A stretch of 63,233 nucleotides of DNA from Caldisericia bacterium. GTDB lineage: Bacteria; Caldisericota; Caldisericia; JAAYUI01. The stretch is taken from the NCBI GenBank assembly GCA_017992555.1, contig JAGOOK010000004.1, forward strand, positions 1 to 63,233. Direction: 5' to 3'. A program made the position numbers and the translations under genes. Positions within the stretch are counted from its first letter, which is position 1, and every line of letters starts with the position of its first letter. Below are positions 1 to 63,233 of this stretch, piece by piece. The notes beneath the pieces are model-generated. The model was not told the origin of the DNA and made no database searches. It saw nothing but the letters and a program-made list of their open reading frames with translations.

Positions 1-298
1 TTTGCATGGACTCAAAGTTAATACGACAATTTGTTTAAGTCAAATTAGAGTTTATTTAATGATGCATTCAAAACAACACTGGTTTTTTGATGACTTCATA
101 ATTAAAGGTTAAAAAGTTCGGTTAAGAAAGGTTTTTCCCAATAATTTGTCAACAACAAAGAAAACCAACTTCCAATACATTTTTTTGGACTACCCTAAAA
201 TATAAAAACAGAACTATATTTTTATGCAAAGAATGAAATCCTGTTAAATACCACATTTAATTGTGGGGATAAGGAATGATTTCAGGTTTGAGAAAAAT

Positions 299-333
299 AA
301 AAAACCAGGGACTAAAAAAGTCCCTGGTTTTTT
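299..333. terminator. Bidirectional intrinsic terminator downstream of groEL
   Basis: Perfect inverted repeat AAAAAACCAGGGACT-AAAAA-AGTCCCTGGTTTTTT with T/A tails on both sides. Confidence 0.9.
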
Positions 334-351
334 ATTCCAAACTTGTCAGAA

Positions 352-2275
<1,924 letters not shown>

Positions 2276-2296
2276 GCTATCCTCCTTGCATATTTT

Positions 2297-2323
2297 TTAG
2301 CAGTCTTATGACATAACTGCTAA
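2297..2323. promoter_or_regulatory. CIRCE-like operator (HrcA site), variant
   Basis: TTAGCAGTC-N9-AACTGCTAA vs canonical TTAGCACTC-N9-GAGTGCTAA; lies between the -10 element and the groES RBS. Confidence 0.8.
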
Positions 2324-2333
2324 CCAAGGACAT

Positions 2334-2362
2334 TTTATATCAATGTCCCAAAGTTTTGTCAA
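2334..2362 (-). promoter_or_regulatory. Sigma70-type promoter of groESL
   Basis: Minus strand TTGACA-N17-TATAAA with TGn extension. Confidence 0.8.
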
Positions 2363-2477
2363 GTGCCAAAGATTTCGTTTTCGCTTAATCTAAACAACAT
2401 ACCAATGGTATCGGCTATGACTTCAATCACGACATTAATTGGCACTCGGAGTACATATTTGCAAACCTCATCGTTTC

Positions 2478-2506
2478 TTGACCTAAAGCAAAAGCAGAAC
2501 TACAAT
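2478..2506 (+). promoter_or_regulatory. Sigma70-type promoter of the yitT-ftsEX operon
   Basis: TTGACC-N17-TACAAT ending 11 nt before the ATG at 2518. Confidence 0.65.
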
Positions 2507-2517
2507 TATTTTTTGCG

Positions 2518-3402
2518 ATGAGCTACAATTTTAAACGTGAGATAAAACGATATACTGGGATTGCGGCGGGAGTAATAATCGAGTCACTTTCCTATGCTTT
2601 GTTCCTTGTACCAAACAAAATAGCACCTGGTGGAATGACAGCGGTTGCCATCATTGTCAATTCTTTAACAAATGGTTTTTTGCCGGTAGGCTTCTCATAC
2701 TTTTTGCTCAATCTGCCATGGCTTGGTCTGGCATGGAAAAAAATGGGCCACAAGTACATCACCAGAACCCTTGTAATATCTTTCATTTCGTTTATTTTTA
2801 CTGACTTGTTTATATTCCTTATCAATAAATATCTTCCTGTAAAACTTACATCCGACATGCTTCTTGCTTCAGTTTTCGGCGGAATTCTCAATGGACTGGG
2901 GATAGGTCTGACGTTCAAAAACAGGGCAAGCGCTGGCGGAACCGATCTTATATCACAAGTAATCCACTACTACACCAAATTTCCATTCGGTCAAACTGTC
3001 CTGATTGTTGATTCGGTGGTAATAATAGGGCTCGCATTTTATTTCCAGAACGCAAACCTGTTCATATACGCCATGGTTGCCCTTGTCATAAGCAGTTTCG
3101 TAATAGATGCTGTCCAGGAAGGCATCTCTTTTACAAAATGCATGAGCGTCATTACAACGGAAGTGGAACGGATAAAGGAAAATTTGATATTGCGTCTGGG
3201 CAGGGGATTTACGATAATAGATGTCAAGGGTGGGTTCACTGGAGATGACAAAAAAATGCTGGTAATGGCCGTTCACAGGTCACAGCTTGCGGAGGCCAAA
3301 AAAATCATCCTTGAAACCGATCCAAAATCTTTTATCATGATCGGCCCATTAAATGAAGTCTTGGGCGAGGGGTTCAAAAACCCGAAAATGGAGGAGTGGT
3401 AA
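2518..3402 (+). CDS. YitT/YqfU family membrane protein (DUF161 + DUF2179)
   Basis: IAPGGMTAVA, ASAGGTDL, GRGFT...GGFTG motifs; multiple hydrophobic helices. Confidence 0.9.
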   Translation: MSYNFKREIKRYTGIAAGVIIESLSYALFLVPNKIAPGGMTAVAIIVNSLTNGFLPVGFSYFLLNLPWLGLAWKKMGHKYITRTLVISFISFIFTDLFIFLINKYLPVKLTSDMLLASVFGGILNGLGIGLTFKNRASAGGTDLISQVIHYYTKFPFGQTVLIVDSVVIIGLAFYFQNANLFIYAMVALVISSFVIDAVQEGISFTKCMSVITTEVERIKENLILRLGRGFTIIDVKGGFTGDDKKMLVMAVHRSQLAEAKKIILETDPKSFIMIGPLNEVLGEGFKNPKMEEW

Positions 3403-4071
3403 ATGCTCGATGTGATGTCGGTCACGAAGTCATACCCGGGTAAAATGGCACTTTCCAACGTATCTTTCGAACTAAAAAAAGGTGAATTTGCTTTTCTCAT
3501 GGGTTCATCTGGTTCTGGTAAAAGCACGCTTCTCAAGCTCATCTACGCCGCAGAACAACCGACTTCAGGCAGAATCTTTCTAGAAAACAAAGATGTATCA
3601 AAACTCTCCCCATACAAAACTGCACTCCTGCGCAGAAGGATTGGCATAGTCTTCCAGGATTTCAAGCTCATCTCCACAAAAACAGTTTGGGAAAATGTTG
3701 CGTTTGCCATGGAAGTGCAAGGAGCAGCCAGCAGGAACATAAAACACAAGGTCGCCGAAGTCCTTGGGTTTGTTGGTCTCAACCTGCGTTCAAGGGATTT
3801 TCCAAACATGCTTTCAGGAGGAGAACAACAGAGAATAGCCATCGCAAGAGCGCTAGTCAATGATCCTCCATTGCTCCTGGCAGACGAACCAACTGGAAAC
3901 CTCGACTACGAGAATTCACTTTCTGTGCTTGATCTCCTTCTCAAAATCAACACAAGAGGGACTTCCATTCTCATAGCCACTCACGATAAAAACATGGTGG
4001 AGAGCACTAAAAAGAGGATTATAAAGCTGGACCATGGGCAGAAAGTGAGTGATGCAAATGTTCTTTCGTGA
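3403..4071 (+). CDS. ftsE: Cell-division ABC ATPase FtsE
   Basis: Walker A GSSGSGKST, IGIVFQDFKL, LSGGEQQR, LLADEPTGNLD; upstream of ftsX-like gene. Confidence 0.93.
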   Translation: MLDVMSVTKSYPGKMALSNVSFELKKGEFAFLMGSSGSGKSTLLKLIYAAEQPTSGRIFLENKDVSKLSPYKTALLRRRIGIVFQDFKLISTKTVWENVAFAMEVQGAASRNIKHKVAEVLGFVGLNLRSRDFPNMLSGGEQQRIAIARALVNDPPLLLADEPTGNLDYENSLSVLDLLLKINTRGTSILIATHDKNMVESTKKRIIKLDHGQKVSDANVLS

Positions 4072-4942
4072 GCTGGCCTGGGCGTTCAAATCAATCTTCA
4101 GGTCTAAAGCAAGGTCAACAGCTGCAATAGCTGTTACCGCAGTCACTATTTTTCTCATGAGCACGACCCTTCTCCTTGGAATAGCCGGGGCAAATTTTGG
4201 CAGAACTGCACGCGAAAGGTTCACACTCCCTGTTTATTTAAATTCAAACGCAGACTCTAACATTGCACAAAACATGTCTGAGCAGATAAAACTCTTGCCA
4301 AACGTGAAAGATGTAAAAGTACTTACCCCAGATGACCTGCTAAAAAAAGAGGGTGAATCACTCCATCTTTCACCAGAACAAATAATCCAATCTATTTCCT
4401 ACAATCCTCTTCCATACAGCCTTGTTGTGGTCCCGGAAAACCCGCAGGACATCGATGCACTCGCAAAAAGAATAAAGCAGTTCACAATGGTGGAAGACGT
4501 CGACTATGAATCGGATGTAATCAACAAGTTCGTCAATCTTTTTGACCTTTTCATCTGGATAGCTCTTGGCCTTGCTATGCTTTCCATACTCGTCTCAAGC
4601 ATTGTCATTGGGTCAACCATATCGCTCTCGATTGCATCCAGGATTGAGGAGATTGAAGTGATGAGTTTCGTCGGTGCTTCTCCTGGCACAATCCTCGGCC
4701 CTTTCATAATAGAAGGTGTTTTTTATGGGTTGATTGGCGGTGGCATCTCGGCAGCTGGAATATATTTTGGCTGGAAATATCTCCAGACAATTTTTCAAAC
4801 AAACCTTCCCTGGTTTAATCTGTCAATCGGACAAACAGTTTTTTATTCAATTGTAGCCGGAACTGTCGTTTTTGGTTTCCTGACCGGCCTCATAACAAGC
4901 TGGCTTTCTTCCAGAAACACGCTTAGGAGGATAAGGGCTTGA
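4049..4942 (+). CDS. ftsX: Cell-division permease FtsX
   Basis: 4-TM layout, NPLPYSLVV loop, EIEVMSFVGAS..I.GPFIIEG motif; overlaps ftsE. Confidence 0.9.
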   Translation: MMQMFFRELAWAFKSIFRSKARSTAAIAVTAVTIFLMSTTLLLGIAGANFGRTARERFTLPVYLNSNADSNIAQNMSEQIKLLPNVKDVKVLTPDDLLKKEGESLHLSPEQIIQSISYNPLPYSLVVVPENPQDIDALAKRIKQFTMVEDVDYESDVINKFVNLFDLFIWIALGLAMLSILVSSIVIGSTISLSIASRIEEIEVMSFVGASPGTILGPFIIEGVFYGLIGGGISAAGIYFGWKYLQTIFQTNLPWFNLSIGQTVFYSIVAGTVVFGFLTGLITSWLSSRNTLRRIRA

Positions 4943-6099
4943 GGAAAATTGTCCCTGTTTTTTTAGTATTTCTCGTTGTCCTTTCGGGTTTGCAACTGGC
5001 AAATGCGGGGAACCTTCAGGACGAACTCAAAAGCATCAACAATCGTATCATAACCAACAAGAGAAAGCTCTCGGAAACAAAAAAGTATCAGGATGTGCTT
5101 GGCATCAAGGAAAAGTCAAAGCTCGATGAACAAGCAACAGTAAAAGGGCTCCTTGACGAGTACGAAACAAAAACCGCCAGCACCCAGCAGGAAATAGTTG
5201 AAACTGTAAAAAGAATTGAAGAAGCAAGAAAAAATATGGAAACCAAAGGGAGAGAACTGGATAAAAAGCGTGATGAAGTCGGAAAATTGCTGACTTTTGT
5301 CCATAAGTTCTCCCAAAATAGATTTATAGACTATGTTTTTTCTGCCGAGAGCTTCTCCGAGCTGACCGGAAGGGCCAGATTCACCAACAAAATCCTCAAT
5401 GGTACGGTGAAAGCAATAACCGATCTCCACCTGGAGTCATCGAGAATAGAAACCGCAAGACAGAACCTCGAAAAAGATAAGCAAAGGCTTGCAGAGTTGA
5501 AGGCCGAATACAAAACTCAGGTTGAAAGATATGGGAGCCTCAAAAAAAGGAATGATCAGGTTTTAAACGATATCAAAAACCAGAAACAGTGGACAAAGGA
5601 TGAACTAATAAGAATACAAAGGCAACTTGACAATGATCAGGCCCAAGTAAAAATCATCCTCAAAAAAATTGCTGAAGAGGAAGAAAGACGGAAAAGGGCG
5701 GCCTACAAAGGTGCCTACATGTGGCCGATACCGGTAAACGGTCCCATTGGTCATTTCGGTATGAGAAAACACCCAATCTTTGGCGATGTAAGGATGCACA
5801 CTGGAATCGATATCGATGCAAAGATGGGTGCGCCAATTATGGCTGCTGGAGATGGCTTTGTTGGATTTGTTGGTCAGCTTGGTGGATATGGCAATCTTGT
5901 TATTCTAAGCCATGGAAATGGCATAACGACATTTTATGCACACATGTCAAGGTTTGGGTGCTCAAAGGGACAGCAGGTCAAAAAGGGCCAGGTCATTGGG
6001 TATATCGGCTCAACAGGCTGGAGCACCGGCCCACACCTCCATTTTGAGTACAGGGTCAATGATAAACCCATGAATCCTTTGAGTTATTTGCCAAGGTGA
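4939..6099 (+). CDS. EnvC/CwlO-like coiled-coil + M23 peptidoglycan hydrolase
   Basis: Signal peptide, long coiled coil, intact M23 motifs HTGIDID and STGPHLHFE; follows ftsEX. Confidence 0.9.
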   Translation: MRKIVPVFLVFLVVLSGLQLANAGNLQDELKSINNRIITNKRKLSETKKYQDVLGIKEKSKLDEQATVKGLLDEYETKTASTQQEIVETVKRIEEARKNMETKGRELDKKRDEVGKLLTFVHKFSQNRFIDYVFSAESFSELTGRARFTNKILNGTVKAITDLHLESSRIETARQNLEKDKQRLAELKAEYKTQVERYGSLKKRNDQVLNDIKNQKQWTKDELIRIQRQLDNDQAQVKIILKKIAEEEERRKRAAYKGAYMWPIPVNGPIGHFGMRKHPIFGDVRMHTGIDIDAKMGAPIMAAGDGFVGFVGQLGGYGNLVILSHGNGITTFYAHMSRFGCSKGQQVKKGQVIGYIGSTGWSTGPHLHFEYRVNDKPMNPLSYLPR

Positions 6100-6100
6100 G

Positions 6101-7273
6101 ATGATGAGAGAAAACAAATACACATTTTGGGTAACAATCTCGACATTCCTGATAATCGTTTTTGGTCTGGGAATATTTTGTGGAGTACTTGTAGGTTCCA
6201 GAGCAGCAAAATTCACGCAAACAAAGATCGACATCAACAACATGCCTTTGCTCAGCAAAACTGTTCAGGTGGTTATGGACAATTACTACAGGGCTGATAT
6301 GGTCACGGAAGAGAATCTTGCAAAAGCAATGCTTTTTGGCCTTGACCCATATTCCACGTTCTTCAACAAGGACGAATACAAACTTTTTCAGGACTCCACT
6401 GTCGGAAACTATGTCGGGATTGGTGTGACAATAGGCAATGACCAATCAAAAAGGCATGTCATAGTTCTTCAGGTTTTCGACAAGTCCCCTGCCCTAAGGG
6501 CTGGCGTCGAAGAGGGCTGGGAAATTGTAAAAATAAACGGCTCAAAGCTAAAAAGTACCGATATTGATTATGTTTCGAGCCTGTTGAAAGGCAAAGAAAA
6601 CACAAGCATAAACCTTACTTTCCAGCATGATGGCCTATTTGTTGACAAAACAATTGCTAGAGAGCAGATAACAATCAATACCGTTTCCTCAAAAAATATA
6701 GATAAATACACATATATAAGGCTCAGCAATTTCATGCCGCAGAGTTTTGAGGAAATGAAAAATGCCGTAAACAATTTTGAGCTTTCAGGTTCTAAGGGCT
6801 TGATATTCGATTTGCGCAGAAACCCCGGAGGTTTTGTAAAATCGTGCATTGACATATCAAACCTCTTCCTGGAGCCAGGGACGCTCGCATTCACCAAAGA
6901 CCAGGCGGGAAGAACGGAGGAAATCAAAACAAGCGGCATCAGATTTGAGAAACCACTTGTCATCCTTGTCGATCACTTCACGGCATCAGCCTCTGAAGTT
7001 CTTACCGGAGCTCTTCAAGACAGAGGTGTTGCAACAGTCGTAGGCACAAGGACCTTTGGAAAAGGGCTCATACAAAACATCATACCAGTCCCTCCATTTG
7101 GCGTCATCAAGCTCACAATACAAAGCTATCTGACTCCAAACAGGAACGAGGTTGACGTTGTTGGCATTAAGCCCGATGTAGAGGTTTCAGAAGGTGTTGA
7201 CAACTTCTATCCACTTGATCCAAAGGAAGACCCTTTTATCCAAAAAGCTATCGAAATCCTCAAGGAGAAATAA
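6101..7273 (+). CDS. S41A C-terminal processing peptidase (CtpA/Prc-like) with PDZ domain
   Basis: LDPYSTF, YVGIG (PDZ), DLRRNPGG, TASASE (Ser), TFGKG (Lys). Confidence 0.93.
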   Translation: MMRENKYTFWVTISTFLIIVFGLGIFCGVLVGSRAAKFTQTKIDINNMPLLSKTVQVVMDNYYRADMVTEENLAKAMLFGLDPYSTFFNKDEYKLFQDSTVGNYVGIGVTIGNDQSKRHVIVLQVFDKSPALRAGVEEGWEIVKINGSKLKSTDIDYVSSLLKGKENTSINLTFQHDGLFVDKTIAREQITINTVSSKNIDKYTYIRLSNFMPQSFEEMKNAVNNFELSGSKGLIFDLRRNPGGFVKSCIDISNLFLEPGTLAFTKDQAGRTEEIKTSGIRFEKPLVILVDHFTASASEVLTGALQDRGVATVVGTRTFGKGLIQNIIPVPPFGVIKLTIQSYLTPNRNEVDVVGIKPDVEVSEGVDNFYPLDPKEDPFIQKAIEILKEK

Positions 7274-7276
7274 AAC

Positions 7277-9868
7277 ATGAACTGGCACAGTATTCCACTG
7301 GACGAAACCCTAAAAACAATCGATGCAACTCTTCAAGGTCTCAGCTCGAAAGACTCAAAAAACAGGCTTGAAAAGTATGGCCCCAATGAAATATCTGCAA
7401 AAGAACGTTCATCAATTCTCCAGATGATCGTTGAGCAATTCGTGTCGCCGCTCATCCTGATTCTTTTGGCTGCATGTATTTTTTCAATCATCCAGGGCGA
7501 GTGGGTCGATGCCATAGCAATCATAACTGTTCTGGTGGCAAATGCGACCCTTGGAATAATCCAGCAATACAAATCAGAAGGTGCGCTGGAAGCACTCAAA
7601 AAAATGTCCGCCCCAAAAGCCCACGTTTTCAGAGACAGCTCAATCCATGAGATACCATCATCTGAGGTAGTTCCTGGCGATCTCGTAATACTTTCAGCAG
7701 GAGATCTTGTTCCCGCCGATCTACGACTTGTTGAAACAATTAACCTTGCATGCAACGAAGCGATCCTGACTGGAGAATCAAATCCAGTCCTCAAAGACTG
7801 GTGCATGACAGTTCACGAGCAAGCAACCGTCGGTGACAGAGTGAATATGGCCTTCATGGGAACGGTTGTAACAACCGGCCGAGGCAAGGGAATTGCTGTT
7901 GCCACAGGCAAAGAAACCTCGATGGGCATGATAGCCACAAGCCTTTCGCAGGTCAAAAGAGAAAAAACACCCCTTGAAATCCAGCTCAACCACCTTGGCA
8001 AGGTGTTGTCAATAGTATTCCTGGTTGTATGTGCCGCAGTATTTGTCCTTGGCTGGCTGGAAATGGGAAACCCTGGAGAACAGCTCCTCATGGCAGTTTC
8101 ACTCGCCGTTGCTGCAATTCCTGAGGGTCTTCCAGCAGTTGTAACAATCGTTCTTTCAATAGGAACCACAAGGATGAGCAAACAGGGTGCCATCATCAGA
8201 AGGCTCTCTTCTGTAGAAACACTTGGCTGCACAACCTATATCTGCACCGACAAAACAGGCACGCTCACAGAAAACAGGATGAAGGCCGTCAAGGTCTTCT
8301 ATGGCATGAAGCATTTTGATATGTCCAATGCGCCAAAAGAAGAGTTTGGTCCCCTGGCAAAAGTTGCCCTCCATTGCAATGATGCCGCCTACAATGCAGA
8401 CGGAAATCTAACCGGAGACCCTACAGAAACAGCCCTTATCGAATTTGCGGAAGAAGTTGGTCTTGATGCAAACTCTGTGAGCCCAAGGGTTGATGAGATA
8501 CCATTTGATTCCGACAGAAAAGCCATGACCACTGTCCACAAAGAAAAGGAACAGACTGTTGCATACACGAAGGGCGCATTTGAGGTCGTTCTTCACATGT
8601 CCAACAGACTGTATCTGAACGGAAAAGTTGTTGATCTCGATAATGAAACCAGGAAAAAACTCTCCGAAGAAGGCTCCAAGCTGACAAAGGAAGGCTACAG
8701 GACGCTTGGTTTTGCATTCAAGGTCGCTCCTGTACCAGAACCTGGCGATAAGGTTGAAGAACACAGTCTGGTTCTTGTTGGATATATCGGTCTATACGAT
8801 CCAATAAGGGCCGAGGTTCCACAGGCTGTTCAGGACTGCAAAGATGCAGGAATTGTACCAGTCATGGTAACTGGCGATCATCCTGAGACGGCAATAATCT
8901 ATGCCAGAAAACTCGGCATCGCGACCGAGGATGACAAACCCATCACAGGGAAAGATTTTGCAGAAAACAAACCGGGACTCGATGAACTGATCCCAAAAAC
9001 AAAGGTCTTTGCCAGGGTATCTCCACAAGACAAACTCAGGATAGTTGAAGTTTTACAGAAAAACTCACAGGTCGTGGCAATGACCGGCGATGGCGTCAAT
9101 GATGCACCTGCCCTCAAAAAAGCCGATATAGGCGTCTCAATGGGCAAGTCGGGATCAGAAGTAGCCAAAGATGCCGCATCTTTGATCCTCGTTGATGACA
9201 GCTTCGGAACCATAGTCAAAGCAGTACACGAAGGAAGGGTCATCTACGACAATATCCTCAAATTTATATGGTACATGCTTGGCGCAAACATCGGAGAGGT
9301 ACTGGCAATAGCATTTTCATTGATATTTATGACCGGTTCTCCTCTTGCTCCAATACAATTACTCTGGATCAACCTGCTTACAGATGGTCTCCCAGCACTT
9401 GCCCTCGGTGTTGAACCACCGGAGCCAGGAATAATGAAGCGCATGCCGAGAGACCCAAAACAGAAGTTCCTTAGTGGCAAAGTGCTTTGGGGAATTGTAT
9501 TTAGAGCCATAGCCTTTGGCGTGGCTGTTTACGGCTCATATCTAATTGGTTCTGCAAGAGGTGGGCATGTCCTGGGATCCACCTACGCTTTTGCAACAAC
9601 CGTCATCACCGAGCTCCTTGTCGGGTATACTTGCAGATCATTTACAAAAACGGTTTTTGAAATGAAACTCTGGGGCAATCCACAGCTTCTTGGTGCCATG
9701 GCGCTATCATTTGCGATGTTCTTCATAACGTTCATACCATCACTCCAGCCAATCTTCAAAACAACCGACATAAGCATGGTAGATATTGGAATAATAATCC
9801 TCATGGCACTCATACCACCATTATTTGTCGATATCAGCAAACTATTCCTGAGGCGCTATGCAAAGTAG
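7277..9868 (+). CDS. P-type (P2A, Ca2+-type) cation-transporting ATPase
   Basis: TGES, IPEGL, DKTGT phosphorylation site, TGDH, GDGVNDAPALK, LLWINLLTDG. Confidence 0.95.
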   Translation: MNWHSIPLDETLKTIDATLQGLSSKDSKNRLEKYGPNEISAKERSSILQMIVEQFVSPLILILLAACIFSIIQGEWVDAIAIITVLVANATLGIIQQYKSEGALEALKKMSAPKAHVFRDSSIHEIPSSEVVPGDLVILSAGDLVPADLRLVETINLACNEAILTGESNPVLKDWCMTVHEQATVGDRVNMAFMGTVVTTGRGKGIAVATGKETSMGMIATSLSQVKREKTPLEIQLNHLGKVLSIVFLVVCAAVFVLGWLEMGNPGEQLLMAVSLAVAAIPEGLPAVVTIVLSIGTTRMSKQGAIIRRLSSVETLGCTTYICTDKTGTLTENRMKAVKVFYGMKHFDMSNAPKEEFGPLAKVALHCNDAAYNADGNLTGDPTETALIEFAEEVGLDANSVSPRVDEIPFDSDRKAMTTVHKEKEQTVAYTKGAFEVVLHMSNRLYLNGKVVDLDNETRKKLSEEGSKLTKEGYRTLGFAFKVAPVPEPGDKVEEHSLVLVGYIGLYDPIRAEVPQAVQDCKDAGIVPVMVTGDHPETAIIYARKLGIATEDDKPITGKDFAENKPGLDELIPKTKVFARVSPQDKLRIVEVLQKNSQVVAMTGDGVNDAPALKKADIGVSMGKSGSEVAKDAASLILVDDSFGTIVKAVHEGRVIYDNILKFIWYMLGANIGEVLAIAFSLIFMTGSPLAPIQLLWINLLTDGLPALALGVEPPEPGIMKRMPRDPKQKFLSGKVLWGIVFRAIAFGVAVYGSYLIGSARGGHVLGSTYAFATTVITELLVGYTCRSFTKTVFEMKLWGNPQLLGAMALSFAMFFITFIPSLQPIFKTTDISMVDIGIIILMALIPPLFVDISKLFLRRYAK

Positions 9869-10448
9869 CCTTTTTGTCTTGTCCGGCCCGTCTGGAGTTG
9901 GCAAGACCACAATAAGGCAGGAACTCGCAAAAATGATGCCAGAACTTTTCGTCTCGGTGTCTGCAACAACCAGGCAGAAAAGACCGAATGAGGTGGATGG
10001 TAGGGATTATTTATTTCTGGGCAAAGAAAAATTTGATGTAATGCTTTCAGAAAACGGATTTTTCGAGTGGGCGAATGTCCATGGAAATTACTACGGCACC
10101 CCGACAAAACCAATTGAGGAAAAACTCGCATGTGGCAAGGATGCACTTCTAGTGATCGATGTTCAGGGTGCCTGCCAGGTGAGAGCAAGAATGCCATCCT
10201 CGGCAATATTGATTTTTCTTCTTCCACCCAGTCTGGATGAATTGAAATCAAGGCTTCATGGAAGAAAATCAGATAACATCGAACAGGTAAGATTAAGACT
10301 TGAAAACGCAAAATCAGAGCTAAAATCTTTGTTGAATTATGACTACTCTGTGGTAAATCACACGATAGCCCAAGCGACCCATGATGTCGCAAGCATCATA
10401 AGATGGTGCAGTTACAGGAGGAAATATGATAGACAGGGCAAAAATTGA
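9858..10448 (+). CDS. gmk: Guanylate kinase
   Basis: GPSGVGKTT, SATTRQKRPNEVDGRDYLF, VHGNYYGT, IDVQGA. Confidence 0.96.
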   Translation: MQSSLFVLSGPSGVGKTTIRQELAKMMPELFVSVSATTRQKRPNEVDGRDYLFLGKEKFDVMLSENGFFEWANVHGNYYGTPTKPIEEKLACGKDALLVIDVQGACQVRARMPSSAILIFLLPPSLDELKSRLHGRKSDNIEQVRLRLENAKSELKSLLNYDYSVVNHTIAQATHDVASIIRWCSYRRKYDRQGKN

Positions 10449-10683
10449 GCAATTTATCAAAAACATGGACGGCAACAAATATCTTGCCACCATTTATTTG
10501 ATACGCAGGGTCACTGGCCTGCAAGAAAAATCCGCAAAGCTCATACCAGGATCACAAAGGTTCATGATAGAGCAATCAATCGACGAGTTTCTCGAGGGGA
10601 AATCCAAGGTTTCCTTTGCAGAAGACGCAACCTGCGACATCCCAAAATTTGCAGAAACCCAGGAAGGCCCAAAAGATAAGTAA
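10426..10683 (+). CDS. rpoZ: RNA polymerase omega subunit (probable)
   Basis: 85 aa with NKYLATI...RRVTGL; conserved gmk-rpoZ adjacency. Confidence 0.7.
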   Translation: MIDRAKIEQFIKNMDGNKYLATIYLIRRVTGLQEKSAKLIPGSQRFMIEQSIDEFLEGKSKVSFAEDATCDIPKFAETQEGPKDK

Positions 10684-11321
10684 TGAGGAGCATTGCGCTA
10701 CTCATCATTTTATCCTACCTGGCAGGCTCTTTTCCATCAGGCTATATCGTTGGCTGGCTTTTTGGGAAAGTAGACATAAGACGTGTTGGTTCGAGACAAA
10801 TAGGTGCTGCAAACGTAACCAGACAGCTTGGGATAAAGGTTGGAGCGCTTTCATTATCGCTTGACCTATTGAAAGGTCTTTTGCCAATGTTTGTTACCCA
10901 TTACATCCTTAAACAACCAATGTGGGTAACCTCAGTGTGTGGCATTGCAGCTGTGTTTGGCCATGATTTTTCGATATTTCTGTCATTCCGGGGTGGCGAG
11001 GGCCTTGCAACATCAATGGCTGTAATATTCTTTCTTGCACCATCAAGGTTTCTGCTGATGGCGCCATTTGCCGTAATAACAGTACTGAGCACTGGCTATG
11101 TGACTCTTGGAGGGATCGTACAGCTATGGGGATATGGCGTCACAACCTGGGTAACAGGATCGCCATTGGCATCAGTTTATTCTGTTATATCGTTGATCTT
11201 GCTCGGTCTGACCAAACAAACCCCGTGGATCATGAAAAACCCGCCAACCCAGTTCATGCAACCTAGCTTTGTGGTTCCCCATTCTGATCCCGTTTCAACA
11301 TTCGAGCAAGACAGTCAGTAG
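10683..11321 (+). CDS. plsY: PlsY-family acyl-phosphate acyltransferase, atypical motifs
   Basis: YLAGSFPSG, DIRRVGS..IGAANVTR, DLLKG, AVFGHDFSIFLSFRGG; motif 2 is GGEG and motif 3 is not recognisable. Confidence 0.8.
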   Translation: MRSIALLIILSYLAGSFPSGYIVGWLFGKVDIRRVGSRQIGAANVTRQLGIKVGALSLSLDLLKGLLPMFVTHYILKQPMWVTSVCGIAAVFGHDFSIFLSFRGGEGLATSMAVIFFLAPSRFLLMAPFAVITVLSTGYVTLGGIVQLWGYGVTTWVTGSPLASVYSVISLILLGLTKQTPWIMKNPPTQFMQPSFVVPHSDPVSTFEQDSQ

Positions 11322-12063
11322 CAGGAATACCTGCACCGCCAAACCTAAGCAGTACGAGATATTCCCTGTTTCCATCAGCACCTCTTATGGGAGATTCGCA
11401 ACAATCAATCACTGAAGCACCGATTACTTGAATTCTGCCCAGCGCTTCAGTGATTGCCATCTCAAGGACATCGTCTTTCCTTATCACCCCACCCTTGCCT
11501 ACCTTGCCCGGTCCAGCTTCAAACTGGGGTTTTAAGAGCCACACGACAAGACCCGGCTCTTCAAGCAGATCTTTAAGCGGTGCAATAACTTTATCTCCGC
11601 TAATAAATGAACAATCAACACATGCAAACTGAGGTTTCTCTGGAAACATCTCAGGCAAAAGATTTCTGGCATTTGTCTCATCCATGACAATAACTCTTGG
11701 GTCACATGCCACTCTTTGCGCAAGCTGTGATCTGCCAACGTCAACTGCATAAACCTTTTTTGCTCCCCTCTGCAAAAGACAATCGGTAAAACCACCAGTT
11801 GAAGCGCCAACATCAATTGCAATCAACCCCTCAACGCTCAACCCAAATTTTTCCAGGGCATGCTCAAGTTTGTGGCCACCCCTACCTACAAATTTTGGTG
11901 GAACAGCAACTTCCAGGCATGAATCCTCAGGAACAAGCTCACCCGGTTTCATGACGGTCCTGCCTTTGACGCTCACCTTGCCCTCCATTATCAAAAGCCT
12001 GGCCTGTGAACGAGTAATCATGCCATCCTTGGATAAAAGCTCATCTGCTCTTATTTTTTTCAT
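11263..12063 (-). CDS. tlyA: TlyA family rRNA 2'-O-methyltransferase (S4 + FtsJ domains)
   Basis: RADELL S4 start, GRGGHKL, IDVGASTGGFTDCLLQRGA, DCSFIS, LKPQFEAG, GADGNREYL. Confidence 0.95.
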   Translation of the reverse strand: MKKIRADELLSKDGMITRSQARLLIMEGKVSVKGRTVMKPGELVPEDSCLEVAVPPKFVGRGGHKLEHALEKFGLSVEGLIAIDVGASTGGFTDCLLQRGAKKVYAVDVGRSQLAQRVACDPRVIVMDETNARNLLPEMFPEKPQFACVDCSFISGDKVIAPLKDLLEEPGLVVWLLKPQFEAGPGKVGKGGVIRKDDVLEMAITEALGRIQVIGASVIDCCESPIRGADGNREYLVLLRFGGAGIPATDCLARMLKRDQNGEPQS

Positions 12064-12126
12064 GCCAACTCCGTATAAAATATTGACTTGTCTTATACTG
12101 CGCTATAATATCATATTTCTGGTTGA

Positions 12127-15100
12127 ATGAGAGAGTACATACCACTCCTGTCTTCGAAGAAGTTTCAAATTGCTACCCAGGCCCTCAAAGAGGGCAAGGT
12201 GAAATCTATTTTAACGGAGGGGCTTTCTGGGTCAGACCTTTCCATAAATCTCGCCAACATATCATCCATAGAGGACAAGTATGCCATAGTCTGTCCCGAT
12301 GAACAGACTGCATTGAGGCTTTTCCAGGAGCTTGATTCGGTCCTTGAGGATATGCCCATAAACAGACTGCTTTTCCCTGCAAGCGATGCACCACCGCTCG
12401 ACAAGACATCACCATCAACATCAAGCATAAGCTGGCAGATTTCAACACTGTACCAGATACTTGTAAATCCTGGTGCAACAGTTCTTGTTACAAGTCTACA
12501 GGCCCTTTATGATTGCATCATCCCGCCAGACATACTGCAAAATCAGGCAATGATCATCTCAAGGGGCGATCTGCTGTCTGTTCCAAAGCTAAAACAAAAA
12601 CTTGTGGAGCTCGGGTACAAGATAGAGGCACAGGTCGAAAAAGTGGGGGATGCAGCACTCAGAGGTGGAATAATAGATTTTTTCAGCCCCTCTTCCGATC
12701 TTCCCTACAGGATCGAGTTCGATGTCGATGTAATAGACACAATCAGACAAGTGGACCCGGAAACGCAACTGTCTGTCAAGCAGGTCGAATCATGCCTGCT
12801 CCTGCCTGTGTCTCACATATTTCTGGACGAACAGGTATCACAGGAGGCAGTCTCGAGGATTGACATGTTCATGTTAACTGTCAGTCTTCAAAGTAGCGAG
12901 ATGCGCGAAACCCTTAAAAAAGACAAGGATCATATAAACAACCTCGTGCGCTTTACAGGCATGGAGCACTATACGCCATTTTTCTATGGAAAGGCAACAA
13001 GGCTCCTTGATTACATAAAAGACTACATGGTTGTCTGGGTTGATCCAGACAGGATATCGGACGCATACGAACGGTTCAAGCGCGACACGATGGATATCTA
13101 TGTAAATGGCATCAAGAAAGGTGAACTTCTCCCGCAAAAAGAGCTTGATGACATTGAAAGGCTTGAATTCCCGCACATTACCAGACACAATCCATCAATG
13201 CTGATTTATAGCATGAAGGCTCCTGATTCGCCTTCAAAAAACAAAGTGGTCACAATCCAGCATTCGCAACCAGACCCAATGGTCGGGAAGCTCCAGGATG
13301 TTGCATCATTCATTTCCGGAAAAGTGCAGGGTGGTTACAAGATTATCATCGCAACAAAACAGCCCGGCAGGGTAAAGGAACTCATAGAGCTTCAGGACGG
13401 GCTTGTTCCCTCCAAACCTGAAAAGCTGGACGAAGAATCAGCGCCTTTCTTTGACATAGTCAATATGTCACTGGAAAGGGGGTTTGAGGACAGAAGAAGG
13501 AAAGTCCTGCTCCTAACTGATAATGAGCTCTTTGGGTGGAGAAGAAGGATCGGCGCCACAAAAAGATACAGGGGCGGCTCACCCATAAAATCTGTTGACG
13601 AACTCCATCCAGGTGATCTCTTAGTTCACCTGACCTTTGGGATTGGTATTTACAGGGGACTTAAAACCGTAACTGCGGCAGGAATCACAAAAGAATACCT
13701 CCAGGTGGAATATGCAAAGGGAGACAAGCTCTACATACCACCTGAAAGACTTCCATTGATTCATAAGTATCTTGGAAACCCAGAAACAGTAACAATCAAC
13801 AAGCTTGGCGGAAGGGAATGGCCAGAAGCCCTCGCAAGGGTCGCAAGAGGCACCAAGGACATCGCCGCAGAACTGATAAGGCTCTATGCCAGAAGGGAAA
13901 TGTCCAAAGGTTATTCATTCGAGGAAGACACCATCTGGCAACAGGAAATGGAATCGGCCTTTCCGTATGAAGAAACAACTGACCAGCTCAAAACCATCAT
14001 GGAAGTCAAACGAGACCTTGAACGATCAAAACCAATGGACAGGCTTGTTTGTGGTGATGTCGGCTACGGCAAGACCGAGGTCGCAATAAGGGCCGCATTC
14101 AAAGTAATCGTGGCTGGGAAACAGGTAGCAATACTTGTTCCTACAACAATACTCGCACTTCAGCATTACAATACCTTCAAGGAACGTTTTGCCCCGTTCC
14201 CGATAAAGGTGGAACAGCTTTCACGGTTCAAGGGAAAAACCAGCCAGAAAAAGGTTGTGGAAGGTATCACCGACGGATCAATTGAAATGGTCATTGGCAC
14301 CCATCGCCTCCTGCAAAGTGACATCAAATTCAAGGATCTGGGGTTGCTGATAATTGACGAAGAGCAGAGGTTTGGCGTCGAGGACAAAGAGAAGATTAAA
14401 AAGCTCAGAGAAAATATTGATGTCCTGACTCTCACCGCAACCCCAATCCCAAGAACGCTCGAAATGGCGCTGACTGGGGTAAGGGAGATTTCGCAGATCA
14501 ATTCTTCGCCAGAGGGAAGAAAACCAGTCAAAACATATATTCAGGCATATTCGGAAACTGCCGCAAAAGAAGCAATAGAAATCGAGCTTTCAAGGGGTGG
14601 CCAAGTTTACTACGTCAACAATAGGATACAGGGCCTCGGTTCTATCATGTGGAAGCTCAAGAAGATTGTTCCAAATGCAAGGATTGCCATAGCACACGGG
14701 CAAATGGACAGCGACGAGCTCGAGGACATAATGCTCAGCTTCTACAAGGGTGAAATCGATGTGCTCCTGTGCACGACAATCATCGAATCGGGCCTGGACA
14801 TTCCGACCGCCAACACAATAATCGTGGAAAACGCGCAAAACCTTGGCTTGGCGCAGATGTACCAGCTCAGGGGAAGGGTTGGAAGGTCGGAAAAAAGAGC
14901 CTACGCATACTTCTTCTACAACTCTGAAGAGACTCTAACAGAAACGGCCAGAATGAGGCTTGAAGCAATAAGAGACTTCGTTGACCTGGGGGCGGGCCTC
15001 AAGATAGCAATGAGGGACCTTGAGATAAGGGGTGCCGGCAACATGCTTGGTGCAGAGCAGTCCGGGCACATCGCCGCAGTTGGCTACGACCTGTACCTTA

Positions 15101-15603
15101 GATTGCTTGAGGACGCAAAAAAGCAGCTCCAGAAATCACATGATGGAAAACCTATAAGACCGGAGGCGCCACAGCAGGAATGCAATGTTGACCTCAGGGT
15201 TTCAGGTTTCATACCAGAACATTATGTTCCGGACGAAGCGCTGAGGATTGATTGCTACCAGAGACTGGTGAGTGCTGAAACAACCGATCAGGTGAAATCA
15301 ATCGAGCATGAGCTTCAGGACAGATTTGGAAGACCACCACCAGAAGTAGAGTCGCTTTATGAGCTTGTAAAAATAAGGGTTCTTGCGCAATCAATGGGAA
15401 TAAACTCCATCGTCGAGGACAACCTTACACTAAACTTCCACTTTGGGCCAAACGTAAAACTCAGGGAAGACTTCCTGGACAGACTGGTGGCAAGATTTGG
15501 CGAGAGGACCACTGTCAGGCCAAATATGATCAGGATCAGGAAGCAGAGAGACAACCCAGTAAAGCTGGCAAGGGAATTCATCGAGCTTGCCTGCGAGGAC
15601 TAA
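12127..15603 (+). CDS. mfd: Transcription-repair coupling factor Mfd
   Basis: UvrB-like N-terminus (RGGIIDFF), CarD-like RID, GDVGYGKTEV, DEEQRFG, QLRGRVGRS, DLEIRGAGN, TRCF C-terminus. Confidence 0.98.
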   Translation: MREYIPLLSSKKFQIATQALKEGKVKSILTEGLSGSDLSINLANISSIEDKYAIVCPDEQTALRLFQELDSVLEDMPINRLLFPASDAPPLDKTSPSTSSISWQISTLYQILVNPGATVLVTSLQALYDCIIPPDILQNQAMIISRGDLLSVPKLKQKLVELGYKIEAQVEKVGDAALRGGIIDFFSPSSDLPYRIEFDVDVIDTIRQVDPETQLSVKQVESCLLLPVSHIFLDEQVSQEAVSRIDMFMLTVSLQSSEMRETLKKDKDHINNLVRFTGMEHYTPFFYGKATRLLDYIKDYMVVWVDPDRISDAYERFKRDTMDIYVNGIKKGELLPQKELDDIERLEFPHITRHNPSMLIYSMKAPDSPSKNKVVTIQHSQPDPMVGKLQDVASFISGKVQGGYKIIIATKQPGRVKELIELQDGLVPSKPEKLDEESAPFFDIVNMSLERGFEDRRRKVLLLTDNELFGWRRRIGATKRYRGGSPIKSVDELHPGDLLVHLTFGIGIYRGLKTVTAAGITKEYLQVEYAKGDKLYIPPERLPLIHKYLGNPETVTINKLGGREWPEALARVARGTKDIAAELIRLYARREMSKGYSFEEDTIWQQEMESAFPYEETTDQLKTIMEVKRDLERSKPMDRLVCGDVGYGKTEVAIRAAFKVIVAGKQVAILVPTTILALQHYNTFKERFAPFPIKVEQLSRFKGKTSQKKVVEGITDGSIEMVIGTHRLLQSDIKFKDLGLLIIDEEQRFGVEDKEKIKKLRENIDVLTLTATPIPRTLEMALTGVREISQINSSPEGRKPVKTYIQAYSETAAKEAIEIELSRGGQVYYVNNRIQGLGSIMWKLKKIVPNARIAIAHGQMDSDELEDIMLSFYKGEIDVLLCTTIIESGLDIPTANTIIVENAQNLGLAQMYQLRGRVGRSEKRAYAYFFYNSEETLTETARMRLEAIRDFVDLGAGLKIAMRDLEIRGAGNMLGAEQSGHIAAVGYDLYLRLLEDAKKQLQKSHDGKPIRPEAPQQECNVDLRVSGFIPEHYVPDEALRIDCYQRLVSAETTDQVKSIEHELQDRFGRPPPEVESLYELVKIRVLAQSMGINSIVEDNLTLNFHFGPNVKLREDFLDRLVARFGERTTVRPNMIRIRKQRDNPVKLAREFIELACED

Positions 15604-15605
15604 AA

Positions 15606-16823
15606 ATGAACTTTTCCTGGATAATAGAAAAAGAATTGATGATCTCGTCTGCTCCAGAGAATATACAAATGCTTTCAAGGCTCAGAGACACCGGCATAAA
15701 AGCTGTGGTTTCACTTTCCCAGTTACCATTCACTGACAAAGATTTTGAAGATCTGGGGCTTTTCAATCTCAAGCTCCAGATTCCGGAAGATAAACCGCCA
15801 ACACTTGAGCAATTGAGGGAATTCATTTTCTGGTCCGGATTTATGAACAAACACGGATTACCCTTGCTGATTCACTGCCAGGAAGGTTATGAACGTTCTG
15901 CAACACTGGCTGCGTGCTATCTTGCAGTGTTTGCGAACATGACGGCAAACCAGGCAATCGAGGAAGTGCGTGCCATAAGGGGTGACAACTCAATTACATT
16001 TCCCCACAATCAGGAATTTGTCAACGAGTGCGAGTATGTGAAACCACTTTTAACAAACACTTCCGATAACTCTTTCTATGAAGCAAAGCTCCTCATTGAT
16101 CTGCTCAGAAGGCGCTGCCCCTGGGACAGGGAGCAGACCCCTGATAGCATGATGCAAAACCTTCTTGAAGAAACTTATGAGGTCTGGGAAGCAATCAAAC
16201 AGAAAGACATGGCTCACATAGAGGAAGAGCTGGGAGATATTCTGCTCCAGGTGCTGATGGTCTCAAGGATGCTCTCGGAAGAGCAATTATTTAGCGTTGA
16301 AGATGTGATTGTCACAATGCAGGAAAAACTTGTTTACAGACACCCGCATGTTTTTGGGGAGATCAAGACAAAAACGGCCGATTCTGTTCTTGACCAGTGG
16401 AACAGCCTCAAGAAACAGAAAAAAGACAATGGATCGATCAAAGACATCCCGTCTGGTCTCCCGCCACTCGGCAGGGCCGAAAGAATAATGGCCCATGCAA
16501 AGGACCTTGGATTTGACTGGGACAAAACCGAAGGGGTTCTGGAAAAACTAGACGAGGAAGTCAGTGAGCTCAAGGAAGCCATCCAGATCAAAAACAAGGG
16601 CGAGATTGAGAATGAACTTGGAGACGTTTTCTTTGTTTTATTAAATCTGGCCAGATTTCTTGATGTCGGCCCCGAAGTGGCACTTTCAAGAACGCTGGAC
16701 AAATTCATAAAAAGATTTGAAAAGATAGAGAACCATTCAAAAGAAACCGGAAAACCGATTGGCCATATGACTTTGGGGGAAATGGATGAAATCTGGAATA
16801 AGGCCAAAAAAGACCATCAATAG
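15606..16823 (+). CDS. mazG: Fusion: N-terminal dual-specificity (CX5R) phosphatase domain + MazG nucleoside triphosphate pyrophosphohydrolase
   Basis: HCQEGYERS at aa 90-98; then CPWDREQT, EETYEV, EELGDILLQ, RHPHVFG and second EEVSEL/ELGDVFF MazG motifs. Confidence 0.9.
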   Translation: MNFSWIIEKELMISSAPENIQMLSRLRDTGIKAVVSLSQLPFTDKDFEDLGLFNLKLQIPEDKPPTLEQLREFIFWSGFMNKHGLPLLIHCQEGYERSATLAACYLAVFANMTANQAIEEVRAIRGDNSITFPHNQEFVNECEYVKPLLTNTSDNSFYEAKLLIDLLRRRCPWDREQTPDSMMQNLLEETYEVWEAIKQKDMAHIEEELGDILLQVLMVSRMLSEEQLFSVEDVIVTMQEKLVYRHPHVFGEIKTKTADSVLDQWNSLKKQKKDNGSIKDIPSGLPPLGRAERIMAHAKDLGFDWDKTEGVLEKLDEEVSELKEAIQIKNKGEIENELGDVFFVLLNLARFLDVGPEVALSRTLDKFIKRFEKIENHSKETGKPIGHMTLGEMDEIWNKAKKDHQ

Positions 16824-16882
16824 GAATTTCTCTCTGAATTTCCTGCCTTGAAAAACCGCCTTAAAAAGTTTAGAATGCCGGT

Positions 16883-17077
16883 GTGAGTTGCAAAAAAACA
16901 AATAGCAACAGGTGTAATTGCACCTATGAACCATGCGAGCGCAAATACAAATGCTGCGAGTGTCTGTCATTCCACAAATCACAAAACGAGCTCCCGGCAT
17001 GTTATTTCACTGCAGAGGAAGAAAAAACCTACGACCGTTCCATAGGTTTTTTCTGTAAAAACCATGTCAAAATTTAA
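16883..17077 (+). CDS. Small Cys-rich protein, DUF6485-like
   Basis: [15 protein letters not shown]....ELPACYF....EKTYDRSI pattern; GTG start. Confidence 0.75.
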
Positions 17078-17780
17078 TCCTTCTCCCTCAATGAATGAAG
17101 GCACATTCGCATCAGAGGTCATCAACAGGTCTCTTCTTTATGGAATTCTAGGCTATCTTCCAGAAGAAATCTGCAATGTTGTTGTTCTCGATGGACCAAA
17201 ACAGACCCAGATGTCACTCATCCTTGAAAATGCCGGCTACAAGGTGGCCAGGATATGCCCGAAAAAGGATGATGATCCAACATGCATAGCTTCAACAACC
17301 GAGGAAATAGACGGAGAAAGTTTCGGAGTTGTGATCTGTCCTGGCTGGCTCTCTGACAATGATGATCCTGAGGAAATATCGAGAGAAGCAATGAGACTTC
17401 TGGTTCAGGGTGGTCTCTTCTTTGGTAGTGTGCCTGGAAGGTTTGCGGCCGCAGTCGACTGCGTCCCTCAATCAATAAGCAACGCGTCAAGCATTGCAAA
17501 CGGAATAGACGAAATCTAGTGGTGGGGTACCAAAGAACTTTTTACCCCAAATGATATTGCTTGTGAGCTCGAGGCCATCGGTTTTGAGGTTGTCGACTTT
17601 TATGGATGGGAGCACGCTCTGACAAAACTACCTGGCGAAAAGCTTTCTGCAACAGACTGGGATGAGGGCTTTTTTGAAGACTTTTTAGAGCTGGAATTCA
17701 GGCTTGCCCAGGAAAGATCAATCCTTGGCATGGCCCCAACAATCCAGTTTGTGGCAAAAAAACCAAACCCAGAACCATAA
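17064..17780 (+). pseudogene. Class I SAM-methyltransferase-fold ORF (238 codons) interrupted by in-frame TAG at 17517-17519; pseudogene or read-through gene
   Basis: Frame stays open 86 codons after the TAG (WWGTKELFTPNDIACELEAIGFEVVDFYG...ELEFRLAQERSILGMAPTIQFVAKKP) to TAA at 17778-17780, just before a terminator; no separate start for the 3' half. Confidence 0.7.
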
Positions 17781-17799
17781 TTATTCAAGCTAAAACAAA

Positions 17800-17824
17800 A
17801 AAGGCCCTCCATTGGAGGGCCTTT
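17800..17824. terminator. Intrinsic terminator between convergent operons
   Basis: AAAGGCCCTCC-ATT-GGAGGGCCTTT with A-run upstream. Confidence 0.85.
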
Positions 17825-17844
17825 GCTATTTATTCAAAGAATAT

Positions 17845-18624
17845 TCACGGAACATTTATCATCATTCTTTCAATCTTTTTGCATTGCCCTGTTTCTCTGT
17901 CAATGTCGAGCAAAACGGCACAAAATCTTACATCACCTTCTGCAACCTCAAACCTTGCCCGTCTTGCACTAATCATTTTGGAGATCGGCGCGCTGGGTTC
18001 CATGCCAATAACTGATTCATGGGGGCCAGTCATCCCTACATCGGTAATAAAACCAGTTCCACCCTTGAGTATTCTCTCATCAGCCGTTTGAACGTGTGTA
18101 TGGGTACCTAAAACCGCAGAGACTCTTCCATCAAGGTAGATGCCAAGGGCTTGTTTTTCGCTCGTTGCTTCGGCATGGAAATCGATTAGGATGGCTTTTG
18201 TTGTGCTCCTTAGCTCCTCAACAATCCTGTCAGCGACCCTGAACGGGCAATCGATGGGCGTCATGAAGACCCTGCCCTGGAGACTCACCACTGCAAGCGT
18301 TCCAGCAAGTCCTTCCAGCACAAAATGGCCACTGCCCGGGTTCCCTGGAGGAAAATTGGCAGGCCTTGCCAGAAGGCGCTCGTTTTCAAGCAATTCATCG
18401 GCTTCCTTCTGGTCATAAAGATGATTGCCAAGCGTTATTCCGTGGATACCAGCAGCCCTGAGTTTGTCTGATATATCAGGGGTGAGGCCAAACCCACCGG
18501 CCGCATTCTCACCATTTGCCACAACAAAATCGACACCGTATTGCTTTACAAGGCCCGGGACAACGGCCTCAACGGCCTTTCTTCCAGGCTTACCAACGAT
18601 GTCTCCAATGAAGAGGACTATCAT
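17845..18624 (-). CDS. ymdB: YmdB/TIGR00282 metallophosphoesterase
   Basis: FIGDIVG, NGENAAGG, TLGNH, DFHAEATSEK, GTHTHVQTAD, TDVGMTG; downstream of rny. Confidence 0.93.
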   Translation of the reverse strand: MIVLFIGDIVGKPGRKAVEAVVPGLVKQYGVDFVVANGENAAGGFGLTPDISDKLRAAGIHGITLGNHLYDQKEADELLENERLLARPANFPPGNPGSGHFVLEGLAGTLAVVSLQGRVFMTPIDCPFRVADRIVEELRSTTKAILIDFHAEATSEKQALGIYLDGRVSAVLGTHTHVQTADERILKGGTGFITDVGMTGPHESVIGMEPSAPISKMISARRARFEVAEGDVRFCAVLLDIDRETGQCKKIERMMINVP

Positions 18625-20165
18625 TTTGCGTTCTCAGTGTATCTGACTTCCCTTATGACCGTAACCTTTATGGTTCCAGGATATGTAAGCTCATTCTCAA
18701 TTCTTGCTGCAATGTCACGGGCCATCTGGTAAGCAAGGACATCATCAATGTCTTTTGGCTTCACTATTACTCTTATTTCCCTGCCAGCCTGTATTGCATA
18801 GGTTTTTTCAACGCCCCTGAAGCTCTTTGCAATCGTCTCAAGTGATTCAAGGCGTTGAATATAGGCCTCAAAGCTCTCGCGCCTTGCACCGGGCCTTGAT
18901 GCAGAGATGGCATCAGCTGCCTGCACAAGAACGGCGTAAACGGACGTTGGGGCAATATCGCTGTGATGGAGTCTGGCCGCTTCAATCACTTCTATCGGCT
19001 CGCCATTCTTCCTCAGGATTTCGGCGCCAAGTTCATCGTGCGAACCCTCCCTTTCCCTATCAACGGCTTTGCCGATGTCGTGGAAAATACCCGCTCTTTT
19101 GGCTTTTCTGGCATCAAGACCAAGTTCGTTTGCCATGTGAGCTGACAGCATTGCAACTTCAATCGAATGAGCAAGGACATTCTGGCCATAAGATGTTCTG
19201 AAACGGAGCCTTCCAAGGAGTTTTACCAGCTCCGGTTTGGCCTGCTGGAGGCCGACCTCAAGCAATGCCTGGTCGCCTTCCAGTTTTAGTCTGTCCTCGA
19301 ATTCCCTTGTGGCCTGTTCTACAACCTCTTCAATCCTGCCAGGATGTATCCTGCCATCTGTTATCAGTTTTTCCAGTGCCAGCTTTCCAATCTCGCGCCT
19401 GACAGGATCAAAGCACGATATCGTGACAACCTCGGGAGTATCATCAACAAGAAGGTCAACGCCTGTGGCAGTTTCAAAAGTTCTGATGTTGCGTCCTTCC
19501 CTTCCGATAATTTTCCCTTTTATCTCTTCGGATGGGAGTGGAACAGCAGAGACGGTCACCTCTGCCGTATACTCGGAAGCAATCCTTTGCACCGAGCCAA
19601 GAATAACTTCTCTGGCCTTTTGTAGTGCCTTATCTTTTGCTTCTTCTTCCATATTCTTTGCCTTTTGGGCAAGCTCGTAACTCATTTTCTGCCTCAGCTC
19701 ATCCAGTATGATCTGTTTTGCAGTTTCCTGGTTTAATCCAGCAATTCTCTCGAGCTCTTTCCTCTGCTTGTCAACAATCTGGTCGGCCTGCTCGTGTTTT
19801 TCGTCAAGCTCTTTCTCTCTGGTTGTTATTGCGTTTTCACGTTTGCCCACAGTTTCAGATCTTTGTTCAATCTTTTCTTCCCTCTGGGCTATTCTTCTTT
19901 CAATGTCTACCAGCTCCTGGCGTTGCTGTCTGAACTCTTTTTCTCTCTCTGCAACAAGCTTCATAGCCTCGTCCTTGGCGTTAACAAGGATTTCTTTCTT
20001 CTGCGTTTCCGCCTCGTCCCTGGCTTGCGAAACAATCCTCTTGCACTCTTCTTCGGCCCTTCGTATTTTGCCATCTGCCGATTTGGCAGAAGCATTCATG
20101 GCATAGAAAAAAGCCACTGCGGCACCAAGTGCCAACCCTAGCAATCCAACAATAGTTTCAATCAT
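18621..20165 (-). CDS. rny: Ribonuclease Y
   Basis: N-terminal TM, coiled coil, KH (KGKIIGREGRNIR), HD (HDIGKA), ADAISASRPGAR. Confidence 0.98.
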   Translation of the reverse strand: MIETIVGLLGLALGAAVAFFYAMNASAKSADGKIRRAEEECKRIVSQARDEAETQKKEILVNAKDEAMKLVAEREKEFRQQRQELVDIERRIAQREEKIEQRSETVGKRENAITTREKELDEKHEQADQIVDKQRKELERIAGLNQETAKQIILDELRQKMSYELAQKAKNMEEEAKDKALQKAREVILGSVQRIASEYTAEVTVSAVPLPSEEIKGKIIGREGRNIRTFETATGVDLLVDDTPEVVTISCFDPVRREIGKLALEKLITDGRIHPGRIEEVVEQATREFEDRLKLEGDQALLEVGLQQAKPELVKLLGRLRFRTSYGQNVLAHSIEVAMLSAHMANELGLDARKAKRAGIFHDIGKAVDREREGSHDELGAEILRKNGEPIEVIEAARLHHSDIAPTSVYAVLVQAADAISASRPGARRESFEAYIQRLESLETIAKSFRGVEKTYAIQAGREIRVIVKPKDIDDVLAYQMARDIAARIENELTYPGTIKVTVIREVRYTENAK

Positions 20166-20643
20166 CTTGTTCCTCGCACTTCATTTCCGATTTTATTAGG
20201 TCTGACGGGAAACCAAGCCTGGAAAGTTTTGAATAAAGCTTTCTTTTTTCGAGACCCTTGTTTGACTTTACAAGCTTTTTCAAAGGCTCTCTCCAGTCTG
20301 TTTGCCTGATTTCTGCGTCGGCATCACTTTTTTGTATTCCCAAGGCCACAAGCCCGAGCTTGACCTTAAAAGGTCCCCAATGCCTAGCTCTTTTGGCCCT
20401 GACATATTCTTTAATAAATTTTTTCTCATCAAGAAGGCCGAGTTTTTTCAGCTTTACAATAGTCTCTTCGGTCTCTTCTTTTAAAAATCCTTTCTTTGCA
20501 AGCTTTTCCCTTATTTCAAGCTCTGCCCTGTCTCTTGCCGCAATCAACCTGAGTGAGTAGGTAAAAGCCTTGCTGTTATTTTTCTTCGCTATGGGGCTGT
20601 CCCTGTGGGGCCATTCCATAGGCGCTCCTGATTCTCTTTTCAA
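20158..20643 (-). CDS. recX: Regulatory protein RecX (start uncertain; ATG at 20619 is plausible)
   Basis: [45 protein letters not shown]; follows recA. Confidence 0.85.
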
Positions 20644-21616
20644 TCTCAGCCATCATTTCTGGCTTCTGGGATATGGTCACCTTGGCGTTGTCGCGTCCCT
20701 GGCCAAGCCTTTCACCATCAAACGAGAACCACGTTCCAGATTTTTCAACAATGTTCAGGTTGACTCCCATATCCAGCAACTGGGATTCCCTTGATACACC
20801 CTGGCCAAAAACAATCTCGAAGTCTCCAGACAGATATGGCGGGGCAACTTTGTTTTTCACGACTTTGCATTTTACCATCGTTCCAACAATTCTATCACCG
20901 TCTTTTTGGCTCTCGCCTTTCCTTACCTCAACCCTGACGGAAGAGTAGAACTTCAATGCCCTTCCACCGGTGGTTGTTTCAGGATTTCCAAACATGACGC
21001 CAATCTTTTCCCTGAGCTGGTTGATGAATATGCCACAGGTCTTGCTCTTACCCATCACACCGGCCAGTTTCCTCATGGCCTGCGACATGAGCCTTGCCTG
21101 AAGACCCATAACAGAATCACCCATCTCGCCTTCAAGCTCCGCTCTTGGTACAAGCGCTGCGACAGAATCTACCACAAAAAGATCAATGGCACCTGATCTG
21201 GTGAGTATTTCTGCTATCTCAAGGGCCTGTTCGCCTGAATCCGGCTGGGATATGATGAGGTCCTGTAGGTTGACGCCAAGGCGCTCGGCATAAGAAGGAT
21301 CGAGCGCATGCTCTGCGTCAATGAATACTGCCTTCCCACCAGTCTTTTGCACCGAAGCAATAGTTGTGAGTGCGATGGTTGTCTTTCCAGAGCCTTCCGC
21401 GCCATATATTTCAATTATTCTACCTCTCGGGAACCCGCCGACGCCAAGGGCAATGTCCATCGATAAAATACCGGTTGAAATGGCCTCTACGGCCATTCTT
21501 CCATGGCCATCACCCAGTTTCATTACGGTGCCCTTTCCAAACTGCTTTTCTATAGAGGCTATTGCCGAGTCTAAAGCTTTGTCCCTTTCGGTTTTTTCAG
21601 GTATCTTTTCGCTCAT
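20576..21616 (-). CDS. recA: Recombinase RecA
   Basis: [49 protein letters not shown]. Confidence 0.99.
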
Positions 21617-22155
21617 CCCAGCTCCTTTGACCAGAGGGGCTCGTATGCTGGCCCCAAATTTGAAAGAATTGACTTAAAAAATACCACATTTTTAAAAAAA
21701 AGCTCGCCTTGCGGCGGTGATGGAAGTTCCGCAACAGCTTTCACAAAATCAAACGGCTCCTTTATCCTGCCCAAAGTCAGATGTGAAACAAACGGTCTCT
21801 CTTCAAGCGAAAAACCAAATTTATTGCAAATACCATCTATTTTTTGCGCAACCTCAGCGCACGTTGGGCTTTCGAGACCAACCCAGAGGACTCTGGGTCC
21901 TCTGAGATTTGGGAAACCACCAAACCTGGAAAACCTGTATGGGATCTTTTGAAAAACCATTCCTTCAAGTTCACCAGATATTTTCTGTGCAATACCCTCT
22001 TCAGTATCTCCAAGAAATTTCAATGTAAGATGGAAATTCCCCTTCCTTGTCCAGCTTGCGCTTGCTCCAGAGCTCTTGAGCACAGGCATTATCTCATCAA
22101 GATATGTCAGGGTAGAGGCATCAAGCCCAAGGGCAATAAATGTCCTAATGGCCAA
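21613..22155 (-). CDS. thpR: RNA 2',3'-cyclic phosphodiesterase (LigT/ThpR, 2H family)
   Basis: RTFIAL start, two HxT motifs ([16 protein letters not shown]). Confidence 0.93.
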
Positions 22156-23452
22156 CTTTCACACCTCCGAGATCATAAGGCGAGAAAGAATTTACCTTGA
22201 CGTTTACAATATCACCCCTCTTGATATTTGCACCTTTCACGGAAACTGTCCCGTCAATCTCAGGGGCATCGGCCATCGACCTCCCGATTGCCGTGTCTTT
22301 GCCGATACCATCAATGATTACAGGCAATATCTGTCGCTTGAGCCTCGAGTTGTTTTCAAGCGATATCTCGCTTTGAAGGGCCATCAGGGTGTTCCAGCGA
22401 TAGTTTGCAACCCTCGAAGAAACCTGTCTCATTTTGTAAGAGAGGGTGTTTTCTTCTGGCGAATACCTGAAGACCCCCAGCCTGTCAAAAGATGTCTCCC
22501 TGATAAAAGAGACGAGTTCATCAAAATCCTTCCTGTCCTCGCCAGGGAAACCAACGATGATTGATGACCTCAAAATGGCATTCTTGAATGAACCCCTGAT
22601 CGTTTTAATGAGAAGGCGAATATCATCTCTTCCCGGGCTGGGTCTTCCCATCGCCGAAAGGATCTTGTCGCTTATGTGCTGGAACGGAATGTCAAAATAT
22701 GGAAGCACTTTTTTAACAGTAAGGGCCGCAAGGACATTTTCCGTAAGGTGCATTGGGTTCAGGTACATTACTCTTATCCACTCAATGCCATCAATTTGCG
22801 AGAGCTCTTCCATCAATTTTTTCAAATCATAAGGGTCTTTTGCGTCAAGCCCGACAATGGAAGTATCTTGTGCAATAATGATGATTTCCTTGACACCAAT
22901 TGAGGCAAGTGCCTTTGCCTCAAGGACGAGGTCCTTGAGCTCAAAACTGTGGTAGGGGCCCCTTATTGAAGGAATGGTGCAAAAAGAGCATTTATGGGAG
23001 CACCCCTCGGCAACCCTTAGATATGCCACATGGGGCAGTGTCAGCTGGAGTCTTGGGAGTGGTGAGCCCTGCGGCGCATGGGTGGGGGACCTTTCAAATG
23101 CCAGCGATCCGTTGGCCACGAGCACAGCAAGATCATTTTTGCCGGTACCGAGAAAAGCATCAACACCCTTGTATCTTTCCTTTATCTGTTCCCCGACAAG
23201 CTGGGGAAGACAGCCAGTCACAACAATGCGCTTTATTTTGCCGGCCCTTTTGAGCTTGATGGCATTTTTGATCGTCTGTTCAGACTCTTCCCTTGCATCT
23301 CCAATAAAAGAGCATGTATTTATGAAAAGAATGTCGCAATCCTGGTCACCAAGGACTATTTCATAATCCTCTTTTGCAAGCAAGGCCATCATCTGTTCGG
23401 AATCTACCAAGGCTTTCGGGCAGCCAAGACTGATAAGCCCAACCCTTGTCAC
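22145..23452 (-). CDS. rimO: Ribosomal protein S12 methylthiotransferase RimO
   Basis: SLGCPKALVDSE, INTCSFI, radical SAM CSHKCSFC, IVGFPGE, APEIDG TRAM tail. Confidence 0.95.
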   Translation of the reverse strand: MTRVGLISLGCPKALVDSEQMMALLAKEDYEIVLGDQDCDILFINTCSFIGDAREESEQTIKNAIKLKRAGKIKRIVVTGCLPQLVGEQIKERYKGVDAFLGTGKNDLAVLVANGSLAFERSPTHAPQGSPLPRLQLTLPHVAYLRVAEGCSHKCSFCTIPSIRGPYHSFELKDLVLEAKALASIGVKEIIIIAQDTSIVGLDAKDPYDLKKLMEELSQIDGIEWIRVMYLNPMHLTENVLAALTVKKVLPYFDIPFQHISDKILSAMGRPSPGRDDIRLLIKTIRGSFKNAILRSSIIVGFPGEDRKDFDELVSFIRETSFDRLGVFRYSPEENTLSYKMRQVSSRVANYRWNTLMALQSEISLENNSRLKRQILPVIIDGIGKDTAIGRSMADAPEIDGTVSVKGANIKRGDIVNVKVNSFSPYDLGGVKVGH

Positions 23453-25806
23453 TTCTTCCTCCGTGAGGATTGGTGTTTTATGGCAATCTTGATGACGTCA
23501 AAAACATTCTCCACAAAAACTATTTTTATCTCGGAGAGCACGTCTGTCGGTATTTTTTTACTATCAGCTTCATTGTCCTTTGGCAAGATGACAGTTTTAA
23601 TACCATAGCGGTGCGCGGCCAGTACTTTTTCCTTTACTCCACCAATTGGAAGGACAGATCCCCTTAGGGTTATCTCTCCAGTCATTGCAACATCTGATCT
23701 GACAGGCAAACCTGAAATTGCAGAGACAAGCGAGGTTATAATACCAATTCCTGCAGATGGGCCATCTTTGGGGATTGCACCTTCAGGGAAATGTATGTGT
23801 ATGTCGGTTTTGTCAGCGCTGTAAGATTCTGGAAGGCCAAGCTCTTTTCTGTGGCTCCTCACAAACGACATGGCGGCCGTTGCAGATTCCTTCATTACAT
23901 CGCCAAGCTGACCAGTGAGTATAAGTTTCCCCGAGCCCTCCATCAGTGTGCATTCGATGAAGAGGACTTCACCGCCATTTTCTGTAACGGCCAGTCCCGT
24001 GGCAATTCCAACCTCGTCCTTTTTGAGCTGGACGTCAGATTTGAATATCGGAACATCAAGATAATCTGAAAGCTTTTCCGGAAGTATGGTTATTTTCTCC
24101 AGCTTGCTGGTTTCAACCTTGTTTTTGGCCACCTTGCGCATGATTGAAGCAATCCTGCGCTCAAGAGTTCTGAGGCCAGCTTCTCTGGTGTAAAGTCTTA
24201 TCACGTCATCTATTGTTTCATCTGGCAATTCCACATCATCTGCAGTAAGGCCATTTTCCTTTAGCTGCTTTGGTATGAGGAACTTCTTTGCAATATGGAC
24301 TTTGTCATACTGGGTGTAGCCAGGGATTGTGATGAGCTCCATCCTGTCGAAAAGGGCTCTGGGAATAGTGTGGGAGACATTGGCGGTTGTCACAAAAAGT
24401 ACGCCTGACAAATCATAGGGAATTTCCAGGTAATGGTCGGAAAATGCAGTATTTTGTTCAGGGTCAAGCGCCTCAAGTAATGCTGCTGTAGGGTCTCCCC
24501 TGAAATCCAATCCTACCTTGTCAATCTCATCTAGCAGGAAAACGGGGTTTGAAGAGCCAGCAAATTTTATCCCCTGGATTATTCTGCCGGGCAAGGCACC
24601 AACGTAAGTACGCCTGTGCCCTCTTATCTCGGCTTCGTCCTTTATTCCGCCAAGCGAAACCCTTACAAATTTTCTGCCCATTGCTCTGGCAATCGATTTC
24701 CCAAGCGAGGTTTTTCCAACACCTGGAGGACCGACAAGGCAAAGGATGGGGCTTTTTGCTTTTGGGGACAACTTTCTGACTGCAAGATACTCGAGGATTC
24801 TTTCCTTGACCTCATCAAGATCGTAGTGGTCCTCGTCAAGTATTTGTTTTGCCTGCTTGATGTCTATGCAGTCCTCGGTTTTTACTTCCCAGGGGAGCGA
24901 GAAAATCCAGTCCAGGTAGTTTCTTACAACGGCCGCTTCTGCTGCCATTGAGGGCATCTTTTCAAGCTTGTCCAGCTGCTCGTTTACGGCCTCCACAACA
25001 TAGACAGGAAGGTTTGATCTTTCCTCAAGCTTCTTTCTGAATTCCGATATGTCGTTTGAAAATTCAGAGCTGGACTCACCAAGTTCTTTCTGGATGGCCT
25101 TGAGCTGTTCCCGCAGGTAAAATTCTTTTTGGGTCTTGTCTATCTTGTTGCGTACTTCAGATTCTATCTTGTTCTGGATATTAAGGACTTCAAGCTCGGA
25201 GCTGACAAGATCAATGAGCCTGACGAGCCTGTCTTTGGTTGGTGCTATTGAGAGGATTTCCTGCTTTTCCGATATCGAAAGACCGATGTTTGCGGCAACA
25301 ATATCAACCATCTGGTTTGGCTCTTCAACTTCAGAGAGACCAAGGAGCATTTCTGGGAGGAGCCTCTTGTTTATCCTGAAATATTCATCAAATTTCCCGG
25401 TAAGCACCCTCATGAGCGCCTTGATTCCAGGATTTTTTTCTAAAGTTTCGTTAAAAGGCTCGACTATTGCTTTGGTAAATTTTTCACCATCAACAAATTT
25501 CTTTATCTTTACTCTTCTGATGCCTTCTGCAATGACCCTGAGATTTCCATCCGGCATCTTTTGCTGGAGTTGCAATATCTCGCAGCCAACACCAACATCA
25601 TAAAGATCGCTAGCGCCAGGCTCGTCAACCATTTCAGATTTTTGTGTGCAGACAACAATCATCCTGTCATTGGCATAAGCCTCTTCAACCGCAGCTACTG
25701 ACCTTTCCCTGCCAATAATCAGGGGGACAGTCATGCCGGGGAACATGACAAGATTCCTCAATGGCACAAAAGGAGCTTCAGCAAGTTCCCATTTTGACCC
25801 AGGCAT
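23449..25806 (-). CDS. lon: ATP-dependent protease La (LonA)
   Basis: LON N-domain, GPPGVGKTS, RGHRRTYVGA, LLDEIDK, PKDGPSAG catalytic Ser. Confidence 0.98.
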   Translation of the reverse strand: MPGSKWELAEAPFVPLRNLVMFPGMTVPLIIGRERSVAAVEEAYANDRMIVVCTQKSEMVDEPGASDLYDVGVGCEILQLQQKMPDGNLRVIAEGIRRVKIKKFVDGEKFTKAIVEPFNETLEKNPGIKALMRVLTGKFDEYFRINKRLLPEMLLGLSEVEEPNQMVDIVAANIGLSISEKQEILSIAPTKDRLVRLIDLVSSELEVLNIQNKIESEVRNKIDKTQKEFYLREQLKAIQKELGESSSEFSNDISEFRKKLEERSNLPVYVVEAVNEQLDKLEKMPSMAAEAAVVRNYLDWIFSLPWEVKTEDCIDIKQAKQILDEDHYDLDEVKERILEYLAVRKLSPKAKSPILCLVGPPGVGKTSLGKSIARAMGRKFVRVSLGGIKDEAEIRGHRRTYVGALPGRIIQGIKFAGSSNPVFLLDEIDKVGLDFRGDPTAALLEALDPEQNTAFSDHYLEIPYDLSGVLFVTTANVSHTIPRALFDRMELITIPGYTQYDKVHIAKKFLIPKQLKENGLTADDVELPDETIDDVIRLYTREAGLRTLERRIASIMRKVAKNKVETSKLEKITILPEKLSDYLDVPIFKSDVQLKKDEVGIATGLAVTENGGEVLFIECTLMEGSGKLILTGQLGDVMKESATAAMSFVRSHRKELGLPESYSADKTDIHIHFPEGAIPKDGPSAGIGIITSLVSAISGLPVRSDVAMTGEITLRGSVLPIGGVKEKVLAAHRYGIKTVILPKDNEADSKKIPTDVLSEIKIVFVENVFDVIKIAIKHQSSRRKK

Positions 25807-27068
25807 CAGGCTGTCCTCTCCAGCGACATTTCTGCTCCATCCGAATCAATCAGAGTGGGTGACTTTATTCCCCTCGCTGCATCGGCATCAACAATGCATC
25901 TTGCAGCTGTTTTCATTGAGGGCAGGGAGTAGAGCACGTCTAGCATAATATTTTCAAAAATCCCTCTCAGCGCCCTGGCGCCTGTTCCAAGCTTTTTTGC
26001 CCTCTCTGCTATTGCCAGCAAGGCATCCGGAGTAACAACAAGCTGGGCACCCTCTGCAGCAAGAATTGTTTCGTACTGCTTTACTAGGGAATTTCTTGGC
26101 TCAACAAGTATTCTTGCAAGTTCATCAGTGCTTAGGTCTGAAACACTCGTTACAATCGGAAAGCGGCCGACAAATTCCGGTATCATGCCAAACTTTATTA
26201 GATCATCGGGTGTGACCTGGGAAAGCAGGGATGATTCCTCAATTTGCTCAACCGGCTGCCTGTTGTATCCGACCTGTCTTTTGCCAAGTCTGTTGGCAAT
26301 TATCTTCGGGAGTGATTCAAACATCCCGCCAACAATGAAGAGTATCTTCGTTGTGTCTACTTGTATGAACTGCTGTTGGGGGTGTTTTCTTCCACCCTGT
26401 GGTGGGACATTGCAAACGGTCCCTTCAACCATCTTCAAAAGCGCCTGTTGGACACCTTCACCGGAGACATCTCTTGTTATCGAAGGGTTCTCGGACTTTC
26501 TTCCTATCTTGTCTATCTCGTCTATGTAGACGATACCGACCTGTGCGGCATCAACGTCCCAGTCTGCTGATCTGAGGAGGCCAAGAAGCACATTCTCTAC
26601 ATCTTCGCCAACATAGCCAGCTTCAGTAAGTGTTGTTGCATCTGCAATTGCAAAAGGAACATTAAGTATTTTTGCAAGTGTTTTTGCTATCAAGGTCTTT
26701 CCTGAACCGGTTGGCCCAATGAGCATGATGTTGGATTTTTCAACCTCAACACCGGTTGATTTGAAGCCAAGCACGGAACGGTAATGCTTGTAAACACCAA
26801 CAGATATGACTTTTTTGGCCTGGTTCTGGCCAATGATGTGGCTGTCGAGCTTTTTGTGTATCTCCTCTGGGGGAGGAACATGTCCGATGCGCCTTTTTAT
26901 TTTGCGGGTCGACTCGTCCTGCAAAAGCTTTGAGCCAAGATTGATGCAATTTTCACATATCAGGGCACCATTGCCCTCCATCCCGCGAACACCAATAGAC
27001 AACGGCTGGCCACAGAAAGAACAGATCTGTTGCTTGTCTTTTTCTTCTTCAGACATTTTGCTTGCCAA
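25806..27068 (-). CDS. clpX: ATP-dependent Clp protease ATPase ClpX
   Basis: C4 zinc finger CSFC...[37 protein letters not shown]. Confidence 0.98.
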
Positions 27069-27648
27069 CTGACTCTATGACCTTGTCAACAAGCCCGTAC
27101 TCTACGGCTTCCTGCGACTCCATGAAGAAGTCCCTTTCAGTATCTGCCTGGATTTTATCCAGCGGCTGGCCTGTATGTCTGGCAAGAATTTCGTTGACAG
27201 CCTTCTTCATCCTGAGCATTTCTTTTGCCTGGATTTCAATGTCTGTTGCCTGACCCTGCGCACCGCCTGCGGGCTGATGGATCATTATTCTGGAATGTGG
27301 AAGAGCAAAACGCTTCCCTTTGGCGCCTGAAGCCAGGAGAATAGCTCCCATCGAGGCGGCCTGGCCAATGCAGATCGTTGATACTGGCGCAGAAATGTAT
27401 TGCATAGTGTCATAAATGGCAAGACCGGACGTTATTACGCCGCCAGGAGAGTTGATATAAAGGCTGATTTCTTTTTTGGGGTCTTCAGCATCAAGATAGA
27501 GCAACTGGGCTACTACAGAATTGGCTGTTGCATCTTCGATCATTTCGCCGCCAAGAAAAATTATGCGGTCTTTAAGGAGCCTGCTGTAAATGTCATATTG
27601 ACGCTCACCGTAGCCGGTTTGCTCAATAACCCACGGAACAAGATTCAT
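27049..27648 (-). CDS. clpP: Clp protease proteolytic subunit ClpP
   Basis: [40 protein letters not shown]. Confidence 0.99.
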
Positions 27649-27656
27649 GGTTCACC

Positions 27657-28919
27657 TCACTGTTTTTCTGTGAGCTGAACCTTCCCCATCAAATACTCGA
27701 CGGTTTTTCTTCTTTTGATAATTCTGGCGAGATTTTTCCTGACCTGCTCATCGTTTTGGTCTATGGCCGGTCTTCTCGCATCCTTCATTGCCTTTGAGAT
27801 TGCTGCAATTTCCTGGTCAATCTCTTCTTTTGAAACTTCAATGGAATTTTCTTTTGAATAGTCGTCGAGTATAACATCCAACTTGGCTTGGTTTGTTGCT
27901 TTTGGGGTTAGTTCAGCCCTGAGCTGCTCCTCATTGATAGCTCTTTTTTCCATGTACATTTCAAGTGTGATGTTCTTTTTTGAAAGGTCCCTGGCGAGCT
28001 TTTCAATTTCATCATCAACAGATGATTCAACGAGGTTTTCTGGCAACTCAATATTTGTCTTTTCAAGTAAGGCCTTGGCTATCATGGACTCAATATACTC
28101 CTCTTTGGCGTCCTTTGCCTGTTCAAGAAGCTCATTTTTTACAATGTCCTTCAAGGCCTCAACGTTTTCAACATGTAGTGTCTTGGCGAAATCATCATCA
28201 AGATTTGGCAATATTCTTTCTTTTATTTCGCCTATATTAATCTCAATTTCAACAGGTTCTTGCCCAGAAGAAATCTCGGCCATGACTCTTTTTGTATCAC
28301 CCGATTTTACACCGACAAGATTTTTGTCAAAATCTTTGACAAAATCTTCCATCCCGACTTCTACAAGTTCTTCTTTTTTCCTGTCAGATGCTCTTCCATC
28401 TGTGATAACAGACCACTTGAAATAAACAAAATCACCCTTTTTGGCTTTTCTGTCCACAGGGGCCATTGAAGCGTATCTGCCTCTGATGTTATCGATGGCT
28501 TTTGTCATATCTGTATCGGTAACATCAAATTTTGGAACTTCAATAGCAACTTTGGAAGGGTCTGCAAGCTCATAATCCGGGATAAAAAAGATTTTTATTG
28601 TAAGATTGAGTGGGCCATCACCTTCAAAAGAATCAACTTCAAAAGTTGGACTTCCAACAACTCTGATTGTTTTTCCTGAAAGCATTTCTTTGAGAGCTTG
28701 CCTTGCAGCAATCTCCGTGAAATCTTCTTTCATTGACTCAATGCCAACGTGCGTGGCGAAAATCTTAAAAGGGGCTTTGCCAGGTCTGAATCCGGGGATC
28801 TTTATCCTTGAGACATTATCTTTGTATACCTGTTCAAACCCTTGACTCACCTCATCAGGGGTGAAGGTGGCCTTTCCAACTAGAGTTGTCCGGCCCTCTG
28901 GATTTGTTGTTATTTGCAT
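27657..28919 (-). CDS. tig: Trigger factor (start ATG 28919 after SD AGGTGA; ORF track starts at 28925)
   Basis: IPGFRPGKAP ribosome-binding motif, FKBP-like middle domain; tig-clpP-clpX-lon order. Confidence 0.93.
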   Translation of the reverse strand: MQITTNPEGRTTLVGKATFTPDEVSQGFEQVYKDNVSRIKIPGFRPGKAPFKIFATHVGIESMKEDFTEIAARQALKEMLSGKTIRVVGSPTFEVDSFEGDGPLNLTIKIFFIPDYELADPSKVAIEVPKFDVTDTDMTKAIDNIRGRYASMAPVDRKAKKGDFVYFKWSVITDGRASDRKKEELVEVGMEDFVKDFDKNLVGVKSGDTKRVMAEISSGQEPVEIEINIGEIKERILPNLDDDFAKTLHVENVEALKDIVKNELLEQAKDAKEEYIESMIAKALLEKTNIELPENLVESSVDDEIEKLARDLSKKNITLEMYMEKRAINEEQLRAELTPKATNQAKLDVILDDYSKENSIEVSKEEIDQEIAAISKAMKDARRPAIDQNDEQVRKNLARIIKRRKTVEYLMGKVQLTEKQ

Positions 28920-28934
28920 GTTCACCTAAAACTT

Positions 28935-29009
28935 TGGAGCGGAAGACGGGACTTGAACCCGCGACATCCACCTTGGCAAGGTGGCGCTCTACCGCTGAGC
29001 TACTTCCGC
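28935..29009 (-). tRNA. tRNA-Gly(GCC)
   Basis: GCGGAAGTAGCTCAGCGGTAGAGCGCCACCTT-GCC-AAGGTGG...GGTTCAAGTCCCGTCTTCCGCTCCA; CCA encoded. Confidence 0.97.
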
Positions 29010-29022
29010 GCCGCTATTTTTT

Positions 29023-29108
29023 TGGTGCGAAGGGCGGGACTTGAACCCGCACAGGTTTAACCCTACTGGATCCTAAGTCCAGCGCGTCTGCCATTCCGCC
29101 ACCCTCGC
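29023..29108 (-). tRNA. tRNA-Leu(TAG)
   Basis: GCGAGGGTGGCGGAATGGCAGACGCGCTGGACT-TAG-GATCCAG, long variable arm, GTTCAAGTC, ACCA end. Confidence 0.97.
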
Positions 29109-29141
29109 GCACGAACCTAACTTTCAAACTACGAGTTTGGT

Positions 29142-29169
29142 AGTATAGCAACAAAAGTTAACGAATCAA
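29142..29169 (-). promoter_or_regulatory. Putative promoter for tRNA-Leu/tRNA-Gly/tig operon
   Basis: Minus strand TTGATT-N16-TATACT with TGn extension. Confidence 0.5.
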
Positions 29170-30131
29170 GGGGTGCTTGATGCAACTTCCTCAGAAAGAG
29201 AAGACCAGGCATCATCGCTGGCAAGCAAGATTGCATCTGGTTTGTAAAAGGCCTGAACCAACCCAAGGTTCCTGAAAATACTTATCTCTTCACCCTTAAA
29301 CATGGGGACTGTCGCTCTTATTGTTTTTACTTCTTTTTTAATAAAACCGGACAATGACGAATGGACAAGTTTTGCCATTATTTCGACAGATTTGGGAATT
29401 GGCATGCAACCGAGTGCAAGAATTTCCCCATACTCTCCTCTATCAATCGCAAGAACTGCACCAGCAAGTCTATTGCCCCTTAATGCCATAAATGAAACTG
29501 AGCCATCAACCTTGCCACCAGAGGTCTCTTTTTGTTCCAGAAGCCACCTGTATCTTGGTTCCCTCTCAGGAAGTTCCTTGACTATTTCCAAATCTCCGAG
29601 ATCTGATGTTGCAATGACCTGAGAAGCTTCGTTTTCAAACTCTTCCCTCCAAGGGGAAATTGTTATTCCGTCTACATTTGGAACCTGAGGAAGTTCACCC
29701 TTTGCCCATATCATTTCAACCTGTGGCTGAACCATAAACCCAAGAGAAATCAATGGTCGGGAAATATAATCTTCTCTGCCAAAACAGATTGATTTAAATT
29801 CGATCACTTCAAGGGGGGATTGTTTGACAAGCCCGCGATAACACTCGCGGACCATTCCGCTAACAATCGACCCTCTTTCAGGCTCGTTTATTATCAGTGC
29901 TGAAACAATAGAGCCAACTGTCTCTTTCCTGTCAATACACATATATCCGACAAGCTTTGGGCCCTGTATTGCAGTTATTATAATACCAGAAGATTTGATT
30001 GGCTCACGGACATTCTGCTCAATTATCTCGTTTATCTCACCCGAAAATGAAAGATCTGAAAGTTCCCTGTGGGCAAAATCGAGAATCCTTCTTTTATTCC
30101 CGTCCCAAACTGATATTTGTGTTTGTTTCAT
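29166..30131 (-). CDS. Tandem GNAT-fold protein, degenerate
   Basis: Two GNAT-like halves (KLVGYMCID...; RLAGAVLAIDRGEYGEILALGC...IFRNLGL); canonical R/QxxGxG/A motif not seen. Confidence 0.55.
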   Translation of the reverse strand: MKQTQISVWDGNKRRILDFAHRELSDLSFSGEINEIIEQNVREPIKSSGIIITAIQGPKLVGYMCIDRKETVGSIVSALIINEPERGSIVSGMVRECYRGLVKQSPLEVIEFKSICFGREDYISRPLISLGFMVQPQVEMIWAKGELPQVPNVDGITISPWREEFENEASQVIATSDLGDLEIVKELPEREPRYRWLLEQKETSGGKVDGSVSFMALRGNRLAGAVLAIDRGEYGEILALGCMPIPKSVEIMAKLVHSSLSGFIKKEVKTIRATVPMFKGEEISIFRNLGLVQAFYKPDAILLASDDAWSSLSEEVASSTP

Positions 30132-30139
30132 CTAATTTT

Positions 30140-30215
30140 TGGTGGGATGCACAGGACTCGAACCTGTAACCGCCTGATTAAGAGTCAGATGCTCTACCAA
30201 TTGAGCTAGCATCCC
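30140..30215 (-). tRNA. tRNA-Lys(CTT)
   Basis: GGGATGCTAGCTCAATTGGTAGAGCATCTGACT-CTT-AATCAGG...GTTCGAGTCCTGTGCATCCCACCA. Confidence 0.97.
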
Positions 30216-30226
30216 GTTTTGGTTCT

Positions 30227-30300
30227 CGCGCCTAGCAGGAGTCGAACCCGCAACCTTCGGATCCGAAGTCCGTCGCTCTATCCAGTTGAGCTATAGGCGC
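30227..30300 (-). tRNA. tRNA-Arg(TCG)
   Basis: GCGCCTATAGCTCAACTGGATAGAGCGACGGACT-TCG-GATCCG...GTTCGACTCCTGCTAGGCGCG; no encoded CCA. Confidence 0.95.
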
Positions 30301-30306
30301 AACAAG

Positions 30307-30380
30307 TGGGCCTAACAGGATTTGAACCTGTGACCTACGGTTTAGGAAACCGTCGCTCTATCCAACTGAGCTATAGGCCC
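30307..30380 (-). tRNA. tRNA-Arg(CCT)
   Basis: GGGCCTATAGCTCAGTTGGATAGAGCGACGGTTT-CCT-AAACCGT...GTTCAAATCCTGTTAGGCCCA; no encoded CCA. Confidence 0.96.
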
Positions 30381-30398
30381 GTTTGTACAATTTTCAAC

Positions 30399-30472
<74 letters not shown>

Positions 30473-30481
30473 ATACATAAA

Positions 30482-30558
30482 TGGTCGGGGCGAGAGGATT
30501 CGAACCTCTGACCTTTTGGTCCCAAACCAAACGCGCTACCAAACTACGCCACGCCCCG
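30482..30558 (-). tRNA. tRNA-Pro(TGG)
   Basis: CGGGGCGTGGCGTAGTTTGGTAGCGCGTTTGGTT-TGG-GACCAAA...GTTCGAATCCTCTCGCCCCGACCA. Confidence 0.97.
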
Positions 30559-30593
30559 ATGTCCCGGTTGCAAAGTTCCGCAACAAGAAAAGA

Positions 30594-30621
30594 ATTATAA
30601 TTGCCTAATGTTTAATTTCAA
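30594..30621 (-). promoter_or_regulatory. Putative promoter of the Pro-Arg-Arg-Arg-Lys tRNA operon
   Basis: Minus strand TTGAAA-N16-TATAAT, 35 nt before tRNA-Pro. Confidence 0.5.
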
Positions 30622-30623
30622 GT

Positions 30624-31340
30624 CTACAAACCTAAGCGTTCCTTTATCGTCTTTTCAAGTGCGTTTGTTTCAGGGTCAGACGCGTCAAGCATGCCAACTT
30701 TCTCAACAATCTGGTTTCCCTTGTCATCGAGCAAGGTAAAATTGGGGATACCCTGCTGAACAAAGACACCACCGACTTTCCCACCGCTGTTGTCCCAGAA
30801 AACGTTGTATCCTATTCCTTCTTCTGTAGCGAAAGTTCTTGCCTGTTCAAGATTTTCTTCTGAATCTATATTGATTCCAATAATCACAAGTCCCTTGTCG
30901 CCGTATTTCTTCTGCCAGTCAAGAAGCACAGGGGTCGAAGCACGACATGGTGAACACCACTGTGCCCAGACGTCTATGAGATAAAGTTTCCCACCAAGTG
31001 AGGTTAGTTCCTTTTCAAAACCCTTCTCATCAAACCAAACTACGCTTTTTGACAAGCCGTCAGTTTTTGCCAATGCGACTGGAGAAAACCAATACGAATT
31101 TTGAGTCTTGGCACCCGATGGCTTTGCAAGATCGATTATTTCTTTCCGATTTAAACCCTGGTTTTTATCTGTATCTATCTGATTTTGATCAGATTGTTTT
31201 TCTTCCTGGTCGTTTTTAGGGAGTTGTTGTTCTTGCTGTGCTGGCATCTCATCGATAATAATCTCTCTCTGCGGACCACAAGAGGCAGCAAAAAAGACCA
31301 CCACAAAAAGGGCTATTATCATAGCTATATTTTTTCTCAT
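30624..31340 (-). CDS. TlpA/ResA-like thioredoxin-fold lipoprotein
   Basis: Lipobox FAASC; WAQWCSPC active site; GIPNFTLLD (cis-Pro). Confidence 0.9.
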   Translation of the reverse strand: MRKNIAMIIALFVVVFFAASCGPQREIIIDEMPAQQEQQLPKNDQEEKQSDQNQIDTDKNQGLNRKEIIDLAKPSGAKTQNSYWFSPVALAKTDGLSKSVVWFDEKGFEKELTSLGGKLYLIDVWAQWCSPCRASTPVLLDWQKKYGDKGLVIIGINIDSEENLEQARTFATEEGIGYNVFWDNSGGKVGGVFVQQGIPNFTLLDDKGNQIVEKVGMLDASDPETNALEKTIKERLGL

Positions 31341-32590
31341 TTTTTCACCTCAATCGTTTTTGTCTTATCATCGTAAGATATTTGCGCACCGAGCATTTCA
31401 GAAACAAACCTCAAAGGTACCATTGTTACACCATTGCACATTATTTGTGGAGGCACCGAAGATGGCATGAGCTTTCTTTTTCCGTCAATGGTGGCATAAG
31501 AATCACCTATTACCATTTCAATCACCTTTGGCCCTGTATAGGAGATGGTGACCTTTCTTTTGGCCGCGTCCCAGGAGGCCTTGCCTCCAAGCGGCTCAAC
31601 TATTTCCTTTACAGGAACAATCGTCCTGCCATTTTCAATCTTTGCAGGACAACGCAGTTTTGTGCCAACTCCATCCACATAACCAACATAACTGCCAACT
31701 GTAAAAACGATGATCTTTTCTTTCTTTGGATTGGCAGCATTTGTCACTTTTTTCTGGAGTTTCCCCGAATAATCGTATGCAGACAGTGTTCCACCATCGG
31801 ATGACGAAGAGACAATCACCCAATCATTGTCCTGGTTAACACAAAGAGAACTGGAAGAAGCGCCAACGGCAAATTTCCTCAAATAATTCCCATCTTTGTC
31901 AAACACTTTGACGTTTTGGCCGTCCAGAACAAAGAAGAGGTCTTCATTTTTTGAAGCATCTATTGCGATTGGCGAACTTAACACACCGTTTTGAAAGCTC
32001 GAAAGATACGAACCTGAAGTGGAATATTTTTTGATGCTTTGTGAGTCTATTGCATAGATTTGCTTTGATGTTGAGAAATAACATGCCTTGGGCGAAGAGA
32101 GACCCGTTATCTCGTACCTAAACTTTCCATAGTCATCAATCACAGCAATCTTCTTAAGTTGAGGATCCACAATGGCCACCCAATAATCGTCATTTGAGCG
32201 CAAATAAACAATTTCTGAAGGATTTTTTGTTTGTCCCTTGCCTGCACCCACAGGCAATATATTTCTTTTAAAAACATAGTTATTTTTGGGATCAATCTCA
32301 AACATCTTGGTTTGGGATGTTGAAGATGAAACAAAAGAGATTTCACCGGCACACCAGCATACAGTGATTGAGTTTGCCTTCATTTGCTGTAGCTGTGATT
32401 GCGAGATGACAGTTTGCTGGTAATTAAGGTTTTTATCAAACTTCAGGACTTTTTGACCTGAAATATCCAATACAAAGGTGTTTCCGTAGGCATCACAACT
32501 TGAATCCAGTGGTTGGGATGATATACCCATGGTGGGTATAGGCATCATAATCAAGGAAAATATTACAACAAACGACAACCACTTTTTCAT
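31337..32590 (-). CDS. Exported NHL/beta-propeller protein with C-terminal copper-amine-oxidase N-terminal (stalk) domain (start ATG 32590; ORF track 32626)
   Basis: MKKW signal peptide; propeller repeats; GRTIVPVKEIVEPLGG and TMVPLRFVSEMLGAQISYD repeats. Confidence 0.8.
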   Translation of the reverse strand: MKKWLSFVVIFSLIMMPIPTMGISSQPLDSSCDAYGNTFVLDISGQKVLKFDKNLNYQQTVISQSQLQQMKANSITVCWCAGEISFVSSSTSQTKMFEIDPKNNYVFKRNILPVGAGKGQTKNPSEIVYLRSNDDYWVAIVDPQLKKIAVIDDYGKFRYEITGLSSPKACYFSTSKQIYAIDSQSIKKYSTSGSYLSSFQNGVLSSPIAIDASKNEDLFFVLDGQNVKVFDKDGNYLRKFAVGASSSSLCVNQDNDWVIVSSSSDGGTLSAYDYSGKLQKKVTNAANPKKEKIIVFTVGSYVGYVDGVGTKLRCPAKIENGRTIVPVKEIVEPLGGKASWDAAKRKVTISYTGPKVIEMVIGDSYATIDGKRKLMPSSVPPQIMCNGVTMVPLRFVSEMLGAQISYDDKTKTIEVKK

Positions 32591-32647
32591 ATTTAATTTT
32601 TTATCCTCCTTGAATATTTTTGTCAAGGGCCAAATGGGGGTATATAA

Positions 32648-32674
32648 AAAAAGGCCCCTAAAAGGGGCCTTTTT
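32648..32674. terminator. Intrinsic terminator after argF
   Basis: AAAAAGGCCCCT-AAA-AGGGGCCTTTTT. Confidence 0.88.
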
Positions 32675-32688
32675 GTTGAAAACGGTTG

Positions 32689-33624
32689 TCAGAGGACAAG
32701 CGCCAAAACTGCTTTTTGAACATGCAGCCTGTTTTCTGCCTCGTCAAAAACGATCGAGTATGGGGCATCAACAACTTCATCAACAACTTCTTCGCCCCTG
32801 TGCGCTGGCAGGCAATGCATGAAGATGGCTCCACCGCTCACTTCCATGAGTTTTGGTGTTACCTGGTACGGCATCATCCTCTTGACCCTCTCGGCATGCT
32901 CGGTTTCCTGACCCATTGAGGCCCAGACATCAGAGTAGATGACATCGGAATTCTGGACGGCTTCGATTGGATCATGGCTGACTTCGATGGTTGCACCGGT
33001 GAGCTCTGCATCCTTAAGTGCGTTGTCCCAGATAGTTTTGTCCGGAAGATCACCTTTTGGCGTGCAAATAACACAATCCATTCCAACTTTTGCGCAACCC
33101 TCGATAAGACTGTTTGCCATATTGTTGGCGCCATCACCCATATATACAAGTTTTCTGCCACAGAACGAGCCAAATTTTTCTCTTACCGTGAAAAGATCGG
33201 CAAGCACCTGGCATGGGTGAAGGAGGTCAGAAAGACCATTGACCACTGGAACTGAGCCATATCTTGCAAGATCAATAAGTTTCTGGTGCTGGAAAACCCT
33301 GGCCATAATTCCATGGACATATCTCGAAAGAACTCTTGCAGTATCAGCAATAGATTCACCACGGGCAAGCTGGAGATCACTTGAAGAGAGGTAGATCGGG
33401 TGTCCACCAAGTTCATGCATGGCAATGTCAAAAGACAGTCTGGTGCGTGTGGAGGGCTTTTCAAAAATCATTGCAAGAGTTTTGCCTGCAAGGATTGGAT
33501 TGATGAGCTTTCCAACCATTCTTTCAAGCTTGAGTGTGCGGGCAACATCAAATATCTGCTCGACTTCTTCGATGGTGAGATCGTGAATGGAAAGAACTGA
33601 CTTTCCTTTCATGTTTATTGCCAT
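32689..33624 (-). CDS. argF: Ornithine carbamoyltransferase (probably catabolic, ArcB-type)
   Basis: FEKPSTRTR, HPCQVLAD, SDVWASMG, FMHCLPAHRG, FDEAENRLH. Confidence 0.97.
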   Translation of the reverse strand: MAINMKGKSVLSIHDLTIEEVEQIFDVARTLKLERMVGKLINPILAGKTLAMIFEKPSTRTRLSFDIAMHELGGHPIYLSSSDLQLARGESIADTARVLSRYVHGIMARVFQHQKLIDLARYGSVPVVNGLSDLLHPCQVLADLFTVREKFGSFCGRKLVYMGDGANNMANSLIEGCAKVGMDCVICTPKGDLPDKTIWDNALKDAELTGATIEVSHDPIEAVQNSDVIYSDVWASMGQETEHAERVKRMMPYQVTPKLMEVSGGAIFMHCLPAHRGEEVVDEVVDAPYSIVFDEAENRLHVQKAVLALVL

Positions 33625-34934
33625 CAGAATTTCCCCTTGATGATGTCTTCGAGGGTTGGCTTTCCAAACACGCCAAGTTCATAACCAACTCTGACAATTG
33701 GTTTGTTGGTCTTGAGGACTCTGGTTATATCGATTGGTGTTGCAGAGACAACAACATCGCACGGCACTGCATCGATAGTCTCTTTGAGGTCTTTGATCTG
33801 CTCTGGTGAATAACCCATTGCTGGAAGTACATTTTCAACGTGGCAGTATTTTTCAAATGTTGCGGCGATAGAACCAACTGCAAATGGCTTCGGTGCGATT
33901 ATTTCTCCGGCTCCTGCTTTTCTTGCGGCAACAAATCCTGCGCCAAAAGTCATTTCGCCATGAGTGAGTGTTGGGCCATCTTCAACAACCAAGACCCTCT
34001 TGCCCCTGATCAATTCTGGTTTTTCAACAAAAACTGGCGAGGTTGCTTCAACAATCATGGCCTTTGGGTTACGCTGGAAGATGTTGCTCCTGACGATTTC
34101 AACGTCCTCTGGATATGCCGAGTCGATCTTGTTGATTACGACAGCATCGGCAATCAGAAGGTTTGCTTCTCCAGGATGGTAAGATATTTCATGGCCTGGT
34201 CTGAGTGGGTCAACTACCACGATGGCAAGATTCGGCATAATAAATGGTAGATCATTGTTTCCGCCGTCCCAGATAACAACATCAGCTTCTTTTTCTGCTT
34301 CCTTGAGAATGGCGCCATAATCAACGCCAGAGTAGATTACTGCCCCAAGGTCAATGTGTGGCTCATATTCTTCTCTCTCTTCAATAGTGCACTTGTGGGT
34401 ATCAAGGTCAGCGTAAGTTGCGAATCTCTGAACAGCCTGCCTTGCAAGGTCACCATAAGGCATTGGATGTCTTATTGAAACAACCTTTTTGCCCATGCCA
34501 CGGAGGACTTCAATGACAGCTCTGGTGGTCTGGCTCTTGCCACAACCAGTCCTGACGGCAGTAACCGAGATGACCGGCTTTGAAGACTTGAGGGCGGTCT
34601 TTTGCCATCCAGCGAGTACAAAATCTGCACCATTGGCAATGACCAACGAACCCTTGTTCATTACAACTTCGTGTGGCTGGTCCGAGTATGCGAACATGAC
34701 TTCATCGGCCTTGAGGTCTTTTATGAGGCGTGGAAGCTCTGATTCGTCATAAATCGGTATTCCGTTTGGATAAAGCTTGCCTGTAAGTTCAACCGGATAC
34801 TTTCTCCCAGCTATGTCCGGGATTTGTGTGGCCGTAAAAGCAACAACTTCATAATCCGGATTGTCTCTAAAGAGCATGTTGAAGTTGTGAAAATCTCTTC
34901 CAGCGGCACCCATGATGATTACTTTTCTAGCCAT
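33624..34934 (-). CDS. arcE: P-loop NTPase of the cyclic-2,3-diphosphoglycerate-synthetase-like family; probable arginine synthetase (ArcE)
   Basis: GAAGRDFHNFN, FTATQIP, AVRTGCGKSQT, RHPMPYGDL, TIEEREEYEP, WDGGNND, VEDGPTLTHG, LPAMGY; 1-nt overlap with OTCase gene. Confidence 0.8.
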   Translation of the reverse strand: MARKVIIMGAAGRDFHNFNMLFRDNPDYEVVAFTATQIPDIAGRKYPVELTGKLYPNGIPIYDESELPRLIKDLKADEVMFAYSDQPHEVVMNKGSLVIANGADFVLAGWQKTALKSSKPVISVTAVRTGCGKSQTTRAVIEVLRGMGKKVVSIRHPMPYGDLARQAVQRFATYADLDTHKCTIEEREEYEPHIDLGAVIYSGVDYGAILKEAEKEADVVIWDGGNNDLPFIMPNLAIVVVDPLRPGHEISYHPGEANLLIADAVVINKIDSAYPEDVEIVRSNIFQRNPKAMIVEATSPVFVEKPELIRGKRVLVVEDGPTLTHGEMTFGAGFVAARKAGAGEIIAPKPFAVGSIAATFEKYCHVENVLPAMGYSPEQIKDLKETIDAVPCDVVVSATPIDITRVLKTNKPIVRVGYELGVFGKPTLEDIIKGKF

Positions 34935-34939
34935 TGTTA

Positions 34940-35254
34940 TTATGCCTCCACTATCTCTTTGATTTTAAGCTGCGTGTATTCCTGGCGATGGCCTTTCCTC
35001 CTACGATGATTGGTCTTGTGTCTGTAGAAAAACACGACGAGCTTTCTTCCTTTACCATGGCTCATCACTTGGGCAACAACCTTGGCATTATTGATGAACG
35101 GCTTGCCAACATTTATGTTGCCATTGTTTTCGATGAGCGTTACCTGATCGAGGGCGTAATCCTCGCCAACTTTGGCATCCAGATGCTCGACCTTTATTGT
35201 GTCGCCTGCAGCGACTTTATACTGTTTTCCACCTGTTTTAATAATTGCGTACAT
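34940..35254 (-). CDS. rplU: 50S ribosomal protein L21
   Basis: MYAIIKTGGKQYKV...KGHRQEYT. Confidence 0.98.
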   Translation of the reverse strand: MYAIIKTGGKQYKVAAGDTIKVEHLDAKVGEDYALDQVTLIENNGNINVGKPFINNAKVVAQVMSHGKGRKLVVFFYRHKTNHRRRKGHRQEYTQLKIKEIVEA

Positions 35255-35332
35255 GGGTCCTCCATTTCAATAGTTCCAACTTAATAAGGCTATCTGATAG
35301 GTAATTCTTGTCAAGAAAAAAGGTTTGATGAT

Positions 35333-37804
35333 TTACCAGTCGTCGGGATATTTTGGGCGTTGACCAAAACAACTCAATCTGTGATCTGTTGTTGCGACCA
35401 AAACACATACAAAACCATTGTCATAAACAGATGGCGATGCAACCACTGACCCTGTAAGTTTTTCAGACCAGAGTGGTTTGCCTGTTTTAGCGTCAATCAT
35501 AAAAAACATCCCCGAATCAGAACCTGCAAAGATCACTGGTAACTGGGAACAATTTATAAGTATGGGGCTTGACCTCATTGATTCATCAATTTTCAAGCTC
35601 CATTGGAGACTGTTTTTGAAAGAATATATCCAGCCTGATTTTCCTTCGTAAATGACCCTGCAACCAGCCTGGTCAAGAATGGCCGATGAAGTAAGCTGGT
35701 GTTCGGTGCTTTGTTTAAAAAAGACGTATGGTTTTTGCCCCCAGGCAAAAAAGTGCAAACCATAAAAATTGCCATCCTTGGCTCCAGCCATAACTGTTGC
35801 TCCATCACAAACTGGGGTGGCCTCAATTGATGATTCAGTTTTGAATTCTGACAGTATTTGCCCTGTCGAGCATTGCACACACAAAATCCTGTTGTTGGAA
35901 ACGCCAACATACAACACTTTCTGCACTGGTTCCTGGTCGCTGTATCTTACAAACTGGTTGTAGTCTACGGTTGGTGCACCATAAGACCACCCACCAAGAT
36001 CAATTGTCCACTTTATCATTGGCGTGAGAGACAGGGCATTGAACATATAAAGTTTTCTATCTCCAGAGCCTATTACAACACAACCATAATGGTCGGTATC
36101 TGACTGGAAAACTGTTGGTGAACCATCAATCGGACCTGCTGTTTGGTATTCCCATATCACTTGCCCCGTGTTGGTATCCAGACAATAAAACTTACCATTC
36201 TGGTCGCCAAAAAACAGCCTTTCCATATAAATTGCCGGTGATGATCTTATTTTACCAGATGTTTTGAATTTCCATATCAGAGAACCATCGCTCACAGCTA
36301 TCTTGTACATGCTGCCATCATCACAACCAACATAGGCATAGCCATTTTTTGAAAAACATGGCGTTGAATATACAGCCTCTTTCAGTTCAACTTGCCACTG
36401 CAAGATAAATGGAAATTTGTCAATGGGTTTGATGTCCATAGTCGATGTCCCATTATGCTTTTGGTCTCCCCGGAACATCGTCCAGACTTTTTTCTCCTGA
36501 TACCCATAAAAAACCTGCTCTGGTGATTCCAGTGGAAAACTGAGGCAAGTACCCCATATTGATACTTCCTCGTCATCTTGGGACAACTGATCTTCCCAGG
36601 CAACAAAATCACCATAAATTCTGGGGTTTCTTTGATCGCCTATGCCTTTTGCGACACAGTATGTTTGCCCTGTATTTAAATTATATGCCATTATGTCAGA
36701 ACCGAACCTGTCAGATCCCGTAACCACCTCATAAATAACATACTGCCCGTCTGCACAGACATTCCTGTAATTGCCTGGCTCCGTTGCTACCGTTATCATC
36801 TTGCTTGTCAACACATCATAACCCTTGATGATCGGTCTGATTACACCAGCAAAGTTGGGTTCAGTGTTCTCATACCAGAAAACATACCTGTCGGCACCAA
36901 TCACAAGGCCATACTCCCTGTTCAGATTTGTAGAGATTGTAAGGGTCTTTTTCGTCGCTATGTTGTAACCGTAAACATCGGTCTGCCTCGAATCCGGGGT
37001 TTCCTGCGAATTCCTGTTGTCTAGCCATACAACAACGTCTCTTACTATTTTGGGAGTGATTTGGTCGCCAAAATCATTACAGACTGGGATTATTTTTTTA
37101 TTCGAGCAATTAAAAAGCTGAACATCCCAGTCGCCTCTTGGATTTTTTACGGTCATCGCAACAAAATTGCCAAAGAGTTCACCTGTCCCAGGGGTATCAA
37201 ATTGTTTTACGAGGAACTCCTCGCCACCTTCAGAAGGTAGACCATAAATGGCAAAAGACATTGAATTTTCGTTGCCTTTAGGAACATCCCTCCAGTCTCT
37301 CCAGATTACAAAATTTTCAGAAATCTGGGGATTGTCCTGCTTATTTTTTTCCTTGCACACATAGTCAGTAGTGCCCTTTTTGAAATCAAAAATCTTTATG
37401 TCGTAGTTGTCAACCCTCAGTCTGTCAGTATTCTCCGCCCAGACAAGCCTGTTTCTGTACTGTGCCCTAGCCCCAGATTTTTTTGCGTAATTTGGTGTTG
37501 CTTTTTCTTCACCACGGACCAGATCCATCATGTAGATACGAGGCATTATCTTGCCCTCGCGATCATGCAGTCTGGTATCGAGCCAGCTCATATAACCACC
37601 ATGAATCAGCGGAGCATTCTGCGTATGCTCGTAGTTTGTCAGCTTTCTGGGTTGGAAATTTGAATATATCATCCTCTTCGTGATACCAGCATTAGAGTTC
37701 GGTATTGTCCAGAAATCATGAGGAGAAATTAAAATTGCCATCAAAAAGAAAATAAGCCAGCACAAGGCCGGCCTGTTACTTAAATGGCGATTGCAGGATG
37801 GCAT
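35333..37804 (-). CDS. Exported two-part beta-propeller protein: TolB-like repeats + PQQ/BamB-like repeats
   Basis: Signal-like N-terminus; repeats such as DNPQISENFVIWRDWR and RNPRIYGDFVAWED; then WTMFRGD and IWKFKTSGKIRSSPA-type repeats. Confidence 0.75.
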   Translation of the reverse strand: MPSCNRHLSNRPALCWLIFFLMAILISPHDFWTIPNSNAGITKRMIYSNFQPRKLTNYEHTQNAPLIHGGYMSWLDTRLHDREGKIMPRIYMMDLVRGEEKATPNYAKKSGARAQYRNRLVWAENTDRLRVDNYDIKIFDFKKGTTDYVCKEKNKQDNPQISENFVIWRDWRDVPKGNENSMSFAIYGLPSEGGEEFLVKQFDTPGTGELFGNFVAMTVKNPRGDWDVQLFNCSNKKIIPVCNDFGDQITPKIVRDVVVWLDNRNSQETPDSRQTDVYGYNIATKKTLTISTNLNREYGLVIGADRYVFWYENTEPNFAGVIRPIIKGYDVLTSKMITVATEPGNYRNVCADGQYVIYEVVTGSDRFGSDIMAYNLNTGQTYCVAKGIGDQRNPRIYGDFVAWEDQLSQDDEEVSIWGTCLSFPLESPEQVFYGYQEKKVWTMFRGDQKHNGTSTMDIKPIDKFPFILQWQVELKEAVYSTPCFSKNGYAYVGCDDGSMYKIAVSDGSLIWKFKTSGKIRSSPAIYMERLFFGDQNGKFYCLDTNTGQVIWEYQTAGPIDGSPTVFQSDTDHYGCVVIGSGDRKLYMFNALSLTPMIKWTIDLGGWSYGAPTVDYNQFVRYSDQEPVQKVLYVGVSNNRILCVQCSTGQILSEFKTESSIEATPVCDGATVMAGAKDGNFYGLHFFAWGQKPYVFFKQSTEHQLTSSAILDQAGCRVIYEGKSGWIYSFKNSLQWSLKIDESMRSSPILINCSQLPVIFAGSDSGMFFMIDAKTGKPLWSEKLTGSVVASPSVYDNGFVCVLVATTDHRLSCFGQRPKYPDDW

Positions 37805-37814
37805 TTAATTACTA

Positions 37815-37843
37815 ATTTTAGATACTGGAGTTCAATAATGCAA
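37815..37843 (-). promoter_or_regulatory. Sigma70-type promoter for the beta-propeller gene
   Basis: Minus strand TTGCAT-N17-TAAAAT, 10 nt before ATG 37804. Confidence 0.55.
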
Positions 37844-37858
37844 TAGCTCCAATGTTTC

Positions 37859-39352
37859 TTAGACCCTCGCTCTTTTCCAGCTGCCTTTTCGAACCAGGAA
37901 GGTGTTAGTGATTGTGGACATGATTGCAGAAAATATACCAATATAGAATATCCACACATAACCCTGATCGAAAACTTTTACTGCCAGATAGACAAGGAGG
38001 ATATTAAACAGCCAGTTGTTCACCTGGCCAAATATTGATGGCCACATTGTATATCCTGACCCTTCAAACACAGCCCAGAGCATCCACTGTGCAGCATTTA
38101 TCATATTCCCAATCATGGAAAGTGCAAAAACACTCTTTCCAACTGCAATTACTGCTGGATCTTTGTTGAATACCCAGAAGATCTGCGGGGCAAAAAAATA
38201 CCCAACAACAACCATTATAAAACCAAGACAAACCCCTATCAGGACAGAATACCAGCCAGTCTTTTCCGACCTTTCCGGCTTTTTTGCGCCCAGGTTCTGG
38301 CCAACCAAGGCAGAAGTCGCTTGCTGAAGGCCAAGCAATGGAAGATTTACCAGCCCCGCAACTTTTCCACCTATTCCAAAAGCGGTAACCACACTCTGGC
38401 CGAAATTTGAAATAAGATTCATGAAAATTATCTGCGAGCTTGAGCCAACGAATTGTGTAACGGTAGGTGTAAAACCAATCCTCAGGTAATTTATCAATAT
38501 CTGGAGATCTGGCTTGAACAATCTTCCAAAAACAATTTTTATCCCACCTTTTTCAAAATGGAATTTCCAATAAGGTATTCTGACAAAATATTTGTAGTAA
38601 TCACCTTTCTTGTATGGCAACGCGAGGAAAGTGAACCTGGATATCTTGAACTTCAGGCCATTGCAAAGCATGTATATTCCGATTGCCACAGCATAGATAT
38701 ATGCAAGAACTGTTGCCAGCGCAGCACCGACAATCCCCATTTTGGGTATCGGACCAAAACCATGAATAAAGATAGGATCAATTACAATGTTGATTAGTGA
38801 AGATGTGGCAATAACAAACATGCTTGATTCAGCATCAGAACAGCACCGGAATATGGTATTGATGGTGTAATAAACAAAGATGAATGGCAATGCGGCCACA
38901 ATAAACCATCCATACAGCAAAGCCAGGTCAAAGGTGCTATAAGCACAACCGACAACAAGATCAGTTTGTGCACCAGCAAATCTCACAAGATAGGGAAGAG
39001 TAAACAAGCTTATGATCGTACCAGCCAGACCAGCTAAAAATTTATAAAGGATTGTTTGTTCAGAGGCCCATGCGGCTTTGTCGTAATCCCTGGCTCCCCA
39101 AAATCTTGATATGACTGTTATTGAACCAGGACCAAAAATCGAATTCAGCATTTGCATGAACGAGTTGGCAACGTTAAAAAAGAGTATTCCTGCCTGGGCT
39201 TGTGTGGCCAGCACTCCACCAAGCGTGCCTATCCAGAACATGTCTACTACATCATAAAGGTTTTCGAAGAGCCTCCCAAGTGCGCCTGGCCATGACAATT
39301 TTACCAGGTTTTTGAAGATGCTGCCTTCGGTGAGGTCGTGGCTTGGGTCCAT
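37859..39352 (-). CDS. MATE family efflux transporter
   Basis: LYDVVDMFWIG, NIVIDPIFIHGFGPIPKMGIVGAALAT, VGQNLGAK; ~12 TMs. Confidence 0.93.
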   Translation of the reverse strand: MDPSHDLTEGSIFKNLVKLSWPGALGRLFENLYDVVDMFWIGTLGGVLATQAQAGILFFNVANSFMQMLNSIFGPGSITVISRFWGARDYDKAAWASEQTILYKFLAGLAGTIISLFTLPYLVRFAGAQTDLVVGCAYSTFDLALLYGWFIVAALPFIFVYYTINTIFRCCSDAESSMFVIATSSLINIVIDPIFIHGFGPIPKMGIVGAALATVLAYIYAVAIGIYMLCNGLKFKISRFTFLALPYKKGDYYKYFVRIPYWKFHFEKGGIKIVFGRLFKPDLQILINYLRIGFTPTVTQFVGSSSQIIFMNLISNFGQSVVTAFGIGGKVAGLVNLPLLGLQQATSALVGQNLGAKKPERSEKTGWYSVLIGVCLGFIMVVVGYFFAPQIFWVFNKDPAVIAVGKSVFALSMIGNMINAAQWMLWAVFEGSGYTMWPSIFGQVNNWLFNILLVYLAVKVFDQGYVWIFYIGIFSAIMSTITNTFLVRKGSWKRARV

Positions 39353-39363
39353 AATAGAAAGAG

Positions 39364-39392
39364 ATTTTATGGGATTCGGACAGCGTTAACAA
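39364..39392 (-). promoter_or_regulatory. Sigma70-type promoter for the MATE gene
   Basis: Minus strand TTGTTA-N17-TAAAAT, 11 nt before ATG 39352. Confidence 0.5.
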
Positions 39393-39449
39393 GGAACCTG
39401 AAAAAGGTAATATTAAAAGACCGTTTTCAGTTTGTGATTTTTTCATGTC

Positions 39450-39478
39450 TGGATTGGAGAAGGATATTTCTATATAAT
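39450..39478 (+). promoter_or_regulatory. Sigma70-type promoter for hypAB
   Basis: TGGATT-N17-TATAAT ending 6 nt before GTG 39485. Confidence 0.6.
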
Positions 39479-39484
39479 GAAATT

Positions 39485-39838
39485 GTGCATGAACTTGGTA
39501 TAGCAAGAAACGTCCTCGAGATAATAATAGGCGAGGCCGACCAGAGAGGCAGAAGAGCGAAGTCTGTCCTTTTGAAGGTTGGCCAGATATCCGGCATTGT
39601 CCCTGAATCGCTCGAGTTTCTTATGAAATGCCTTTCTGAGGGTACACCGGCCGAAGGTCTTGAAGTGAAAATCGAAATCGTCAAACCAGTAATGGTTTGT
39701 AAGTCATGCGGCGAGAAATTCACCGTGGAAGAGCTTTCATTCTATTGCCCCAAGTGCGGGGGTGGCGATTGTGAAACCATCGAGGGCAAAGATCTTGTCA
39801 TAGAAACAATTACACTGGAGGGCGACAATGGATCTTGA
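39485..39838 (+). CDS. hypA: Nickel metallochaperone HypA/HybF (GTG start; ORF track extends to 39338)
   Basis: MHE N-terminal Ni motif, CKSC and CPKC zinc pairs, GKDLVIETI. Confidence 0.95.
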   Translation: MHELGIARNVLEIIIGEADQRGRRAKSVLLKVGQISGIVPESLEFLMKCLSEGTPAEGLEVKIEIVKPVMVCKSCGEKFTVEELSFYCPKCGGGDCETIEGKDLVIETITLEGDNGS

Positions 39839-40511
39839 GCTATCAAGAAAAGTTGACTTCAGGCATGAAGAAATAGCTTCAAAGATAAAAGAAAAGCTCT
39901 ATAAAAATGGCACTCTCTGCCTCAATTTCATAAGTTCTCCGGGTTCAGGAAAGACCTCACTTCTTGAGAGAACGCTCGATGCGCTCAAGGAAACATACAA
40001 TCTGGCAGTCATCGAGGGCGATCCGGAAACAGACAGGGATGCAAGAAGACTGGAAAAACTTCATGTACCGGTAATACTCATCAATACATCTGGGACCGGG
40101 GCATCCTGCCACCTTTCCCCAGCTGAAGTGGAACAGGCAATGGACGATCTCCTCCTTGAGACACCACCACTAGACATAATTTTCATCGAGAACGTCGGCA
40201 ACCTTGTCTGTCCTGCCGCCTATGATCTCGGGGAACATCACAAAGTTTTGTTGTTTTCAGTTCCAGAGGGTTGCGACAAACCGGCAAAGTATCCAGTGGC
40301 CTTCAGGGAATCTGACCTTGTGCTCATAAACAAGATGGACCTTGCCCCATACTGCGACTTTGACCTTGAATCCCTGAAGAAAGACGCCCTGTCTGTTAAT
40401 CCTTCACTCGAATTTATTACAATGTCAATAAAAAAAGGCGATGGCCTTTCAGAGTGGTTTTCATGGATCGAGAAAAAACTTGTTGAGGTAAAAAGGCACA
40501 CAAATAAATAA
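39828..40511 (+). CDS. hypB: Nickel incorporation GTPase HypB
   Basis: SSPGSGKTSLLE, VIEGD, CHL, ENVGNLVCPA, NKMDL. Confidence 0.96.
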   Translation: MDLELSRKVDFRHEEIASKIKEKLYKNGTLCLNFISSPGSGKTSLLERTLDALKETYNLAVIEGDPETDRDARRLEKLHVPVILINTSGTGASCHLSPAEVEQAMDDLLLETPPLDIIFIENVGNLVCPAAYDLGEHHKVLLFSVPEGCDKPAKYPVAFRESDLVLINKMDLAPYCDFDLESLKKDALSVNPSLEFITMSIKKGDGLSEWFSWIEKKLVEVKRHTNK

Positions 40512-40545
40512 AATAAAAAAGCCCCCTTCAGGGGGCTTTTTTATT
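40512..40545. terminator. Bidirectional intrinsic terminator between hypB and hutU
   Basis: AATAAAAAAGCCCCC-TTCA-GGGGGCTTTTTTATT. Confidence 0.9.
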
Positions 40546-40558
40546 AGTTAGTTTCTTG

Positions 40559-42256
40559 TTAAATCTCCCACATGGGTATCCTGACGCCTTTTTTCTTTGC
40601 GACCTCGATTGCTTCTTCGTACCCGGCATCAACATACCTGATGACACCCATCCCAGGATCAGCAGTCAAAACTCTGTTCAATCTCTTTGCGGCGGCATCA
40701 GTTCCATCAGCGACAGTCACCTGCCCGGCATGGACAGAGAAACCTATACCAACACCGCCACCGCCATGAACAGAGACCCATGAGGCACCGCAGGACGTGC
40801 TTGTCAATGCGTTGAGGATTGCCCAGTCGGCGACTGCATCGCTGCCATCCTTCATTCCCTCAGTTTCTCTGTTCGGAGAGGCTACCGAGCCACAATCCAG
40901 ATGATCCCTTCCAAAAACTATCGGGGCCGAGATGATGCCTTTTTTAACCATCTCGTTGACTGCAACACCAAACCTGTTTCTTTCCCCATATCCAAGCCAG
41001 CATATTCTTGAAGGGAGACCGGGGATGTTTTTGAAATTGAGTTTTTCCCTAACCATTTTTATCCATCTGACAAGTGACTTGTCATCTTTGTACATATCAA
41101 GAACGAGCTCATCCGTCCTGTAGATGTCTTCCGGATCTCCTGAAAGCGCGGCCCATCTGAACGGGCCCTTGCCTTCACAAAATAACGGCCCGATGTAGGC
41201 TGGGACAAAACCTTTAAAAGAAAAAGCTTTTTCGTAAGCAAGACCAGCTTTTACAGCCTGCTGTCTTATGTTGTTTCCATAATCGAAAGTTATCGATCCC
41301 ATTTTCATGAGATCGATCATTGCTTCGACATGCTTTCTGGCGGTCTGATAGGAAAGCTCAAGATACTTCTTTGGATCAGAAGCCCTCAATTTTAATGCCT
41401 CGCTGTAAGGCATGCCATTCGGGACATACCCTCCAAGCATGTCATGCGCAGAGGTCTGGTCTGTAAGCACTTCTGGGATAAAATTTCTCTTGACAAACTC
41501 AGGCAGGACATCGGCACAGTTTGCAACAAGACCAATGGAAACAGCCTTTCCTTCTTCCTTTGCCCTTTTGGCCATTGCAATGGCTTCATCAAGACTGTGG
41601 GTCTTGCAGTCAAGATAGCCTTCGCTGATGCGCTGGTCTATCATCCCCTCGTCAACATCAACAATGAGGCAGACGCCCTCGTTCATAGTAACAGCAAGCG
41701 GCTGGGCGCCACCCATTTGTCCACATCCGCCAGTCACCGTTATTGTGCCTTTGAGTGTTCCACCAAAATGCTTCTCGGCAACAGCGGCAAGGGTGTTGTA
41801 TGTGCCCTGCAATATTCCCTGAGTACCTATGTAAATCCACGAGCCTGCGGTCATCTGGCCATACATCATCAGGCCTTTTCTTTCAAGCTCGTCAAATTTT
41901 TCCTGTGTGCTCCAGAAAGGAACGATCATCGAATTGGAGATGAGGACTCTCGGTGCATCCTCATGTGTTTTGAATATGCCAACCGGCTTTCCGGACTGGA
42001 CAAGCAATGTTTCATCATTTTCAAGGCGCATGAGGGCCTTTATGATTGCGTCGTAGGCCTGCCAGCCCCTTGCTGCCCTTCCAGTTCCACCGTAGACAAT
42101 GAGCTCTCTCCACTTTGTGGTCTGTTCCAGGTTGTTCTGGAGCATCCTCAATGCTGCTTCCTGGATCCAGCCCTTACATACAAGCTCTTTTCCCCTTCTT
42201 GCCTTTATTTGTTCGGTGGGTGCATCTTTTTCGTAAGAAATATTGTATTGCGGCAT
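40559..42256 (-). CDS. hutU: Urocanate hydratase (start ATG 42256 after SD AAGGTGA; ORF track 42280)
   Basis: [65 protein letters not shown]. Confidence 0.98.
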
Positions 42257-42258
42257 TA

Positions 42259-43578
42259 TTAAATCACCTTCTTCTTGCATACATAAGCAAAATCGCTTTG
42301 AGTGAATTCAATTTTTGTGTTACCAAGGACAATGGTGTCACCATTTTTCAGCAATACCGAGCCATTGATTTTTTTGTCATTTACAAAAGTTCCGGAATCG
42401 GATTTCAAGTCGATAATAACAAAACCATCTCCAGTTTCACTTATTCTGGCATGTTCAGATGAGACAGTCTCATCATCAATCATGAAGTCGGCGTCTTTTT
42501 TTGTTCCAAGTACAACGGAGCTGGTTCTGATCCTGTAATGCTCTGTGTCCGAACCATAGAGGTTTATCCATGCTATGTAGTGGACTTCACCTTCCTTGCG
42601 CTTCTTGACAACCTTTTCCCCGGGTTTGACTTTGTGTCTCAGCGCCCACATCAAAACAAAAACCAGCGCAAAAACAAGCAGGATACCAAGCAAGACCCAC
42701 ACCCAGAGGAGATTGACAGAACCCTTTATTTCAACCTGTTTTTTCTGTTCAAGAACATCTGGGCCGACAATACATTTAAGGGTTAAATCAACCATCGAGC
42801 CCGGTTTTGCTTCCGGCAGACTCCTGAAAGTTACAAGGTATGAATTTCCGAGGTCACCCCTGATCTGTCCAATAAAAGGAACTATTTTTACTGTATCAAA
42901 ATCCGGGAGAAAGAGACCGTTTGTCTGCTGGGCGAGGTTTCTCAGATAAACAATGTCGATTCCACCGGCGGGAGCAACAGTCACAACTGGAAAATCCGGC
43001 TTTGTTGGCTTGTTGATGCTTTCAATGTCATTCCCGTCAGATATCAGGAAGATTATTCCCTTCTCCGAGTCGGGTCTTGAGTGCAACAGGTCATTGCATT
43101 CAATTATTGCATCATTGATCCTGCTTATCTGCCCCTGGGCCTTTAATTTGCCCATCTGCAAAGCGGCCTCTGCCGGATTACTGGAGAATTTTATGAGAGG
43201 TTCAATGTTTTCTGCAAAAGCCACAAGTGAAAAGGTATCATTTTTCGTGAACAGACCAGCTATTTTTGATAGCTGGGTCTGCATGGCTGGGAAGTTGTAA
43301 TCAAGAGAGCCCGAAATATCAACACAGAACATGACATTTATTCTTGGCCCTTCAGATTCAAAAGCTCTGGTTTCCGAAGACGAATAAACCTGGTTGTCAT
43401 ACTGGAGGCTGAATGCCGGTTGCTGCTGGTTCAGATTGAAAATTGTGCATTTGACATCAACAGTGGGCCATGAGGATGTATCAACCGAGTCAATAACAAG
43501 GCTGGGTTTGGCAAGGGCGGAAGGAATAGTGGCAAGAAGTGCCACAAATAGGCAAACCGCCAAAAATTTTTTCATCAA
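42259..43578 (-). CDS. Membrane-anchored VWA + FHA domain protein
   Basis: Signal peptide; MIDAS DISGS and LISDG; [26 protein letters not shown]; [11 protein letters not shown]...[11 protein letters not shown]. Confidence 0.85.
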
Positions 43579-44774
43579 TCCCTCCTGACCAGCCTCACAT
43601 ATCTTCTCTTGCCAACTTTTATCAGAACGGGTTTTTTGGGTTCATGTATCTCTTTTGTAGGATCATCTATCAACTCTTCGTCAATCTTCACTGCGTTTGA
43701 CTGCACCAACCTTCTGGCTTCAGAGGTTGAGGGAACTAGCTCAAGCTTTGTCAAAAGCTTTGCAATCTGTATCGGGTAATCCTCATGCTCCAGTGCTACA
43801 TCTGGGATGTCGGAAGGCAGGGAGTGCTCCGAGAAGACCCTCAAGAACTCTTCCCTGCAAGATTTTCCAGCACCCTCACCATGCCAGATGTCAACGACTT
43901 TTTCAGCCATCATCAGTTTTATGTCTCTGGGATTGACAATGCCACCTTCAAAATCCTTTGTTGCCTGTTCTATTGTGGATGGATCAGCAAATGCAGCATA
44001 CTGGAGATAATTAACAATAAGGCTGTCCGGGATACTCATCAGCTTGCCGAACATGTTCGTGGGTTCGTCAAGCAGATCAACAGTGTTTCCGATGGATTTA
44101 CTCATCTTTATTACCCCATCGGTGCCAGGCAGTATTGGCATGGTCATCATGACCTGGGGTTCCATGCCCATTTCTTTCTGGAGCTCTCTTGCGGCAAGGA
44201 AGTTAAACTTTTGGTCTGTGCCACCAATTTCCACATCTGCCTTGATCGCCACAGAATCAAATGCTTGAAAGACTACATAAAGCAGCTCGTGGAGGTATAT
44301 CGGCGCCTCAGCCTTCATTCTCTTTGTAAAATCGTCACGTTCCAGGACCCTGGCAACAGTGAATTTTGCAAGGAGCTTTACTATGTCTCTTCCTTCAAGT
44401 TTGCTAAGCCATTCGGAGTTGAACCTGACCATTCCACTCTGTGGCTCAAGAACTCTGATCACTTGATCAATATATGTCCTAGCGCTATCCTTTATCTGTT
44501 CCTCGGAAAGCGGCTTCCTGGTTTCTTTGCGACCGGATGGGTCACCAATCATTGCTGTGTAATCACCAATGACAAAAATGACTTTGTGTCCCATGTCCTG
44601 GAACTGACGAAGTTTTTTTAGCACTACAGCATGCCCAAGATGGAGATGTGGCGCAGTTGGATCAGCTCCAAGCTTGATTATGAGGGGCCTGCCAAGCTTA
44701 AGTTTTTGTTCAAGGCCGTCTTCGGGAATAATCTCGGCACAACCATATTTCAACAACTCGAGTTCTCTAGTCAT
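43575..44774 (-). CDS. tyrS: Tyrosine-tRNA ligase
   Basis: GADPTAPHLHLGH, GGTDQKFN, KMSKS, C-terminal S4 domain. Confidence 0.98.
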   Translation of the reverse strand: MTRELELLKYGCAEIIPEDGLEQKLKLGRPLIIKLGADPTAPHLHLGHAVVLKKLRQFQDMGHKVIFVIGDYTAMIGDPSGRKETRKPLSEEQIKDSARTYIDQVIRVLEPQSGMVRFNSEWLSKLEGRDIVKLLAKFTVARVLERDDFTKRMKAEAPIYLHELLYVVFQAFDSVAIKADVEIGGTDQKFNFLAARELQKEMGMEPQVMMTMPILPGTDGVIKMSKSIGNTVDLLDEPTNMFGKLMSIPDSLIVNYLQYAAFADPSTIEQATKDFEGGIVNPRDIKLMMAEKVVDIWHGEGAGKSCREEFLRVFSEHSLPSDIPDVALEHEDYPIQIAKLLTKLELVPSTSEARRLVQSNAVKIDEELIDDPTKEIHEPKKPVLIKVGKRRYVRLVRRD

Positions 44775-45405
44775 AGTTCACCCATGTATATGAGAATGTG
44801 GCGATGCCGATCAGGTAGAGAAACAATGATCCAGACACCGCAGGGTTCCCAGCACCAAAAAGAAGCATGAGGGAACCTAAAACAATAAAAGAGAAAGAAA
44901 CTGAGCTATAAGCCTCATACAATTTGACTCTTGAGTTTATAAAACCAAGAAAAAAAGAGAGGAAAATCCCTATCGAGGCAAATGAATTTAAAATTAGAAA
45001 AACATTGTTTATCAAACTGTTGTCAACCACAGCATTAGTTGATGAGGCGGCAAGGAAGATCATCCCAGATAAAAACGGTATTGCAGAAATAACAACTGAT
45101 GTGGCTCTTTTTGAGAAAGAAGGGCTGGAGTTGTCAAATGCCATCGCATGGATAATACCAACGCTGAAGCTGGTAAAAGCTACAAAACCTACAACCATAT
45201 AAGCATGGTGCTTTGTGATTGCCCAAAGCAGGAACATGACAGAGCCAAACAGCAAATCACAAAAGACAAGGAACCATGCAAAAATGGCAAAATCATTCCT
45301 CCTGTAGAGATACTTTCTGAGGCAATCCTGGGCAAGGAAGGCGGCAAAAATTGAGGTCACCGCAGAACATATCGCTGTCAGGAGGGTATATGAGAGCTGG
45401 TTCAT
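44767..45405 (-). CDS. Hypothetical polytopic membrane protein (~6-7 TMs)
   Basis: Alternating hydrophobic segments; overlaps both neighbours. Confidence 0.65.
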   Translation of the reverse strand: MNQLSYTLLTAICSAVTSIFAAFLAQDCLRKYLYRRNDFAIFAWFLVFCDLLFGSVMFLLWAITKHHAYMVVGFVAFTSFSVGIIHAMAFDNSSPSFSKRATSVVISAIPFLSGMIFLAASSTNAVVDNSLINNVFLILNSFASIGIFLSFFLGFINSRVKLYEAYSSVSFSFIVLGSLMLLFGAGNPAVSGSLFLYLIGIATFSYTWVNYD

Positions 45406-46235
45406 TTTGAATCACCGATTGATGCCTTTTCCAGTGGAATATTATTTCCCTTGGCATCAACCAGCGATATCAGTCCCTGTCTATAGAGTTGCGTTATAAC
45501 GATAGAAATGCGCTTTTGATCAAGATGGAGTCTCGCAGTGATTCTTTCAAGCGTATTGTGGCCATCGATTTGCTGGTACACAAGGTCCTGCATGGCGGTC
45601 TCTACGCCAACTTTTGGCGAAGTTATCCTGTTTTTTGGTACAAAAAGCGATTGCCCCCTATGAGGTTGCGGAATTAGTGTCAAATCGATTAGCTTATACT
45701 TCAGTGAAGTAATTATCCCTGCCGATTTCAATGCAAACAGTATCCTGTATGTCGAGAGGTAACCAAGACCAGATTTTTCTGCAATCTGCCTGGCATTGAG
45801 CTTTCCATCAACGAGCCTGAGGGTTTTCCAGTCGTCAGGCTTCATGGTAAAATCGGATGAGGCCTCTTGTATATTGTCCTGTGCTTCAAAAACTTCATCT
45901 TCAAAAAAGCCTTGCGATTTTATTACTTTCCATTCTTCAAGGAGTCTTGAGCCCTGGATGAGAAGGGAGTCTATTGGCTCATAGATCGTTCTGAGATCTA
46001 TCCTTCCACGCTCATCGAACATAAATTCTCCCTCTTCCCATATCAAAAGCTCAAAAAACGCCGCACTGCCAGTCAGCTTTGCAATGGAGCAATGATAAAG
46101 CCTGCCAGCCTGGAAATAGCATTTAGCCTGCCTTTCTCCATCATCAATCCTCAGGGCACCAGATTTGCCCTCCATGGTGATCAGCTGGAGCAGCGAGTTC
46201 AATTTGAAACTTTTTATATCTCCGACAAGCGCCAT
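45402..46235 (-). CDS. DUF4388 (PatA_N-like) domain protein with HTH-like segments
   Basis: GDIKSFKLNSLLQLITMEGKSGALRI...FQAGRL...LLIWEEGEFMF; IDGHNTLERITARL wHTH-like motif. Confidence 0.75.
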   Translation of the reverse strand: MALVGDIKSFKLNSLLQLITMEGKSGALRIDDGERQAKCYFQAGRLYHCSIAKLTGSAAFFELLIWEEGEFMFDERGRIDLRTIYEPIDSLLIQGSRLLEEWKVIKSQGFFEDEVFEAQDNIQEASSDFTMKPDDWKTLRLVDGKLNARQIAEKSGLGYLSTYRILFALKSAGIITSLKYKLIDLTLIPQPHRGQSLFVPKNRITSPKVGVETAMQDLVYQQIDGHNTLERITARLHLDQKRISIVITQLYRQGLISLVDAKGNNIPLEKASIGDSK

Positions 46236-46359
46236 AGGCCCTCCAAAGTCGAATTATTCAAGTCAAGTTTAATATAGGAGTTGGTTTTGTCAACTTGGCC
46301 AGTGGCAAAAAACATTTATAGACAAAGATTGGCACTTTGTTACAATCACCCAAGGATCA

Positions 46360-47508
46360 ATGCAAAAACCAAACTTGCAAGTTCTAGGGCTTTCTTTTTC
46401 GATTGTAATTGCCGCAATGGGCTTTCAGGTTGCGCCCTCTACGGTTATGGGAATTATAAGGGAGCTTAACCTCCTCAACTTCACACAGGCCATGTTGTTG
46501 GCAAATGCACCGGCTTTTATGAGCCTGTTTATAATGCTGCCCGTTGGAAGATTTTTAAATACAAGAAACCCTATCAGATGGTCTCTTTCAGTCAGTATAT
46601 TGCTTGCATTGGTCTCAGCATTGCTCCTTTTCATGGCAAGCTATCCATTCATGCTGTCCTTCAGGTTTCTAGGCGGGCTGGCAACAGCACCGGCATATAT
46701 TATTGGATCACAGCTTCCACTGGTTGCTTTCCAGCCAGAGTACAGAAACAGGTTTTCAGCCATCCAGACACTTGCTGCACCGATTGGGACAATACTCGCC
46801 ACTCAAACTGGCGGGCTGATAGCTTCCAGGTTTGGACATACACTTGTCTACATTGTCCCGTTGCTTTTTAGTTTCATTGCCATCATTTTTGCCATTAAAC
46901 TATGGAGTGCAAAGCTTCCAGAGATAGAAAGACCCGCGCAAAAAAACCCTTTTTTGCCCTCAGTAAAAACCATGCTGATGGCAATAGTTTGGGCGCTTTT
47001 TTCTGGTGCCACAGCAGGTGCTTTTATAAATACATCTACTGAAATCGGGATTTTTGAGGGACTTGCAAGACCAGTTGCATCTCTTGGGCCATTGTTTCTG
47101 ATGGTTCCATCTTTTTTCATAAGCCCTTGGGTGGGTTCAATGCTGGACAAAAAAACAAGGAGAGGAAATATGCTTATTGTTGCAGGATTGGCAATGACAT
47201 TATCCATCCTGATATTGCCAATAGGAAAACCACTCTGGTTTGTTGGCTCAATTCTGCTTGGTTTGTCAGCATCACTTATTCCGCCAGTGGTTTTTTCTTC
47301 GCCAGGAAAATTCGAGCCCAGACACAACATGGCATACTCACTTTCAATAATAAATCTTTTTGGGACAATAGGCCTCATAGCATCAACACCCCTTGTTGGA
47401 ACAATAAGGGATGCAACACAAAGTTGGCCAGCCACAATGATTGCAGTTTCAGTCTTTTGTTTTGCAATATCACTTACAGGTCTGGCTTTTGCAAAGGAGC
47501 ATGAATGA
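46360..47508 (+). CDS. MFS transporter
   Basis: ~12 hydrophobic helices, LSFRFLGGLA, VGSMLDKKTRRG loop. Confidence 0.85.
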   Translation: MQKPNLQVLGLSFSIVIAAMGFQVAPSTVMGIIRELNLLNFTQAMLLANAPAFMSLFIMLPVGRFLNTRNPIRWSLSVSILLALVSALLLFMASYPFMLSFRFLGGLATAPAYIIGSQLPLVAFQPEYRNRFSAIQTLAAPIGTILATQTGGLIASRFGHTLVYIVPLLFSFIAIIFAIKLWSAKLPEIERPAQKNPFLPSVKTMLMAIVWALFSGATAGAFINTSTEIGIFEGLARPVASLGPLFLMVPSFFISPWVGSMLDKKTRRGNMLIVAGLAMTLSILILPIGKPLWFVGSILLGLSASLIPPVVFSSPGKFEPRHNMAYSLSIINLFGTIGLIASTPLVGTIRDATQSWPATMIAVSVFCFAISLTGLAFAKEHE

Positions 47509-50500
47509 TGAGAAAAACAATTGTGATTTTGATAGCTGTTTTATTTGTCCTGCAGCCCCTCCCAAAAAACAGCAGTGCGCAAGAGGGCTGGTACCAGAAA
47601 GATGTTGAGATCGAGATACCACCGCAATCCGAAGTCTCAATCGACATAAAAGACGGACTTCCTGTTGTTAATGGAAAAAACAACAAATGGGCTGAGCTGA
47701 GGTGCCCGGAATGGGTCAGGGACGATCTGACGCTTGCCTTCGAGAAGCTTTCAAAAACATCGACAAGACTTTCTCCATCCACATTTGTACAGGCAGCAGC
47801 ACTCCTGCCAGACAAAATCGAGGTACTTGTCATCTCGTCATCTGGCAGAAAACCAGAGGTCGTAAGGGTGGGTGATTTTGAAAAAATGCCAATTCTGCCA
47901 GATTCAATCGATAGTAGCGCCAGGCTTGCGGTTGCAGATGTTGACGGTGATGGAAATTCCGACCTTGTAGTATGCCCCCAAAATGGTGGATGGTACTATT
48001 TTAAAGGCCCAAGCTTTTCTGTGCCTGCGCAATCAGAACAAACAAGCAACAGGGAATGGCTCGCCCCGATGACAACACCATCTGTACCAGACAAGGTGGT
48101 TTTTGCAAAAAACACCGACACATCAAAGGGAATGATCTATTACGACGGAACAGAGATAAAAAAACTGGACCAGACAAACTTTGCGACGATGCTCCCCAAT
48201 ACTTTTGCAACGCTGTGCTCAAAGGGCATGATCTATGTTGACCAGTTTGGGGTCATCCGCCTTGTTGAGTCAAAAAACGGTATACCTTCAGGGCACTCAT
48301 CATCAACCGATACAATAATGCCGTCATTTGATGACGAAGTGAGGCTGGCCATTTCAGATAATCTCCTCGTTGCAGGCAACAATGATGGTGTCCTCCTTTC
48401 AATGGAAAGGAACGGAACAGACTTTACCTTCCAGAAAAAAGAGCTTGGCACAAAGCTTGCCTTTGGAAGGGACCTCAGCCCCTGCCTTGCTGATATGAGT
48501 GGCGACGGAAAGGTGGACCTGGTCTGGAGAGACAGCACAGGCATATATGTTTCAAACGGGCCAGATTTCACCAAGAAAACAAAACTTTCTGTCACATCCA
48601 CCGGGCCAATTGCCGTTGGTGATCTGAATGGCGACAAGAAACCGGACATTGTCACCACAGAGAAATCATCCATTAAAATATTGATCGGTCCAAGTTTTAA
48701 TCCGCTTGGCAACCAGCCAAATGCTGAATGTGGCGAGTATGTCTCACCTTCGATCGGCGACCTTGATGCCGATGGCAAAGCAGATATTGTCCTTGGCAAC
48801 GAAAAAGGCCTGCTTTGTTTCCTCAAGGGCCCTGATTTCAAGAAAACCTCCCTTACCGATGGCATCGATGTTGGCGATTATTCAAACCCCTGCATTGCTG
48901 ACGTTGATCAGGACAGCAAGGTCGAGCTGGCAATCGCAAACGTCGATGGAAGGGTGATCGTCTACAAATACAACGCCGGGGAGCTCCAGGAATTCAGGTC
49001 CTGGTCATTCATCCCAACACCACCTTTCATGGCAAGGGCAGACTACTTCACAAAATATTACAGGGAATCTTCAATACTGCCCTGGGACGATGACAAACAG
49101 GCCATTGAGACATACAGGAAACTGCTTCAGGATTGCCCTGAAAAATATCTCGATGAAGTTGCATTCTCCATTGCAAACACAAACCCAGAGACCTTGAGGC
49201 TTGTTGCCAGAATGGGACAGCAGAGCATTTTCCTGAGAAACGCAGTTTCAATATACGAGGCAGACAAGAAGCTCGGATACGTCGAAATCGTTGAAAAGGG
49301 CGACTGGACAACATGCGCCTACCAGACATCCGAGGGAAGAGTTGAACTTTCAAAGAGCGATTACTACTGGTTTGTTGTCCATCCACGCGTGTACTACGAA
49401 ATGCCAATTGCCGTCAATGCGTCATGGTGGGAAAAGGGGCCTGACGACTACGGGATGACAAAAGAGGCATGGTGGCAGCACCAGGAAAACATATTCGAAG
49501 GGAATGGCGTTTTCTGGAGAGAGGGCATGGCCACAGACACAAAGTCATATGGCGATTCCATGATAAACACCGCATCAAAAGGAAAAACGCTTGAAGAGGC
49601 CATTACAAACCTCCACATTCTCGTTAATCCAGGCAGAAAAGACTCCATAAATACTTTCGGCTACCTAACGCAAGACCTCTACCCATGGCACATATTCAGG
49701 AAACGCTATGGTTCATGCGGAGAGCAATCGATCGTGTTCTGCGCAATTGCCAGGACAGCACTCATTCCATGCTATGTTGTTGCTGACAGGGGTGAAGACC
49801 ACCAATGGAACGAAGTCTGGCTCCCACAAGGGTGGACACACCTTGAGCCAAGCGCTGGCGACACCAACTTCTTGGACGAACCATGGGGTTCCTCCGAGGG
49901 GTTCGACCACAAGGCAAAAACCACATCGACAGTAATGGGCTGGCGTGGCGATGATTCATATTTCGATGTCACAACCACGGTACACAACCAGAAAGACAAA
50001 AAGTACAACCAGAAAGGCTCTGGTTACACTGACACGGCAAAGGTCGTATTCACAGTTACCGACGCCGACAATCAGCTGGTCGAGGGTGCAATGATTGTCG
50101 CCAGGTCAGGCTGGCAGGCAAGAAACATGATATCGTTCTGGAGATACACAAACGCTGAGGGAAAATGCACATTTGATCTTGGCTACGAGCCTTATTACAT
50201 CATTGACTGCGTAACAAAATATGGTTTTACAGGACTTTCACGCTTCGTGGTCAATGAAGGCTCCTCCTATAATGTAAAACTCTCTGTTCCAGGGCACATT
50301 GAAAAACAAAGCCAAACTCCAGAAGTATTCTCATCAAAAGAAACCAGCGTAAAACTGGAAGTGCTGGAAAATTCAGACGAATTGAGGCCACCAAATTTCA
50401 TAAGCGGTGGAGGATACACTCCCGGGAGTTACACTTTTGAAAAGTACAGCTATATGGGCACATTCTTCTCGAAAGTCAAAGTCGAAGCGACTCCAATAAA

Positions 50501-51272
50501 GGTTTCCACAAGTGGCAAAAACTACATCATGGGCAACACGGCATTTGCCGACCCGCAAAAACCTATGAAGCTGGTTAATGATTCGGACAAAACCTGGAAA
50601 AAGATCAAAATCCGCTTCATTTTCTCCGCAAAAGAGTTCAAGCTGGACATCAAAACGCCAGAGAAAGGGATAAAAGTAAACAGCGGAAGCCCGTTCAAGC
50701 TTGAAGCAAAAATTGAAAACACAACACCAGTTGTTGGCTTCTACTGGTCATGGGACAACAAAAACTGGAACAGACTGAACAGAGAAGGTGCAACAATCGA
50801 AACAGGACTTGGTGGTGCACCAAGTCCCGGCAAGAAAACAATAAACCTTAAGGCCGTGGCACTTTTCAAGGACACGACCCAGGAGGTAACAAAAACGTTC
50901 GAGGTTGAGCTTCTCCCAACAAATGAATTCAAAAACCAGCCCGTGTTCCAGGACCCACCAAACCAACTCGAAGGCTCTTCATGGAAGCTCCAGTCATTCA
51001 GGATTCCAAAGGGTGAGAGATACCTGATGATAAAAACAGACAGCCAGTCGCCAGGGCTTGATCTTGACGTGTTTCTTTACCTGGACAAGAATGGCGACGG
51101 CAAGCCGACAGAGGACGAGCAAATCGGTGTCTCAAATGGGCCAACCTGCCAGGAGAGAATCCTCATAAACAATCCAACCGAAGGCCCATACATACTTCTT
51201 TGCCAGGGATGCACATGTCCCACTGAAAATTCCACATTTGATGTAAAACTTTCCTGCGTCCCAATCTGGTAA
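47505..51272 (+). CDS. Large exported protein: FG-GAP/DxDxDG repeats + transglutaminase-like domain + C-terminal PPC-like domain
   Basis: Signal peptide; repeats ADVDGDGNSD, ADMSGDGKVD, GDLNGDKKPD, GDLDADGKAD, ADVDQDSKVE; YGSCGEQS / DHQWNEVW / WTHLEP; DLDVFLYLDKNGDG. Confidence 0.75.
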   Translation: MMRKTIVILIAVLFVLQPLPKNSSAQEGWYQKDVEIEIPPQSEVSIDIKDGLPVVNGKNNKWAELRCPEWVRDDLTLAFEKLSKTSTRLSPSTFVQAAALLPDKIEVLVISSSGRKPEVVRVGDFEKMPILPDSIDSSARLAVADVDGDGNSDLVVCPQNGGWYYFKGPSFSVPAQSEQTSNREWLAPMTTPSVPDKVVFAKNTDTSKGMIYYDGTEIKKLDQTNFATMLPNTFATLCSKGMIYVDQFGVIRLVESKNGIPSGHSSSTDTIMPSFDDEVRLAISDNLLVAGNNDGVLLSMERNGTDFTFQKKELGTKLAFGRDLSPCLADMSGDGKVDLVWRDSTGIYVSNGPDFTKKTKLSVTSTGPIAVGDLNGDKKPDIVTTEKSSIKILIGPSFNPLGNQPNAECGEYVSPSIGDLDADGKADIVLGNEKGLLCFLKGPDFKKTSLTDGIDVGDYSNPCIADVDQDSKVELAIANVDGRVIVYKYNAGELQEFRSWSFIPTPPFMARADYFTKYYRESSILPWDDDKQAIETYRKLLQDCPEKYLDEVAFSIANTNPETLRLVARMGQQSIFLRNAVSIYEADKKLGYVEIVEKGDWTTCAYQTSEGRVELSKSDYYWFVVHPRVYYEMPIAVNASWWEKGPDDYGMTKEAWWQHQENIFEGNGVFWREGMATDTKSYGDSMINTASKGKTLEEAITNLHILVNPGRKDSINTFGYLTQDLYPWHIFRKRYGSCGEQSIVFCAIARTALIPCYVVADRGEDHQWNEVWLPQGWTHLEPSAGDTNFLDEPWGSSEGFDHKAKTTSTVMGWRGDDSYFDVTTTVHNQKDKKYNQKGSGYTDTAKVVFTVTDADNQLVEGAMIVARSGWQARNMISFWRYTNAEGKCTFDLGYEPYYIIDCVTKYGFTGLSRFVVNEGSSYNVKLSVPGHIEKQSQTPEVFSSKETSVKLEVLENSDELRPPNFISGGGYTPGSYTFEKYSYMGTFFSKVKVEATPIKVSTSGKNYIMGNTAFADPQKPMKLVNDSDKTWKKIKIRFIFSAKEFKLDIKTPEKGIKVNSGSPFKLEAKIENTTPVVGFYWSWDNKNWNRLNREGATIETGLGGAPSPGKKTINLKAVALFKDTTQEVTKTFEVELLPTNEFKNQPVFQDPPNQLEGSSWKLQSFRIPKGERYLMIKTDSQSPGLDLDVFLYLDKNGDGKPTEDEQIGVSNGPTCQERILINNPTEGPYILLCQGCTCPTENSTFDVKLSCVPIW

Positions 51273-51278
51273 AACCGG

Positions 51279-51307
51279 TTGACAACAAGCGTGCCGGATT
51301 TTAACAT
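51279..51307 (+). promoter_or_regulatory. Promoter of tRNA-Arg(CCG)
   Basis: TTGACA-N17-TAACAT, 10 nt before the tRNA. Confidence 0.7.
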
Positions 51308-51317
51308 AGTCCGGCAC

Positions 51318-51391
51318 GCGCCCATAGCTCAACTGGATAGAGCGGTGGCCTCCGGAGCCGCAGGTTAGGGGTCCGAATCCCCTTGGGCGCG
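51318..51391 (+). tRNA. tRNA-Arg(CCG)
   Basis: GCGCCCATAGCTCAACTGGATAGAGCGGTGGCCT-CCG-GAGCCGC...AGGGG-TCCGAAT-CCCCT-TGGGCGCG; atypical T-loop; no encoded CCA. Confidence 0.92.
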
Positions 51392-52021
51392 CTTTCTTTT
51401 TATGACATACACCCCGGCACATTCGGAAATTTGAGAATAGGACACCAGATAGCCCAAATCAGAAATCCTTTTTACAAGAGTACCTGCGTCCCAGTAAAAC
51501 TCGTCATCATCCCAAAGGTCAAGGTATCTATTTCTGCATTCATCAAGCCCGGTTCGATCCTCAAATGAGATGTCACCAATGACCATGAATCCAGCTTCTT
51601 TTATGTGATCACCAAAGCATCTTTCGATTATCTGGAGCTTTGTTGCATCACAAAATTCATGAAAAAGATAGTTCGAAATCACTCTGTCAAATTTTTGCCC
51701 ATCCAGAAAATCAAATGGTTTTGTGACATCAGCCTGAAATATCCTAGCTCCTGGAACATTGGTTTTGCATCTTTCAACCATTTTTGGCGAAAAATCAACC
51801 CCCACAACGTCTTTTGCGATATCTGCATACAGCATGGCGAGTGCTCCTGTGCCAATGCCAAGTTCTAGTACGGAACACTCTTCGTTAGTATCTGAATGGC
51901 TTAAAACAGAAAAAAGCACGTCCCTGAAACCAATAAAGGGAAATTCATCGTTCTCTGTGCAATTGTCATATCGGGCCGACCACTCATCAAAAAGGGCCTG
52001 CCTGTCAGGCTGTTCAGTCAC
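51365..52021 (-). CDS. Class I SAM-dependent methyltransferase
   Basis: VLELGIGTG, GVDFSPKM, FDRVISNYLFHEF, GFMVIGD. Confidence 0.9.
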   Translation of the reverse strand: MTEQPDRQALFDEWSARYDNCTENDEFPFIGFRDVLFSVLSHSDTNEECSVLELGIGTGALAMLYADIAKDVVGVDFSPKMVERCKTNVPGARIFQADVTKPFDFLDGQKFDRVISNYLFHEFCDATKLQIIERCFGDHIKEAGFMVIGDISFEDRTGLDECRNRYLDLWDDDEFYWDAGTLVKRISDLGYLVSYSQISECAGVYVIKRKRAQGDSDP

Positions 52022-52484
52022 TTGGCTGAATATTTTTGGATTTTTGGGACTGAGATTTTAGATAATCCCTGATCTTTGCAGCATCTTCAAAACGTTCTTC
52101 CTGAATTGCCCTTTCAAGGTCACTTTTGAGCGACTCGGTGCTTTCCCTAGAGAGCGAGAATTCATTTATAATCGCACCAAGCCTCTCCTTGAAGGCAATA
52201 TAGCAAGCTGGGCAACCAACATAATTATCTTTTACAAAAGCAAGGTATTTTTTGCCACAATTTGGACAGGCCAGATCAATGTCCTTCTGTTCCCTTGCCT
52301 GTGCAACCACGCTTGAGAGCCAGTCAGAAACGCCCCTTTGGCCAAAAGTGGCTTGGGCCCTCCTTGACTCCAGCATTTTTTTTGCGCAATCGTCGCATAT
52401 ATATAATTCAAGGACTTTCGTTGAGCCTATCACCTGAACATAGTGCCCAGTCGCTTCCTTTTGTTTGCAAATCTGACAAAGCAT
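52014..52484 (-). CDS. mcsA: McsA-like protein (CxxC motifs + UVR domain)
   Basis: CQIC, CDDC, CPNCG, GCPACY, AIQEERFEDAAKIRD. Confidence 0.88.
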   Translation of the reverse strand: MLCQICKQKEATGHYVQVIGSTKVLELYICDDCAKKMLESRRAQATFGQRGVSDWLSSVVAQAREQKDIDLACPNCGKKYLAFVKDNYVGCPACYIAFKERLGAIINEFSLSRESTESLKSDLERAIQEERFEDAAKIRDYLKSQSQKSKNIQPSD

Positions 52485-52526
52485 TTACACTTCCTTTCAA
52501 AACCAATTATAATATAGGGGAATCAG

Positions 52527-52874
52527 ATGTCCACCATTAAAGGAATAGGTTTTGACCTAGTAGATTGTGACAGATTCAGGGCCATGGCCCAAAAAAGGCC
52601 GACCCTGATTGAAAGGCTTTTTTCTCCGGAAGAAATTGCCTATGCGAATAAATATTCGGACCCGACAGTTCACCTTTGCGCATGCTTTGCGGTCAAAGAG
52701 GCCTACCTGAAAGCGCTGGGCACTGGAATCAATGGCCAGGTGCTGAAACAAATAGAGATGGGGCATGAAAAAACCGGGACCCCCTTTGTCACCATCTGCG
52801 GTGAGAGGGTCCCGGCGCTTGTTTCAGTCAGCCACACCGACAAAACTGCCGGCGCTGTCGTGATACTTTTTTAA
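52527..52874 (+). CDS. acpS: Holo-ACP synthase
   Basis: GIGFDLV, FSPEEI, FAVKEAYLKALGTG, VSVSHT. Confidence 0.95.
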   Translation: MSTIKGIGFDLVDCDRFRAMAQKRPTLIERLFSPEEIAYANKYSDPTVHLCACFAVKEAYLKALGTGINGQVLKQIEMGHEKTGTPFVTICGERVPALVSVSHTDKTAGAVVILF

Positions 52875-52875
52875 C

Positions 52876-55800
52876 CTACAATTGCTTCTTGCACTTTGTC
52901 GAATCGGGTGGAATAATTACTGTTATCTGCTTGAGCGCACCATTCCATTCGACTTTCTGCCCAAGCCCGTCTTCAATGAACTTTCTCATTGGGAGGAAAA
53001 GCGAACCATTTTTGTTTTCTGATTTTATTGGCATCGTAATCACAACTGGTTTTTTTCCTTTTTCGGTTTTGGTGAAAGTGTCCTTGTTCGCAGTGTGCTT
53101 GATTATGGTACCATTTGGTAATGTGATCGTTACCAGTCCAGCTTTGTAATCTACCGTCCCGCCCATCATCTTTTCTGCAAGATATCTCAACGGAACAACT
53201 GTATTTCCTCCTCCTTTTTCATTTGAAACATATGGAGTTGTGGGAAGTGGTGGATTGGGCTCTGCTCCGTTGATATTTGGCTGTTTGCCATCACCAGTTA
53301 CCCAGAGCCTGGTTTCAGTGCCCCACCAGATTGTGTGCTTGAGGGTTGTCTTGTTGCCAGCCTGGTCAACAATTTCAAATGATACTTCGTTGGCGCCAAA
53401 CTTCTTTGGCTGGTAATCATAATAGAACATTCCATCAGGCTCGACCTGGATTATCTGGGAACCCACAGAAACCAGTGCTTCTGGCTCTGTTTTGCCCTGG
53501 ATCTCTACTGTGTTGCAGTGTGATGATTCTGCCGGACCTGGCTTGATTGTGCTGGCCTGTGGTGCAATTGTATCCTTAATGATGGTGACCTGTTTTGTCT
53601 GGCTGTTACCTGCATCATCTTCTGCAACAATCGTGAAGACATTCTTGCCTTCGTTCAAAGTGACAATGCTTTCAAAGTAACCGGCATTCGGAACTTTTGT
53701 TGTGTCGCCTTTCGGGTCTGGCTGGACAATTGGAACCTGCTTGCCATTGATGAGGATGTTTGGGACAACAAAACGGAGCTTTTCAGTGTCTTCATACATC
53801 GCAAGTTCAGTTGAATCACCAATGCCTGCGATTTTGTAGGTATTTTCCCTTGTAAGGACAGTATCGCCAACTGGATATGTTATGTTAAAAGTCGGGGCAA
53901 TCGTGTCAATCTTGAAGTCATAGGATTTGAGCTCTTCGGTTCCGTAGGTATCCTCAGCGTACCAATAAAGGGTGTCAATACGCTGTGCATCAGCAAGCGG
54001 TGACCAGTTCCCCGGTTCCCATTTGATGTACTGGTCTTTTTTCCAGTTCCACCAGACCTTTATTGTTGCGGTTTTGGAGGTGCAGACAAAATCAATTGAT
54101 GGTGGATGGATAAACCAGCCATTTTTGCCATCTGGCTGTGGTGGTTTTATGAGTAGAGTTGTTTCAGGGATTGGAGGAGCAATAAAGAAAGCCACCGATT
54201 CTCCACCCTGCTGGTCTTTGCTGGTTATCATGGTGATCTTGTAATCTGTCGAACTGGTCTCTGGAGACACAATACCAGAAGTTGGACTGATAACAATCTT
54301 GAATGCCCCACCATTCTGGATCTTTGATGGTATTTGGATTGTGAGCACATTGCCAGAACCAGTTGCAGACTGCACCTGGACACCATTAATGGTCATGCTG
54401 TCAGAAGGGATGTTTTCTGGTATGACGGTTGTGTTCGGGAAGGTGAGTGTAAATGATGATCCAGCATCAATATCTCCCGTAAAGGCAAGGCTTCCCTCAA
54501 TGGTCCAGGTTGCAATGGCCTTGGCATTGATTGGCTTCACCAAAACATTGTCAATGGTAATACGCTTGATGATGATTGAGTATTCATCTGTTGTCAGAAC
54601 ACCGTCAGAACCCTGTGATGTAAACTTGATCGCATAAGAACCTGGCTGTTCAGGGTTTCTTATCTTCGAGGCTTTCGTGAATTCAATCATTACTCCGCCT
54701 GGCTGAATGACTTTTGGTGCATAGAGCTGTACTTTGAGTTCATCAATAACAACCCTTGGTTTTAGCTTGCACGGTGTTCTATCAACCAATACTGAATCAG
54801 CCTGGATGAATTGATTAACTGTTGTTCCTTTTGGGAAAGAAACTTCGATAATGTCATTTTCTTGCAGTTTGTTTCCAATCTCCACAGAGAACTTGTAATC
54901 TGCAATCTGGGAAGCATAAGGGGGATCAACAACCGGCCTCTGACCTGCTCTTTTTATTTCATAAGGATTTGAGTCAACGATCGTTGGCTCAAAATTGGTA
55001 TAGATCTTTACCTGATAGCTCCCTCTTGTTGGAGGGTTGATTATTCCAGCTTTTTCAGAGATCTGGACATCAACCTTGCCACTATTTTCTACCGAGACAG
55101 GGGTAATGAAAGACATGGTGCTTGATAACTGGTGAATGTTTACATCAACGCTAAGAGGCATCCCATTGACTTTTATGAGTGGGGGATCAATTGTGGCAGG
55201 AAGTTTTGCCGTCTTTGGGAAAACAACTGTAACACGTGATTCTCTGGCGTCAATAGAGCCACCTTCACCAACATTGAACAAGATATTATATCCAGAAGCT
55301 TCTCCGATTGCTGGATTTGTAAGTGTGATATTGGCAGGTGAAACCTGGGAGCGCACGACTTTAAGAGCATTTGAGAAAATAACATCAGGTTCAGCCTCTG
55401 TTGATATGCCAACCTTGTAATATCCTGGTTCAGGGGCATTTGTAAAACCAGCTCTGTCAGCAATTGTTATCGGAACTGGATCATAGGGGCCATTTGGATC
55501 AAGCTGGATGTGGGTCCTGAAGAGGATCGAGTTTTCATTGTCAAGCCCAAACTTCTCAATAAATTCAGGATTCTTGCGCTTGTTGGTCTTTATTTCCGGA
55601 AGACCCTGGCATTTTGTGCATGGAGAGGTTCCAATATAAATGGAAGTCAATATTCTCTCAAGCTCATGGTCCCAATATTCGGAATAGCCACCTTTTGGTG
55701 GGACATCCGGCATAGTCCACTCTGGCGGGAAAGTCACCTTGAGCCAGCCATGTATTCCAACTGTTTCGTTAATATCAATAAGAACCTTGTATGTTGCCGA

Positions 55801-55944
55801 TGTTGAAACCTGTGATGGCTTGAAATACCAGATGTTGAAATTCGATATTTTTTCAGTCCTTGCATAAGAGGGTGACGGAATATTGACAAACAACGAGAGG
55901 ATTATGGCCAGGATTGCCAGGAACGTAGAAGTTCTCTTCATCAT
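52876..55944 (-). CDS. Large exported surface protein: repeated Ig-like beta-sandwiches + C-terminal stalk domain
   Basis: Signal peptide; ~4 repeats with (V/I)xFPxxTxxP...NP..PGxYxxxI; DTIAP-delimited Ig modules; VVPLRYLAEK and FLPMRKFIE stalk motifs. Confidence 0.75.
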   Translation of the reverse strand: MMKRTSTFLAILAIILSLFVNIPSPSYARTEKISNFNIWYFKPSQVSTSATYKVLIDINETVGIHGWLKVTFPPEWTMPDVPPKGGYSEYWDHELERILTSIYIGTSPCTKCQGLPEIKTNKRKNPEFIEKFGLDNENSILFRTHIQLDPNGPYDPVPITIADRAGFTNAPEPGYYKVGISTEAEPDVIFSNALKVVRSQVSPANITLTNPAIGEASGYNILFNVGEGGSIDARESRVTVVFPKTAKLPATIDPPLIKVNGMPLSVDVNIHQLSSTMSFITPVSVENSGKVDVQISEKAGIINPPTRGSYQVKIYTNFEPTIVDSNPYEIKRAGQRPVVDPPYASQIADYKFSVEIGNKLQENDIIEVSFPKGTTVNQFIQADSVLVDRTPCKLKPRVVIDELKVQLYAPKVIQPGGVMIEFTKASKIRNPEQPGSYAIKFTSQGSDGVLTTDEYSIIIKRITIDNVLVKPINAKAIATWTIEGSLAFTGDIDAGSSFTLTFPNTTVIPENIPSDSMTINGVQVQSATGSGNVLTIQIPSKIQNGGAFKIVISPTSGIVSPETSSTDYKITMITSKDQQGGESVAFFIAPPIPETTLLIKPPQPDGKNGWFIHPPSIDFVCTSKTATIKVWWNWKKDQYIKWEPGNWSPLADAQRIDTLYWYAEDTYGTEELKSYDFKIDTIAPTFNITYPVGDTVLTRENTYKIAGIGDSTELAMYEDTEKLRFVVPNILINGKQVPIVQPDPKGDTTKVPNAGYFESIVTLNEGKNVFTIVAEDDAGNSQTKQVTIIKDTIAPQASTIKPGPAESSHCNTVEIQGKTEPEALVSVGSQIIQVEPDGMFYYDYQPKKFGANEVSFEIVDQAGNKTTLKHTIWWGTETRLWVTGDGKQPNINGAEPNPPLPTTPYVSNEKGGGNTVVPLRYLAEKMMGGTVDYKAGLVTITLPNGTIIKHTANKDTFTKTEKGKKPVVITMPIKSENKNGSLFLPMRKFIEDGLGQKVEWNGALKQITVIIPPDSTKCKKQL

Positions 55945-56038
55945 AAATGCCTCCTTGAAAAGCTTTATTACAGACTATTTTACCTTTCCACAAGTACAAC
56001 CTTAAGCCTGTTAAGGTTTTCAAAACATAAGCTCATTC

Positions 56039-56067
56039 TTGACTTTGTTTCTTTACTTTGTTAACAT
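56039..56067 (+). promoter_or_regulatory. Sigma70-type promoter for the MFS gene
   Basis: TTGACT-N17-TAACAT with TGn extension. Confidence 0.55.
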
Positions 56068-56082
56068 TTGCCAAGCCACAAA

Positions 56083-57366
56083 ATGCAGATAAATCCAACG
56101 CAATTTAAGTTCAATGGACAATATCACCAAAACCAAATTTTTACTTTTTTTAAGACATACCCAATAAACACAAGGCTTATTTTAATGGCCACTTTCTTTG
56201 CGGGTCTTGGTGCCGGAATAAATGAAGTCAACTTCAACTATTACCTATTGTCTCTCGGGTATAATGAAATTTTTATTGCTACGCTCACCTCTCTCGGAAC
56301 ATTAACGGCAGCAATCGCTTCCATACCAATGAGCTTTCTCGTCAACAAAGTAGGTAGAAGAAATGCAATTGTAATTAACCAGCTGATTTCATGGCCATTG
56401 TTTCTATTGCAGGTTTTATTGCCAATTTCTCCAATAATCCTAGGCGCTTCGGTAATCAGCTCACTGGTCTCAACAATGCAGGGGCTTTCAGAAAGACCGC
56501 TTCTCATTGAATCGACTGAAGAAGGCAAAAGGGTAAATGTTTTTTCTCTTGTGACCATGACATCCCTGGTTGCCGTAATTTCCGGTAATTTCTTTGGTGG
56601 AAAATTAACCTATCTTGCAACGCAAATGTTCTCTCTGCCTGCCGAATCGCCATGGGCTTACAGGGCAGCGCTTTTTTGCACATCGCTTCTCTCTGGGATA
56701 GCCATGAACTGTTACTTGAGACTAAAGCATGTCCCGATAAGTGCGGACCACTTAGACACAAGAACAAACAGCCATTTTTTCAAAAGGCTCTTCGGCAACC
56801 TGGAGAGTTTTGGTTTCATCTGGAAGCTGCTTCTGGGACAAATGCTCATTGGATTTGGAGCAGGATTCACTGTTCCACTCTTCTCCCTTTTCTTCAAAAA
56901 AGTTTATCATGCCACCGCAGACCAGTGGGGAACAATAAGTTCCATAGCCAAATTGCCAATGTTTTTTGGCGTCATGATATCCCCAAAAATCGCCAGGAAG
57001 TTTGGCAGCTTGAAAACTGTTGTGTTTTGCCAGTATCTTTCCATACCATTCCTCTTGCTGACGCTTTTTGCTCCAAACATAGCTGTGGCCGGTTTTGGGT
57101 TTGCAATAAGACATGCTCTTATGAACATGACAGAACCAATCTGGGCAAGCTTCTACATGGGCATGCTCAAACCAAAGGAGCTTAGCACTGTTTCAAGCTT
57201 TATAACTGTTGGATGGAACACACTCAATGCCACAGGAACAAGGATCGGTGGAAGTTTCCTGGAAAGCGGCAAGCACCAGTGGAGTTTCTATATAACTGGC
57301 CTCGCCTATATCATTGCATCAAGTTTCTATTCGATTGTCTGGCGAAAACACATGCGCAAAACATAA
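56083..57366 (+). CDS. MFS transporter (ORF-track TTG 56068 lies upstream of the predicted TSS; ATG 56083 used)
   Basis: FLVNKVGRR loop, ESTEEGKRVNVFS, IARKFGS; ~12 TMs. Confidence 0.85.
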   Translation: MQINPTQFKFNGQYHQNQIFTFFKTYPINTRLILMATFFAGLGAGINEVNFNYYLLSLGYNEIFIATLTSLGTLTAAIASIPMSFLVNKVGRRNAIVINQLISWPLFLLQVLLPISPIILGASVISSLVSTMQGLSERPLLIESTEEGKRVNVFSLVTMTSLVAVISGNFFGGKLTYLATQMFSLPAESPWAYRAALFCTSLLSGIAMNCYLRLKHVPISADHLDTRTNSHFFKRLFGNLESFGFIWKLLLGQMLIGFGAGFTVPLFSLFFKKVYHATADQWGTISSIAKLPMFFGVMISPKIARKFGSLKTVVFCQYLSIPFLLLTLFAPNIAVAGFGFAIRHALMNMTEPIWASFYMGMLKPKELSTVSSFITVGWNTLNATGTRIGGSFLESGKHQWSFYITGLAYIIASSFYSIVWRKHMRKT

Positions 57367-57369
57367 AAC

Positions 57370-57400
57370 AAAAAAGGGCCACACAAAGCCGCCCTTTTTT
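57370..57400. terminator. Probable terminator between convergent genes
   Basis: AAAAAAGGGC-N11-GCCCTTTTTT. Confidence 0.5.
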
Positions 57401-57417
57401 GTTTAAGCTAATTTAGA

Positions 57418-59874
57418 TCATCCAATCTTCGGGTTTGGTGGATAATATATGTTGATCGTTTTTGACTGGGCTATCCATTCAACAGTTGCCCCAAGCGCTT
57501 CACCAACTGCCCTCAGTGGGACCATTGTGCTTCCTTTGACAATTACTGGTGCTGCTGTGAACTCAACTTCTTTCTTGTTGACAAGCGCCGTTTTACGCCC
57601 GATCCAGAGAACAACTGTCCTGCCTGCAAAAACATACGTCACTTTTTTCTCATTTGCATCCCAGTCAACCTTTGCGCCAAGTGCCTCTCCGATGAAACGA
57701 AGTGGGACAAATGTTGAACCACCAATAATTGATGGTGGGTTGGCCATTGAAACCTGTTTGTCATCAACAGTGGCTGTTGGTGAATTTACTTGTAAAATTA
57801 TGAGTTTTCCCTTTTTAATGCCTTTGCACTCGATTTCGATATTGCCACCATTGCTTTTTATGGTGATTTTGGCGGTTGAGCCCCAATATTCCATCTTCTC
57901 TGAAAACGCCTTTACCGTGAATATAGTTTCATTGCCGGTCAATTTATTTCTGGAGACTTCCACCCAGTTACCCTGAAGTTCAATTGTTCCATCAAGAACA
58001 CCGTTTCCAGAATTCTTTATGGTTATCTGTTTTGTTGGGTTCTCTCCTTGTTTGATCATTCCAAAATCAAGAGATTTTTGATCTGAGGAAATTTTTGGAG
58101 AAATCTTTTCTTTCTGGAAGACCTGAACTCTTAAATTGCCGTAATCCAGCACATACAATATACCATTCGTTGATCTTACTTTCGTGGGTTTTCTAAATGT
58201 GCCTAGATCGGACCAGTAATCCTTGATGGTGTCTCTGGGCTTCGAAGGACTTGTCGAACCTATTGAATAGGCGAAAACTCCGTCAAGGCCAAAAACAGCA
58301 AGCCTGTCATTGCCAGTATCTGCAACTATAATCTGGTAATCACTCGTCAAAGTAAAACTTTCAGGTCTTGAAAGTAATTTCTCACCAAACATTCTGACAA
58401 ACGTTCCATCCGGCTTGAAAACCTGTATCCTCGAATTGACCGCTTCAAGCACATACACGTTGCCATCAGGCCCAACAAAAACATCGGACGGTTCGGCAAG
58501 CTGGCCCTCTCTCACACCTTGTGACCCAAACTGGTAAACAAATTTACCTATTTTATTGAACCTTATTACTGTGGCTTTTTCACGGTCAACAGCAAGAATT
58601 TCGCCGTCTTTGGACTGGGAAAATGAAGCAATATTTTGAGATACCTTGTCAACATTTACCACGTCTGTGGAGGGATTTCCAGAACAATCATAGGTTCTAA
58701 GGGTGCTATTTGAAGGATTATATGCAAGTACACTCCCTCCCTGAGAGGTTGAAAGTGTCAGTTTAACAACATTCTGTCCATACTGTCTTGTCCCGGTAAC
58801 ACCATTCTGGCCAAAAAATTGCATGTCGTTTCTGTGGGAATCAAAAACTGCAAAACCATTTTGTCCACAAACCGCAAGATCAACAGGATTCCCAAACTGC
58901 ATGGGTTTGCCACCAAATACACCGAACTCGCCAAGAGGTTTGCCCTGAGAGTTGGTTGCAAAAAACCTGGAGCCATCAACTGCATAGATATTCCCATTAA
59001 AGGCAACGCAAAAAGCTAGAGGCACAGAACCAAATCCTGCAATTGCAAATTCTGAAATTTTGCTGCCTGTTTTGTCATAAACTCTTACTAGAGAAGAATT
59101 ATTGCCCATAAAACAAATATTGCCTTTTGGGTCAAATCGTACTTGTCCAGCAGATGGATTGAAGCTTTGACTGGTTTCTACCGGAAATTCAAGCTCTTTC
59201 TGTCCATTTTTGTCAAAAACAGTTATTTTTATTGAATTAAATGGTATTTTATCTACGGGCTCTTCACCGATTGTTGGAGGAGTTACAGTAAGTATGGCTA
59301 CTGATCCATCTTTGCTTATATCACCACCATCAATTGTTGTAACATCTTTACCTATATCAATAAATCTCGATACAAGCTTCCCCCTGTCCGAAATCTTGAG
59401 TAAACCTGATACCGAGTCTATAACCGATATTGACTGGTCAGAATTCAATCTGGCAATAATCGGGTTGACAATGCTCTCGCTGCCAATTCTTATCTTGGTA
59501 AGAATTTCTCCAGTCCTGTTTGCTTTTATAATCTCACTTCCAGTTATATAGCAGACAACACCTTCTGAAGCAGAGATATTTGATTTTATCCTGCTTACAT
59601 CAATATAATCTGGGATCGCAAAAGATTTGTTCAAAATGCCATTTTGCATATATATAGAACAAGTTTTGTTTGCAGAATCGACAACATATATCCAGGCACC
59701 AGATGATTCATCGATGCCTATTGCAGTTGGCCTGATCAATTCACCCGCAAGAGGGCCGTAGCCAATCGCCTTTACTGGAGTGTATCTTTCCTCAGCGGAG
59801 TAAACGGCCCCGGACAAAGAAGCAAAACACAAGGGCAGAACGAGCAAGACAGCAATTTTTTTCCAAACAGCCAT
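57418..59874 (-). CDS. Exported NHL-repeat protein with Ig-like and C-terminal stalk domains (start ATG 59874 after GGAGG; ORF track 59946)
   Basis: Signal peptide; NHL repeats (EPSDVFVGPDGNVYVLE..NSRIQVF, VADTGNDRL); TFVPLRFIGEALGAKVDWD. Confidence 0.85.
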   Translation of the reverse strand: MAVWKKIAVLLVLPLCFASLSGAVYSAEERYTPVKAIGYGPLAGELIRPTAIGIDESSGAWIYVVDSANKTCSIYMQNGILNKSFAIPDYIDVSRIKSNISASEGVVCYITGSEIIKANRTGEILTKIRIGSESIVNPIIARLNSDQSISVIDSVSGLLKISDRGKLVSRFIDIGKDVTTIDGGDISKDGSVAILTVTPPTIGEEPVDKIPFNSIKITVFDKNGQKELEFPVETSQSFNPSAGQVRFDPKGNICFMGNNSSLVRVYDKTGSKISEFAIAGFGSVPLAFCVAFNGNIYAVDGSRFFATNSQGKPLGEFGVFGGKPMQFGNPVDLAVCGQNGFAVFDSHRNDMQFFGQNGVTGTRQYGQNVVKLTLSTSQGGSVLAYNPSNSTLRTYDCSGNPSTDVVNVDKVSQNIASFSQSKDGEILAVDREKATVIRFNKIGKFVYQFGSQGVREGQLAEPSDVFVGPDGNVYVLEAVNSRIQVFKPDGTFVRMFGEKLLSRPESFTLTSDYQIIVADTGNDRLAVFGLDGVFAYSIGSTSPSKPRDTIKDYWSDLGTFRKPTKVRSTNGILYVLDYGNLRVQVFQKEKISPKISSDQKSLDFGMIKQGENPTKQITIKNSGNGVLDGTIELQGNWVEVSRNKLTGNETIFTVKAFSEKMEYWGSTAKITIKSNGGNIEIECKGIKKGKLIILQVNSPTATVDDKQVSMANPPSIIGGSTFVPLRFIGEALGAKVDWDANEKKVTYVFAGRTVVLWIGRKTALVNKKEVEFTAAPVIVKGSTMVPLRAVGEALGATVEWIAQSKTINIYYPPNPKIG

Positions 59875-59933
59875 GTTACCTCCTGTAACACTTACCATTT
59901 TATTATACACCAAGTTCAAATGGTAATGTAAAG

Positions 59934-60575
59934 TCACAACCTCCACGAATGCGCATCCAGAAAAGGGCCACCCAGGTGCTGCGTAGAGTTAAGCGTTTGC
60001 AGGATCCAATTTTCATCATGTCGTGAGAAAACACTTATCGAGCAATTGTCCATCCCTATCAAACCATTATAGGAATCGACAGGGACACCAAGGATGTATG
60101 GTACCATTGCCCAAAGCACGCCACCATGGGAGACGAGCAGAATATTTCTCCCCTCATGTTCACGAACAATCATCTTGCATGATTCAGAAATCCTTTTTGA
60201 GAAATCAACAACACTTTCCCCACCCTCCAGCGTGAAATTTGAATCATTCACAAAGCTTTCCCAGGATTCATGGTTTTTCAAATCATCGATCTTCTTGCCA
60301 TCAAATATGCCACATGCGCGCTCCCTGAACCTCTCGTCAAAACAAATATCCATCCCAAGTTGTTTTGAAATGATGAGGGCCGTTTGTTTTGCCCTCTGAA
60401 GATCAGAGCTGATTATGGCATTTATGCCAGCATCCTTCAGGGCCAAAGCAACCCGTTCTGCCTGGGCAATTCCTTTTTCTGTAAGACCAGAATCATGCCA
60501 CCCACACAAAATTCCATCGCTGTTTCCTTCACTCTCGCCATGCCTGATAAAGATTAATCTTGTTATTTTCGACAT
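59934..60575 (-). CDS. Histidine phosphatase (PGM/CobC family)
   Basis: FIRHGES, SSDLQRAKQTA, GGES, LVSHGG. Confidence 0.93.
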   Translation of the reverse strand: MSKITRLIFIRHGESEGNSDGILCGWHDSGLTEKGIAQAERVALALKDAGINAIISSDLQRAKQTALIISKQLGMDICFDERFRERACGIFDGKKIDDLKNHESWESFVNDSNFTLEGGESVVDFSKRISESCKMIVREHEGRNILLVSHGGVLWAMVPYILGVPVDSYNGLIGMDNCSISVFSRHDENWILQTLNSTQHLGGPFLDAHSWRL

Positions 60576-60640
60576 TTTTGCTCCTGTGATTTTATGTTAT
60601 AATACAAAATACAAAACAAAAAACGTCAAGGAGCCATATA

Positions 60641-61588
60641 ATGAAGAGTGCCGACCTGTCGAAAGAACTTTTCGAGTCCGAGGGCAAGTCAATAATTGAA
60701 AAAATAGGCCTTGGTATATTGCAAAATATCAGCGTCGGATTAATAAACGGCGAACACATTTTTGATGATCCCAAACAAATTGCCAAGTTCCAGGTTTTCA
60801 TGTTTGAGCAGGATGAAAGCCTGCAAAATAAAATAAGTGACGCTTTAAACACAAAATTACCAAAAACATACAAGGGCAGGGATGTCCCGTTTTCAGATGA
60901 AAATGGTGTATGGGTATGGTTATGGCCTGATTTTACAGAATACATTCTGGGTCTCAGAAGGAGACCGATCGACCCAATCTCCTATGCCAAAGTTTCGGAG
61001 GCCCAATTTTATGCACTGCTTTCCGGCACGATCTTCTGGGACCCTAGCTATGAGCTCCAGAGAGCACAACTCCAGTGGGACCACATGCCGCAAGAAGTGT
61101 GGTACTGGAGACACCACTGGGTGCTCAAAAATCTCGAAAACAGAAAGCTCGTTCAGCTTGCAATCGAAGATGATGACAAACTGACTGCGAAAATGATGGT
61201 TTCAAGATATATTGAGTGGACGATAAGGTTGAGTTTTCTTGCCGCAAGGAAATACTCCCCCAGAAGATCCCTCCTGCTTGAAGCACACAGCCGGCTCCAG
61301 AAAACTGAAGAGATACACCAATTGATAACATCGGCAATCGAGAGTCACTCGGTTGAAGGAGCGCTTGAAAAAATAGAAAAGGCCATCATGGCAATAAGGC
61401 TGAAGATGATCGAGAAGAAATACTTGCCAGAAAATATTGGGCTTGACGAGAATGGGAATGCAGATTGTCTTGCCATGTCTGAATACTTCCTCTCGGCAAT
61501 GCCAGGCGACTTCAGGAAACAGGCCTCAAGGGTCTGCCCGGTTGACCTTCTGGGGTCGCTGGAACAGAGGGCAAAAAACACACCATAA
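60641..61588 (+). CDS. DUF4037-like protein
   Basis: LSGTIFWDPSYEL..A, MP.EVWY..., AARKYSPRRSLL segments resemble DUF4037; nucleotidyltransferase motif degenerate. Confidence 0.6.
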   Translation: MKSADLSKELFESEGKSIIEKIGLGILQNISVGLINGEHIFDDPKQIAKFQVFMFEQDESLQNKISDALNTKLPKTYKGRDVPFSDENGVWVWLWPDFTEYILGLRRRPIDPISYAKVSEAQFYALLSGTIFWDPSYELQRAQLQWDHMPQEVWYWRHHWVLKNLENRKLVQLAIEDDDKLTAKMMVSRYIEWTIRLSFLAARKYSPRRSLLLEAHSRLQKTEEIHQLITSAIESHSVEGALEKIEKAIMAIRLKMIEKKYLPENIGLDENGNADCLAMSEYFLSAMPGDFRKQASRVCPVDLLGSLEQRAKNTP

Positions 61589-61616
61589 ATAAATCAAAAT
61601 ATTGGGGAGGCGTCAA

Positions 61617-62822
61617 ATGAGGAGGTTTTTATCTTATCTTCTAGTGTTGTTCGTGGTCATAAGTTGCAGTTGCTCTCAACCCTTTGAACTTCAAACAAAA
61701 ACATACAACACAAAACCAATAAACGGAAAATATATTGGCAATATTGTAGATGATAATTCACAAAGCTCCTACAGCATAATTGCAGATGGTAATACACTAA
61801 AGATATGCGATAGGAAAACAAGATCTCTTGTCTTCTCGGAGTTAGAGCTTCCTGGAGCAGTCATATCAAGCTATCGTGTGGTATATGATTATTATGTGAT
61901 TTGTAAGTCTCAAAACAGCAACTTTTTGGTTTGTTTCTCCTCATACAATGATACCCTTCACAAGCTAGAATTGCGCAAAGAATTTGAGGTCAAAACACAA
62001 TCATCACAAATTATTGGTGTTTTATCAAATGATACTACCATCATTACACAATCAGAAGATAAAACTATCCTATATTACTACAAAAAGGGCAATCTGATAA
62101 AAAACATCAAATATCCCAGGCCTACAATCTGGTGGCTCTCTAATTATGATGGCTTTGTAAATATCGGTTTCGATGGACAGGATTTAATTTTCCAAACAGA
62201 TGGCAATCATGATAGCATTGTTGATGAAATCAGGGAGAAAATCAAAGAACCATCACCGATTGATAATGCTTTTTTCCAAATGACCAGATTCTACACTGAG
62301 TATATTGACTTGTATGATGGTAAGAATCTATGGAGAATCCAAACTCAATTAAATAGTTTAGATAATATGAATATTAGAGGTCCTCTTGAAATAGAGAACC
62401 TGGAAAAAGGTATCAATCTTTTTCTATACCCATACAAAAACGGCCTATGCATGGTAGAAATCAATAAAAAAGATTCCAGTAAACTTGTCTTAAGGCATGT
62501 TGATGATAGAAAGATGTATCCCATTACTGGATATTCTGGTAATTGGTGGCCTCCTGACCCTGGGGGTTACTATCTTTATGGGTATGAAGAAAACAACACT
62601 TGCAGGATAAAATGCTTTCATCTCTTCACAAAAGAAAATGGAAATAGCGACACTATAGATTTTAAAGAATGCGATGTCGAGCCTTTCCATGATTCTAGAG
62701 AGAACATTATAGATGGTGACTATTACAACCCGGATAATGACTATTCAAGCATCAGGGATGTTTCTTTTATCATTTTTGTTAAAGATGGCATTTACTACAT
62801 ACCCAATGCCACGAATTGGTAA
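61617..62822 (+). CDS. Hypothetical lipoprotein (ATG 61617 after GGAGG; ORF track 61602)
   Basis: MRRF + hydrophobic stretch + lipobox VISC; no family recognised; visibly AT-rich. Confidence 0.7.
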   Translation: MRRFLSYLLVLFVVISCSCSQPFELQTKTYNTKPINGKYIGNIVDDNSQSSYSIIADGNTLKICDRKTRSLVFSELELPGAVISSYRVVYDYYVICKSQNSNFLVCFSSYNDTLHKLELRKEFEVKTQSSQIIGVLSNDTTIITQSEDKTILYYYKKGNLIKNIKYPRPTIWWLSNYDGFVNIGFDGQDLIFQTDGNHDSIVDEIREKIKEPSPIDNAFFQMTRFYTEYIDLYDGKNLWRIQTQLNSLDNMNIRGPLEIENLEKGINLFLYPYKNGLCMVEINKKDSSKLVLRHVDDRKMYPITGYSGNWWPPDPGGYYLYGYEENNTCRIKCFHLFTKENGNSDTIDFKECDVEPFHDSRENIIDGDYYNPDNDYSSIRDVSFIIFVKDGIYYIPNATNW

Positions 62823-62895
62823 TCCAATGCTGAAATTTTAATTCTTGGTGCACAAAAAATATTTCCTGTAATTATTTTCGCAATTCCAAACTAAA

Positions 62896-62919
62896 ACCCC
62901 CTTGAAAAACCAAGGGGGT
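62896..62919. terminator. Probable terminator between convergent genes
   Basis: ACCCCCTTG-AAAAAC-CAAGGGGGT. Confidence 0.6.
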
Positions 62920-62943
62920 CACTATTTTTCGTCACTTTATCGC

Positions 62944-63233
62944 TTACTTGCAGAAACTTCCCTTGCACGACAAGGCATACAGCAATCCATAATAGTCCCT
63001 TGTTTTGCCTGGCTTGGGATCAAAACTGTTTCTGTGCACAAAATAGATCGTATGCGTCCCAGGGGTCAAGACTATTTGTAAATTGACAATCATCCCTCTC
63101 CTCTGTTTGTCTGCCCTGCCAATGTAGTAATACGACGTTTCTGGCTGGTTTGAATGAGGAGGATTGCTCAAGCCAAAGGTCGGTGACTGAAGCACAAGCT
63201 TGGTTGATTGCCCCGGATTGGGAATGCTGATGA
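62944..63233 (-). CDS. 3' end of a hypothetical protein truncated by the window edge
   Basis: Frame open from the window end (ISIPNPGQSTKLVLQSP...) to TAA at 62944-62946. Confidence 0.55.
   Translation of the reverse strand, partial: ISIPNPGQSTKLVLQSPTFGLSNPPHSNQPETSYYYIGRADKQRRGMIVNLQIVLTPGTHTIYFVHRNSFDPKPGKTRDYYGLLYALSCKGSFCK

Follow-up and report, generated by a model that had tools for sequence, protein, structure and literature searches.

What does a cysteine phosphatase do at the head of a MazG pyrophosphohydrolase, and is such a protein real, widespread and catalytically alive? The question is raised by a locus in a Caldisericia bacterium, whose contig JAGOOK010000004.1 (assembly GCA_017992555.1) supplied the window analysed here, a stretch of 63,233 nucleotides from a MAG that was 70% complete and consisted of 60 contigs. 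An uninterrupted reading frame at positions 15606..16823 of the forward strand, on which all features described below also lie, encodes 405 amino acids plus a stop codon. The initial annotation had read it as a CX5R phosphatase (residues 1 to ~145, with an IPED acid loop and the P-loop HCQEGYERS carrying Cys91 and Arg97) joined in frame to a two-domain MazG, directly behind mfd. Sequence, Pfam and fold comparisons agreed on the phosphatase, and the MazG assignment and the gene order were borne out as well.

The first 150 residues (15606..16055) were identified as a VHZ/DUSP23-like cysteine phosphatase (DSP) domain by Pfam, by Foldseek comparison of an AF2 model and by dN/dS. Pfam PTP-SAK (PF22784) matched residues 2–126 with 53.9 bits (cut-off 27), DSPc (PF00782) scored 44.1 bits (cut-off 33.5), and the DSP-type matches together covered residues 2–134. 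The best matches were to the PTP-SAK/Tc-R-P/PTP-NADK clades, ahead of the generic DSPc model. The 162-aa "dual specificity phosphatase family protein" 25xa aligned with residues 2–141 (E = 2.5e-16), and DUSP23/VHZ was also matched. The AF2 model of the fusion, built on 16 family members, had a mean pLDDT of 81 and a pTM of 0.62, the latter giving only moderate confidence in the inter-domain geometry. Foldseek retrieved VHZ (4erc; TM 0.85, rmsd 1.9 Å), Tk-PTP and ShufPTP (TM 0.85–0.86) and SsoPTP. VHZ/DUSP23, Tk-PTP, SsoPTP and 25xa share with the window domain a fold of ~150 aa (TM 0.82–0.86, rmsd 1.6–1.9 Å), an N-terminal NFSW, the signature HCxxGxxR[ST] and an IPD-type acid loop. They are stand-alone proteins, whereas the window domain is part of a fusion and departs from them around the active site.

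The acid loop I59-P60-E61-D62 (15780..15791), located by alignment to relatives and to 25xa, has Glu61 in the column of the canonical general-acid Asp and Asp62 in the column of the aromatic residue that follows it in the VHZ group; either Glu61 or Asp62 might act as the general acid. The P-loop H90-C91-Q92-E93-G94-Y95-E96-R97-S98 (15873..15899; HCX5RS), read directly from the sequence, contains the nucleophile Cys91 and the Arg97 of HCX5R(S/T), and Cys91, Gly94 and Arg97 were invariant in 16 proteins of family f1. Its acidic residues at X2 (Glu93) and X5 (Glu96) are unusual and set it apart from the VHZ group. Further downstream, R125-G-D-N-S-I-T131-F-P-H-N135 differs from R-P-G-S-I-E-T-x-x-Q by having Thr131 and Asn135 in place of the Glu and Gln that canonical relatives and 25xa retain; that SIET..Q marks the VHZ/DUSP23-like subfamily is our own judgement from these alignments. 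We conclude that the N-terminal half belongs to the cysteine DSP/PTP superfamily, nearest to the small VHZ-like phosphatases, and that the window genus lacks SIET..Q and the loop Asp.

Every feature open to testing here places the C-terminal half in the MazG family. Pfam MazG (PF03819) matched in two stretches with 126 bits, the NCBIfam MazG equivalog PRK09562 matched residues 164–402 with 283 bits (cut-off 208), and TIGR00444 scored 248 bits (cut-off 148.3). When the sequence was compared with solved structures, E. coli MazG (3cra) matched residues 169–402 (E = 3.6e-47), and Foldseek on the AF2 model recovered the same all-alpha MazG fold (3cra_A, E = 2.2e-9, TM of 0.73 normalised to the target). 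The first MazG-like domain (residues ~152–275, 16059..16430) includes the Pfam stretch at residues 177–250 and the metal motif E188-E189-x-x-E192 ... E208-x-x-D211, of which Glu189, Glu192, Glu208 and Asp211 were invariant in 20 sequences spanning the class. The second (residues ~287–402, 16464..16811) includes the other Pfam stretch and a PRA-PH match at residues 311–356, aligns with the C-terminal domain of E. coli MazG and carries E317-E318-x-x-E321 ... E337-x-x-D340, invariant in family f1. The metal-binding motif was taken as EExx(E/D)...ExxD, as defined in PMC10014863, where MazG enzymes are described as NTP pyrophosphohydrolases converting (d)NTP to (d)NMP and PPi. As a family member whose metal sites are intact, the MazG half is predicted to split (d)NTPs in the same way.

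The upstream gene (12127..15603, 1158 aa) encodes the transcription-repair coupling factor Mfd, with a TIGR00580 score of 1041.9 bits against a cut-off of 800. At the junction (15596..15608), a Shine-Dalgarno-like GAGGA lies just upstream of the mfd stop codon TAA (15601–15603), which is followed after 2 nt by the ATG of the fusion gene at 15606, and no terminator-like or strong promoter-like site was found between the two genes. This arrangement suggests that the fusion gene is translationally coupled to mfd. The gene order extends well beyond the window: among 35 loci retrieved from Caldisericota, 32 had an ORF with Mfd motifs that ended between -44 and +6 nt from the start of the MazG gene. 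Family f3 was an exception, with the gene located away from mfd and split into two ORFs that overlap by 34 nt, one encoding the DSP and the first MazG domain (278 aa) and the other the second MazG domain (125 aa). In Bacillus, mfd is followed by yabN at a distance of a few genes. In Mycobacterium tuberculosis, mazG lies behind mfd as it does at the window locus, and this pairing is reported in a preprint (bioRxiv 10.1101/2020.02.10.941963).

A gene fusion in a fragmented genome could be an assembly chimera, a product of a frameshift error or an ORF with a mis-called start, and absence from relatives had been named at the outset as a sign of a chimera. We found the reverse. A homologue of the fusion was present in 40 of 41 genomes of relatives and was full length (~390–415 aa) in families f1, f4 and f5. 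Full-length orthologues were 90–93% identical in the three other genomes of the window genus and 49–55% identical within the family. When the DSP part alone was searched in 93 genomes of the phylum, followed by targeted retrieval, a gene of ~400 aa (either the fusion or a decayed remnant) was found in every sampled family, f1 to f6, and in a second class, f7. By comparison, a word-indexed protein search with residues 1–150 alone returned family f1 only, its sensitivity being too low to chart the distribution. Since the same architecture recurs without internal stops in dozens of independent genomes, among them complete single-contig ones and the closed chromosome of a cultured isolate (CP046447.1), a chimera, a frameshift or a mis-called ORF is ruled out, and we regard an artefact of any kind as vanishingly improbable. 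A peculiarity of one genus or one family is ruled out too, as the fusion is found throughout the phylum and in a second lineage.

That second lineage was reached by two routes. When 1.84 billion representative proteins were searched with a profile, about eight full-length DSP-MazG proteins appeared among the best 150 matches, and the six that were placed all belonged to Caldisericota or to a Zhurongbacter-like lineage. P0012 is an f1 protein from the query alignment of the profile itself, P0122 is very similar to the f4-g17 protein of L029, and P0190 is similar to the f7-g23 proteins. P0126 corresponds over its full length to L014, from which it differs at a single position and by a few additional residues at either end, P0140 and the L034 protein are identical, and P0125 comes from the Zhurongbacter-like clade. 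The clade of P0125 comprised six clusters at 90% identity, including that of the query, and one of them was labelled "Dictyoglomi bacterium". More distant fusions could still lie beyond the best 150 matches. Scanning the DNA of species genomes for the MazG motif LRxxCPWD revealed, among the matches listed, a fusion in "Bacterium 3DAC" (CP046447.1; L039 5001-6242), which is the cultured Zhurongbacter thermophilus 3DAC, a deep-branching thermophile near Coprothermobacterota and Caldisericota that GTDB places within Coprothermobacterota (PMC10356935). The 3DAC protein has the same two-part architecture and junction length as the window protein, and the MazG tree places its MazG domain on the Caldisericota side. 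It differs in having a fully canonical active site (HCGAGVGRTG, LPIxDM, RPGSIET..Q), in contrast to the non-canonical site behind mfd in the window, and in the Zhurongbacter clade the gene does not adjoin mfd but lies between an S4-domain gene and a gene for an H+-pyrophosphatase in divergent orientation.

Among 13 Coprothermobacterota genomes, the full canonical fusion was present in three, namely 3DAC and two related genomes. In most of the others, the match started only at about residue 75–110, and the ORFs read in three such genomes contained a shrunken N-terminal remnant instead of the P-loop, for example VVVTSNLENALFF compared with VLVHCGAGVGRTG in 3DAC. A maximum-likelihood tree built from the MazG part (107 rows) put all 72 MazGs without a phosphatase domain on one side of a single branch, with SH-aLRT values of 87 and 92. 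This topology is compatible with a single ancient origin of the fused lineage, at moderate support. We take the fusion to be the normal form of MazG, and an ancient one, in two thermophile phyla that branch deeply.

MazG proteins with other N-terminal regions provided a frame for comparison. E. coli MazG (3cra/3crc) shares the tandem all-alpha domains and the EExxE...ExxD sites, and lacks an N-terminal domain where the window protein has a 150-aa CX5R cysteine phosphatase. The MazG of M. tuberculosis (Rv1021, 7yh5) has the same tandem domains and sites, and its extra N-terminal region is an alpha/beta segment of 85 aa that carries no phosphatase annotation; PMC10014863 reports that this region is needed for activity, with loss of activity or of the dimer described for residues 1–85, which sets a precedent for a scaffolding function. 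YabN, the bifunctional methyltransferase/pyrophosphohydrolase of Firmicutes, resembles the window protein in plan, with an N-terminal accessory domain ahead of tandem MazG domains that align end to end with those of the window. The YabN accessory domain, which is tetrapyrrole-methylase-like (PF00590), had been contrasted with the phosphatase in the initial annotation, and our searches agree: the YabN model NF052436 matched with 282 bits, only over model positions 222–486 in the MazG half, and PF00590 was unmatched. As this score falls below the cut-off of 525, the window protein is not a YabN. Many homologues of ~480–500 aa combined PF00590 with MazG, and in P0146 a Nudix domain precedes MazG.

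The architecture had been called unrecognised, and in one sense it is: our literature search found no paper on a phosphatase-MazG fusion, and the names given in public databases go no further than MazG, MazG family protein or nucleoside triphosphate pyrophosphohydrolase. It is no rarity: an entire phylum, and a lineage next to it, have it as their regular MazG. The architecture is real, ancient and typical of its clade, and it has been deposited many times under MazG names.

The phosphatase active site, unlike the architecture, varied greatly between lineages. A regular-expression census found CX5R in 21 of 35 sampled fused genes, and its distribution on the tree requires at least six changes, with losses numbering at least about six. 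Canonical sites, with HCxAGxGR[ST], the loop Asp and RPGxIET..Q, occurred in f1-g2, f5, f6, f3 and Zhurongbacter, and the acid-loop Asp was nearly invariant among canonical members. Cys and Arg were kept with alterations elsewhere in the window genus g1 (HCQEGYERS, Glu61 in the acid column, Thr131/Asn135), in g3 (FCDQGFDRA, with no loop acid), in f4-g6/g17 (HCKDG[VL][LV]RS) and in f7-g22 (HCYAGLERS). Cys, Arg or both were lost in f2, in most of f4, in f7-g21/g23 and in the Coprothermobacter-type genomes. A decayed f4 member, shortened to 352 aa, was present in a complete single-contig genome of 1,558,103 bp, which may be that of Caldisericum exile. Relatives with a dead P-loop retained a scaffold of 110–150 aa ahead of an intact MazG, and the MazG metal residues were unchanged whatever the state of the phosphatase site. 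The phosphatase scaffold thus persists and slowly erodes after catalytic loss, and its chemistry is not required by the MazG core, to judge from the sequences of relatives that have repeatedly lost it.

The X5 position of the P-loop is acidic in both g1 and g3 (Glu or Asp) and is Glu in f7-g22. In myotubularins, which lack the loop Asp, an Asp at X5 has been proposed as the general acid; we regard this parallel as a lead and not as evidence.

Is the domain in the window genus itself already dead? The substitutions at Glu61, Glu93/Glu96 and Thr131/Asn135 mean that it may be slow or inactive, and a pseudophosphatase or near-dead phosphatase would then have a role other than catalysis: it might support the dimerisation or stability of MazG as a scaffold, sense phosphate or nucleotides, or form a redox switch based on the Cys91 thiol. 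The scaffold that survives before MazG in dead-P-loop relatives fits this idea, as does, by analogy, the N-terminal region that M. tuberculosis MazG requires (PMC10014863). Rates of evolution point the other way. Among the four genomes of the window genus, dN/dS was 0.06–0.15 for the DSP domain and 0.07–0.11 for MazG, dN was alike in the two parts (0.03–0.05), and the acid loop and P-loop were identical in all four. Between two species of f2, in which the P-loop is dead, the N-terminal domain was only 34–38% identical compared with 79–82% for MazG, and its dN was 4–5 times that of MazG. A live DSP domain is therefore constrained like MazG, while a dead one is relaxed yet not deleted. Cys91, Gly94 and Arg97 are invariant throughout f1, and f7-g22 likewise combines an X5 Glu with the intact Cys and Arg, so that this substitution recurs where the catalytic pair is retained. 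On this evidence a non-catalytic domain in the window genus seems to us unlikely. The early caution that the DSP domain might be inactive applies to ~40% of the sampled lineages; for the window genus it does not evidently hold, given Cys91, Arg97 and the low dN/dS.

We consider that the window protein is probably a housecleaning MazG typical of Caldisericota that carries an accessory, dispensable phosphomonoesterase domain. In the mechanism that we propose from sequence comparison, one ancient fusion would have put a VHZ/DUSP23-like phosphatase where YabN has a methylase-like domain and some other MazGs have a Nudix domain. The tandem MazG domains would convert canonical and non-canonical (d)NTPs to (d)NMP and PPi. 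The gene would be co-expressed with mfd, probably through translational coupling, and co-translation with Mfd would place the protein in a genome-maintenance operon. The DSP domain of the window genus would be a working but non-canonical accessory phosphomonoesterase, because Cys91 and Arg97 are kept and purifying selection is strong.

The substrate of the DSP domain may be a small molecule of the nucleotide type, such as the NMP product of MazG, whose dephosphorylation would make the clean-up irreversible; we make this assignment tentatively. The general-acid Asp kept in canonical members fits a phosphomonoester rather than a phosphoanhydride. We also considered PPi or a triphosphate as the substrate and found such phosphoanhydrides less likely, since the acid-loop Asp is nearly invariant in canonical sites; this argument does not extend to the window genus or to g3, in which that Asp is replaced. 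Two further observations favour a nucleotide substrate: the other N-terminal partners of MazG (in YabN and the Nudix protein P0146) come from families acting on nucleotides or RNA, and the best Pfam matches of the domain are PTP-SAK/Tc-R-P/PTP-NADK.

The same loop Asp is also typical of enzymes acting on phosphorylated proteins, and the DSP domain might instead be a protein phosphatase for pTyr, pSer or pThr that regulates MazG or Mfd-linked stress responses or is merely co-expressed with them; in that case the benefit of the fusion would lie in shared regulation and not in sequential nucleotide chemistry. By fold and by sequence the domain is closest to VHZ/DUSP23, Tk-PTP, SsoPTP and Cdc14, and VHZ, Tk-PTP and SsoPTP have been studied as protein phosphatases. 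Genomes of f1 encode 5–9 Hanks-type kinases, compared with 1–3 in other families, so protein substrates would be available; as kinases occur in all families, the census does not discriminate between the readings. Against a role on proteins, the window's genome already contains a stand-alone canonical DSP (HCHAGMDRTG; L056 1977-2453), the best Pfam match is not the generic DSPc, and the known fusion partners of MazG belong to nucleotide-acting families. We think it improbable that the domain is a protein phosphatase.

A closer union of the two activities can also be imagined, in which an ancient bifunctional nucleotide-sanitising enzyme uses its phosphatase to take the phosphate off the (d)NMP released by MazG or off another phosphorylated nucleotide. 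Two-step nucleotide sanitation had been suggested in the initial annotation, with alarmone turnover and phospho/redox control of MazG as other conceivable roles. Because Cys or Arg has been lost repeatedly beside an intact MazG, any chemical coupling is optional and dispensable; an obligatory two-step route from NTP through NMP to nucleoside is weakened by these losses, which optional coupling still accommodates. We regard the bifunctional enzyme as a somewhat doubtful possibility. If it were true, a PTP-fold enzyme coupled to an all-alpha NTP pyrophosphohydrolase would not have been described before, and the pseudophosphatase lineages would have passed the second step to other nucleotidases.

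MazG and the PTP-fold phosphatases are each well known, and their fusion has remained unstudied. The finding touches no long-standing open question, and we therefore rate its importance as moderate. If the phosphatase acts on nucleotides, a PTP-fold enzyme would join nucleotide-pool sanitation, and a role would emerge for the N-terminal accessory domains of MazG proteins, including the methylase-like one in YabN and the extra region of the M. tuberculosis enzyme. The family also shows, in a clean natural series, how an enzyme decays to a pseudoenzyme, CX5R having been lost about six times while the scaffold stayed the same. Canonical, altered (as in the window) and naturally dead versions could form an experimental series, and both the canonical and the decayed state can be tested at the bench, as a canonical member is present in the cultured Z. 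thermophilus 3DAC and a decayed one in a complete genome.

Beside its fused phosphatase domain, the genome of the window encodes a stand-alone canonical dual-specificity phosphatase (DSP) of 158 aa (contig C25, 43700-44176, corresponding to 1977-2453 of the fetched locus L056), with the P-loop HCHAGMDRTG and the loop PMPDE. This protein and the fused DSP domain shared 27% identity. Hanks-type protein kinase domains (PF00069) numbered five to nine per genome in family f1 of the Caldisericota (G000–G010), to which the window belongs, compared with one to three in the other families, and many of those in family f1 were located in ORFs of ~1200 aa.

In the window itself, the 151-aa ORF 3' of the fusion gene (17064-17519) had no match in NCBIfam, and it is separated from the convergent ymdB-like, rny and recA genes by a bidirectional terminator-like hairpin with a perfect 11-bp stem (17800-17824). 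The PlsY-like ORF at 10683-11321 scored 117.6 bits, under the PlsY equivalog cut-off of 137.2.

The DSP-MazG gene of family f3 does not adjoin mfd and is divided between two ORFs. At locus L023, the first ORF encodes the DSP and first MazG domains (4983-5819, 278 aa) and the second encodes the second MazG domain (5786-6163, 125 aa), the two lying in different frames with a 34-nt overlap at the purine-rich run GGAAGAAGAGAGAGAGA. The same layout was found in L024 and L025 and is kept across two genera; the gene could be genuinely split, or programmed frameshifting could join the two frames. Two other architectures were present in the representatives library, namely a Nudix-MazG fusion (P0146, 418 aa) and a protein with four PTP-SAK-type DSP domains in tandem (P0264, 603 aa).

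In family f7, the MazG ORF of genome G088 (L033, 1216-2547) starts with ~6 tandem LPGAVML heptapeptides, one copy having V in place of M, followed by a decayed phosphatase-like domain. Repeat expansion may account for these copies, or the start of the ORF may have been called wrongly. In Mycobacterium tuberculosis, the MazG gene is also reported to follow mfd (bioRxiv 10.1101/2020.02.10.941963), and the MazG N-terminus (PDB 7yh5) is an 85-aa alpha/beta region of five strands and three helices (PMC10014863). The M. tuberculosis gene resembles the fusion gene in both its position and its extra N-terminal region, and by analogy this region might be a decayed accessory domain, like the phosphatase remnants in relatives of DSP-MazG.

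The MazG gene of Zhurongbacter and Coprothermobacter genomes, whose product is predicted to produce PPi, adjoins a divergent gene for a membrane H+-translocating pyrophosphatase. The latter is conserved, lying at 3875-5887 of the Logan contig L038, at 2865-4877 of L039 (Zhurongbacter thermophilus 3DAC, CP046447.1) and at 4141-6141 of L052, the single locus of Coprothermobacter type with flanking genes examined. This adjacency could be coincidental, or it could reflect a functional linkage between the H+-pyrophosphatase and MazG.

Follow-up and report, generated by a model that had tools for sequence, protein, structure and literature searches.

An in-frame TAG in a methyltransferase-like gene of Caldisericia is very probably a natural nonsense allele

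The in-frame TAG that interrupts a methyltransferase-like gene in a Caldisericia genome is very probably a natural nonsense (loss-of-function) allele that arose from CAG, making this copy an incipient pseudogene of a dispensable, Caldisericia-specific gene. The window analysed here, 63,233 nucleotides in length, is contig C2 of a 1.5-Mb draft metagenome-assembled genome (MAG) that is ~70% complete and consists of 60 contigs. An ORF of 151 aa with an ATG start occupies positions 17064-17519 of the forward strand and closes with TAG at 17517-17519. Beyond this codon the same frame stays open for 86 sense codons and reaches TAA at 17778-17780, and the intact (read-through) protein has 238 aa. This layout, first given in a preliminary description of the region, was reproduced from the ORF list and its translation, and the terminator that was said to follow the TAA directly corresponds to an 11-pair hairpin at 17800-17824. 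The features of the locus are as follows.

16883-17077, forward strand: gene for a 64-aa Cys-rich DUF6485 protein, overlapping the start of the methyltransferase-like gene by 14 nt (Pfam PF20095, ortholog loci)
17064-17516, forward strand: 5' part of the methyltransferase-like gene, codons 1-151, predicted beta1-beta5 and a degenerate motif I 'LDGPKQ' (ORF list, AF2 model, weak Methyltransf_11 match)
17517-17519, forward strand: nonsense codon TAG (codon 152), with CAG (Gln) ancestral and T at 17517 derived (same-genus DNA alignment, metagenome contigs)
17520-17780, forward strand: 3' remainder, codons 153-238 and TAA, with a predicted helix 162-172, beta6 175-182, helices, and beta7 226-233 (protein alignment, model, 2avn alignment, start scan)
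17523-17549, forward strand: 7-bp inverted repeat within codons for W-G-T...T-P (fold test, ortholog comparison)
17800-17824, either strand: bidirectional intrinsic-terminator-like hairpin (terminator scan, giving a stem of 11 pairs, seven being G-C, and a T-rich tail on each strand)

The terminator-like hairpin sits between the methyltransferase-like gene and a convergent minus-strand gene (17845-18624) and serves both. On the other side of the locus, the ORF list includes a 405-aa protein (15606-16823, forward strand) directly after mfd, a fusion of MazG with an N-terminal part that resembles dual-specificity phosphatases (HCQEGYERS).

Comparison with relatives identifies the base change. 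None of the 10 orthologs from the same Caldisericota family has an internal stop. In a DNA alignment, all three same-genus orthologs (93-98% amino acid identity) have CAG (Gln) at codon 152, and the window differs from this codon by one C>T transition at position 17517. The aligned codon in other genera is AGT, TCG, CAC, ATG or AAT. Members of the family thus have Q, S, H, M or N at residue 152, a variable position inside a low-confidence linker (residues 128-156) of the structural model. Outgroup comparison of these sequences indicates that CAG is the ancestral state and TAG the derived one. The preliminary description had proposed examining orthologs for conservation of the TAG and of the hairpin behind it; close orthologs have CAG and the hairpin decays among them, a pattern that does not bear out recoding. 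The 3' part shows no decay yet, with 0 non-synonymous and 10 synonymous differences from the nearest ortholog, and against the orthologs overall the 3' half shows 0-3 non-synonymous versus 10-26 synonymous differences, a strongly purifying pattern; since some CAG strains have exactly the same sequence here, the branch almost wholly predates the mutation, and these ratios are uninformative on selection after it.

Both alleles were found in public metagenomes. We surveyed Logan contigs from 20 runs of nine studies (P1-P9), comprising digester, wastewater and sludge metagenomes; the calls come from assembled contigs, which drop minor variants, and they therefore describe presence between samples rather than frequency within a sample. 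T at 17517, giving TAG, occurs in 10 runs from four studies (X1-X4 in P1, X5 and X18 in P2, X6-X8 in P3, and X10 in P5). The other 10 runs, from six studies, carry C and hence CAG (X9 and X15 in P4; X11, X14 and X16 in P6; X12 and X17 in P7; X13 in P8; X19 in P2; X20 in P9). The TAG allele is therefore present in 4/9 studies holding the sequence, on contigs with word depths of 4.5-22. Run X4 matches the window without a difference across 19 kb and probably belongs to the source study; P1 therefore lends no independent support, whereas P2, P3 and P5 do. Recurrence of T in independent assemblies shows that TAG is a real segregating allele and not a read or assembly error.

The backgrounds of the two alleles are near-identical. 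Several contigs differ from the window by 1-3 bases in 717-1200, and in the C-carrying contigs of X9 and X11 position 17517 is the sole difference over 568-717 bases. At a synonymous site further downstream, 17774, T at 17517 is paired with A in the window, X4 and X10 and with G in X5-X8, while C is paired with G in X12 and with A in X11 and X20. All four combinations thus occur, a pattern that suggests recombination, with recurrent mutation the less likely source; the phase is deduced from de Bruijn-graph contigs, which are interrupted between 17517 and 17774. As the TAG allele is common and TAG and CAG each occur with both A and G at 17774, the TAG allele seems not to be brand new, and this would be easier to explain if it cost little or nothing.

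Other irregularities were seen in the same contigs. In X12, which represents a CAG-allele strain, a low-depth contig (5.9x) lacks one G at 17695, a possible second, independent frameshift lesion; it has no confirmation in the sister run X17, where contigs break at 17686-17715. Contigs also break at 17513/17514 in X5-X8, X12, X17 and X18, and the depth of the shared 31-mer there (window 17484-17514) is about double that on either side. This depth jump is a sign that a related strain or species is present in these samples and departs from the window at 17515, as G003 does (ACC CAG), and it indicates that several close Caldisericales populations share the same reactors. Elsewhere in the window, a short segment at 25076-25113 recurs, with identical loose ends at left and right, in contigs from runs of five studies (X4, X5, X6, X9, X10 and partly X12), which suggests a repeat or the boundary of a mobile element found elsewhere in these metagenomes.

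The intact protein belongs to a small family. Its homologs are confined to one family of Caldisericia, where they occur in 11/41 related genomes, and among 5.8 billion proteins 10 clusters match, the sole source name being 'hypothetical protein'. Pfam Methyltransf_11 scores 17.6-18.8 bits against a cut-off of 21.2, the match covering residues 74-120, and it reaches E <= 0.1 in just four of the 11 family members; no member of the family reaches the gathering threshold of any Pfam methyltransferase model. NCBIfam has no match for this protein or for the Cys-rich protein upstream. A profile built from the 11 orthologs matches PDB entry 2avn (Thermotoga maritima TM1389) over residues 33-233 with E = 5e-4.

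An AlphaFold (AF2) model from the 11-sequence alignment (pTM 0.80) predicts a seven-stranded class I methyltransferase fold. Strands beta1 to beta5 are placed at residues 38-41, 60-64, 74-76, 89-95 and 117-125, beta6 at 175-182 and beta7 at 226-233; the low-confidence linker at 128-156 connects beta5 with the helix before beta6. The modelled seven-stranded sheet ends in a C-terminal beta6-beta7 hairpin, the arrangement expected of a class I methyltransferase. A Foldseek search with this model against the PDB gave 174 matches at E <= 1e-3, and the best 50 of the 174 are all methyltransferases or related enzymes; 2avn, CmoM and many SAM-dependent methyltransferases match at probability 1.00 (best E = 1.5e-9, TM 0.62). 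The class I methyltransferase fold of the intact protein is thereby confirmed at the level of the predicted model, and the methyltransferase likeness noticed earlier from the letters alone holds for the structure, although the Pfam scores stay below gathering. The glycine-rich motif I (E/D-x-G-x-G-x-G) for SAM binding is absent from the family, whose consensus is 'vLDGpKQ' with G44 alone invariant. Because this loop is degenerate and the Pfam scores are sub-threshold, SAM binding and catalysis are at most putative.

One C>T change at 17517 turned Gln codon 152 (CAG) into TAG, and the TAG and intact CAG alleles now segregate in populations of this Caldisericales species in anaerobic digesters and wastewater. 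Translation of the TAG allele would stop at codon 151, leaving a product that would lack the pre-beta6 helix, beta6, the helical lid and beta7, along with the conserved C-terminal blocks. In the protein alignment the invariant or best-conserved residues of the family fall after the stop (W153, E158, P162, LEAxG, GW, W199, E211 and TIQF). Given the loss of beta6, beta7 and these conserved blocks, we infer that the truncated product is most likely non-functional; its loss would be tolerated, and the gene is probably dispensable in digester and wastewater habitats. That the allele is so frequent and sits on more than one haplotype is mildly unusual and is compatible with neutral loss. There is a small chance that the TAG allele is instead no neutral accident, standing at intermediate frequency on more than one haplotype because loss is advantageous in some reactors or because enough unprogrammed UAG read-through occurs at a tolerant linker.

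Leaky, unprogrammed termination as an explanation in its own right is improbable. In that case near-cognate decoding of UAG, for instance by tRNA-Gln, would give sufficient full-length protein, and the allele would be near-neutral and able to spread. The wide occurrence of the allele on at least two haplotype backgrounds would fit, as would the still intact 3' half and the position of the stop, since the linker there is variable and modelled with low confidence and might accept whatever residue is inserted. Basal read-through of UAG in bacteria without a suppressor tRNA is low, however, typically about 1e-4 to 1e-3, and the locus has no conserved stimulatory structure. ARAGORN found no suppressor tRNA and, in this ~70% complete genome, detected tRNA-Gln(UUG) and not tRNA-Gln(CUG). 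We also looked for leakiness of TAG across the genome. At least 85 codons are open in frame after the stop in 13.1% of long ORFs ending in TAG, compared with 11.6% for TAA and 9.5% for TGA; in this crude test, which is dominated by same-frame neighbour genes, there is no TAG-specific excess, and general leakiness was rejected.

It is very unlikely that this is a split gene with two separately produced parts that come together as an active protein. The break would be well placed for this, falling in the modelled flexible linker between beta5 and the pre-beta6 helix, but none of the 10 orthologs is split. A scan of the 3' part found no in-frame ATG, GTG or TTG between the TAG and Met223 (17730), and no Shine-Dalgarno-like sequence ahead of codon 223. 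The C-terminal part therefore cannot be made separately, and the earlier remark that the 3' half has no start of its own is upheld as far as that methionine.

Programmed recoding, by pyrrolysine insertion or by read-through of UAG stimulated by the stem-loop, is extremely unlikely. What speaks for it is the arrangement itself, an in-frame TAG followed by an open frame, with a 7-bp stem starting 3 nt downstream. The inverted repeat TGGGGTA (17523-29) / TACCCCA (17543-49) on which the preliminary description built is present, but its proposed role as a recoding signal is not sustained. The 66-nt region folds at -11.7 kcal/mol, compared with -11.25 +/- 2.77 for shuffled sequences (z = -0.16), and 77/200 shuffles fold at least as well. 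The stem is unchanged in L002, an ortholog that carries CAG; in L003 and L004 it has lost pairs with no compensating changes, and the seven orthologs of other genera lack it. With a fold no better than random, no conservation and no covariation, the hairpin was rejected as a signal, and the 7-bp inverted repeat is a coincidence of the coding sequence.

The machinery for recoding was not found either. The search for pyrrolysine genes used models of PylS and PylD (PylB and PylC were outside it), and the positive control, Methanosarcina acetivorans, scored over the cut-offs. In the genome and 10 relatives, the best PylS scores (PylS_Cterm, TIGR02367) were 20-33 bits against a cut-off of 178, which are cross-matches of ordinary class II aminoacyl-tRNA synthetases, and the best PylD scores (TIGR03911) in the same 11 genomes were 18-25 bits against 150. 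ARAGORN found no tRNA with a CUA anticodon among the 33 tRNAs of the whole genome, a result that is suggestive only at ~70% completeness. Such incompleteness weakens the absence of pyl genes and tRNA-CUA in this genome alone, which is mostly offset by the 10 relatives, the majority of them 90% complete or more. Of the pyl genes and the CUA tRNA that the preliminary description proposed to look for, neither pylS, pylD nor the tRNA thus came to light. Titles and abstracts of literature naming both Caldiserica and pyrrolysine do not report pyrrolysine use in Caldiserica.

TAG is also a common true stop in this genome, closing 161/689 long ORFs (23%), as had been surmised from a single gene in the window. 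Together with Gln (CAG) at this codon in orthologs and sister strains, the lack of conservation of residue 152, and a protein that is unrelated to the Pyl-containing methylamine methyltransferases and closest in structure to class I SAM methyltransferases, this argues against recoding. With CAG in the close orthologs and no PylS, PylD or tRNA-CUA found, the read-through or recoding that headed the preliminary description is not supported; among the four options it listed, recent nonsense mutation is the one favoured by the CAG orthologs and by the two alleles in metagenomes, and read-through, pyrrolysine and sequencing error are not.

The only unusual tRNA that ARAGORN reported in the genome is a tRNA-Sec(UCA). 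Its gene lies on another contig (C10:129385-129726), and immediately behind it comes a frame of 217 codons that contains a single in-frame TGA. This TGA is also present in the ortholog of G003 and is lacking in that of G001, and the frame is probably a selenoprotein gene beside its tRNA.

A sequencing or assembly error in the MAG, for which one could cite a single-base difference in a draft of this completeness and contig number, is almost inconceivable, since 10 runs from four studies each gave the T in an assembly of their own.

The gene directly upstream of the nonsense allele is conserved with its partner. The 64-aa Cys-rich protein matches PF20095 (DUF6485) with E = 7e-5 and 23.7 bits against a cut-off of 24. 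In 10/10 orthologous loci (L012-L021) from three genera, the methyltransferase-like gene is directly preceded by a Cys-rich ORF of this kind (CNCTY...CC.C...H...ELPACYF), read in another frame. DUF6485 and the methyltransferase-like gene form a conserved pair of two uncharacterised genes, and the pairing offers a modest lead to the function of DUF6485. A fusion of the Cys-rich and methyltransferase-like proteins in other genera, prompted by a 306-aa ORF in L018, was considered and rejected; at each of the 10 loci the Cys-rich protein is read in a different frame, and the 306-aa ORF is an alternative frame that happens to be open.

The outcome for the TAG is mainly a negative one: an in-frame TAG with a stem behind it in a 'methyltransferase' mimics pyrrolysine use or read-through, yet it is very probably an ordinary nonsense allele. 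In the annotation of this MAG, the gene should accordingly be labelled a pseudogene or a disrupted allele, and neither a 151-aa protein nor a recoded one. Its intact counterpart represents a small Caldisericia-restricted family with a predicted class I methyltransferase fold and a degenerate SAM loop.

The intact protein resembles TM1389 (2avn) and E. coli CmoM (8joz), which are small class I SAM-dependent methyltransferases, in its predicted seven-stranded fold and in having the same C-terminal beta6/beta7 hairpin, but identity to them is only 13-25%. Motif I also differs, with 'LDLGGGTG' (a GxGxG loop) in 2avn and 'DG(P/E)xx' with a single conserved Gly in the family described here. The likeness to the pyrrolysine system (pylTSBCD; MtmB, MtbB, MttB) consists of an in-frame UAG in a gene named 'methyltransferase'. 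PylS, PylD and tRNA-CUA are missing here, orthologs have CAG at an unconserved position, and the predicted fold is the Rossmann fold of class I SAM methyltransferases, in contrast to the TIM-barrel fold of MttB. The nearest parallel is with natural nonsense polymorphisms and incipient pseudogenes in bacterial populations, in which a premature stop arises by one transition and the sense codon is kept in sister strains and species. As in known incipient pseudogenes, the downstream frame is still intact because the mutation is recent compared with the time since the species diverged. Nothing essential sets this case apart from typical nonsense polymorphisms; the TAG allele is frequent (about half of the studies) and has more than one flanking haplotype, and a natural nonsense allele is an already known kind of feature.
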